64,000 bases of DNA, taken from NCBI RefSeq assembly GCF_009914755.1, contig NC_060925.1; one strand, given 5' to 3'. The stretch's first letter is position 1. Each line of letters begins with the position of its first letter. Positions 1 through 64,000 of this stretch are shown here, piece after piece. The position numbers were made by a program, and so were the translations under genes. Under the pieces are notes generated by a model. The model did no database searches. It was not told the origin of the DNA and was given only the letters and a program-made list of their open reading frames with translations. Origin of the DNA: the human T2T-CHM13v2.0 reference genome, Homo sapiens.

Positions 1-1231
1 TATATGTGTATATATAATATATAGCTCCCATATATATGTGTGTGTATATATAGAGAGAGCTTTATTTATTGTTTTTTCTTTTGCGGGGGTGCGGGGGGGA
101 CAGTCTAGCTAAAATATACATTCTTCTCTCTGTAGATATACCAGAAGAACATGACTCGATCAGTGTTGCCCTAATGTTAACAAAAGTTATTTTGAACTTA
201 AGGTGATCAGAAATTTTACCTATCTGTACTTTTTCTGTATTGGTGGTATGGTCTATGCTAAGCGTGTATAATTAAAAAAAAAGAGAGTAACTTCAAAATG
301 ATTTGGAAGAAAAAATATGTACATATGTGAATAGTACTTAATTCCAGGTGATGGGAATATGGATGACTGGTTATCTTCTTCTTTCTGTATCTTTTATATT
401 TTTAAATGGAAAAACTCAACGACCTGGAAGTGAAAGAACAGATTTGGAAGAGGTGTGGGGCAGGTGAGAGGAAAATGCAGAGTGAAACTCTGTCTCAAAA
501 AAAAAAAAAAAGTTACTTGTAATAAAACTCACCAATTTTAAATCTACGATGTAACCATCTAAGGAGGTTTGTAGAATTGTGCAGCCATCAGCAGAGTCAC
601 GTTTTAGAATATTTTTGTCATTTCCCCAAATACCCTAAAGCCTCTGCACAGTCATTTCCTAATCTCTGGTGCCCATGACTGGGCCCCAACAAAATAAAAA
701 TTTGGAAATCCGACATCATTAAATTTCAAATTTTCTTAGATTGGGATTTTTTGTAGTGAATCATTGTCTTACTTTTGTGACGTTTGAGGAAATATTGCAT
801 TTTAGGGACTTTTTTGATGAACTTAATAATAGTCCTGTTCATTGCTCTTCGTGAATTGTTTCATTTTTACTGATAACTGATAGTTGCTACAAAACCTGGT
901 CTGGCGAGCCTAAATGAATGAGCTAAAAAAAGAAAAAAATCTGCTATAAGAAATAGAGATAGATGATGAATTTGCACATAAGATTATGTGGAGTTAGTAT
1001 TGTACCATCTTTATTCTTTCAGAAATTTGGTTGGTAACATTACAGATACTCCTCACATGGTTGGAATGCCTCTCATTATCTTCTTCAGGTTGCAAGGGCT
1101 CCAGAATAGTGACATAAAGGTAAACGTGAGTGCAAGATTTTTGCTGTAGTTCTTTGCTTTTTAATTTTTTTCTCTTAGAGGGATTAGCATCCATGTATCT
1201 GAAATAATAAATCAAGAGTAGAGATAGGCAT

Positions 1232-2350
1232 TTGTACTAGTTTTCTATTGCTGCCTATTAACACATGCAACAAACTAGTGGATTGAAACCACAGAAGTCT
1301 GGAACAGAGGCTGGGTTCTCTGATAAGGGTTTTAGGAAGCTGAATCCAGGTGTGCCTGGCTATGTAATTATGTGGAGCTCAGGCTACTTCTCCAAGTTCA
1401 CTTCAGGTGTAGGAGGAATTCATTTTGTGGGAGTTGAAAGACTGGGTTTTCTTTTTCTGTGCTGGCTGTCCCAATAACAGCTCATGGAGTCCTTCTCAAG
1501 CTCCCATTCTTCCTGACGTTACCTTCTTCTGACAGCTAGAGAAACCACTGGCATGTATGCAGTGATGTGATTAGATCCAGTTTACACAGGTAACCTCACC
1601 ATCTTAAAGTCGTATAACTGGCTTATAACAACATAATCACCAGAATGATGTCTCAGCACCTTAACAGGCTTTAGAGACAAGGGTGTGGCATGTTTGGGGA
1701 CCATTTCAGAAATTCCATCTACCGCAGTTGGACACTCACATTCCCCCATCTGCAAAATACATTCACCCTCTCCCCTAAGGTTTCCAAATTTCATGTCATT
1801 AAAGCGTTAGTTCAAAGTGAAAAATGGTATGTAGACCACACCAGATCAAAAATTTAAAATCTTATCTTAATCATCCACACCAAGTATGAATGAGGCTTCT
1901 GAGGGTGTCCTTGACATAATTCCCTTCCCTCTATCAACCTGTGAAACTGAACAAACAGCTTATCTGCCCTCAGTGTGCAATGGTGGGACAGACATAGAAA
2001 AACGATTCTTTTTTTTTTTAATTTTTTTATTATACTTTAAGTTTTAGGGTACATGTGCACAATGTGCAGGTTAGCTACATATGTATACATGTGCCATGCT
2101 GGTGTGCTGCACCCATTAACTCATCATTTAGCGTTAGGTATATCTCCTAATGCTATCCCTCCCCCCTCCTAGAAAAACAATTCTAGTGATTCTTGTTCAC
2201 AAACGGGGAAAGTGGAAGTAACAAAGAAGTCACTGATCCAAAACCTTTTTGAAATGGGGCTGAGCAGAGTCCAGCAGGAATTGCGTGGTTAGGATCCACA
2301 ACCTGGAACTAACCTTCTGTGACATGGGGCTTTGCCTCTGGAGTCTGCAT
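1232..2350 (-). mobile_element. MaLR MLT1 LTR (1232-~1726) plus internal fragment
   Basis: TGTACTAGTTTTCTATTGCTGC...GGGGACCATTTCAGAAATTCCATCTACC resembles antisense MLT1; paralog at 35259-36300. Confidence 0.65.
2010..2169 (-). mobile_element. 5'-truncated L1PA 3' end (~160 bp)
   Basis: polyT-ATTATACTTTAAGTTTTAGGGTACATGTGCAC...; 15-bp TSD TAGAAAAAC(G/A)ATTCT (1995, 2170). Confidence 0.92.
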
Positions 2351-3249
2351 TTCTTTCTATCTTTATGGCAATCATTTTATTTTCCTTCCTCTCCTACTCC
2401 CTTGGTTCTTCCCCTTTCTCCTTATGGCAGCATCCTCCCCTTAATCCTTGGCACATCATCCCCAGCAGAATTGGTCAAATGTTGCCCACGTCACGGTCCT
2501 GACCATCTCCATGAGGGGTTGTCCTTGTGACCCCCTGCTCCCCTGGGACCCTCTTCACTGACCTGACCTCTCTGTCATGATTGCTTTCAGCTGACCTGGC
2601 TGGTTTAGGAGAAAACCTAGAATTGTGGAGACCCAGAACCAATCTCTGCCCTCTCTTATCTCCAAGAGAGGAAGAAAATAATAGGTATCACCATGGAGAA
2701 ATGACCCACATGAGGGCTGAGACTCTCCAGCAGTTAGAGCAGAGGAAACTCCCTGAAGAAGGGAGGAGCTGAGATCCCAGGCTGGGAGAGCAGGCTTGTG
2801 TTAAGCATTACTTAATCTTTATGTGCTCCCTGCCTGAATCTACCAGCCAGCGAATGACAACTGACTGAGTAGAAATACTAGGACTACAGAACCGTGATAA
2901 AAGGTTTGTCCAAGGAAAAGCCCTTTTACTTTATTTGTTTTCACAGTGGAAATTGCTGTTTTTGATCCAAAGTTTTCTGAAACGCAGCAGTGAGTTCCTG
3001 GTGGGTGAGTTAGGTGCTTTGGACCTGGAGGCTGAGGCCAAGGCTTGTGTGGTCGATCTGCTGCCACCATGTGGTGAGGGAGCCTGGGAGAGTCTTAGTC
3101 TTTCTTGGCTTCACTTTCCTCCTCAGTGAGGTAGGGGCTTATTGTTCCTCTCTGAGGTCCCTTCCTACTGTGTTTTCTCTGAGTCTCTGAGGAACTGAGA
3201 AGGTTTTTATTTATTTATTTTTTTCCTTCCCTTTCCCTCCTTCTTTCCT

Positions 3250-3700
3250 GTGCCCAGTTGCCAATCAAGCCACCCACCTTTCCATTTGCGGGGGAAGGGG
3301 GCGATACCCAACCCCCTCTATTACTAGGGGGTTGTTATGGTAACTCCCCACGCGAGGGCTGGGTGGCCTCTAGATAGGACGGGCTGTCCACCCACCCAAT
3401 TACTATGGCAACAGTGGAGCCGCTGAGGGAGGGGCCACTCCGTGAGAACTTGGCTGGAGAAACCACGTGGGAGTTGGGGGGCAGAGGAGGGGCACCGGCT
3501 GCCTCAGGAATGCCCTTTCCACCCTCACCTAGCAGGTTGGGGAAGCATCGAGGTGCTCTCAGATCTCAGGATAAGGAATCCTACCACAGACGTGTATCTC
3601 TGCACCTCTTTTAACGAAGTGTTCTGCACAAAGGAACTGTTTCCACAATTATTCATTGATCACTGGAGTCGCGCGTGGAGGAAGGGGTGGCGAAGGGGAA
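3250..3700. promoter_or_regulatory. Promoter/enhancer-like patch with two RFX X-box matches and CCAAT motifs
   Basis: GTTGTTATGGTAAC at 3331-3344; ATTACTATGGCAAC at 3399-3412; CCAAT at ~3261 and 3396; locally raised GC and CpG. Confidence 0.45.
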
Positions 3701-4177
3701 GAGAGGGAATCTGCGTTCAGTCCCTTAAAATATTGCTTGGGTTGCCTTAGATCTAGTCATGTTGGCATAGCGCCTACAGCCATTAGCCTCAGTGGAGGCT
3801 GGGTAATGCTATCTAAGAACCACGAGTCATGTTCTACCACTGAAATGCTGTGTGACCTTGAGCAAGTTGCTTTGCTTCTCTGAGGTTTTCTTTCACTGTG
3901 AAATTGAGGGGGGAGGCTGTATGATCCTCAAGAGCTCTTCTAGCACCAACACTGCCTCTGAAAGACTCCACCACCAGCCTTAATATAAACATCATTTAAG
4001 AGAGTTTAATTTAGAAGTCCTTGAAAAATAGCTGAACACATTCCTTTCTGGACCCTTTTTAGCATTTGGGTGCACAGCCAGTCGGCCCCCTTCCCTAACC
4101 CCTAGCCCATTTTCCTTGCCACTGCCCTTATTCAAGCCGCTATCCCCATTCATCTCCTATTTGGCCTTCCGGCCTGA

Positions 4178-5269
<1,092 letters not shown>

Positions 5270-6809
5270 TGAGATGGTTTTTAATGCCACCCAGGACCTG
5301 CAGCTGAGACCTGACTCTGTGTGTCTCCTGCAGGAGCCTGAGCTGAGTCCACACACTGGAAGCCCAGAACTGAGGGAACAGATAAAAGAAAGAAAGTCAG
5401 CAGGTTTAGGGGATGAGAACAACTCACAAAGGACAAGCCATTGGTAAATGAAAACCAAAGAAGGGGGGAATAAGGACAAGTTGGGATAGAAGCCTCAGGG
5501 GAAATGGGCAATGCCTGTCATCATCCAAACTCTCAAGGAGCAGTGCGAGCTGAGCAGTGGGGACTGAGAGAGAAATTTACTCCACAGGAGTCTCCTGCCC
5601 CTGGCCAGGGAGAGCCACAGGCTGGATGACATCTGGTTTATAGTGAGGGGCAGCAGCAACTCCAAGAGGGGGAAGATGTGACCATGAGCCCCGCCCCAGA
5701 CCCAGGAGGCTTGACCTTGGGGCTGCCGTAGCAGTGGATGCTCTTCAGGTCAGTGTGGGTTAGAGGGAATAACCATGCTGGGAGAAGGGTTGGAGACATC
5801 CATTCTTATGTTAAAAAGCTCTGCCCTAGGTCAGGTGCTAGAGTAAGTGTCCCTTGCTAGTATACAAAGCAGTGATACTTATAATATTCTTCTGTACTTA
5901 CAGTTGAAGGAGGTTTCCAAATGATAGCTCATAAATATTTATTGGTGTTTAATTTTCTTTACGCTGTGTTAAACACTTGGGATTCAGATATTAATGTCTC
6001 CCCAAAGGAACTCAAGCCCATGAGAGAAAGAACAGAAATATAGCTTTTTAAGAAAATATGAAAGTTCCCCCACATTGGGGTGCTGTGGCAACCCATAGAG
6101 TGGGAGTTTAGGTGAAGACATTGCTCCTAATGACAGGGGGAACCATAAGAGGACTTCTTCAGAACAGACTCATTTTCCTCCAATGTCCCACAGAGAGGGA
6201 TCCTGGGGCATGAATGGTGTAAGGCAAGGGCCAGTCTAAGGAAAGGGATTTGCTGCATCCTGGGAGAAATCTCAGCATCCCTGACAGGATATTTGGGACA
6301 GGAATGCAGGTGAGAGGAGGTTTGCAATCGCTTTTATTCAATAATTGATGAACACTCTCCTGAGAACTCCCTCAGTGCTAGACCCTGAGCTGGGAACCAT
6401 GAACACAGAGATTAGCAAGATATGATCTCAGCTTTGACAGAACTCTCAGTCTAGTGACCAGCGATTCCTGAGAAGTATGGTGATGGTGGGTTCACTGGAA
6501 CCAGTGGCCCATGCTGCATGGAGATGACCTCAGTGGATGGCCTGGTCTCTCTTCTGTTTTTTTCAAATAGCTGAATGACCTATCCTGGGCCCGTGACCCT
6601 GGACTTCAGCCAGATCAGCATCTCAAGGTACAACCAACATCTTGGCTCCATGATGGGTCAAAACAGTTAACACAGCCAAGGTATTCAAGGTATCAGTAGC
6701 TACTGACTATGTCCTGGCCAGCTGTGAAAAGAAAGGGGTGAATTTAACAAGTATTCTAAAATTGTCCTTGACATAGTAATCACAGATTATCTATCTTCTG
6801 TCTGGTAAT

Positions 6810-7225
<416 letters not shown>

Positions 7226-8605
7226 TAGAAGTTGTGTGTTTTATCCTCTAATTATAGATGAAATACCTAAGGTGGAAAGGAGTAAAGCAGCTTCCATGAA
7301 TGTAGTGAGAATGTAGGGGGGTTAGGGACTAAAGTCCTGCCTTAGGATTCCCCAGCAGTTGCCAGTCACAATTTTTGTACTCTTAGAAACAACAACAACA
7401 ACAAAAAAATGACAACCTGTTTTGTTCCTCTGCTTACCCTATCCAATTCTCTACACCATAACATCTCTGCTTATCAAGACAACTTGGATTCTCAATTTGT
7501 TGAGCTCAACAAATGCATCTCTTGAGCCCCTGTGGGTAAAGCATTATGCTAGTTACGGCGGGTGATACAGAGGAAGCACAGAAGGGTCCTTAGTGACAAG
7601 AGCTTAAGATTTCTGCTCTCAGCTCAGCCTGAGTTGCCTGCAGGTGAGAAAATCAGTAGCCGACAACCACAGGTGCATTCTGGTGAAAGGGTCGATGATA
7701 ATGAATAGTGGTTCTGACAGGGCTGGGCTCTTAACCTCCCAAAGATGCTGGTCAAACAGGATCTGGAGGATCTCTGCACATAGTGTCTGACTACTGACTG
7801 TCATAAGTGAATGTCACCAAGTCTTGGCCTGGATCCCCTCCCTTTGTTTCATTTCACAGATTACATGTTGACAGCAGGAAAATCAACAGAAAGACCATGA
7901 GGCTAGACTCCAAAAGACTTAGTAATGCTGCTGGGTGGGCCATGAATTTTTAAAAACACATGAAGGGCCTTCTCAGAAGTGAAGTTTTAGGAAATATAAA
8001 ATGCATAGCTGGGATACATTATAGTGTACTGATAGAACAAATATTGGATATAGCAGCATCTAATAACTTCTGGAGGAAAAAAATATTTTTCACATTACTC
8101 CAATTATGGCCTTATATGACAAAAAAGAAAAAAAAATCCCTAAGAGAACCACTAACATCCACTGGTTTTGTAGAAACAGGATACCCTTAGTGCACTTAAA
8201 GTTGGAAAAATGGCTCTGCCTTTAGGGCCATGCAATGAAACAGACTGTGTGGTAGTTGACACAGGAAGAGCAGAGCAGAGTTTATAACAATGGCCACAAG
8301 ACAGTTAAGAAAATGCTTTGGGGCTTTTAAGCAGCAGATAAGGTGACTCAGAGGAATGTTAGACAATCGCAGAAAAGCAACTTCAGCAAAGTTTTTGATT
8401 CAGTAGGCACTGCATACTTAGTCCATGCTCTGCATCTTTCTTTCACAGTCTGTCCCTTCATCGACTTGGGCCTACAATGACTTTTCTGGGAGGGGAGAGG
8501 GATCAACACAACAGCATGCACACACCTGAAATAAAGAATGAATTTCTGATTTTCAGATTTTAGTCTCTGACATAACCAAAGAAGTGACTACCATAGATGT
8601 TAACT

Positions 8606-8763
8606 TTTTTTTTTTATTATTATACTTTAAGTTTTAGGGTACATGTGCACAACGTGCAGGTTTGTTACATATGTATACCTGTGCCATGTTGGTGTGCTGC
8701 ACCCATTAACTCATCATTTAACATTAGGTATATTTCCTAATGCTATCCCTCCGCCACCCCCCC
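8606..8763 (-). mobile_element. 5'-truncated L1PA 3' end (~160 bp)
   Basis: Same L1 3' terminus; TSD AGATGTTAACT (8595, 8764). Confidence 0.92.
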
Positions 8764-11353
8764 AGATGTTAACTATTAATAACATAAATGATGCTCACAA
8801 ATATGCAGATCTTATAATAACGAGGTAAAATAGCTTAAAAAATAGATGGTAGAACTGTAGTCCAGGGACACTAATAGAAGTGACCCATAACATTACATCA
8901 TCTCCACTTCTAACAAAAATCAGGCAAAAGAAGGAAGGAGACTGGCAACCCAATGCACAGAACTATATATAACAGGCATACTAGTTATTGGTTGGTTATA
9001 AACCAGTGGGAATAAATCTTTTTTATATACTGACTCTTGGTTTATGTCACTGAGGCACAGCATGGAACAATAGAAAACCGGACTGTAAGATAAATTCATT
9101 TGAGTAACTGGACTTTTGTAAACCATTAGAGAGACGTTTGAGAAACCAAATTTAAAGCTGTTCATGAGCCATGTTAGCCTATCAAGGTTGAAATTCAGGA
9201 GAGATACATAACGAAAAATAAATGCTTTTTTTTTTTTTGTGACACTGTGATCTGATGCATTGGGAATGTGATCTTGTGAATCACTCAGGTGAGCAAGCCT
9301 GACATGAGTGGGCATAAAGGTCAGTAACTGAAGAGGTACCAAAATGTGCTACATGTGTCAATTGTGACCTAAAGAACTGAAGGCATTCACCCTCCCTTGA
9401 AGTAATGAAGCTGACACAGCAGGGGGCTGCAAATTCCACTGCAGATCAGGGTCTTGAAGCTGGCATACTGAAGAGTGGACTCCCACTTGAGATACAGAGT
9501 AGGAACTACTGTTTCCTACGGCTACTGAATATCCCACAAACTAACCTCCTCAGCATGCCATTATTAATTATTTTAAAGCTCTTAAAGGTCTCATTTTATA
9601 ATAGATCACATCAGAAGGAAGACTAATAAGGATCAGGTACAAACTCATACTTGCTGGACATATCATTGCATATCATCCCAAAGTTTTTGGCACTACATAA
9701 TGTTGGAATAGATTCTTGAATATTAAATTTTAAACTAAGGGAGAACATTGGCTTCTAAATTTTACAACTATAGTATTGCAGCTAAACACAAGTGCAGATG
9801 GGCAGCCTTATAACTGCATGAGTAATCTTAAGGAAAACTTATTGGTGAACATACAGAACATTTCACATGCATTTGTCTACAAAGGACAAACTCTTCCCAA
9901 CCTCAGAACTTGATATGCGTTAGGACATTCCTCTCCTTTGGGCTGGTGATAAAGCTCCAATTGAAATGAGAAAGATTCTTCATGCCTGGTAAATACGCAA
10001 GTTTCCAAAGATATTGCCACTGGCCGATCAAACCTGAATCCAAAAAGCATTTGTTTCTAGCAGGATATAAGATCAATATGCAAAAATAAATTGTGTTTAT
10101 GCAATTGCACGGCAGAATTTAAATGTAAAAGGAATACCATTTACAATAATGTCAAGTGTATAAAATCCATAAATGTGAATATGACTGAAAATTAGAGCAC
10201 ATTTCACGGAGAACATAGTGCAGGCCTAATAACTGGAAAGATATTGTTTGCTCATGTGTAAGAATATTGTTGAGATGTTCATTTCCCCTAATTTGATCTA
10301 TGAATTCAATGCAATCCGACTCAAAATTTCAGCATGCATCGTTGGTAGAAAATGGCAGCTGATTCTAAAATTAACATGAACTAGCATAACCAAAATGCCT
10401 GTATAACGAAGTGCAAAATTGGAGGGCTAGCTCCACCTGATTTAAAGAACAATCACAGAGTTGTAATGGCCACAACAGAGCTTTGGTATGTGATCAATTA
10501 AATGGATCAAAAGAAAATAGAGTCCAAATATAAATGAACACATATATTGAGAACAGATTTTTGACAATCTTGAAAAAGCAATGTATTTAAAAATGCATAA
10601 TATTTCAACAAACGATTGAAGATTTTCTTTTTAAGCAATGGATGTGACATATTTGTAACCATATAAAAATAAACAAGTAGAAAAAACTGAATTCATGTGT
10701 CATATCACATATTAAAATTAGTGGTTACAAGAGGATGGGAAGGAGATAGGGGAGAAGGAAGAAAAGATATTGGTTAATGCATATAAAATATAGTTAAATA
10801 GAAGGAATAAGTTCTAGTATTTGATAGTATATTAGGGAGACTATAACTCAAAATAACTTCTTGTATATTTTAAAATAACTAGAAGAGAGGAATTGGGATA
10901 TTCCTAACATAAAGAAAAGATAAAGTTTTGAGGTGACAGATATACTACTTACACTGATTCGATCATTATAAATTGTGTATGTTTATCAAAATATCATGTG
11001 TATCCCCAAAATGTGTGCAACAATTATACATCAATTAAAATAATGAAGAGTACATCTTAGACAAATTAACAATGATTCCAATCCCATCGAGTATCTTTTC
11101 TGACCACAACGGTATGAAACTAAAAATTAACTACATAAGGAAAACTGGAAAATTAAAAAATACATGGAAATTAAACAACTTGCCTTTGAACAACTGATTG
11201 ATCAAAGAACAAATCAAAAGGGAAATTTGAAAATATATTGAGGCCAACAAAAGTGAAAACAAACATAACAAAATCTTTGGAAACAGCAAAAACAGCTCTT
11301 AAGAGTCAAGTTTATAACCATAAATGCATACATTAAAAAATTAGAAAGACTTC

Positions 11354-11632
11354 GGCCGGGCGCGGTGGCTCACGCCTGTAATCCCAGCACTTTGGGAGGC
11401 CGAGGCGGGCGGATCACGAGGTCAGGAGATCGAGACCATCCTGGCTAACACGGTGAAACCCCGTCTCTACTAAAAATACAAAAAATTAGCCGGGCGAGGT
11501 GGCGGGCGCCTGTAGTCCCAGCTACTCGGGAGGCTGAGGCAGGAGAATGGCGTGAACCCCAGGGGGCGGAGCCTGCAGTGAGCCGAGATTGCGCCACTGC
11601 ACTCCAGCCTGGGCGACAGCGAGACTCCGTCT

Positions 11633-11672
<40 letters not shown>
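11354..11672 (+). mobile_element. Young AluY (AluYe-like)
   Basis: CpGs largely intact, ~39-nt pure A tail, TSD TTAGAAAGACTTC; variant sites GGGCGAGGTGG, GGAGCCTGCAG, GCGACAGCGAGAC. Confidence 0.9.
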
Positions 11673-11674
<2 letters not shown>

Positions 11675-11831
11675 AGAAAGACTTCAAATAAACATTACAC
11701 CTCAAGAAACCAGGAAAAAAACAACAAAATAAATCCAAAGTTCACTGAAAAAAGGAAACAAAAATCAATGCAGAAGTAAATCAACTGAAGAACAGAAATA
11801 CTACAGAAAAATAATAAAAGTGAGTTGTTGG

Positions 11832-11862
<31 letters not shown>

Positions 11863-12133
11863 TTTTCCTTTCTCTTTCTTTTTCTCTTTTTAGGAGAGAC
11901 AACGTCTTACTATTCTTTCCAGGCTGATTGGGAACTACTGGCCTCCAGTGGTGATGCAACGTAGGCCTCTCGCACCCGAGTTGTTTTTCTGGAAAAAGTA
12001 AAATTAACAAACACTTGGCTAAACTAACTAAGAAAAAAATAGAGAAGACTCAAATAAATAACATCCGAAATGAAAGTGGAGGCATTACAACAGAAGCCTC
12101 ACAAGTAAAAAGTATCATAAGAAACTATTATTA

Positions 12134-12648
<515 letters not shown>

Positions 12649-12681
12649 TCACAGCTCAACTCTTCCAAACATTCAAAAAAG

Positions 12682-12990
12682 AACCGGGCGCGGTGGCTCA
12701 CGCTTGTAATCCCAGCACTTCGGGAGTCCAAGGTGGGCAGATTACCTGAGGTCAGGAGTTGGAGACCACCCTGATCAACATAGTAAAACCCTGTCTCTAC
12801 TAAAAAAATACAAAAATTAACCGGGGGTGGCGGTGCCTCCGTGTAATCCCAGCTACTTGGGAGGCTGAGGCAGGAGAATCGCGTTGCAGTGAGCCGAGAT
12901 GGCGCCACTGCACTCCAGCCTGGGAGACGGAGCGAGAGTCTGTCTCAGGGAAAAAAAAAAAAAAAGAAAGAAAAAAAAGAAAACGAAAAC
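12682..12990 (+). mobile_element. AluS
   Basis: Alu consensus with a right-arm deletion; A tail. Confidence 0.88.
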
Positions 12991-13351
12991 CACTGCAAAT
13001 CATAATGCATTTTGTCCACTTTCTGAGAATGTGATTTCCTCTTCCTGTGGAAACAGCAATAATTTTTATGAGGGGGTGCTGCCCGGACCCCACTGGAGGA
13101 GTGGGTAAGATGAGGATTGTGCTCGGTGTTGCCTCCCTACAGAACCACACATACTGATCTGTAATACCTGTGGCCCCTAAGTGTCCGTGAAGGGACTGGT
13201 CCCTTTACAACATTGCGTATGGCTGCGGAAACCCACTATGTGGCAACAAGATGTATATGTGTGGGTTGGTGGTAAAACCATTATAGGCAACGGAAATTCA
13301 AAATGTTCCAGAACTCTTAAAAGTTCGCCTCATGTAGTATTTGGTTTCTTG

Positions 13352-13712
13352 CAGGGGGACCCAAGCCCCCGGGGCTGTGGTCAGCTACCTGTCCTGGGCC
13401 TGTTAGGCACCAGGCCGCACAGCAGGATATGAGTGGCCCGCAAGCGAGCATTCCAGCCTGAGCCCCGCCTCCTGTCAGATCAGCGGTGGCATTAGATTCT
13501 CATAGAAGCACAAACCCTATTGTGAACTGTGCATGAACGGGATCTAGGTTGCGCGCTCCCTACGAGAATCTAATTAATGCCTGATGATCTGAGGTGGAAC
13601 AGTTTCATTCCGAAATGATCCTTCCCTCTTTTCACGTCCCCCACCCCTGGTCCAAGGAAAAATTGTCTTCCACGAAACCAGTCCCCGAGGCAAAAAAGTT
13701 TGGAGACTGCTG
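13352..13712. mobile_element. MER1B-type hAT-Charlie DNA transposon
   Basis: CAGGGGGACCCAAGCCCC start, TTTGGAGACTGCTG end, internal CTCCTGTCAGATCAGCGGTGGCATTAGATTCTCATAG. Confidence 0.8.
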
Positions 13713-14157
13713 GTCTACAGTGTCCCAAAACCCTTTTCTATGGTTCCTTCCCAAAGCCTGGAGGCTCAAAGTCCTCCCCTGTTCTTATACTCCTGTGTGT
13801 GGAGAAAAATAGCATTTCCTATGCTCTGAAGGTTCTCCAGAACATTCTTTCTAGGCAGCAGGATGGAGATTAATAATAACAGAATATTTGGCATGGCCTT
13901 GTTAGCCAATCCAAAGCCCTCTGGGCTGAAGTGGGGGTTTTTCACTTCAGGGTCATCCAGCCTGGGTACCTTCCATCTCAGCATCCCCAGGCACAGACAG
14001 GAAGGTGACATCACCCCATTTACATGATGTCTGTCTTTGTGGCCTGGGCCACTGGGTGGCTTACCTCAGAGGCGGAGATGTCAGAGATGGGTGTTCTGGG
14101 CATGATTAACAAAGGGAAAACTGAGAGCGTTCCTACTGAAGCCCCTTCTCCTTTCAG

Positions 14158-20829
<6,672 letters not shown>

Positions 20830-21429
20830 AGAGACAGGGGGGACATGGAAGTGTACAGCTATATTTGTGGATTAGTCTAGCTATCTGTTCAGTATTTAAG
20901 GTTGTTGTTGCATAGATATTTATGACTTGAAATTTTGCATAGATATTTATGACTTTTGTCAGGGGAGGGGTTGGTGGATTGGTCCTTTCATCATTTTATA
21001 ACATCCCTTTCTCTCTCTGATTAGTTTCTTTGTTCTTTTTTCTATGGACATCTTTCTTTTAAGGCAGAACTGCTGGTCAGAGATTCCCTTAGCTTTTCTT
21101 AATCTGAAACTGTTTTGATCTACCCCTTAATTCCTGAAAGACTCAGCAAATAAATACAAGACATAAATAAGAACCAAATGGAAGTATTAGAAGTGAAAAA
21201 TGCAACTAAAATAAAAAGTCCAGCAGATAGGCTCAGCAGCAGAATGGATGGTGTGGAGCAAACAAATCCATATACTGCAGATGAGAAAACAGAAATTACA
21301 GAATCCTAACAGGGAGATGGGGTTTTGCCATGTTGACTAGGCTGGTCTCGAACTGTTGACCTCAGGTGATCCACCCACCTTGGCCTCCCAAAGTTCTGGG
21401 ATTACAGGCATGAGCCAAAGAGCCTGGCC

Positions 21430-22783
<1,354 letters not shown>

Positions 22784-22793
22784 TAATTATTAT

Positions 22794-23695
<902 letters not shown>

Positions 23696-23939
23696 CTAAA
23701 GTTATGCAAGCATTTGCCTTAGATAAAATTTCAAGTTTTCAAAGTTGTTAGCTGGGTGGACGGCATGGCTTTACTTCCTATTTCTTGGTATTTCCTAATC
23801 TTGTTGAAAAAGTTTTTCTTTTTCTCAAAGGCTTATTTCAGTGGAAGCCCATCTGCAAAATCTGTTATTAATTTAAATTAGAAAATCATTACAAGTCCCA
23901 CTGACATATGGGTTATTGTTTTTGCGAGTGACCTAAGGC

Positions 23940-25125
23940 CACTTCTCGGGGGAGCTGGGGGTTGCCTTCCCACGTCTGCGCGTCTGCACCCCATGCCCGG
24001 GCCTGGAAGTCAGACTCGGGGGCGGTGCTGCAGCACCAGGCCTGCAGTCCTAAGCGCGGGGTCGCTCCGGGCCCCCGAGGGGGTGTGTCTTCTGCCCCTT
24101 TAACCTGGCAGGGGCGGTTCAAGTGGCCCTGGAAATCAGCGATTTGTAGGGTCAAGGGCTGGTGCTTTAAAAGAGAGGCGGAGGGGAGAGAGGGATTTCC
24201 CGGTCTCTGCTGCACTCTGTCTATCCGCTCGGTTACTCCTTTTCCTGGCCCGCGCGAACCCGCTGTGCTGCAGAGGCGGCCATGTACCTTTAAGGCCCCG
24301 CTGCGCCTGCGCCTTGGGCTCTCCTGACGCGCCGAGCGGGACCCTGAGGAGCCAGCTGGCTCAGGCTATGGGCTGGGCGGCGGTTGAGACAGCGGCGGTA
24401 TTGGGAGGGGTAGGTGAGGGTCGCGAGGCTGCGTGAGCATCTGAGTGAACGCGGTGCTTTTGGGAACGCGGGACGGGCGACCTGTGGCGCCAGGAGCGGG
24501 CCGAGGCGCGGCGCACGGATGCCATCTGGATGGGAAGTTACGGTTTACAGCGAAGTCCACCCAGCGTTTCCGAGGTGAAGGCGCCGCGCCAGGCCGGGGG
24601 GCGGTGAGTCCGGGACCCGCGGGTACACAGCTGGGTCGAGCTGCGGCTGTCGCAAGTTTTGTTGCGAGCGACGGAGGGCGAGGCGGGGTGGGGGGTTGGG
24701 AGGGCGTGTGTTCCGGCCCCGCCGGGGCTTAAGTTCCATGCGTTCGATTCCTCGCTTGCCGCTGCCGCCCGCAGCCCTCATCTCTTGGGCGCTGGGGAAG
24801 AAACTCGCTGGCGGGTGTTCTGTGGCATCCCAGGGGGTGGAGGGACGAGCAGCTTCGGGGGCACGTCCTCGTGTATCCTGTGGAGGACCCTGACCCCGCA
24901 CCCCACCCTCGAGGCCAGAAATCAGTTGCCTCTGGGGACCTGAGAGGCGAGACCACTCGCGCCCCTGACTTGCAAAGTTGGGGTCTTTATTGGCCTCCGG
25001 GATTCTGCTCCTGGCGGTTTCTCCAGGCTGGTGATGGGCAACACATGAGGCGCGTTTGTAGCCATCACTGAATCACCTCATGACTAGCGGGGCAGGCCTC
25101 TAATTCACCGCAGGATTTCCGGTAG
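23940..25125 (+). promoter_or_regulatory. CpG-island promoter and first exon(s) of the NBPF gene (probably the EVI5-derived NBPF promoter type)
   Basis: The largest non-Alu CpG-dense stretch in the window; NRF1-like TGCGCCTGCGC at 24302-24312; GC boxes; donors GCG|GTGAGT (GT at 24604) and CCG|GTAGGT (GT at 25122). The EVI5 origin is from family knowledge, not from an alignment. Confidence 0.8.
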
Positions 25126-25620
25126 GTTGGATTGTGGGGTTGGTGTTTGCACTCCAAAGAGTTGGCGTGATTTCCCTGTATCTGTCTTTCTGGCTTGTTA
25201 GATCTTCTCATTTGGCGTCCTTTCTCCGAAGAGTTAACCAAGACGTTTGGCGTGGTTTTCTTGCTTTCCTCCTATCTTTTGCTGCTAGAGCTGCTTTCAA
25301 AAAGAAGTCTTTTCTTGCAGTGATACCTTTTCTTTGGGTTACAGTGTTGTTCATCCTTTCTTTGCCGAAAGAATGAATCCCAGTGCTTCACGAAGTTAAA
25401 GGAAAGATCTGCTGGTAGTGTTTAGTCTTTGTTCTGAGCTGATATGTGTTAGTAGCTTTTTGTTTTTAAATTTTATTAGTAAAATTTCACCAGTGAACCA
25501 GAAGCTCTTTTTTTCTGTTGTGAAATGCTAGCTTTAAGATTTCTGAGAACTTTGTGTCAAAGAAATCTTTGAAAAGTTACTGAAGTATACAGAGAGGTTC
25601 ACAATTTTAAATGTGCAGGT

Positions 25621-28977
<3,357 letters not shown>

Positions 28978-29034
28978 GAGGACTGTTGATTACATATGAC
29001 AGGAACCCAAACAATTCTAGTTCCCCACCACCTT

Positions 29035-29172
29035 TCAACCTGCTCCTCCCTGGGTCTTCCCAGTCTCCGTAAACGGCAGCTCCATCCTTCAAGTTGCCGA
29101 AGCCCCAAATCTCAATATTAACCATGATTTCTCTCTTTTATCTCATAGGCAATCTGAAAGCAAATCCTGTTT
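29035..29172 (+). mobile_element. L2 fragment supplying the leader-exon acceptor
   Basis: AACCTGCTCCTCC...GTAAACGGCAGCTCCATCCTT...AGCAAATCCTGTT resembles L2 consensus. Confidence 0.55.
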
Positions 29173-29417
29173 AGATGCAGGCGAAGGTTCCTGGTGACCC
29201 AGGCTCTCACCTTACCGTCCCTTACCGTCCTCCTGAGGGTGTCCTGGAGCTTCAGTGCTGTGTGTTCTTGGCCTCCACGCTGGGGGTGCCACCAACTCCC
29301 ACTGTCCAGGGCTTCCAGTGGACTCTCCGAGGTACTGATGTAGAAACTTCCCCATTCGGTGCACCAAGAGCAACCTCACACGGTGTGGGCCGAATGAAGA
29401 GCTGCCAGATCCCACAG
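29149..29417 (+). other. Candidate NBPF 5'-leader exon (contains ATG at 29175)
   Basis: Pyrimidine tract plus tctcatAG at 29148; donor CAG|GTAAAA at 29418. Confidence 0.65.
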
Positions 29418-30644
29418 GTAAAAACCCTGAGGCATTGCCAGCTCGATGGAGTCAGAGAGTCCTTTTTCTATTATGACTCAGATGTGAAGGGAAGATGCCA
29501 AGGGCCCTAAACATCGCAGGGCCTTGCCTGGCATGAAACAGATACTGAATTAATATTTGTTAAGTGAATGAACAAATATTCACAGCGTGTGCCACCCTCG
29601 ACCTGCAGTGCTGTTGTCAGGTGGAAGTGATTTTACTTCAGGAGAGGACAGTGTTCTCTCCAGGACTTTTCCTTAGTAGCTAGATCTACATCCCACTCCT
29701 TGCTCTTCCCCTCTTACCCCCCATTCTCTGCCCCCATTTCCGTCTCTTGTTTCCACCCTGCCGTCCCCTTTCACCTGCTTTCTTCTCTTCAGCTTTCATG
29801 GCTCACCCCCTCCCTGTCCACCCGCATCCCCCAGGCTAAGGCCCTGCACTGTCCTGGGTGGGGAGATGTGTGTGGTTTTAGGCAGTGCCCTCTAGATGTG
29901 TCCAGGATGGGGAAACATGGCTCAGTTGCCAGTATAATGGGTTAAAAGAGAGGCCACTTTTGAAGGCCGTTCCCATCTCCCATTCCAGAATCCTGTAGGA
30001 CTTAGAATTTATGGGCCACAGTGGAATTCTTGGTTCCCCAGGACCTTGTGGTGGATGTCTTCTTTCACTGAGCATTCATGGGGTGACTATTAGGCACCAT
30101 GCCCTGCTCTGGGCTAGAGACCCCATAACGAGTAAATCTCAGGTCACTACCCCATGGAACCCACCACTGCAGGCATTGAGAGGGGGAGAAAGAAAGGGGC
30201 ATGGCCTGTTTGTATCCTTCTCACGTGGCCGTCCACCAGGTCCTGGGGGAGTGGGAGCCAGTGCAAGGAGGGAAGTCCAGTGAGAATGACAAATGGACGA
30301 TGTCAGACCCAGGGGCTGAGGTCCCCACCTGCAGCTGGGCAGCTTCTGGAGTGGACAAGGAGCAGCAGGGAAGGTTGCGGCCTGGTGTTCTGGGATCCAC
30401 TGTCTCATCTCATTCTTTTGGGCACCAGAACTTATCCAAAGACAAGACTCAGTGTCTCTGGCAACAGTGGGCCAGAGGAATAATGTGTTTCAGAGAAGGA
30501 AGAAGGGGTTGTACCCCATGGAAACAGTATATAGTTTTACAGTAGTGCGTCTGTCTCCAATAACTAGTTAGCGTGTTCCTGTTAATGGAAAATACTGGTG
30601 GTGTAAGTTCCCCTGGATGTTCTCATCTTCATGTAAGTTTGTTC

Positions 30645-30925
30645 ATTTCCTTCCTTCCTTCCTTCCCTACTTCTCTCCCCTCCCTACTTCTCTCCCACTC
30701 TTTTTCTCTCTCTCTTTATTCTTTCCCTCCCTCCTTCCCTTCTGCCTTCCCTCCCTTCCTTTCTTCCTCCCTTCCTCCCTCTCTCCCTGCCTTCCTCCCT
30801 CCCTCCCTTCCTTCCTTCCTTCCTCCCTTCCTCCTTCCTTCCCTCCCTCCATTCTTTCCTTTCTTCCTTTCTTCTTTTCTTTTTCTTTGTCTCTCATGCT
30901 CTCTCTTTTTCTTTCCTTTTTGTTC
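30645..30925. repeat. CT-rich low-complexity / (CCTT)n tract
   Basis: ~280 nt of almost pure pyrimidine on the + strand. Confidence 0.95.
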
Positions 30926-31379
30926 TACTTTTTTAAATAGACCACACTGCACTGAAATCTACATTACTTACCAAAACCTCTGGAGCTGCTTCTGTCTTGT
31001 AGGCAGGGAGCTCGTCCTGTAGCCCTTAGGTCCTCCCAGCCTCCTCCTCCTCTGATTTGTGGGTGCCACTGGGGCAGCTGCTGAGTCTCAGTGGTTCCTA
31101 GTCATCACCAAGTTCTGCCCACCTAGATGGTTTGCACCTGTCCTTACCAGAACCCTGCACTGTCTAGATGACTGAGGCTGCTTCTGCCTAACTGATCTGC
31201 TATCTGTGTTCTGGGGGCACCCCAGGGTTAGAGGTAAATGGCACAGGCATTGAAATCTCCAACTGCTCTGACTCCAGGTTGGTGCACTTCAATGCCAAGT
31301 ACTAACCACACAATAACAGGATGCCACCAAAACCTTGGTATGGGGCTGCTGCATCCTAATTAAAAAAAAGTAATAGATG

Positions 31380-32850
31380 TTATTTTTTAGAAAAGTTCTA
31401 GGTTTACAGAAAAATGGAGTGGATAGTACAGAGAGTTCTCCTAGGCTCCCCTGTCCTCCAGCACACAGTTTCCCCTATTAGTATGTTGTATTAGTGTGGT
31501 CCATTCATTACAATTGATGAACCACTATTGATACATCATTATCAACTAAAGTCCATAGTTTACACTAGAGTTCATTCTTTGAGTTTCACAGATTATGGGT
31601 TTTGGCAATTATGTAATGTCCTAAATCCCCAATACAGCATCATGCAAAATAGTTTCACTGCTGAAAATTCCCTGTACTTCACCATTTCGTGCCTCCTCCT
31701 CTCCTCCACCCCTGACAACCACTCATCATTTTACTACTTCTATCTTTTTGACTTTCCAAGAATGTCCTAGAGTTGGAATTACAGTATGTAGGTTTCCAGA
31801 CTGGCTTCTTTCTAGCATTGTGTACTTTTAAGTTCCTCCACGTCTTTTCATGACTTGACAGCTTGTTTTGTAAAATCACTGAATCAGATTTCATTGTATG
31901 GCTACAACACAGTTTGTTTATTCATTCACTTGGTGAAAGATGTCTTGGGTACTTCCAAGTTTTGACAATTATGATAAAATTGCTGCAAGTACTTATGTGC
32001 AGGATTTTGAATGAACTTAAGTTTTCCAAAGTGACTGTACACTTTTGATTTCCACTAGCTATGGAGAGTTCTGGTTGTTCCTCATCTTCGACAGCATTTG
32101 GTGTGTTCACCGTTTTGTGTTTTAGCCATTCTGATAGGTTTACAGTGATATCTCGTTTTAATGTGCAATTCCCTCACAACAAATGATTTTGAGCATCTTT
32201 CTCATATGCTTATTTGCCATCTGTATATCTTATTAATGAGGTGTTCAGATCTTTCACCTTTTTTTTTTTTTTTTTGCTTTGTGTTGTTTAGTTCTCAGAA
32301 TTCTTCATATATTTTGGACAGCAGTTTTTCCATCAGATTATTTTGTAAATATTTTCTCCCAGTCTGTGACTTGCTTTTTCCATTCTCTTAACAGTGTCTT
32401 TCACACAACAGAAGTTTTTAATTTTAATGAGGCTCAACTTAATTTTTTTTCATTAGTAGATTGTGCTTTTGGTTTTGTATCTAAGAAGCCATCATTGAAC
32501 CCAGGATCCCTCAGATTTTCTCCTATTTTATCTCTTAGGATTCTTATGGTTTTGCACCTTACATTTACGTGTAAGATTTATTTTATAAAGGGTATATAAC
32601 ATGCATACCTGGATTTATTTATTTTTTTGCATGTGGTTGTCCAGCTGTTCTAGCACCACTAGTTGGAAAGGCTATCTTTGCTGCTTTAAATTGTCTCTAA
32701 ACCTCCATGGAAGATCAGTGGACTGTATGTAGGCCTGCTTCTGGGCTCCGTATTCTTTTCTATGCATCTATATGTGTGTGTTTTCTCTTTTCACCAACTT
32801 CACACTATTTGGGTTACTGTAGCTTAATGTAAGTCCTGAAGTTGGTAGTG
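31380..32850 (-). mobile_element. Old L1M (MB/MC-type) 3' portion
   Basis: T-rich antisense L1 motifs (TTTTAGCCATTCTGATAGGT, CATCTTTCTCATATGCTTATTTGCCATCTGTATATC). Confidence 0.75.
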
Positions 32851-33752
32851 CCAAACCTCAGGGAGTTTTTCTGAACTTCATCATGAGAACCTGGTTGAGA
32901 TCATTGTAGTAACACTTGGAAATGTGTGAGATTCCCCCTTAGTCTGGTCTTCAAGGAGTTTTTAATGTTCTAGCCAGGCTACCCTCAGCTTCTAGTAATC
33001 TGTCAATACCATTTAAGTGCTCCTCCCACTTGCTGTCCCCAGTAGCTTCTCTTCCCTGTGAGCTGTGACTCCTTGTGTGTTAGCCTGTGTTTCTCATTTT
33101 TAAGGTGGCAGTTTTCCCTGTGACCTCAATTCTCTGATCCACCCTAGAAGGGTTGACTTTCAGTTTGTTCAGCTTTTTTCTAGCTGTGAGGACAAGTGAT
33201 GACTGCCTAGCTCTTTCCATGTTGAAATAGAAACCCAAAAGTTTGTTTAAAGAATTACTTGTTATAAAAGTCCCCCATTGTTAATGTACAACCCAATGAT
33301 GTAAGTTGATTTATCGAATTGTGCAGCCATCAGCAGAGTTCTACTTCAGCATATTTTGTCACTTCCCAAATTCCCTTGAACCTGTTTGTAGTCATTTCCT
33401 AATCCCTGGTCCCCATGACTGGGTCTGAATAAAATAAACATTTGGAAAGCAGATTTCATTATATTTACATTTTCCTGTGTTTGGGACTTTATATAGTGGA
33501 CTATTGTGTTCGTTTTGTGACAAGTAGAGAAGAGATTGCATTCTAGGGATGGTTTTTGGGGAAACATAATAGTAGTCCTGTTTATGGCTCTCCTTGAATT
33601 GGTTCATCTGTGCTGGTGACTGGTATTTGTTACCAAACCTTGTCTGGTGAGCACAAGAAAAGGAATTTTTTAAAATCTGCTATTAAAATTGAGATGATAC
33701 ATTTTCACATAATAATATTTGGAGTTAAGTAGTGAACCGTCTTTATTTTATC

Positions 33753-34043
33753 TTTTTTTTTGGAGATGGAGTTATTTCTCTTTTCCTTGGGCTCAAATGC
33801 AACGGCGCCATCTCAGCTCACTGCAACCTCCACCTCCTGAGTTCAAGTGATTCTCCTGCCTCAGCATCCTGAATAGCTGGGATTACAGGCGCCTGCCACC
33901 ACACCTGGCTAATGTTTGTATTTTTGGTAGAGACAGGGTTTCTTCATGTTGGCCAGGTTGGTCTCTAACTCTTGACCTCAAGTGATCCACCTGCCTTGGC
34001 CTCTCAAAGTGCTAGGATTACAGACACGAGCCACGGCCTGACC
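33753..34043 (-). mobile_element. AluS abutting the LTR5
   Basis: Alu consensus; degenerate TSD TGAACC(G/A)T(C/T)TTTATT at 33733 and 35023. Confidence 0.88.
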
Positions 34044-34048
34044 TGAAC

Positions 34049-35021
34049 TGTGGGGAAAAGAAAGAGAGATCAGATTGTTACTGTGTCTGTGTAGGAAGAA
34101 GTAGACATAAGAGACTCCATTTTGTTCTGTACTAAGAAAAATTCTTTTGCCTTGAGACGCTGTTAATCTGTAACCCTACCCCCAACCCTGTGCTCCCTAA
34201 GACATGGGCTGTGTCAACTCAGGGTTAAATGGATTAAGGGCTGTTCAGGGTGTGCTTTGTTAAACAAATGCTTGAAGGCAGCATGCTTGTTAAGAGTCAT
34301 CACCACTCCCTAATCTCAAGTACCCAGAGGCACACTACACTGCGGAAGACTGCAGGGTCCTCTGCCTAGGAAAGCCAGGTATTGTCCAAGGTTTCTCCCC
34401 ATGTGATAGTCTGAAATACAGCCTCGTGGGAAGGGAAAGACCTGACTGTCCCCCAGCCAGACACCCGTAAAGGGTCTGTGCTGAGGAGGATTAGTAAAAG
34501 AGGAAGGAAGGCCTCTTTGCAGTTGAGATAAGAGGAAGGCATCTGTCTCCTCCTCGTCCCTGGGCAATGGAATGTCTCGGTGTAAAGCCCGATTGTATAT
34601 TCCATTTACTGAGATAGGAGAAAACCGCCTTAGGACTGGAGGTGGGACATGCTGGCAGCAATACTGCTCTTTAAGGCATTGAGATGTTTCTGTATATGCA
34701 CATCAAAAGCACAGCACTTTTTTCTTTACCTTGTTTATGATGCAGAGACATTTGTTAACGTGTTTACCTGCTGATCTTGTCTCCACTATTATCCTATTGT
34801 CCTGCCACATCCCCCTCTCTGGAAATGCCCGATAATGATCAATAAATACTAAGGGAACTCAGAGGCCAGTGCCAGCATGGGTCCTCCGTATGCTGAACGC
34901 CGGTCCCCTGGGCCCATTTTTCTTTCTCTGTACTTTGTCTCTGTGTCTCTTTCTTTTCCAAGTCTCTCCTTCCACCTAATGAGAAACGCCCACAGGTGTG
35001 GAGGGGCAACCCATCCCTTCA
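34049..35021 (+). mobile_element. Solo HERV-K(HML-2) LTR5 (973 bp)
   Basis: TGTGGGGAAAAGAAAGAGAGATCAG...CCCTTCA; internal AATAAA ~34841; perfect 6-bp TSD CTGAAC (34043-34048, 35022-35027). Confidence 0.95.
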
Positions 35022-35112
35022 CTGAACCATTTTTATTCTTCCAGAAATGTGATTGATAACAGTAAAGCCACACTCCTCAAGTGCCTGAAATACCCCTCAT
35101 TGTCTTCTTCAG

Positions 35113-35143
35113 GTGGCAAGGGCTCTGGAACAGCCACATAAAG
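35113..35143 (+). other. Candidate 31-nt leader micro-exon
   Basis: tgtcttcttcAG|...AAAG|GTGAGG; a same-length AG/GT-bounded counterpart lies at 1089-1119. Confidence 0.45.
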
Positions 35144-35258
35144 GTGAGGGCAATATTTTTACTGTAGTTCTTTCATTGATTGGTTGATTGATTTTTTTCT
35201 CTTAGAGGGTTAGCATACATTTATCTGAAATTGAAATTCAAGAGGAGAGACAGGCACC

Positions 35259-36300
35259 TGTACTAGTTTTCTCTTGCTGCCTATTATCACATTACCACAA
35301 ACCAGTGGTTTGAAACCACAGAAGTCTGGAATGAAGTGGCCGGGTTCTCTGATCAGAGTCATGTGAGGCTAAAATCCGGGAATGGGCTGGCTGTGTTTTT
35401 TTCCTAGAGCTCAAGCTATTTTTCCAGGTTCACTACAGATAATGAAAGAGTTCCTATTCTTGTTTGTGGGGGACTGAGGGCCCTTTTTCTGTGCTGGCTG
35501 TCAGCGGGGAGACAGTCTACTCTGACTCCAGAGGCCACGTGCTTTCCTCCTTACCTGTCTGTTTCATCTTTCAACCAATAACAACTCATGGAGTCCTTCT
35601 CAAGCTCCCACCTTCTCTGACTTCATCTTCTCCAACCAGCCACACAAAGCTCTGTCATGTATGGAGTGATGTGATTAGATCGAGTTCATGCGGTAACCTC
35701 ACCATCTTAAAGTCATATAACTGGCATATAACAACATAGTCACAGGAATGGTGTCTCATCACCTTAAGAGGCTTTAGAGACAAGGGTGTGGCATGTTTGG
35801 GGACCATTTCAGAAATTCCATCTACCACAGTAGGACACTCACATTCCCCCATCTGCAAAGTGCATTTACCCTCTCCCCTGAGGTTTCCAGATTTCATGTC
35901 ATTAAAGCATTAGTTCAACATGAAAAATGTCATGTAGACCACATCAGATCAAAAGTTTAAAATCCCATCTAAAACATCCACACCAGGTGTGAATGAGGCT
36001 TCCGAGAGTGTCCATTAAGTGCAGATCCTTGACATAATTCCCTTACCTCTGTCGACCTGTGAAACTGAACAAACAGCTTATCTGCCTCTAATGTGAAATG
36101 ATGGGACAGACATAGAATAACAACTACAGTGATTCTAGTTCAAAATGAGGGAACATGGAGGGGATAAAGAAGTCACTAACCCAAAATAGTTTGGAAATGG
36201 AGCTGGGCAAAATCCAGCAGGAGTTTCTTAGTTAGGATCCACAGCCTGGGACTGACCCTCTGTCCTGTGGGTCTTTGCCTCTGGGCTCTCTGCTCTGCAT
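35259..36300 (-). mobile_element. MaLR MLT1 LTR plus internal fragment (paralog of 1232-2350)
   Basis: Same motifs, colinear with the first copy. Confidence 0.65.
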
Positions 36301-37003
36301 TTCTTGAAACCATTATTATTTATCATTTTTCTCACACTGTTTTGTGTATGGCTCCTATTGCACTCAAAATGTTTTTGAGATTCATCCATGTTGTTTTGTG
36401 TGTCAAAAGTTTGTTCCTTTAGCCATTCCATGGAATGAATGTATCACAGTTTATTGATCCATTCTTGTATTGATAGATATTTGAATGTTTCCAGTTTTTC
36501 CTATTATGAATAAAACTGCTATGAACATTCTTGTATAAATCATTTTCTGGACATATGTTTTAATTTCTCTTGGATAAATGCTTAGGAATTAGTGAGTCAT
36601 AGAATAGATAGTTGTTTAGTTCTGTAAGAATATGCCAGACATTTTTTCCCAAAGTGTTTATACTATTGTACATTCCAACCATTAATGTATGAAGGTGAGA
36701 AAGCTTTTGCTACTTCCAAAGAGGCCTCTCTATATACATGTAATTTTTTCTAACTGGAGACAGGCTGATGACTTCAGGGACATGAGCATGGGATACCTGT
36801 CATCACCACCACCATAAAGTTGGGATTCAGGAAGGAGGTTAATCATATAAAGAATCCTGTGACCAGTATGAGCTTCTCTCAGGCCACACAGGGCACTCAA
36901 GTGAACAGGGCATGGGGGCCCTGGGGTCATGGTAAGAAAGTGTCTCATTGGTAAAACCTTTTCCTCTGGGGAGGTAAATAAATGATTTGTTTCTTCTTGG
37001 TAG

Positions 37004-37145
37004 CCCTTGAAGATAAGGATGGTCAAACAAAATAATATCATACCTGGAGAAACTCAGATCTTGCTAAGATTTACTGGTTGGGAATCCAAAGTTAATGCCA
37101 AGAAGCAGCCGCCAGTTGGGATCAAATGTGAGCCTATGGATCAAG
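37004..37145 (+). other. Candidate NBPF 5'-leader exon (142 nt)
   Basis: tttcttcttggtAG|CCCTTG; donor AAG|GTGCGT. Confidence 0.7.
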
Positions 37146-37472
37146 GTGCGTACTCAAACACAGAGAGCTTTCTGAAAGATGCTACCAGTAGTTTTTCCAG
37201 GGCAGAGATGGGTCCTTTATTTTTCTCTCTAATCTAGCCCATATGCTTAGCTGAGTTTTCTTTGTATCACTTTAAATGATGATGTCCCTTGTTCAACAAT
37301 TTTCTAAACATTCTTTAGATAATAATTTTATGGGCATTCTTTATTGCATTAGGCTTAAATTTTTTAATGCATCTTAAGGTTTTATTGCAAAATATTGCCT
37401 TGTTTCCTTTTTAAGATGATACGGTTTATAATATGCAAATTTGTTGTCTGTCCCCTCCCTTTATGTACATAG

Positions 37473-37696
37473 AAAATGAGCAAACAGGTGGCCATGAAAC
37501 AGATGGTCATAGAATTGGTTCAGTGGTTGTGAGTGCAGCAACCCAAGAGTGTCTTATCTGAAATACCACCAGGAATGTCTGGACACAGTAGACAAAGGTT
37601 TTTCAACTGGACGCCTTAGGATACATGCTTGCAAAAACAAAGTAGCCAAAAAGAAACCAGAGTCACAGAATATCAGAGCCAGAGGAACATTTGGAG
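37473..37696 (+). other. Candidate NBPF 5'-leader exon
   Basis: ccctccctttatgtacatAG|AAAATG; donor GAG|GTAATT. Confidence 0.65.
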
Positions 37697-39771
37697 GTAA
37701 TTCAGTACCTCCTCCTTTTCAACCTACAGGGGAGATAGTGGAAGAGAAGCAGGGATGGGTCTGCCTTCTGTGCCCACAATTCATTGGAGATTGTTGTGGT
37801 GAAGAATTTCTTTTATGATGAAGGAGAAATAAACTCCCATCAGCTTTAATTCAGGCAGGTTTATTGAAAAGGTGAAGAAGCATCTTGCAGAAGCAAAGCA
37901 TGGCTGAGGCTTGTGGGCTATGTCTGGACAAATGAGCAGCCGACAGTGGCTGATGCTGCCCCTGACTCTGGGGCCATGCGGTCTGTGGTTCTCTGTGAGC
38001 ATCTCTTCTATTCTCTTGCACGTTCCCTCAGCCTGTCAGTCTCTGTGTACTCTTCAACCCATAACTGAGCGAGGCTGTACCAGCCCCAATGCCATGTAGC
38101 ACTTTATGTCAAATTAGAAAGGCATGAAATAAACTAACCCTTTATAATACAACTGTTGGAACAACAGTTGAAAATAACAATATCTTGACTCCTGGTTGAG
38201 TGCTTTACACTGAGCTGTCTTTTCCGAATATGAACACAGACTTGGGGATATTAGTGTCACCTAGCGTTATTAGCTAGTATTCTCCTTTTGTTTCCCCATA
38301 ACATCCCCTCCTCCTTCCCACAGATCCACTCTCCACTCATTTCCATCCTGTCTTATGCCACTTGGGGCTTGTCCCTTCTAGAATGCATCCCTGGCTCCCC
38401 TGTGTGCACACTTGTAGTTAGGTTTAGCAGTGGGGGCACCCGATGGAGCCTGGAAGTGAGAGGAAGGTGAGGTCCGTATTTCTTCCCTCTCCCTCCCTGC
38501 TCTGGCACTGAGTATCTGGCAATAGCTGCATCTGTCTATTACTTCAGTGGCCACTCTTCCACAGCCCCAATTCTCAGTGGGTCCCATAGCATTATTTACC
38601 TTTGTTCCTTTAGCTCCCATCAAGGAAGACCCAGAGGCATTCTCCTCACCAAGGCATTAAGAAATGCATGGGTGAGGGGAACAGCGGCGTGCGTGTAAAG
38701 GTCCTGTGGCACCTCTCCTCTGCAGGCTGGAGGTCATGGCGGGAGATGCTGCATGGATTTGCCCTCCCTGCTGTCAGAACAACAGGGTTCTGGAAGAGTA
38801 GAGGACAGGCCGTGGGACTTGGCTGTCTAGAGACATGGCGGGAGGGATTTCCTTGAGAGGCAGGGACATGTGGTGGTTACTAATCATTGTGAGGTGTCTG
38901 GGATGTAATGGATGGGAAATCTACTAAGAAGTCAACTTATGTAATAATTAGAAAAGCTCTAGTTCTGAGGACAGAGACCTGTTGGAGTCACCATAGTGGG
39001 AATTTTTGACCTGGCATCCAGTTCAGATACCTGGAGCTTCTTGACTGAGGGGAGATTGGATCCCTTGGGGAAGAGTGAAGCCTTCAATGCTGCCACAAGT
39101 GTGATCCGCCCGCCTCAGCCTCCCAAAGTGCTGGGATTACAGGCGTGAGCCACCATGCCCGGCCTCTTTTTTATATTTAAAAAATATCATTTTATATATT
39201 ATCAGGGCAAAAGAGAAAAACTGTATGATTACCTTGTCATACACAGTAAAAGCATTTGGCAAAATTGAAAACTTTTTTCATGATTTATAAAAACAAACCC
39301 CAGAAAATGCTCAGCATGATGAGAACAGAAGGCAACACTTCCAACCCCATTAAGGGCAGATTTGAAGAACCCACAGGTAACATTATATTAAATGGCATAA
39401 GATTGAATGCTTTTCTATTAAATCAGAGAAAAAAGTAGAATACCTGTTGTTACTCTTTTAATTCAGCATTATACTAGAGGTCTAAATCAATGCAATAAAG
39501 TAAGAAAAATTAATAAAGTATTGAAAAGAAAGAATTGAAGCTGTCTTTATTCACAGATAATGACTGTGTTTGTTAACAATGCTAGAAATCTACAAAAATC
39601 TACCAGAACTAATCAGTGAGTTTGGTAGTGTTGCAGAATGTAAGCTCTCAATATAAGTGGTCTTTTGTATTTCTGTATATTAGCAATGAGCATTTGGAAA
39701 ATGAAATAAGAATACAATTTCATTTAAAGTAACATCTAAATACATGTTGTGCTTATAAACAAATTCAACAG

Positions 39772-40088
<317 letters not shown>

Positions 40089-40515
40089 TTATGTAAGGCC
40101 AGTACACCAAAAACTATAAAAAATTGCTTTAAGAAATTATGAAAGAACTAAATTAGTGGGGAGATAAACCTTGTCATGGATCAGAAGAGTTGTTATGTTT
40201 AAAAAGTCAGTTCTTCGTAAATTGATCTCCAGATCCAATGCAATTCTAATAAAAATTCCAACCGGCATTTTGGTAGAAATTTACAAGATGATTCTACCAT
40301 TTATATGGTAATGTCAATGATCAAGAATAATAAAATAGCAATATTATAAAAGAATAATGGTGAATGAATTCACTACCTATTTCCAGAATTACTCTACAGC
40401 TATGAAAATCAAGATTATGTGTTTTGTTGAAAAAAAAAATGGAATATATATCAGTGGAAGAGAAGAGAGAATCCAGAAATAGATACTCACATGTATGTCT
40501 AATTGATTCTTAGGA

Positions 40516-40544
40516 CATATATATATGTATACACACATACACAC

Positions 40545-40586
<42 letters not shown>

Positions 40587-40657
40587 TCACCGTTTTGAAG
40601 ATTATCATCTCCAAATAGGGAATATATATATATATATATTTATCATCTCCAAATAGG

Positions 40658-40706
<49 letters not shown>

Positions 40707-40731
40707 CACACACACACACATATATATATAT
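40516..40731. repeat. Compound microsatellite (TA)n/(CA)n/(GT)n
   Basis: Seen directly. Confidence 0.95.
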
Positions 40732-41105
40732 TGCAATCTGATAAGATAAACAGCACATTGAAACAATTTCTCAAAAGACTTAGATACTTCAGAAAAGAAG
40801 ATACATGAATGGGCAATTAGCATAGGAAAAGATGCTCCACTGTTTAGTCATCAGGGAGATCAATCAGTGCAACAATGAGATACCACTACATATCCATAAG
40901 AATGGCTAAAATTAAAAAGGCTGAAAATAGCACCTGTTGGTGAGGATATAAAGCACTTGGAAGTCTTATACTTGTAGGAATGAAAAATGGTATGGCTCCT
41001 TTGAAAATCTAACAGTTTCTTAAAGGTTAAACATAACACAAATCAGATAGACAGTCATTCCATTCCTAGGAATTTACACACTGTGTCTGCACAGTGATCT
41101 GTATG

Positions 41106-41773
41106 TGTGTTTCCAGACCAACCTGAGGGGCGGGCTGCTATTTCTCATGGCTCAGTAACGAGACACAGATGAACTGGGGAGGAAGAGAGTTTTGACTTCT
41201 GCAACTGGTTACAGGGAAACGGCCTGGAAATTATCACCAGACCAACTCAAAATTGGAAAGTTTTCCTGAGCTAATGTACCTTCTAAGCTATATGTGTATG
41301 TGGAAGTGTGCATTCATCTAAACACATAAATGATTAACTTCTTTTAATCTATAACTAAGTCTGAGTCCTGAAGACCTTCCTCTGGAACCTCAGTTAAATT
41401 CAGTTAATCTAAATGGGTCTAGGTGCTGGGGTCCCTTATCTTGTCTCCTGCTAAATCACAGAGGTTTGGAGAGTCCCTTCAGATCTCCAATAAACTTGTT
41501 TGTGGAGGCCTGGGGAGTTTCTTCAGACCCCCAATAAAACTCGTTTAATACTAAATGGCTCCTGTTAAGAATGCCTTCGTTATTTCGTCATGCTTTAAGG
41601 CCCAGGAAAAACCTAGGCAAAACTCTTGGTGGGCTTTTGTTACATTCCAGCCTTTGTATAAGGGCACTGGCTTCTTTTTTTTTTTTTTTCCTCTTAATAT
41701 TTAATTGAACCACTCAGTCGGTACTGAAACAGTTGTTAGGGAGGCCTGTGTTAGTGAGACCTGGCCTGCCACG
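41106..41773 (-). mobile_element. Solo ERV1 LTR (MER51-like) inserted in an old L1
   Basis: Minus strand starts (c)GTGGCAGGCCAGGTCTCACTAAC; 4-bp TSD TATG; interrupts L1 3' sequence. Confidence 0.65.
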
Positions 41774-42704
41774 TATGGATGCTCATGATAGTTTCTTCAT
41801 AATAGCCCAAACGTGGAATGATAGAAATGTCCAATAATAAGTGAAAGTACAAACATACATGGTATAGCCACACGAAGGAATACTACTCAGTATTTACAAG
41901 ACATTACAGATGGATTTTAAAATTACATTGATGCATGAAAGAAGGCAGACACAAAAGAACACAGGTATCATTTCATTTATAGAAAATGGTTAAAAATGCA
42001 AACGGACCTGAAGTGACAGTGGCTCCTTGGGGCTGAGGGTTGAAAGGCTGATGAACTGCAAAGGGGTACAAGAAACTTTGGGGCATAGGGAATTTCCTCT
42101 ATCTTGGTTGTGGCAGTAGTTCCGTTAGTGTATCCATTTGTAAACGTGCATTGAATTACACATTTTAAAGTGGTGCAGTCTGTTGTACCGAAATTATGCC
42201 TTTATAAAGTTGATTTCATCATCTTAATTTCTCCATACTAGCAATTAGCAGCTAGAAAATGAAATTCAATAAAACATAATAGAGATTAACAGCCAGAATC
42301 ATTACATGCTTAACAATACATGCAATGAAGCAGGTACAAGGCCCCTAAAAGCAATTGGTGAGAAAAATTAAAGAAGGCTAAATAAATATATATCATGTTC
42401 ATTGCTTGGAAGACTCAATTTTGTTAGCATATTACATCAACACAATTCTGCTTAATATTTCTAGTAGGAGATTTTAGAGAAATTTGAAAGCTAGTTTCAA
42501 AATGTATTTGAAAATCAAAGAACCTAGAATAAGCAAGTCGGTATTGAAGAAGCAATAAGTTGGAGGACTTACTCTGCTAGATTTCAAACCTGATTTTAAA
42601 GCTACAGTAATTTTAAAACAGTAGTAATGGTGTCAGTATTCATAAATACATCAAAGTGAAAGAATACAGACTCAAACAATATGCCCACATATGTACAGTT
42701 ATTG

Positions 42705-43512
42705 ATTTTTTTTAGTAGAAACTTTTTTATTCATAAAAAATCCATCAAAACAAAAAAGTTTTCCAGCCACACACAGGAGGGGTATGGGTGGGGGAAGGTG
42801 TCTGTCCATCTATCCCTGGCCCCCAGCCCATGTGGTTTTGGCAGCAATAAGGTGTGTGGAGTAATGACTCCTGAAATTAAAATGGTGTGTGTATGTGAAG
42901 GAAAGGCGGGCAAAGCTGTGGGGAGCGGTGGAGTGGAAGGAACAAAGGAGGTCAGTACTGGGAACGCTGAAGGTGGGAGGCCATTTCATAACATTACTTG
43001 TCGATGAAATTGCCATGGATACCTTCTTTGCCCATCAGCAGGCCTAGCGTCTTGGCAGTCATGGTGACAATGACGTTGAAGGTGGGGGCTCCACCGATGC
43101 TCTTCATACGAAGATCCGTGGTCAATTCCCCATCCTGCAGCAGTGAGTCCAGGACCACAGTATATTTCTGGCCCCCCAGTGTCAGCCCATTCATGACAAA
43201 GCTTGACCAGTCTTTGCCAACCAGGACACCAACCTCAGCTGGCGTGATGTTGAGGAAGGTTTTCCCTGGGACGGCGGCCCAGATGGAAGGCGGGTCCTTG
43301 TTGCCCACAATGGCAGTGTCCTAACAGGTCCCGTCCGCCACGAGGCTGTAGATGGAGGTGTCCACCTGGCCGTTGCGTTGCTGCAGGGGCTCCTCTGGTC
43401 GCTGCTGCTGGGGCCGCCTGGGCTGGCGGGTGGGGGAGGCGGAGAGCTCGATGCAGGTGCTGTCCTCCTCGCCACGACTCTGCTAGCTGTGCAGTAGCCC
43501 TCGCTCCGCCAC
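42705..43512 (-). pseudogene. PFN1P: Processed profilin-1 pseudogene (pseudo-CDS 43373-42952)
   Basis: Intronless [25 protein letters not shown]...[15 protein letters not shown]...[10 protein letters not shown]. Start ATG>ACG (43371-43373), 1-nt deletion, TAG at 43321, TAA at 42994. GC-rich 5'UTR, 3'UTR, AATAAA (~42726) and an A-tail remnant are present. Confidence 0.95.
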
Positions 43513-43514
43513 TT

Positions 43515-43901
43515 AAAAAAGAAAAAAATATATATATATAATATATATACACGTGTTATATATATTGTATATTATGTATATACACGTATTATATATATAT
43601 ACACGTATGTATATACACGTATATATATTATATATATTCATGTGTGTGTATATATTATATATACGTGTATACAGGTATATATGTATATATAATATATATA
43701 CACGTGTATATATATTATATATATATATACGTGTGCCATGTTGGTTTGCTGCACCCATTAACTCGTCATTTACATTAGGTATTTCTCCTAATGCTATCCC
43801 TCCCCCAGCCCTCACCCCATGACAGGCCCTGGTGTGTGATGTTCCCCGTCCTGTGTCCAAGTGTTCTCATTGTTCAGTTCCCACCCATGAGTGAGAACAT
43901 G
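43515..43901 (-). mobile_element. L1PA 3' fragment with expanded (TA/CA/TG)n block at 43527-43730
   Basis: GTGCCATGTTGGTTTGCTGCACCCATTAACTCGTC...ATGAGTGAGAACATGC. Confidence 0.85.
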
Positions 43902-44861
43902 CTTGCACCGCCGCTTCTAAATGTTTTAAAAACAGACACCAATGCCCTTCATTGGGGAAATGAAAGACTTTTAAGTAAAACGATTTTGAGTGAAATAATA
44001 TTTGTTGTTTTAAAAAGTTAATATTAACCACTCTCCATCATATGTTGAAATTATCTTAAGATGTGAAAGTTAAAATTAGAAACCTTGTAAAGGAAAAATA
44101 GGAAATAGTTTCATGAACTTGACACAGGAAAATATTTCTTAGACTAGATACTGTAGCACTCACCACAATAAGAAATCAAGCGAATTGCACTTCATTTTTA
44201 AAAAGCTTCTCCTTATTATGTTGTTGTTTAACAACTTAAACGCTATCTCTAGACCAGGAATAATTATTTGCTATATAATACAGCAAAAAATATGTATGTA
44301 TAAATGGACTCATTCAAAATATATAAAGAACTCCTATTACAAAGAAATTGACAAACAGCCCAGTATATCAATGAATATAAAAATTTGAGAAGATATTTTC
44401 CATAAGAAGATATCTAAATGCACATTAGGCATGAGAAAACCAAATTTTAGGATATCACTACACACCTGGCATAGTTTAAAAGACTGAAAATATTAAGTGT
44501 GTGGGAATGTAGAGCAACTGGAAATGGCCTACATCTTTCATAGAAATGTAAAACAATACAAATACTTTGCAAAACTCTGTCCAACATTTTCTACCCATTC
44601 ACCAAGCAACTCCATCCCTAGCTATAGATACCCAGGAAAATAAGTATGTATCTTCACAGAAATAATTGTATGAGAATATTCATAGTTACTTATGCACAGT
44701 AGTTATCAAGTAAACCTGTCTCCCATCAGAAAAATGGATATCAAATTGTGTGATAATCATACAATCAATAGGATATTACTTGGCCAAAACAAAATGAAAC
44801 AAGGGAAAAACACAATCAAACAAATTAGTGGCATATATACACACTTGAGTAAAGAGAAGTC

Positions 44862-45178
44862 GGCCGGGCGCGGTGGCTCACGCCTGTAATCCCAGTACTT
44901 TGGGAGGCCGAGGCGGCAGATCACGAGGTCAGGAGATCGAGACCATCGTGGCTAACACAGTGAAACCCCGTCTCTACTAAAAATACAAAAAAAGAAAAAA
45001 AAAAAGAAAAGAAAAATTAGCCAGGCGTGGTGGCGGGCGCCTGTATTCCCAGCTACTTGGGAGTCTGAGGCAGGAGAATAGCGTGAACCTGGGAGGCAGA
45101 GCTTGCAGTGAGCCTAGATCGCGTCACTGCACTCCAGCCTGGGAGACAGAGTGAGACTCTGTCTCAAAAAAATAAAAA
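44862..45178 (+). mobile_element. AluY with expanded middle A-tract
   Basis: Alu consensus. Confidence 0.9.
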
Positions 45179-45531
45179 AGTCAAAACAAGAGAACATACT
45201 AAATGATTCCATTTTTTTATTTATGACTTCATGACTACCATTAAGAAAATATAACCTGTTGGGAAACTGTTTCTGCCTTGATGATGTTGTACAGACAAGA
45301 GATAAACAGTGAGGAATGTGCTTAGATGTATTGGGAAAGACACGGGTCTGTGGCATTGTCACAAGGGTACACGAATACTGAGAGTGAATGCTGAAGGAAT
45401 GATCCCCATTGGTGGTGACCCTCAGGTGAGACTAGGGTGCCTGTGTTTCAGCAAAGCCTGGGCAATTGGAATGCAGGGCTCCTAAGATTCCATGACACCC
45501 CCACCTTCTAATTCTGTTATTGCAACTGCAG

Positions 45532-45685
45532 ACGGTTACCTGGCACGCTGGCCACAATCTACCTCACTCTTATCAGAGTCTGAGCTACTGGCAGTGCTTT
45601 CAGCTCTGAGTTGAGGCACCTCGAACCTTGTTTTTGTGGTGAAGGATCCTAAAGTGCTGTGGGAGTGATCACATTTTTCACAACA
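45532..45685 (+). other. Candidate last non-coding exon before the NBPF ATG exon
   Basis: Acceptor actgcAG at 45531 (alternative tatcAG ~45576); donor ACA|GTAAGG, with a second donor AAG|GTAAGA 5 nt downstream; ~100-nt intron to 45788. Confidence 0.55.
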
Positions 45686-45822
45686 GTAAGGTAAGAATTT
45701 CAGTTACTGACATCCCTCAGTCCTGATTAAACCTATTTGATTTCACCAGTTTTTAACCCATCATATGTTTGGGTTTCTTCTCCCCAGTCCCTGACTCCAC
45801 CTCTTCTGCCACAAACGTCAGC

Positions 45823-45997
45823 ATGGTGGTATCAGCCGGCCCTTGGTCCAGCGAGAAGGCAGAGATGAACATTCTAGAAATCAACGAGAAATTGCGCCCC
45901 CAGTTGGCAGAGAACAAACAGCAGTTCGTAAACCTCAAAGAGAGATGTTTTCTAACTCAACTGGCCGGCTTCCTGGCCAACCGACAGAAGAAATACA
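45823..45997 (+). CDS. NBPF: NBPF unit 1, first coding exon (exon 45788-45997, ATG at 45823)
   Basis: Acceptor ttctccccAG at 45787; [10 protein letters not shown]...NRQKKY; donor ACA|GTAAGA. Confidence 0.92.
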
Positions 45998-46544
45998 GTA
46001 AGATCTATAGGCTCACCGTCATGAAAGTGATGAATGATGTCCTGTCTTCTCTCTGAGACACTAAATGCTCTCTCCATCAAAAATAATTTCATCCTTCCTG
46101 TACTTCTAGGAAAACAGAAATGGGTATTTTAACATTTTGTTAAAGTTGGAAGACAGAGGTACCAAAGTATTTAGCAACTTTCCATGTTTGCAATCAGATG
46201 GGGGTGGGACTAGAGTTAAACTCACAGTTATTGATTTCTAACACAGGCACAGAACGACCTGTTTTCTCCAAGAGGCTCAATCATGTTTTCAAGAATCCTC
46301 TCTGTACCATATAAGATCCTGCAGACAAATAACATGTAGTCTGTTGTTCTAAATGTCTAGGACTAGTGAACTTTTATTCAGTTCAAGTTTCTGTTGAGGC
46401 CCAACAGGCAAAGCTCTGTTCTAGTGACTCTGAGGGGAACTTGGTGATAGTACCCAGTACCTGCTCTGAGGGGCTTCAAGAGGAGTCTGCTCCTAATAGA
46501 ACCTGTGCTATCTATAAGTGACAGCATCAAGAGCAGGGAGTAGG

Positions 46545-46871
46545 GGCCGTGCAACATGGCTCACTCCTGTAATCTCAGCACTTTGGGAGGCTGAGGCGGG
46601 CAGAGCACAAGGTCAGCAGTTTGAGACTAGCCTGGGCAACATGGAGAAACCCCATCTCCACTAAAAATACAAAAAGTAGATGGGCATCGTGGCGGGCAAC
46701 TGTAATCACCACTAATCGGGAGGCTGAGGCAGAAGAATCCTTTGAACCCAGCAGGCAGATGTTGCAGTGAGCCAAGATTGCACTATTGCACTCCAGCATG
46801 GGTGACAGGGCAAGACTCGTCAAAAAACAAACAAAACAAAAAGATAAATAAATCAAAAATAAAAATAAAAA
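46545..46871 (+). mobile_element. Alu in the first intron of each NBPF unit (copies at 52897-53223 and 59246-59565)
   Basis: Same insertion site in all three units. Confidence 0.88.
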
Positions 46872-47843
46872 GCAGAGAGTAGCTTGGTGAGAGTGAAGTC
46901 CTGCTTCCTGGTGCACAGGCTCTTGTTCCTAAAGAGGAAGAAAGATCACACCCGAGAATGTGTGGAAGCAGCAGTGCAGTGTGCAAAGCAGGGACCCTCA
47001 GCCTGTCTCCTGGGCTCCATCCAAGTTCCTTGTCTTGTCTGTCCCTCAGTTTCCTCATCTGTTCAGAGGGTACTACAATAATACCTACCTCTGTAAATTG
47101 CTGCAATGAATTACATGAGGCATTTCCTGTCAATCTCCTTGAACATTAATTGGCACAGTGTAAACACTATCTATTAGTTCTTCATTCTGATGTTTCTAAA
47201 TTAACACAAACTAATCTTATGCTGTTTCTAAATTAACACAACGAATCTAAATCTTAATGCTGCCTCTCATACTAATAAAGTATTTGGGCATATTTCCTTC
47301 ATGGCCTTATTGTCTTATGTCTCACACTTTATGCTTCAGATATGATTCTTAAAACCATATCTGAATATTGATTTAAAAATGAAATATTTTTAAAGTCCTT
47401 GACATATTTGTCCTTGAAATACCCAGTAAAAGGGAAACCATCAGTCCCATAGTCCTAGGGACCTTCCCGACTGTACAAGAAATCACTACTTCATGCCCCA
47501 GTGCAGTGTTTTAGAGGAGAGGCTGCAAGGCTTGGGAAAGTGGCCCCGCATTCAGAGTCAGACCTCAGGGGCTGTGAGTTCTGACTCCGCTTCGTTGTGG
47601 TTGAATCATCTTGTCAACTTCCTTGACGCGCCCTTGAGTTTCTCTTTCTTCGTCTTTAAATTTTGGAGGATCAGATGCCAGAAAGTCAGGAGACTGAAGA
47701 GTAAAGATGTGGAAATCCCTGTCTAGACCCTGGTACTGGGGAGAGTTTTGTCCTTGGGATGGACCTGGCTCCTGCCCTGTAGGCAGTGACCACAGCAGCA
47801 TGTCCAGCCTTCCACTGAGGCAGGCGTGTCTGTCTTTTCTCAG

Positions 47844-47946
47844 AGTATGAAGAGTGTAAAGACCTCATAAGATTTATGCTGAGGAATGAGCGACAGTTCA
47901 AGGAGGAGAAGCTTGCAGAGCAGCTCAAGCAAGCTGAGGAGCTCAG
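47844..47946 (+). CDS. NBPF: NBPF unit 1 coiled-coil exon (103 nt)
   Basis: ttttctcAG|AGTATGAAG; [35 protein letters not shown]; donor AG|GTGAGG. Confidence 0.92.
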
Positions 47947-48775
47947 GTGAGGGGAACCCGTAGGGGGAGGCAGGCGGGTAGGTGTGTAGATCTCTGAAGT
48001 ACAGCAGCTCGGCGGGGAGAAGTAAGAATGAAGCTGGGCCAGGGGAAGGGCAGAAATTGCCATGGCAGGCTCATGACACACAAATATTTATCAGAGAACA
48101 AGGATAATAATAAGTTCTGTGTTGCAGTTGTTTCTTAGAGCCTTGTTTTCTCTTTTTCAAACAAGTAATTGTTGAGGTGAAATTTACATAACACAAAATT
48201 CACCAAAGGAGTGGGAACCACCCAGCAGCATTCAGTATAATCAAAATGGTGTGCTATCGCCACCCCACTTACCCTTAGTGAGAATCACCTTCTGACTGAC
48301 TGCGTCTTCTCATTCTTTCACTCAATCAATGTTGCCTTCTTGACCCTGTCATTCTTTTCTTCTTTCATCTTTTCAATTCGCCCCATCTGCACCTGGCCTC
48401 ATTTCTGTACATGACTTTGTATCTAGTGGCCGCAAGATGCACTATGTGTATTTTCACATGGAAATGTCCATGGCCAGAGTGAGGAACTGAAAGGATGTCT
48501 TTGAAATGGAATTAGGAAGACACCTACTTTTGTTTACAGAAGAGAAAGATGAATGGAACATCATCGAGGATCTTGCAGGAGCCCTCTCTGATACAGGGAA
48601 AGCCTGTAGACCATTTTCTGTTCTTTCTCTTGGCCACAGACATTCCTTTCAACATGTGCTGACCTTCTGCTTGAAGGTCTCCTTGTGAACATTGTCTCAG
48701 AAATCTCTGTTGCAATATTTGAACGGATCACTCAACCCTTTCTACTCTTAAATTTTCTCTACCATCTCACCTTAG

Positions 48776-48990
48776 GCAATATAAAGTCCTGGTTCACTCT
48801 CAGGAACGAGAGCTGACGCAGTTAAAGGAGAAGTTACAGGAAGGGAGAGATGCCTCCCGCTCATTGAATGAGCATCTCCAGGCCCTCCTCACTCTGGATG
48901 AGCCGGACAAGTCCCAGGGGCAGGACCTCCAAGAACAGCTGGCTGAGGGGTGTAGACTGGCACAGCACCTTGTCCAAAAGCTCAGCCCAG
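48776..48990 (+). CDS. NBPF: NBPF unit 1 coiled-coil exon (215 nt)
   Basis: ccttAG|GCAATAT; [27 protein letters not shown]...LVQKLSP; donor CAG|GTAAGG. Confidence 0.92.
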
Positions 48991-50040
48991 GTAAGGTGGC
49001 CATAGGCCCTGATGACCCAAAACCCCAGGCTTATGAGAGGCTCCAGACCTCCATACTTTCACAATGACAGTTGTATCAGTGGGGTTTTTTTCTGCTACAC
49101 CTATGTGGCCATGACATGACCAGGACTTCCTGGGTAAGAACAGAGATGGGAAACCCATGGTTTGGAGGTCACAGTATTGCAAGTGTCCCTCCTTCCTTGA
49201 TGGAAGGTGGTCTTTGGAGCAAGAGGCAGCATCTATCTAGTTTTAAAGGACAAGAAGGAGGCTGTGATGGGAGGGCGCTTGTTGGAGTGAAAAGAGCTCT
49301 GGGCTAAGAATGAAGGTTCCCAGGCTGTCTTTTTGGCAATGTTCTTAGTAAGTGTCGGTGAGTGAGTGATTTATCTTTCCAGAGTTTCTCTCTCTCCATC
49401 TGCAAAGGCAGACAAATTGTCTCTTGCAAGGGTCTGAAGCATCCAAATATGGGAACACTTACGAATGCTTTTCAAAATGAGATGAAGCCCCTCTCCATGT
49501 GGTGTTGGAGAAGGCACTTGATGTGGGGGCATTTGGTGGTAGGAAGTGCTTCAGACTGGAGCACTCCCCATGGATAGAATGTCCCTGAATAACACAGCAG
49601 AAGCCACATGGAGGGCCTGTGCAGTCTCATGACGCATAGAGGACTGTGGGACAAGTTTGTCCTCTCCTAAGAGAAAGAATGAGGTTTGAAATGCGAACTG
49701 TGACAGGACACCAAGCCTGTTCCTGGGAATCAGATCTGTGGCAGGATGGGGGAGACAGCTGCCAAAGTCCAGAGAGAGGCTACACAAGCCTCCAGTGATA
49801 TGGGAAGCAAAAGGTCTTTTCAGTATTTGGCCACATCTTGATGGTGGCCCTCCACATCAGAAATGCATTGCCCGATGGACCAGGAAACCATGCCAGGGCA
49901 TTTTGTGAAAGATAAAACATGAGAGTTTTCAGTACAATGCTGAACCATACATAGATGTTCATGTCTCTGTGCACGTTGGGCTGACTGTGCTTGCAGAATG
50001 TGAAGTGGGAAATATCTGAACGAACATTTTGTATTTATAA

Positions 50041-50113
50041 AAAATGACGAAGATGAGGATGAAGATGTTCAAGTTGAGGAGGATGAGAAAGTGCAGAAAT
50101 CATCTGCCCCCAG
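50041..50113 (+). CDS. NBPF: NBPF unit 1 small Olduvai exon (73 nt) with mutated acceptor
   Basis: [25 protein letters not shown]; donor CAG|GTAACA intact, but the acceptor reads tttatAA where unit 3 has tttacAG. Confidence 0.75.
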
Positions 50114-50576
50114 GTAACACTGAATACTCAGGAGCAAGTAATGGGTGGTAACATATGAAAATGTCTAGGAGGCACACCCTCTCTGGCATCTATGGTGGAC
50201 CAAAAGCCCGCATCCCCTTGGCCACAGTATGTGAAATTGAACCCAGCTTAGACACAGGGTGCGGCAGCTGTCGTGTTTCTCTATGTGTGCCAAGTGTCAT
50301 GTCTGTACCATACAGGGATAGCTGAGTCTTCATCCTCCTCAGCTCCTATCTGTCCAGTGCACTGAATACCAGCTGCTCTCTTCCTCTCTGGCTCCCATGG
50401 CAGCCATGGTCTGTTGCAGAGAGAAGAGGATTGCCTGTTTCCTCTTTAAGGGAACCTCCATTTTGCTTTCTGGAACCACTCTCTTAATGCCACCTGTCAA
50501 AACCAGCTAGGACTCCCTGGGGTCCAATCCCTCTGTGTTTAATCTTCTGTCATCTCTGTCCCACCTGGCTCATCAG

Positions 50577-50788
50577 GGAGGTGCAGAAGGCTGAAGAGAG
50601 CAAAGTCCCTGAGGACTCACTGGAGGAATGTGCCATCACTTGTTCAAATAGCCACGGCCCTTGTGACTCCAACCAGCCTCACAAGAACATCAAAATCACA
50701 TTCGAGGAAGACGAAGTCAACTCAACTCTGGTTGTAGACAGAGAATCCTCTCATGATGAATGTCAGGATGCTCTAAACATTCTCTCAG
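50577..50788 (+). CDS. NBPF: NBPF unit 1 large Olduvai (CON1) exon (212 nt)
   Basis: catcAG|GGAGGTG; [70 protein letters not shown]; donor CAG|GTAGCC. Confidence 0.9.
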
Positions 50789-50902
50789 GTAGCCTCTATT
50801 TTCCTTGTGTCTCATACCTCTGTCTAGGCTATGGAAGATTAATTCTGAGGACAGGCTGTATATACACATATTGTTATTGTTTTAGTCAGAAACTAGGATG
50901 GA

Positions 50903-51825
<923 letters not shown>

Positions 51826-52139
51826 AAAATGAAATCTTTTGTGCTACACAGAAACATTGGCCACTCATGGGGTAAAAATCTCAGGGCCAAGCCTTGCTTT
51901 ATAGAAACTTATAAGCAAGAAAAGTGTAGAAGTGTTTATGTCCTGGTTTCAAGGTGACTGCATAGCTGAGACAAGTTGACTTAAAGGAGATCAAGACTGG
52001 AGATGACAAGAGTGAAACCAGGGAAACATCATCTTCAAATAAGTAAACAAGGCTGCCAGTGACATCCCTCAGTCCTGATTAAGCCTATTTGATTTCACCA
52101 GTTTTTAACCCATCATGTGTTTGCCTTTCTTCTCCCCAG

Positions 52140-52349
52140 TCCCTGGCCCCACCTCTTCTGCCACAAACGTCAGCATGGTGGTATCAGCCGGCCCTTTGTC
52201 CAGCGAGAAGGCAGAGATGAACATTCTAGAAATCAATGAGAAATTGCACCCCCAGCTGGCAGAGAAGAAACAGCAGTTCGTAAACCTCAAAGAGAAATGT
52301 TTTCTAACTCAACTGGCCGGCTTCCTGGCCAACCGACAGAAGAAATACA
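52140..52349 (+). CDS. NBPF: NBPF unit 2 exon 1 (210 nt, hybrid)
   Basis: [55 protein letters not shown]...; AG/GT intact; in phase with the preceding exon. Confidence 0.9.
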
Positions 52350-54195
52350 GTAAGATCTATAGGCTCACCGTCATGAAAGTGATGAATGATGTCCTGTCTT
52401 CTCTCTGAGACACTAAATGCTCTCTCCATCAAAAATAATTTCATCCTTCCTGTACTTCTAGGAAAACAGAAATGGGTATTTTAACATTTTGTTAAAGTTG
52501 GAAGACAGAGGTACCAAAGTATTTAGCAACTTTCCATGTTTGCAATCAGATGGGGGTGGGACTAGAGTTAAACTCACAGTTATTGATTTCTAACACAGGC
52601 ACAGAACGACCTGTTTTCTCCAAGAGGCTCAATCATGTTTTCAAGAATCCTCTCTGTACCATATAAGATCCTGCAGACAAATAACATGTAGTCTGTTGTT
52701 CTAAATGTCTAGGACTAGTGAACTTTTATTCAGTTCAAGTTTCTGTTGAGGCCCAACAGGCAAAGCTCTGTTCTAGTGACTCTGAGGGGAACTTGGTGAT
52801 AGTACCCAGTACCTGCTCTGAGGGGCTTCAAGAGGAGTCTGCTCCTAATAGAACCTGTGCTATCTATAAGTGACAGCATCAAGAGCAGGGAGTAGGGGCC
52901 GTGCAACATGGCTCACTCCTGTAATCTCAGCACTTTGGGAGGCTGAGGCGGGCAGAGCACAAGGTCAGCAGTTTGAGACTAGCCTGGGCAACATGGAGAA
53001 ACCCCATCTCCACTAAAAATACAAAAAGTAGATGGGCATCGTGGCGGGCAACTGTAATCACCACTAATCGGGAGGCTGAGGCAGAAGAATCCTTTGAACC
53101 CAGCAGGCAGATGTTGCAGTGAGCCAAGATTGCACTATTGCACTCCAGCATGGGTGACAGGGCAAGACTCGTCAAAAAACAAACAAAACAAAAAGATAAA
53201 TAAATCAAAAATAAAAATAAAAAGCAGAGAGTAGCTTGGTGAGAGTGAAGTCCTGCTTCCTGGTGCACAGGCTCTTGTTCCTAAAGAGGAAGAAAGATCA
53301 CACCCGAGAATGTGTGGAAGCAGCAGTGCAGTGTGCAAAGCAGGGACCCTCAGCCTGTCTCCTGGGCTCCATCCAAGTTCCTTGTCTTGTCTGTCCCTCA
53401 GTTTCCTCATCTGTTCAGAGGGTACTACAATAATACCTACCTCTGTAAATTGCTGCAATGAATTACATGAGGCATTTCCTGTCAATCTCCTTGAACATTA
53501 ATTGGCACAGTGTAAACACTATCTATTAGTTCTTCATTCTGATGTTTCTAAATTAACACAAACTAATCTTATGCTGTTTCTAAATTAACACAACGAATCT
53601 AAATCTTAATGCTGCCTCTCATACTAATAAAGTATTTGGGCATATTTCCTTCATGGCCTTATTGTCTTATGTCTCACACTTTATGCTTCAGATATGATTC
53701 TTAAAACCATATCTGAATATTGATTTAAAAATGAAATATTTTTAAAGTCCTTGACATATTTGTCCTTGAAATACCCAGTAAAAGGGAAACCATCAGTCCC
53801 ATAGTCCTAGGGACCTTCCCGACTGTACAAGAAATCACTACTTCATGCCCCAGTGCAGTGTTTTAGAGGAGAGGCTGCAAGGCTTGGGAAAGTGGCCCCG
53901 CATTCAGAGTCAGACCTCAGGGGCTGTGAGTTCTGACTCCGCTTCGTTGTGGTTGAATCATCTTGTCAACTTCCTTGACGCGCCCTTGAGTTTCTCTTTC
54001 TTCGTCTTTAAATTTTGGAGGATCAGATGCCAGAAAGTCAGGAGACTGAAGAGTAAAGATGTGGAAATCCCTGTCTAGACCCTGGTACTGGGGAGAGTTT
54101 TGTCCTTGGGATGGACCTGGCTCCTGCCCTGTAGGCAGTGACCACAGCAGCATGTCCAGCCTTCCACTGAGGCAGGCGTGTCTGTCTTTTCTCAG

Positions 54196-54298
54196 AGTAT
54201 GAAGAGTGTAAAGACCTCATAAGATTTATGCTGAGGAATGAGCGACAGTTCAAGGAGGAGAAGCTTGCAGAGCAGCTCAAGCAAGCTGAGGAGCTCAG
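54196..54298 (+). CDS. NBPF: NBPF unit 2 coiled-coil exon (103 nt)
   Basis: Copy of 47844-47946 at offset +6352. Confidence 0.9.
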
Positions 54299-55127
54299 GT
54301 GAGGGGAACCCGTAGGGGGAGGCAGGCGGGTAGGTGTGTAGATCTCTGAAGTACAGCAGCTCGGCGGGGAGAAGTAAGAATGAAGCTGGGCCAGGGGAAG
54401 GGCAGAAATTGCCATGGCAGGCTCATGACACACAAATATTTATCAGAGAACAAGGATAATAATAAGTTCTGTGTTGCAGTTGTTTCTTAGAGCCTTGTTT
54501 TCTCTTTTTCAAACAAGTAATTGTTGAGGTGAAATTTACATAACACAAAATTCACCAAAGGAGTGGGAACCACCCAGCAGCATTCAGTATAATCAAAATG
54601 GTGTGCTATCGCCACCCCACTTACCCTTAGTGAGAATCACCTTCTGACTGACTGCGTCTTCTCATTCTTTCACTCAATCAATGTTGCCTTCTTGACCCTG
54701 TCATTCTTTTCTTCTTTCATCTTTTCAATTCGCCCCATCTGCACCTGGCCTCATTTCTGTACATGACTTTGTATCTAGTGGCCGCAAGATGCACTATGTG
54801 TATTTTCACATGGAAATGTCCATGGCCAGAGTGAGGAACTGAAAGGATGTCTTTGAAATGGAATTAGGAAGACACCTACTTTTGTTTACAGAAGAGAAAG
54901 ATGAATGGAACATCATCGAGGATCTTGCAGGAGCCCTCTCTGATACAGGGAAAGCCTGTAGACCATTTTCTGTTCTTTCTCTTGGCCACAGACATTCCTT
55001 TCAACATGTGCTGACCTTCTGCTTGAAGGTCTCCTTGTGAACATTGTCTCAGAAATCTCTGTTGCAATATTTGAACGGATCACTCAACCCTTTCTACTCT
55101 TAAATTTTCTCTACCATCTCACCTTAG

Positions 55128-55342
55128 GCAATATAAAGTCCTGGTTCACTCTCAGGAACGAGAGCTGACGCAGTTAAAGGAGAAGTTACAGGAAGGGAGA
55201 GATGCCTCCCGCTCATTGAATGAGCATCTCCAGGCCCTCCTCACTCTGGATGAGCCGGACAAGTCCCAGGGGCAGGACCTCCAAGAACAGCTGGCTGAGG
55301 GGTGTAGACTGGCACAGCACCTTGTCCAAAAGCTCAGCCCAG
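55128..55342 (+). CDS. NBPF: NBPF unit 2 coiled-coil exon (215 nt)
   Basis: Copy of 48776-48990 at offset +6352. Confidence 0.9.
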
Positions 55343-56392
55343 GTAAGGTGGCCATAGGCCCTGATGACCCAAAACCCCAGGCTTATGAGAGGCTCCAGAC
55401 CTCCATACTTTCACAATGACAGTTGTATCAGTGGGGTTTTTTTCTGCTACACCTATGTGGCCATGACATGACCAGGACTTCCTGGGTAAGAACAGAGATG
55501 GGAAACCCATGGTTTGGAGGTCACAGTATTGCAAGTGTCCCTCCTTCCTTGATGGAAGGTGGTCTTTGGAGCAAGAGGCAGCATCTATCTAGTTTTAAAG
55601 GACAAGAAGGAGGCTGTGATGGGAGGGCGCTTGTTGGAGTGAAAAGAGCTCTGGGCTAAGAATGAAGGTTCCCAGGCTGTCTTTTTGGCAATGTTCTTAG
55701 TAAGTGTCGGTGAGTGAGTGATTTATCTTTCCAGAGTTTCTCTCTCTCCATCTGCAAAGGCAGACAAATTGTCTCTTGCAAGGGTCTGAAGCATCCAAAT
55801 ATGGGAACACTTACGAATGCTTTTCAAAATGAGATGAAGCCCCTCTCCATGTGGTGTTGGAGAAGGCACTTGATGTGGGGGCATTTGGTGGTAGGAAGTG
55901 CTTCAGACTGGAGCACTCCCCATGGATAGAATGTCCCTGAATAACACAGCAGAAGCCACATGGAGGGCCTGTGCAGTCTCATGACGCATAGAGGACTGTG
56001 GGACAAGTTTGTCCTCTCCTAAGAGAAAGAATGAGGTTTGAAATGCGAACTGTGACAGGACACCAAGCCTGTTCCTGGGAATCAGATCTGTGGCAGGATG
56101 GGGGAGACAGCTGCCAAAGTCCAGAGAGAGGCTACACAAGCCTCCAGTGATATGGGAAGCAAAAGGTCTTTTCAGTATTTGGCCACATCTTGATGGTGGC
56201 CCTCCACATCAGAAATGCATTGCCCGATGGACCAGGAAACCATGCCAGGGCATTTTGTGAAAGATAAAACATGAGAGTTTTCAGTACAATGCTGAACCAT
56301 ACATAGATGTTCATGTCTCTGTGCACGTTGGGCTGACTGTGCTTGCAGAATGTGAAGTGGGAAATATCTGAACGAACATTTTGTATTTATAA

Positions 56393-56465
56393 AAAATGAC
56401 GAAGATGAGGATGAAGATGTTCAAGTTGAGGAGGATGAGAAAGTGCAGAAATCATCTGCCCCCAG
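56393..56465 (+). CDS. NBPF: NBPF unit 2 small Olduvai exon (73 nt) with mutated acceptor
   Basis: Copy of 50041-50113, including the AG>AA acceptor change (position 56392). Confidence 0.75.
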
Positions 56466-56928
56466 GTAACACTGAATACTCAGGAGCAAGTAATGGGTGG
56501 TAACATATGAAAATGTCTAGGAGGCACACCCTCTCTGGCATCTATGGTGGACCAAAAGCCCGCATCCCCTTGGCCACAGTATGTGAAATTGAACCCAGCT
56601 TAGACACAGGGTGCGGCAGCTGTCGTGTTTCTCTATGTGTGCCAAGTGTCATGTCTGTACCATACAGGGATAGCTGAGTCTTCATCCTCCTCAGCTCCTA
56701 TCTGTCCAGTGCACTGAATACCAGCTGCTCTCTTCCTCTCTGGCTCCCATGGCAGCCATGGTCTGTTGCAGAGAGAAGAGGATTGCCTGTTTCCTCTTTA
56801 AGGGAACCTCCATTTTGCTTTCTGGAACCACTCTCTTAATGCCACCTGTCAAAACCAGCTAGGACTCCCTGGGGTCCAATCCCTCTGTGTTTAATCTTCT
56901 GTCATCTCTGTCCCACCTGGCTCATCAG

Positions 56929-57140
56929 GGAGGTGCAGAAGGCTGAAGAGAGCAAAGTCCCTGAGGACTCACTGGAGGAATGTGCCATCACTTGTTCAAA
57001 TAGCCACGGCCCTTGTGACTTCAACCAGCCTCACAAGAACATCAAAATCACATTTGAGGAAGACGAAGTCAACTCAACTCTGGTTGTAGACAGAGAATCC
57101 TCTCATGATGAATGTCAGGATGCTCTAAACATTCTCTCAG
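56929..57140 (+). CDS. NBPF: NBPF unit 2 large Olduvai (CON1) exon (212 nt)
   Basis: Copy of 50577-50788 with TCC>TTC (S>F, 57021) and a silent TTC>TTT (57055). Confidence 0.9.
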
Positions 57141-57606
57141 GTAGCCTCTATTTTCCTTGTGTCTCATACCTCTGTCTAGGCTATGGAAGATTAATTCTGA
57201 GGACAGGCTGTATATACACATATTGTTATTGTTTTAGTCAGAAACTAGGATGGAGCTAGGTGCTGTGACTCACACATATAATCACAGCACTTTGGAAGGC
57301 CCAAGTGGGACGATGACTTGAGTTCAGGAGTTGAAGACCAGCCTGGACAATATGGTGAAACCCATCTTTACAAAGAATACAAAAAATTAGGCAGGCATGG
57401 TGCTGCATGCCTATAGTCCCAACTGCTCAGGAGACTTAGGTGGGAGGATCGGCTGAGACGATCCTCCCACGCTCGTTCACTCCTCTCAGGCTAGACTCTC
57501 TCTCCTTTTCATTGGCTTGTCTTAGCTATTAATAAGAAGTCTCGGCCTGGCGCGGTGGCTCACACATGTAATCCGAGCACTTTGGGAGGCCGGGGCGGGT
57601 GGATCA

Positions 57607-57870
<264 letters not shown>

Positions 57871-58491
57871 TCACATCTTAATCCCAGCACTTTGGGAGGC
57901 TGAGGTGGGCAGAACACCTGAGGTCAGGAGTTCGAAACCAGCCTGTCCAAGATGGCGAAACCCCATCTCTACTAAAAATACAAAAATTAGCTGGCATGTT
58001 ACTTGGCGCTTGTAATCCCAGATGCTTGGCAGGCTGAGGGATGAGAATCGCTTGAACCCGGGCGGCAGAGGTGGCAGTGAGCTGAGATTGTGCCTCTGCA
58101 CTGCAGCCTGCACGACAGAGTGAGACTCCGTCTCAAACAAAAAACAAAAAACCAAAAAAGAAAAAAATTAAAAAAGCAAAATGAAATCTTTTGTGCTACA
58201 CAGAAACATTGGCCACTCATGGGGTAAAAATCTCAGGGCCAAGCCTTGCTTTATAGAAACTTATAAGCAAGAAAAGTGTAGAAGTGTTTATGTCCTGGTT
58301 TCAAGGTGACTGCATAGCTGAGACAAGTTGACTTAAAGGAGATCAAGACTGGAGATGACAAGAGTGAAACCAGGGAAACATCATCTTCAAATAAGTAAAC
58401 AAGGCTGCCAGTGACATCCCTCAGTCCTGATTAAGCCTATTTGATTTCACCAGTTTTTAACCCATCATGTGTTTGCCTTTCTTCTCCCCAG

Positions 58492-58701
58492 TCCCTGGCC
58501 CCACCTCTTCTGCCACAAACGTCAGCATGGTGGTATCAGCCGGCCCTTTGTCCAGCGAGAAGGCAGAGATGAACATTCTAGAAATCAATGAGAAATTGCA
58601 CCCCCAGCTGGCAGAGAAGAAACAGCAGTTCAGAAACCTCAAAGAGAAATGTTTTCTAACTCAACTGGCCGGCTTCCTGGCCAACCGACAGAACAAATAC
58701 A
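58492..58701 (+). CDS. NBPF: NBPF unit 3 exon 1 (210 nt)
   Basis: [22 protein letters not shown]...[28 protein letters not shown]; AG/GT intact. Confidence 0.9.
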
Positions 58702-60478
58702 GTAAGATCTACAGGCTCACCATCATGAAAGTGATGAATGATATCCTGTCTTCTCTCTGAGACACTAAATGCTCTCTCCATCAAAAATAATTTCATCCTT
58801 CCTGTACTTCTAGGAAAACAGAAATGGGTATTTTAACATTTTGTCAAAGTTGGAAGACAGAGGTACCAAAGTATTTAGCAACTTTCCATGTTTTCAATCA
58901 GGTGGGGGTGGGACTAGAGTTAAACTGCCATTTATTGATTTCTGACACAGGCACAGAATGACCTGTTTTCTCCAAGAGGCTCAATCGTGTTTTCAAGAAT
59001 CCTCTCTACCATATAAGATCCTGCAGACAAATAACATCTAGTCTGTTGTTCTAAATGTCTGAGACTAGTGAACTTTTATTCAGTTCAAGTTTCTGTTGAG
59101 GCCCAACAGACAAAGCTCTGTTCTAGTGACTCTGAGGGAAACTTGGTGATAGTAGCCAGTACCTGCTCTGAGGGCTTCAAGAGGAGTCTATTCCTAATAG
59201 AACCTGTGCTGTCTATAAGTGACAGCATCAAGAGCAGGGAGTAGGGGCCGTGCATGGTGGCTCACTCCTGTAATCCCAGCACTTTGGGAGGCTGAGGCGG
59301 GCAGATCATCAGGTCAGGAGTTTGGGACCAGCCTGGGCAACATGGAGAAACCCCATCTTCACTAAAAATACAAAAAGTAGATGGGCGTGGTGGCAGGTGA
59401 CTGTAATCACCCCTGCTCAGGAGGCTGAGGCAGGAGAATCCTTTGAACCCAGGAGGCTGAGGTTGCAGTGAACCAAGGTTTTGCCATTGCACTCCAGCCT
59501 GGGCGACAGGGCAAGACTGTTAAAAATAATAATAATAATAATGATAAATAAAAATAAGAATAAAAAGCAGAGAGTAGCTTGGTGAGAGTGAAGTCCTGCT
59601 TCCTGGGGCACAGAGTCTTGTTGCTAAAGAGGAAGAAAGATCCCACCCGAGAATGTGTGGAGATAGCAGTGCAGTGTACAGAGCAGGGACCGTGGGCCTG
59701 TCTCCTGGGATCCATCCAAGTTGCTTGTCTTGTCTGTCCCTCAGTTTCCTCACCTGTTCAGAGGGTACTACAATAATACCTACCTCTGTAAATTGCTGCA
59801 GTGAATTACATGAGCTATTTCTTGTCAGTCTCCTAGAACATTTATTGGCACACAGTAAACACTATCTATTAGTTCTTCATTCTGCTGTTTCTAAATTAAC
59901 ACAAACTTTATTAGCATTTGGGCATATTTCCTTCATGGCCTTATGGTGTTATGTGTCACACTTTATGCTTCAGATATGATTCTTAAAATCATAACTGAAG
60001 ATATGATTTAAAAATCAAAGATTTTAAAAATCTTTCGCATACTTGTCCTTGAAATTCCCAGTGAAAGGGAAACCATCAGTCCCATAGTCCTAGGGGCCTT
60101 CCCGACTGTACAAGAAATCACTACTTCATGCCCCAGTGCAGTGTTTTAGAGGAGAGGCTGCAAGGCTTGGGAAAGTGGCCCCGCATTCAGAGTCAGACCT
60201 CAGGGACTGTGAATTCTGACTCCACTTCGTTGTGGTTGAATCATCTTGTCAACTTCCTTGATGTGCCCTTGAGGTTCTCTTTCTTCATCTCTAAATTTTG
60301 GAGGATCAGATGCCAGAAAGTCAGGAGACTGAAGAGTAAAGATGTGGAAATCCCTGTCTAGACCCTGGTACTGGGGAGAGTTTTGTCCTTGGGATGGACC
60401 TGGCTCCTGTCCTGTAGGCAATGACCACAGCAGCATGTCCAGCCTTCCACTGAGGCAGGCGTGTCTGTCTTTTCTCAG

Positions 60479-60581
60479 AATATGAAGAGTGCAAAGATCT
60501 CATAAAATCTATGCTGAGGAATGAGCGACAGTTCAAGGAGGAGAAGCTTGCAGAGCAGCTCAAGCAAGCTGAGGAGCTCAG
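60479..60581 (+). CDS. NBPF: NBPF unit 3 coiled-coil exon (103 nt)
   Basis: [35 protein letters not shown]; AG/GT intact. Confidence 0.9.
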
Positions 60582-61415
60582 GTGAGGGGACCCCATGGGG
60601 GCAGGCAGGGGGCAGGTGTGTAAATCTCTGAAGTACAGCAGCTCGGTGGGGAGACGTAAGAGCTAAGCTGGGCCAGGGGAAGGGCAGGAATTGCCATGGC
60701 AGGCTCGCTACACACAAATATTTATCAAACAGAGAAGGAGGATAGTAAAAATGTATGGGTTGCAGTTGTTTCTCAGAGCCTTGTTTTCTCTTTTTCAAAC
60801 AAGTAATTGTTGATGTGAAATTTACATAACACAAAATTAACCAAAGGAGTGTGAACCACACAGCAGCATTCAGTATACTCAAAATGGTGTGCCATCACCA
60901 CCCCACTTACCCTTAGTGAGAATCACCTCCTGACTGACTGCGGCTTCTCATTCTTTCACTCAATCAATGTTGCCTTCTCGACCCTGTCATTCTTTTCTTC
61001 TTTCGTCTTTTCAATTCGCCCCATCTGCACCTGGCCTCATTTCTGTACATGGCTTTGTATCTAGTGGCCGCAAGATGCACTATGTGTATTTTCACATGGA
61101 ATTGTCCATGGCCAGAGTGAGGAACTGAAAGGATGTCTTTTTGAAATGGAATTAGGAAGACACCTACTTTTGTTTACAGAAGAGAAAGATGAATGGAACA
61201 TCATCGAGGATCTTGCAAGAGCTCTCTGTGATACAGAGGAAGCCTGTAAACCATTTTCTATTCTTTCTCTTGGCCACAGACATTCCTTTCAACATGTGCT
61301 GACCTTCTGTTTCAAGGTCTCCTTGAGGACATTGTCTCAGAAGTCTCTGTTGCAATATTTGAGCGGATCACTCAACCCTTTCCACTCTTAAATTTTCTCT
61401 ACCGTCTCACCTTAG

Positions 61416-61630
61416 GCAATATAAAGTCCTGGTTCACACTCAGGAACGAGAGCTGACCCAGTTAAGGGAGAAGTTGCGGGAAGGGAGAGATGCCTCCCTC
61501 TCATTGAATGAGCATCTCCAGGCCCTCCTCACTCCGGATGAGCCGGACAAGTCCCAGGGGCAGGACCTCCAAGAACAGCTGGCTGAGGGGTGTAGACTGG
61601 CACAGCACCTTGTCCAAAAGCTCAGCCCAG
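61416..61630 (+). CDS. NBPF: NBPF unit 3 coiled-coil exon (215 nt)
   Basis: [71 protein letters not shown]; AG/GT intact. Confidence 0.9.
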
Positions 61631-62670
61631 GTAAGGTGGCCATAGGCCCTGATGACCCAAAATCCCAGGCTTATGAGAGACTCCAGACCTCCATACTTTC
61701 ACAATGACAGTTGTATCAATGGTGTTTTTTTCCACTAAGCTTATGTGGCCATGACATGACCAGGACTTCTTGGGTAAGAACGGAGATGGGAAACCCATGG
61801 GGTTGGAGGTCACAGTATTGCAAGTGTCCCTCCTCCCTTGATGGAAGGTGGTCTCTGGAGCAAGAGGCAGCATCTGTCTAGTTTTAAAGGACAGGAAGGA
61901 GGCTGCGATGGGAGCAGGCTTGTTAGAGTGAAAAGAGCTCTGGACTAAGAATGAAGGTTCCCAGGCTGTCTTTTCGGCAATGTTCTTAGTAACTGTCAGA
62001 GAGTGAATGACTTGTCCTTCCTGAGTTTCTCTCTCTCCGTGGCAGACAAATTGTCTCTTGCAAGGGTCGAAGCATTCAAATGTGGGAACACTTACAACTG
62101 CTTTCCAAAATGAGATGAAGGCCCTCGCCGTGTGATGTTGGAGAAGGCACTTTATGTGGGGGCGTTTTGTGGTAGGAAGTGCTTCAGACTGGAGCGCTCC
62201 CCATGGATAGAATGTCCCTGAAGAACACAGCAGAAGCCACTTGGAGGCTTGAAATCTTCTGATGCATAGAGGACTGTGGGACAAGTTTGTCTGCTTCTAA
62301 GAGAAAGAATTAGGTTTGAAATGCAAACCGTGACAGGACACCAAGCCTGTGCCTGGGAATCAGATCTGGCAGGATGGGGGAGACAGCTGCCAACGTCCAG
62401 AGAGAGGCTGCACAAGCCTCCAGTGATATGGGAAGCAAAAGGTCTTTTCAATATTTGGCCACATCTTGATGGTGGCCCTCCAGATCAGAAATGCATTGCC
62501 TGATGGATCAGGAAACCATGCCAGGGCATTCTGTTAAAGATAAAACATGAGAGTTTTCAGTTGAACGGTGACCCATGCCTAGATGTTCATGTCTCTGTTG
62601 CACATTGGGCTGACTGTGCTTGCAGACTGTGAAGTGGGAAATATCTGAACGAACACTTCTGTATTTACAG

Positions 62671-62743
62671 AAAATGACAACGATGACGATGAAGATGTTC
62701 AAGTTGAGGTGGCTGAGAAAGTGCAGAAATCGTCTGCCCCCAG
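62671..62743 (+). CDS. NBPF: NBPF unit 3 small Olduvai exon (73 nt)
   Basis: tttacAG|AAAATGACAAC; [25 protein letters not shown]; donor intact. Confidence 0.92.
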
Positions 62744-63207
62744 GTAACACTGAATACTCAGGAACAATTAATGGATGGTAACATATGAGGAATATCTAGG
62801 AGGCACACCCTCTCTGGCATCTATGATGGGTCAAAAACCCGCATTTGCTTAGCCACAGTATGTGAAATATAACCCAGCTTAGACACAGGGTGCGGTAGCT
62901 GTCATGTTTCTCTATGTGTGCCGAGTGTCATGTCTGTACCGTACAGGGATAGCTGAGTCTTCATCCTCCTCAGCTCCTATCTGTCCAGTGCAATGAACAG
63001 CAGCTGCTCTCTTCCTCTCTGGTTCCCATGGCAGCCATGCTCTGTTGCAGAGAGAACAGGATTGCATGTTCCCTCTTAATGGGAACCTCCATTTTGCTTT
63101 CTGGGACCACTCTCTTAATGCCGCCTGTCAAAACCAGCTAGGACTCCCTGGGGTCCAATCCCTCTGTGTTTAATCTTCTGTCATCTCTGTCCCACCTGGC
63201 TCATCAG

Positions 63208-63413
63208 GGAGATGCAGAAGGCTGAAGAAAAGGAAGTCCCTGAGGACTCACTGGAGGAATGTGCCATCACTTATTCAAATAGCCATGGCCCTTATGACTC
63301 CAACCAGCCACATAGGAAAACCAAAATCACATTTGAGGAAGACAAAGTCGACTCAGCTCTCATTGGCTCATCCTCTCATGTTGAATGGGAGGATGCTGTA
63401 CACATTATTCCAG
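63208..63413 (+). CDS. NBPF: NBPF unit 3 large Olduvai (CON1-type) exon (206 nt)
   Basis: [68 protein letters not shown]; AG/GT intact. Confidence 0.92.
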
Positions 63414-64000
63414 GTAGCCTCTGTTTTCCTTGTGTCTCATACCTCTCTCTAGGCTGAGGAAGATAAACTCTGAAGACAGGCTCTATAAACACAAATTCAT
63501 TTGAATAAAAAACTGTGATGGGTTTCTAAACAGATATCAGGGAGTTTTTTTGTCCTTCACAGCTAATGTCATGACTTTGTCTGCCAGTCCCCAGTATCAA
63601 GTTACTCAACCCCAGGCAAGTGTGACAATCTCATAGTCACCTGAGTGCAGGAGGTGCACAGGCAGTATCTGTCAGGCCTCCTAGCTTCGATTCAGTATCT
63701 CTTGTCATCTGTGATTAAGTCATCTGTCCCTGAACAATGTCCATGGAGTTTCTATGCCTGTTTAAGGAAGCTGGCAGCCTTGCCTTTGTATTTGGAATTA
63801 TTGTTCCCCAGGCTTCACTGCTCTCAGCTTTCATCTGGATCTCCTTTAAGTCAGCTTGCTTAGCTGCACAGTCACCCTGAAATCAGTACGGAAACTTTTC
63901 TTCTTTACTTTGCTGATATATTTCCATAAAGCAAGGCTGGACCCTGGTTCTCCACCCTGTCAATGCAATGGCTGATCCAATGTTTCTTTGTAGCATCGTG

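What the first reader, a model, noticed from the sequence alone, without database searches (positions are those of the whole stretch)
50030..50113. Splice acceptor of the small Olduvai exon is destroyed (AG>AA) in both duplicated NBPF units
Seen: unit 3 reads gtatttacAG|AAAATGAC (62670), while units 1 and 2 read gtatttatAA|AAAATGAC (50040, 56392). Every other coding splice site is intact and the frame is open. Inferred outcomes: (a) skipping the 73-nt exon shifts the frame to TAG at 50735; (b) the upstream ttgcAG at 49996 gives ECEVGNI* (TGA at 50017); (c) the next AG downstream, GAAG at 50052, is 12 nt in and rescues the frame, deleting only ENDE. Which AG is used decides whether this copy yields an NMD substrate, a ~170-220 aa coiled-coil-only protein, or a nearly full-length Olduvai protein. 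The duplication forces this choice twice in each transcript.
Basis: partly seen in the sequence, partly recalled or inferred. Interest (0 to 1): 0.8.

Follow-up and report, generated by a model that had tools for sequence, protein, structure and literature searches.

The report
NBPF8 Olduvai exon lost its acceptor
In the human gene NBPF8, one base change has removed the normal splice signal in front of a small Olduvai-domain exon, and a very recent internal duplication copied the defect, so the annotated protein is probably not what the cell makes.

Summary
The introns before the 73-nt exons at 50041 and 56393 end in AA. The third unit, at 62671, keeps AG.

The AA is derived and specific to NBPF8. 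Of 36 paralogous copies in this assembly, 34 have AG and only the two window copies have AA.

The two AA units are copies of a 6,352-bp tandem duplication. They differ at 2 bases, one private change per copy, so one mutation was duplicated.

Five Olduvai exons further downstream are open.

My best guess, inferred and not shown, is that the first AG downstream (+12) is used. This loses only ENDE. Some transcripts would skip the exon and be degraded by nonsense-mediated decay (NMD). No transcript data could be examined.

I found no dsRNA to support rescue by RNA editing. This is an ordinary kind of event, mainly of interest for annotation.

The parts
50039..50040 (+). AA where the 3' splice-site AG should be, unit 1 (last two intron bases)
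   Evidence: the homologous position is AG in 34 of 34 other paralog copies
56391..56392 (+). the same AA in unit 2, the duplicated copy
   Evidence: the surrounding 231 nt are identical to unit 1
62669..62670 (+). intact acceptor AG of the older unit 3
50041..50113 (+). 73-nt short exon of an Olduvai doublet, unit 1. It is 68% purine and has 8 GAR triplets. The unit 2 copy is at 56393-56465 and the unit 3 copy at 62671-62743.
   Evidence: hub annotation
50577..50788 (+). 212-nt long exon of the doublet. It matches Pfam Olduvai PF06758 at profile positions 18-68. The unit 2 copy is at 56929-57140 and the unit 3 copy at 63208-63413.
   Evidence: E 3.4e-18; unit 3 E 6.8e-23
50051..50052 (+). first AG downstream of the dead acceptor (cgAAG|A). 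A new exon start at 50053 is in frame and loses ENDE. The unit 2 equivalent is 56403-56404.
49995..49996 (+). upstream AG (ttgcAG), 12 nt after a CTGAC branch-like motif. Using it reads into the TGA at 50017-50019. A second AG lies at 50004-50005 in the same frame.
50016..50020 (+). CTGAA branch-point-like motif with its A at 50019. It lies 21 nt before 50040 and 33 nt before 50052. No AG lies between 50006 and 50050.
   Evidence: this is a motif match only, not a mapped branch point
50735..50737 (+). TAG reached when only the 73-nt exon is skipped
45945..58648 (+). two copies of a 6,352-bp head-to-tail duplication, about 45945-52296 and 52297-58648. They differ at 2 bases: 50669 versus 57021 and 50703 versus 57055.
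   Evidence: the edges are approximate and inferred from where mismatches resume
48776..48990 (+). upstream 215-nt coiled-coil exon. Its GT donor at 48991 must find an acceptor. The unit 2 copy is at 55128-55342.

Best explanation
Shown: a single G>A transition hit the last intron base (-1) of the acceptor in front of the short exon of an Olduvai exon doublet. It happened on the NBPF8 lineage. A young 6,352-bp head-to-tail duplication then copied the mutated unit, so the gene now carries the defect twice. The duplication's breakpoints lie in older homologous segments, which fits unequal recombination. The RefSeq models keep the exon boundary by homology, and this gives two GT-AA introns.

Inferred: the annotated junctions 48990^50041 and 55342^56393 are not used to any useful extent. 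The spliceosome still assembles on the same branch region (near 50019) and the same short, interrupted pyrimidine tract. It takes the first AG downstream, at 50051-50052, helped by the purine-rich Asp/Glu-codon enhancer that fills the exon. The product is in frame and lacks only ENDE, which lies outside the Pfam Olduvai model. A substantial share of transcripts instead skips the 73-nt exon. That causes a frameshift, a TAG at 50735 and nonsense-mediated decay. Other transcripts skip the whole doublet or a whole unit, which stays in frame.

My odds are as follows. The lesion is real and derived: over 0.9. The +12 AG is the main route that includes the exon: about 0.5.
For: - AA at both sites, with all other sites canonical.
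- 34 of 36 paralog copies have AG; the 2 AA copies are both in NBPF8.
- The closest paralog L004 matches the 51 nt shown around the site except for this G.
- Only 2 differences between the copies across about 6.3 kb. Each copy carries one private derived base that none of 27 aligned paralogs has.
- Twin units in other paralogs are only 96.5-98.6% alike.
- No AG from 50006 to 50050. The first AG downstream is AAG|A at +12 and is in frame. The next is GAG at +17..
- After mutation of the authentic AG, cryptic 3' splice sites lie mostly in the exon, with a peak at +8, and tend to keep the authentic branch site and pyrimidine tract: PMC1636351, sections 9 and 13 read.
- First exons of CON-type doublets carry their splice-enhancing activity next to the 3' splice site: PMC9313022 part 1 read; PMC9177970 passage.
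- Five further Olduvai long exons downstream are open.
Against: - No RNA evidence of any kind was available here.
- The +12 site is weak by its own sequence. It has A at -3 and only 6 of 16 pyrimidines at -20 to -5.
- The authentic pyrimidine tract is short and interrupted. I count 10 of 16 pyrimidines in unit 1 by eye; one search gives 10 of 16 for unit 3. Such introns often need the adjacent AG for the first step of splicing, which favours skipping.
- MaxEntScan and SpliceAI could not be run.
- NBPF8 is reported as a target of nonsense-mediated decay. So are NBPF9, 11, 12 and 15, and the authors attribute this mostly to uORFs (bioRxiv 10.1101/2024.03.04.583328, passage). That report therefore neither supports nor contradicts this reading.
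- RefSeq curators kept the 50041 and 56393 boundaries.
Confidence: 0.5

Rival explanations
1. The lesion is real, but skipping is the main outcome. The 73-nt exon is left out, the frame shifts, and the message is degraded. NBPF8 on this haplotype would then be a transcribed pseudogene, or it would yield only minor in-frame forms that skip a doublet or a unit and lack CON1.
For: - Skipping gives a TAG at 50735-50737, far upstream of many later exon junctions.
- The pyrimidine tract is weak and the +12 site is weak.
- NBPF8 is listed among high-confidence targets of nonsense-mediated decay (bioRxiv 10.1101/2024.03.04.583328, passage).
- NBPF8 is shown as an example of an unproductive 'toxic junction' (bioRxiv 10.1101/2025.06.15.659434, figure legend only; the junction is not named and the supplements are closed).
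- Splice-site mutations often also remove neighbouring exons (PMC9313022, part 1).
Against: - All other splice sites and frames are intact, including 5 downstream Olduvai exons. At about 2% divergence from paralogs this is weak evidence.
- The exon carries a strong purine-rich enhancer next to the site (PMC9177970 passage).
- The decay signal is shared with paralogs whose AG is intact.
Confidence: 0.3
2. The upstream AG at 49995-49996, or the one at 50004-50005, takes over, using the CTGAC branch motif at 49984. This adds 44 or 35 nt and stops at the TGA at 50017. The result is a coiled-coil-only product of about 171 aa, or a decay substrate.
For: CTGAC is the best branch-site match in the last 90 nt, and C lies at -3 of the 49996 AG. 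The frame consequence was verified.
Against: - The same motif and AG are present in unit 3, where the annotated acceptor is the downstream one.
- The AG lies only 12 nt from the branch A.
- Cryptic sites upstream of the authentic one are depleted (PMC1636351, section 13).
Confidence: 0.07
3. The AA acceptor still works. Either it acts as a rare non-canonical GT-AA site, or A-to-I editing turns AA into AI, which is read as AG, as in ADARB1, NRK, HOOK3 and COG8. The annotated protein would then be made.
For: A handful of human GT-AA introns exist, and some are rescued by editing (PMC4176328, passages). RefSeq keeps the boundary.
Against: - There is no double-stranded structure around the site. 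A 200-nt fold has z +0.69, and 142 of 200 shuffles fold at least as well.
- The only complement to the site within 48700-52400 is 18 nt at 83%, AT-rich, and 1.26 kb away.
- The site is not in a masked repeat (hub table).
- The donor gtaaggtg is U2-type, not U12-type.
Confidence: 0.05
4. The A at 50040 and 56392 is an assembly or polishing error, or the tandem duplicate is a false duplication.
For: The base sits at the edge of a run of A. The two copies are almost identical, which makes polishing harder.
Against: - The difference is a substitution, not a length error, and it is the same in both copies.
- Each copy carries its own private base, so they were resolved as separate sequences.
- The Ensembl GRCh38 span given for NBPF8 in a table of PMC13028154 is 54,642 bp. 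That equals 24334-78975 here exactly. An independent assembly therefore has the same length, with room for both units.
Confidence: 0.03

Closest known systems
Cryptic 3' splice-site activation after mutation of the authentic AG (the cases collected in DBASS3; PMC1636351)
   Same: A G>A transition at intron position -1 is the commonest class in that collection. Here an exonic AG lies a few bases downstream that could reuse the same branch site and pyrimidine tract. It is at +12, and the collection's peak is at +8.
   Different: Those are disease alleles with RNA evidence. This is a paralog-specific base in a reference assembly with no RNA evidence examined, and it is present twice in one gene.
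Editing-dependent GT-AA introns (ADARB1 self-editing; NRK, HOOK3, COG8; PMC4176328)
   Same: The intron ends in AA, and one A-to-I change would restore an AG-like signal.
   Different: No double-stranded structure was found at the site. There is no evidence of editing.
Olduvai (DUF1220, NBPF) exon doublets of NBPF genes
   Same: The arrangement is a short acidic exon followed by a long exon that matches Pfam PF06758. It sits behind coiled-coil exons and is repeated within the gene (PMC9313022).
   Different: In this gene the short exon of two of the three N-terminal doublets lacks its acceptor. All 34 other copies in the assembly keep it.
Splice annotation errors in NBPF genes caused by repeats (EASTR, PMC10632439, NBPF20 example)
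   Same: A reference transcript in a repetitive NBPF gene has exon boundaries set by alignment, not by splice signals. The selected transcript jumps across one of two near-identical units.
   Different: The EASTR cases are false introns between repeat copies. Here the boundary is homologous to a true one but its signal is mutated.

Membership tests
Olduvai (PF06758) exon doublet of an NBPF gene | The long exon matches the Pfam Olduvai profile above its gathering score | tested here: met
   50578-50787 scores 65.9 bits (cut-off 23), profile 18-68 of 68. Unit 3 scores 81 bits.
Olduvai (PF06758) exon doublet of an NBPF gene | A short first exon followed by a long second exon, repeated within the gene | tested here: met
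   Hub exon table: 73+212, 73+212 and 73+206 nt. The long exon starts at profile position 18, so the first 17 positions must come from the short exon. The 23-aa short-exon peptide alone gave no Pfam hit.
Olduvai (PF06758) exon doublet of an NBPF gene | Assignment to the CON1 clade | not tested
   The CON1 label rests on the doublet's N-terminal position and on my recall of the clade scheme. No clade tree was built.
U2-type GT-AG intron | The intron ends in AG | tested here: not met
   AA at 50039-50040 and 56391-56392. The feature is met in unit 3.
U2-type GT-AG intron | GT donor with a U2-type consensus | tested here: met
   CAG|gtaaggtg at 48990/48991 and 55342/55343.
U12-type intron (can tolerate odd terminal bases) | Donor of the RTATCCTT type and a TCCTTAAC-like branch site | tested here: not met
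   The donor is gtaaggtg. By eye, there is no CCTT in 49950-50040. The consensus motifs are recalled.
Editing-dependent AA acceptor | The target adenosine lies in a stable double-stranded RNA | tested here: not met
   z +0.69; only an 18-nt, 83% AT-rich complement 1.26 kb away.
Editing-dependent AA acceptor | A>G mismatch at the site in RNA reads | not testable with these tools
   No RNA data are held.
Cryptic 3' splice-site activation | The authentic AG is mutated, and an AG lies nearby in the exon within reach of the same branch site | tested here: met
   the first AG is at +12, 33 nt from the branch-like A at 50019, with no AG in between.
Cryptic 3' splice-site activation | The cryptic junction is seen in transcripts | not testable with these tools
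   No RNA data are held.
Recent intragenic tandem duplication by unequal recombination | Head-to-tail copies that are nearly identical, with edges in older homologous segments | tested here: met
   period 6,352 nt, no gaps, and 2 mismatches between 45945 and 52279. Flanking homology falls to about 95% and then about 92%.

The most novel reading that the evidence does not exclude
Inclusion of the two CON1 Olduvai doublets of NBPF8 has become conditional. The AA acceptors would be used only when the -1 adenosine is edited to inosine, or under some other non-canonical condition. Tissue levels of editing would then set, twice per transcript, whether NBPF8 makes an eight-domain Olduvai protein or a decay substrate.
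Probability: 0.04. Interest if true: 0.65.

Novelty: new member of a known kind. Interest (0 to 1): 0.3.

Why it matters
The RefSeq-selected model of NBPF8 and the predicted models contain one or two GT-AA introns. The annotated protein may therefore be wrong by four residues, may lack its first Olduvai domains, or may not be made at all.

Olduvai copy number is widely correlated with brain traits, so it matters which copies can be expressed. The NBPF8 locus also varies in structure between people (bioRxiv 10.1101/2024.09.24.614721, passages). The lesion and the duplication may therefore be polymorphic.

The pair of identical mutated units is a small natural test of how a 3' splice site is chosen. 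The event itself, one acceptor mutation in one member of a large and partly pseudogenised family, is ordinary.

Tried and rejected
- (Pfam) failed because I gave a wrong frame. I corrected it.
- One search was a script bug, fixed.
- One search was a term-format error. I read sections of the paper instead.
- Editing rescue: I looked for double-stranded structure and found none.
- U12-type intron: rejected on the donor sequence.
- Gene conversion from a paralog as the source of the two differences between copies: rejected. Neither private base occurs in any of the 27 aligned paralogs.
- Literature: a search for 'NBPF8' found 78 papers, of which 25 were listed. I read passages of 5 of them.
- A search for 'NBPF8' + 'splice' + 'acceptor' found 6 papers, of which 5 were listed. 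I read passages of 2 of them.
- A search for NBPF/Olduvai/splice site/exon doublet found 11 papers. I read part or passages of 3 more of them.
- None of the text I read mentions this acceptor. Subscription journals, database records (dbSNP, RefSeq notes) and bioRxiv supplements were not visible.
- MaxEntScan and SpliceAI scores could not be computed because no model files were available.
- I did not check the splice sites of exons beyond the window, only that five long Olduvai exons there are open.

Full report
**Observation.**
- In unit 1 the intron ends ...tgtatttatAA (AA at 50039-50040) and the exon starts at 50041.
- Unit 2 is identical over the 231 nt shown, with AA at 56391-56392 and the exon at 56393.
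- Unit 3 ends ...tgtatttacAG (62669-62670), with the exon at 62671.

One search listed all 15 annotated exons between 45532 and 63413. 13 of 15 acceptors are AG, and the two exceptions are these sites. 15 of 15 donors are GT.

One search translated the models.
- The full model with both units is open throughout the window.
- Skipping the 73-nt exon gives a TAG at 50735-50737 after 217 aa.
- Using the AG at 49995-49996 gives ...SPECEVGNI* with a TGA at 50017-50019 after 171 aa.
- Using the AG at 50051-50052 removes 12 nt (ENDE) and leaves no stop.

**What the exons are.** The 212-nt exon matches Pfam Olduvai (PF06758) at E 3.4e-18, covering profile positions 18-68 of 68. The unit 3 long exon matches at E 6.8e-23. 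Because the long exon begins at profile position 18, the first 17 positions of the domain must come from the end of the short exon. The four residues lost by the +12 route (ENDE) are the first residues of the short exon and so lie outside the Pfam model. This last point is inferred. The 23-residue short-exon peptide alone gave no hit. The short-plus-long doublet arrangement is the published one (PMC9313022, part 1 read). Calling these doublets CON1 rests on their position and on my recall; I built no clade tree.

**Derived state.** The assembly holding the window could be searched. A 231-nt query around the site found 36 copies. I read the homologous acceptor in all of them: 30 and 6. 34 of 36 have AG. 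The 2 with AA are the window's own units 1 and 2.

The nearest paralogs, L003 and L004, are 97.6-97.8% identical to NBPF8 over 3.2 kb. In the 51 nt shown, L004 differs from NBPF8 only at this G.

An earlier C>T change at -3 (CAG to TAG) is shared by NBPF8 and six other copies: L003-L007 and L010. The order of events on this lineage was therefore CAG, then TAG, then TAA.

**The duplication.**
- Units 1 and 2 lie 6,352 nt apart without gaps.
- 45708-52100 against 52060-58452 is 99.78% identical, with 14 mismatches. Between 45945 and 52279 there are only 2 mismatches, at 50669 and 50703.
- Outside this core the identity falls to that of the older repeat. Unit 3 is about 92% identical to unit 1.
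- The edges therefore sit in older homologous segments, which fits unequal recombination. This is inferred.
- At the two differing sites the other paralogs read C in 26 of 27 (G in 1) and T in 27 of 27. Unit 1 reads C and C, and unit 2 reads T and T. Each copy thus has one private derived base found in none of the 27.
- The acceptor mutation therefore predates the duplication and is one event, not two.
- With a recalled rate of about 0.5e-9 per site per year, one change per 6.3 kb per copy suggests an age of a few hundred thousand years. The uncertainty is wide.
- Twin units in other paralogs are much older, at 96.5-98.6% identity.
- The Ensembl GRCh38 span printed for NBPF8 in a table of PMC13028154 is 54,642 bp. 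This equals 24334-78975 here exactly. GRCh38 therefore very probably has both units too. Whether it has A at the site I could not see.

**Rest of the gene.** I fetched the 15.2 kb beyond the window. Five further stop-free stretches there match Olduvai at E 1.8e-22 to 4.3e-20. I did not check their splice sites. The two dead acceptors thus stand in front of six apparently intact domains, counting unit 3.

**Routes open to the spliceosome.**
- No AG lies between 50006 and 50050.
- A branch-like CTGAA has its A at 50019, 21 nt before the old acceptor and 33 nt before the next AG.
- That next AG, at 50051-50052, is AAG|A at +12 and is in frame.
- The following one, at 50057, is GAG at +17 and shifts the frame.
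- The one at 50064 is AAG at +24 and is in frame.
- The pyrimidine tract is short and interrupted. I count 10 of 16 pyrimidines by eye; one search gives 10 of 16 for unit 3.
- Upstream, CTGAC (A at 49984) is followed by AGs at 49996 and 50005. Both read into the TGA at 50017.
Skipping the whole doublet (73+212 = 285 nt) is in frame and has no stop. Skipping both doublets leaves an open 609-aa reading frame in the window.
- The repeat unit is 813 nt, also a multiple of three. The RefSeq-selected transcript already joins 48990 to 56393 (hub table).

**Which route is likeliest.** This is inference from published regularities.
- After mutation of the authentic AG, activated cryptic sites lie mostly in the exon, with a peak 8 nt downstream, and seem to keep the authentic branch site and pyrimidine tract (PMC1636351, sections 9 and 13).
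- Aberrant sites have more purines at -3 (same paper, abstract).
- The first exons of CON-type doublets carry their enhancer activity next to the 3' splice site, in the run of Asp and Glu codons (PMC9313022 part 1; PMC9177970 passage). Here the exon is 68% purine with 8 GAR triplets.
- I therefore put about 0.5 on the +12 AG being the main route that includes the exon, and about 0.3 on skipping with decay being dominant. I put 0.07 on the upstream AG, 0.05 on the AA being used or edited, and 0.03 on an assembly error.
- The weak tract and the weak +12 context (6 of 16 pyrimidines, A at -3) count against my first choice.

**Evidence that does not discriminate.** NBPF8 is named among high-confidence decay targets after UPF1 depletion. 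NBPF9, 11, 12 and 15 are named with it, and the authors ascribe this mostly to uORF translation (bioRxiv 10.1101/2024.03.04.583328, one passage). A preprint shows NBPF8 as an example of an unproductive junction without naming the junction (bioRxiv 10.1101/2025.06.15.659434, one legend). The supplements of both are closed and might bear on this question.

**Editing rescue.** Human GT-AA introns rescued by A-to-I editing are documented for ADARB1, NRK, HOOK3 and COG8 (PMC4176328, passages). Here a 200-nt fold around the site is no more stable than shuffles (z +0.69; 142 of 200 shuffles fold at least as well). The only complement to the site within 48700-52400 is 18 nt at 83%, AT-rich, and 1.26 kb away. 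I rate this reading unlikely but not excluded.

**Comparison with what is known, and novelty.** The event belongs to a well-known class: a -1 G>A acceptor mutation with a possible cryptic rescue. It sits in a gene family known for annotation trouble (PMC10632439, passages) and in a locus that varies in structure between people (bioRxiv 10.1101/2024.09.24.614721, passages). My searches and the passages I read do not mention this acceptor. Databases and subscription papers were out of reach. I file it as a new member of a known kind, of modest interest, chiefly for annotation and for counting expressible Olduvai domains.

Noticed in passing
window 50669/57021 and 50703/57055: The only two differences between the 6.3-kb twin units both lie in the 212-nt Olduvai exon, 34 nt apart. 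There are none in about 5.5 kb of intron. One is Ser (unit 1) versus Phe (unit 2). The other is synonymous and creates a CpG in unit 1. Neither private base is seen in 27 aligned paralogs. By my arithmetic the chance that both fall in this one exon is about 0.001. I have no explanation.
   Followed up: partly
window 50052-50086 and 50327-50344: The purine-rich part of the 73-nt exon is complementary to a pyrimidine-rich stretch 240-260 nt into the next intron (15 nt at 93% and 14 nt at 93%). It could pair in the pre-mRNA, or it could be chance.
   Followed up: no
window 48990 to 56393 (RefSeq-selected transcript): The selected transcript takes its first exons from unit 1 and the rest from unit 2, jumping over one 813-nt unit. 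Because the units differ at only 2 exonic bases, such a transcript cannot be placed on one unit by alignment alone (hub table).
   Followed up: partly
window 24334-78975 versus the GRCh38 span in PMC13028154: The gene span from the selected start to the end is 54,642 bp here. The Ensembl GRCh38 coordinates give exactly 54,642 bp as well. The two assemblies have no net length difference across the gene.
   Followed up: partly
L003-L007 and L010, and window 50038 and 56390: The -3 base of this acceptor is T (TAG) in NBPF8 and six other copies. It is C (CAG) in the other 28 copies read. This is an earlier, shared change of the site.
   Followed up: no
L008/L009, L012/L013 and L006/L010 (other places on the same chromosome): Three other paralogs also carry two unit-1-type copies plus one unit-3-type copy. 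Their twins are 96.5-98.6% alike, so the same kind of unit duplication happened earlier and independently elsewhere in the family.
   Followed up: partly
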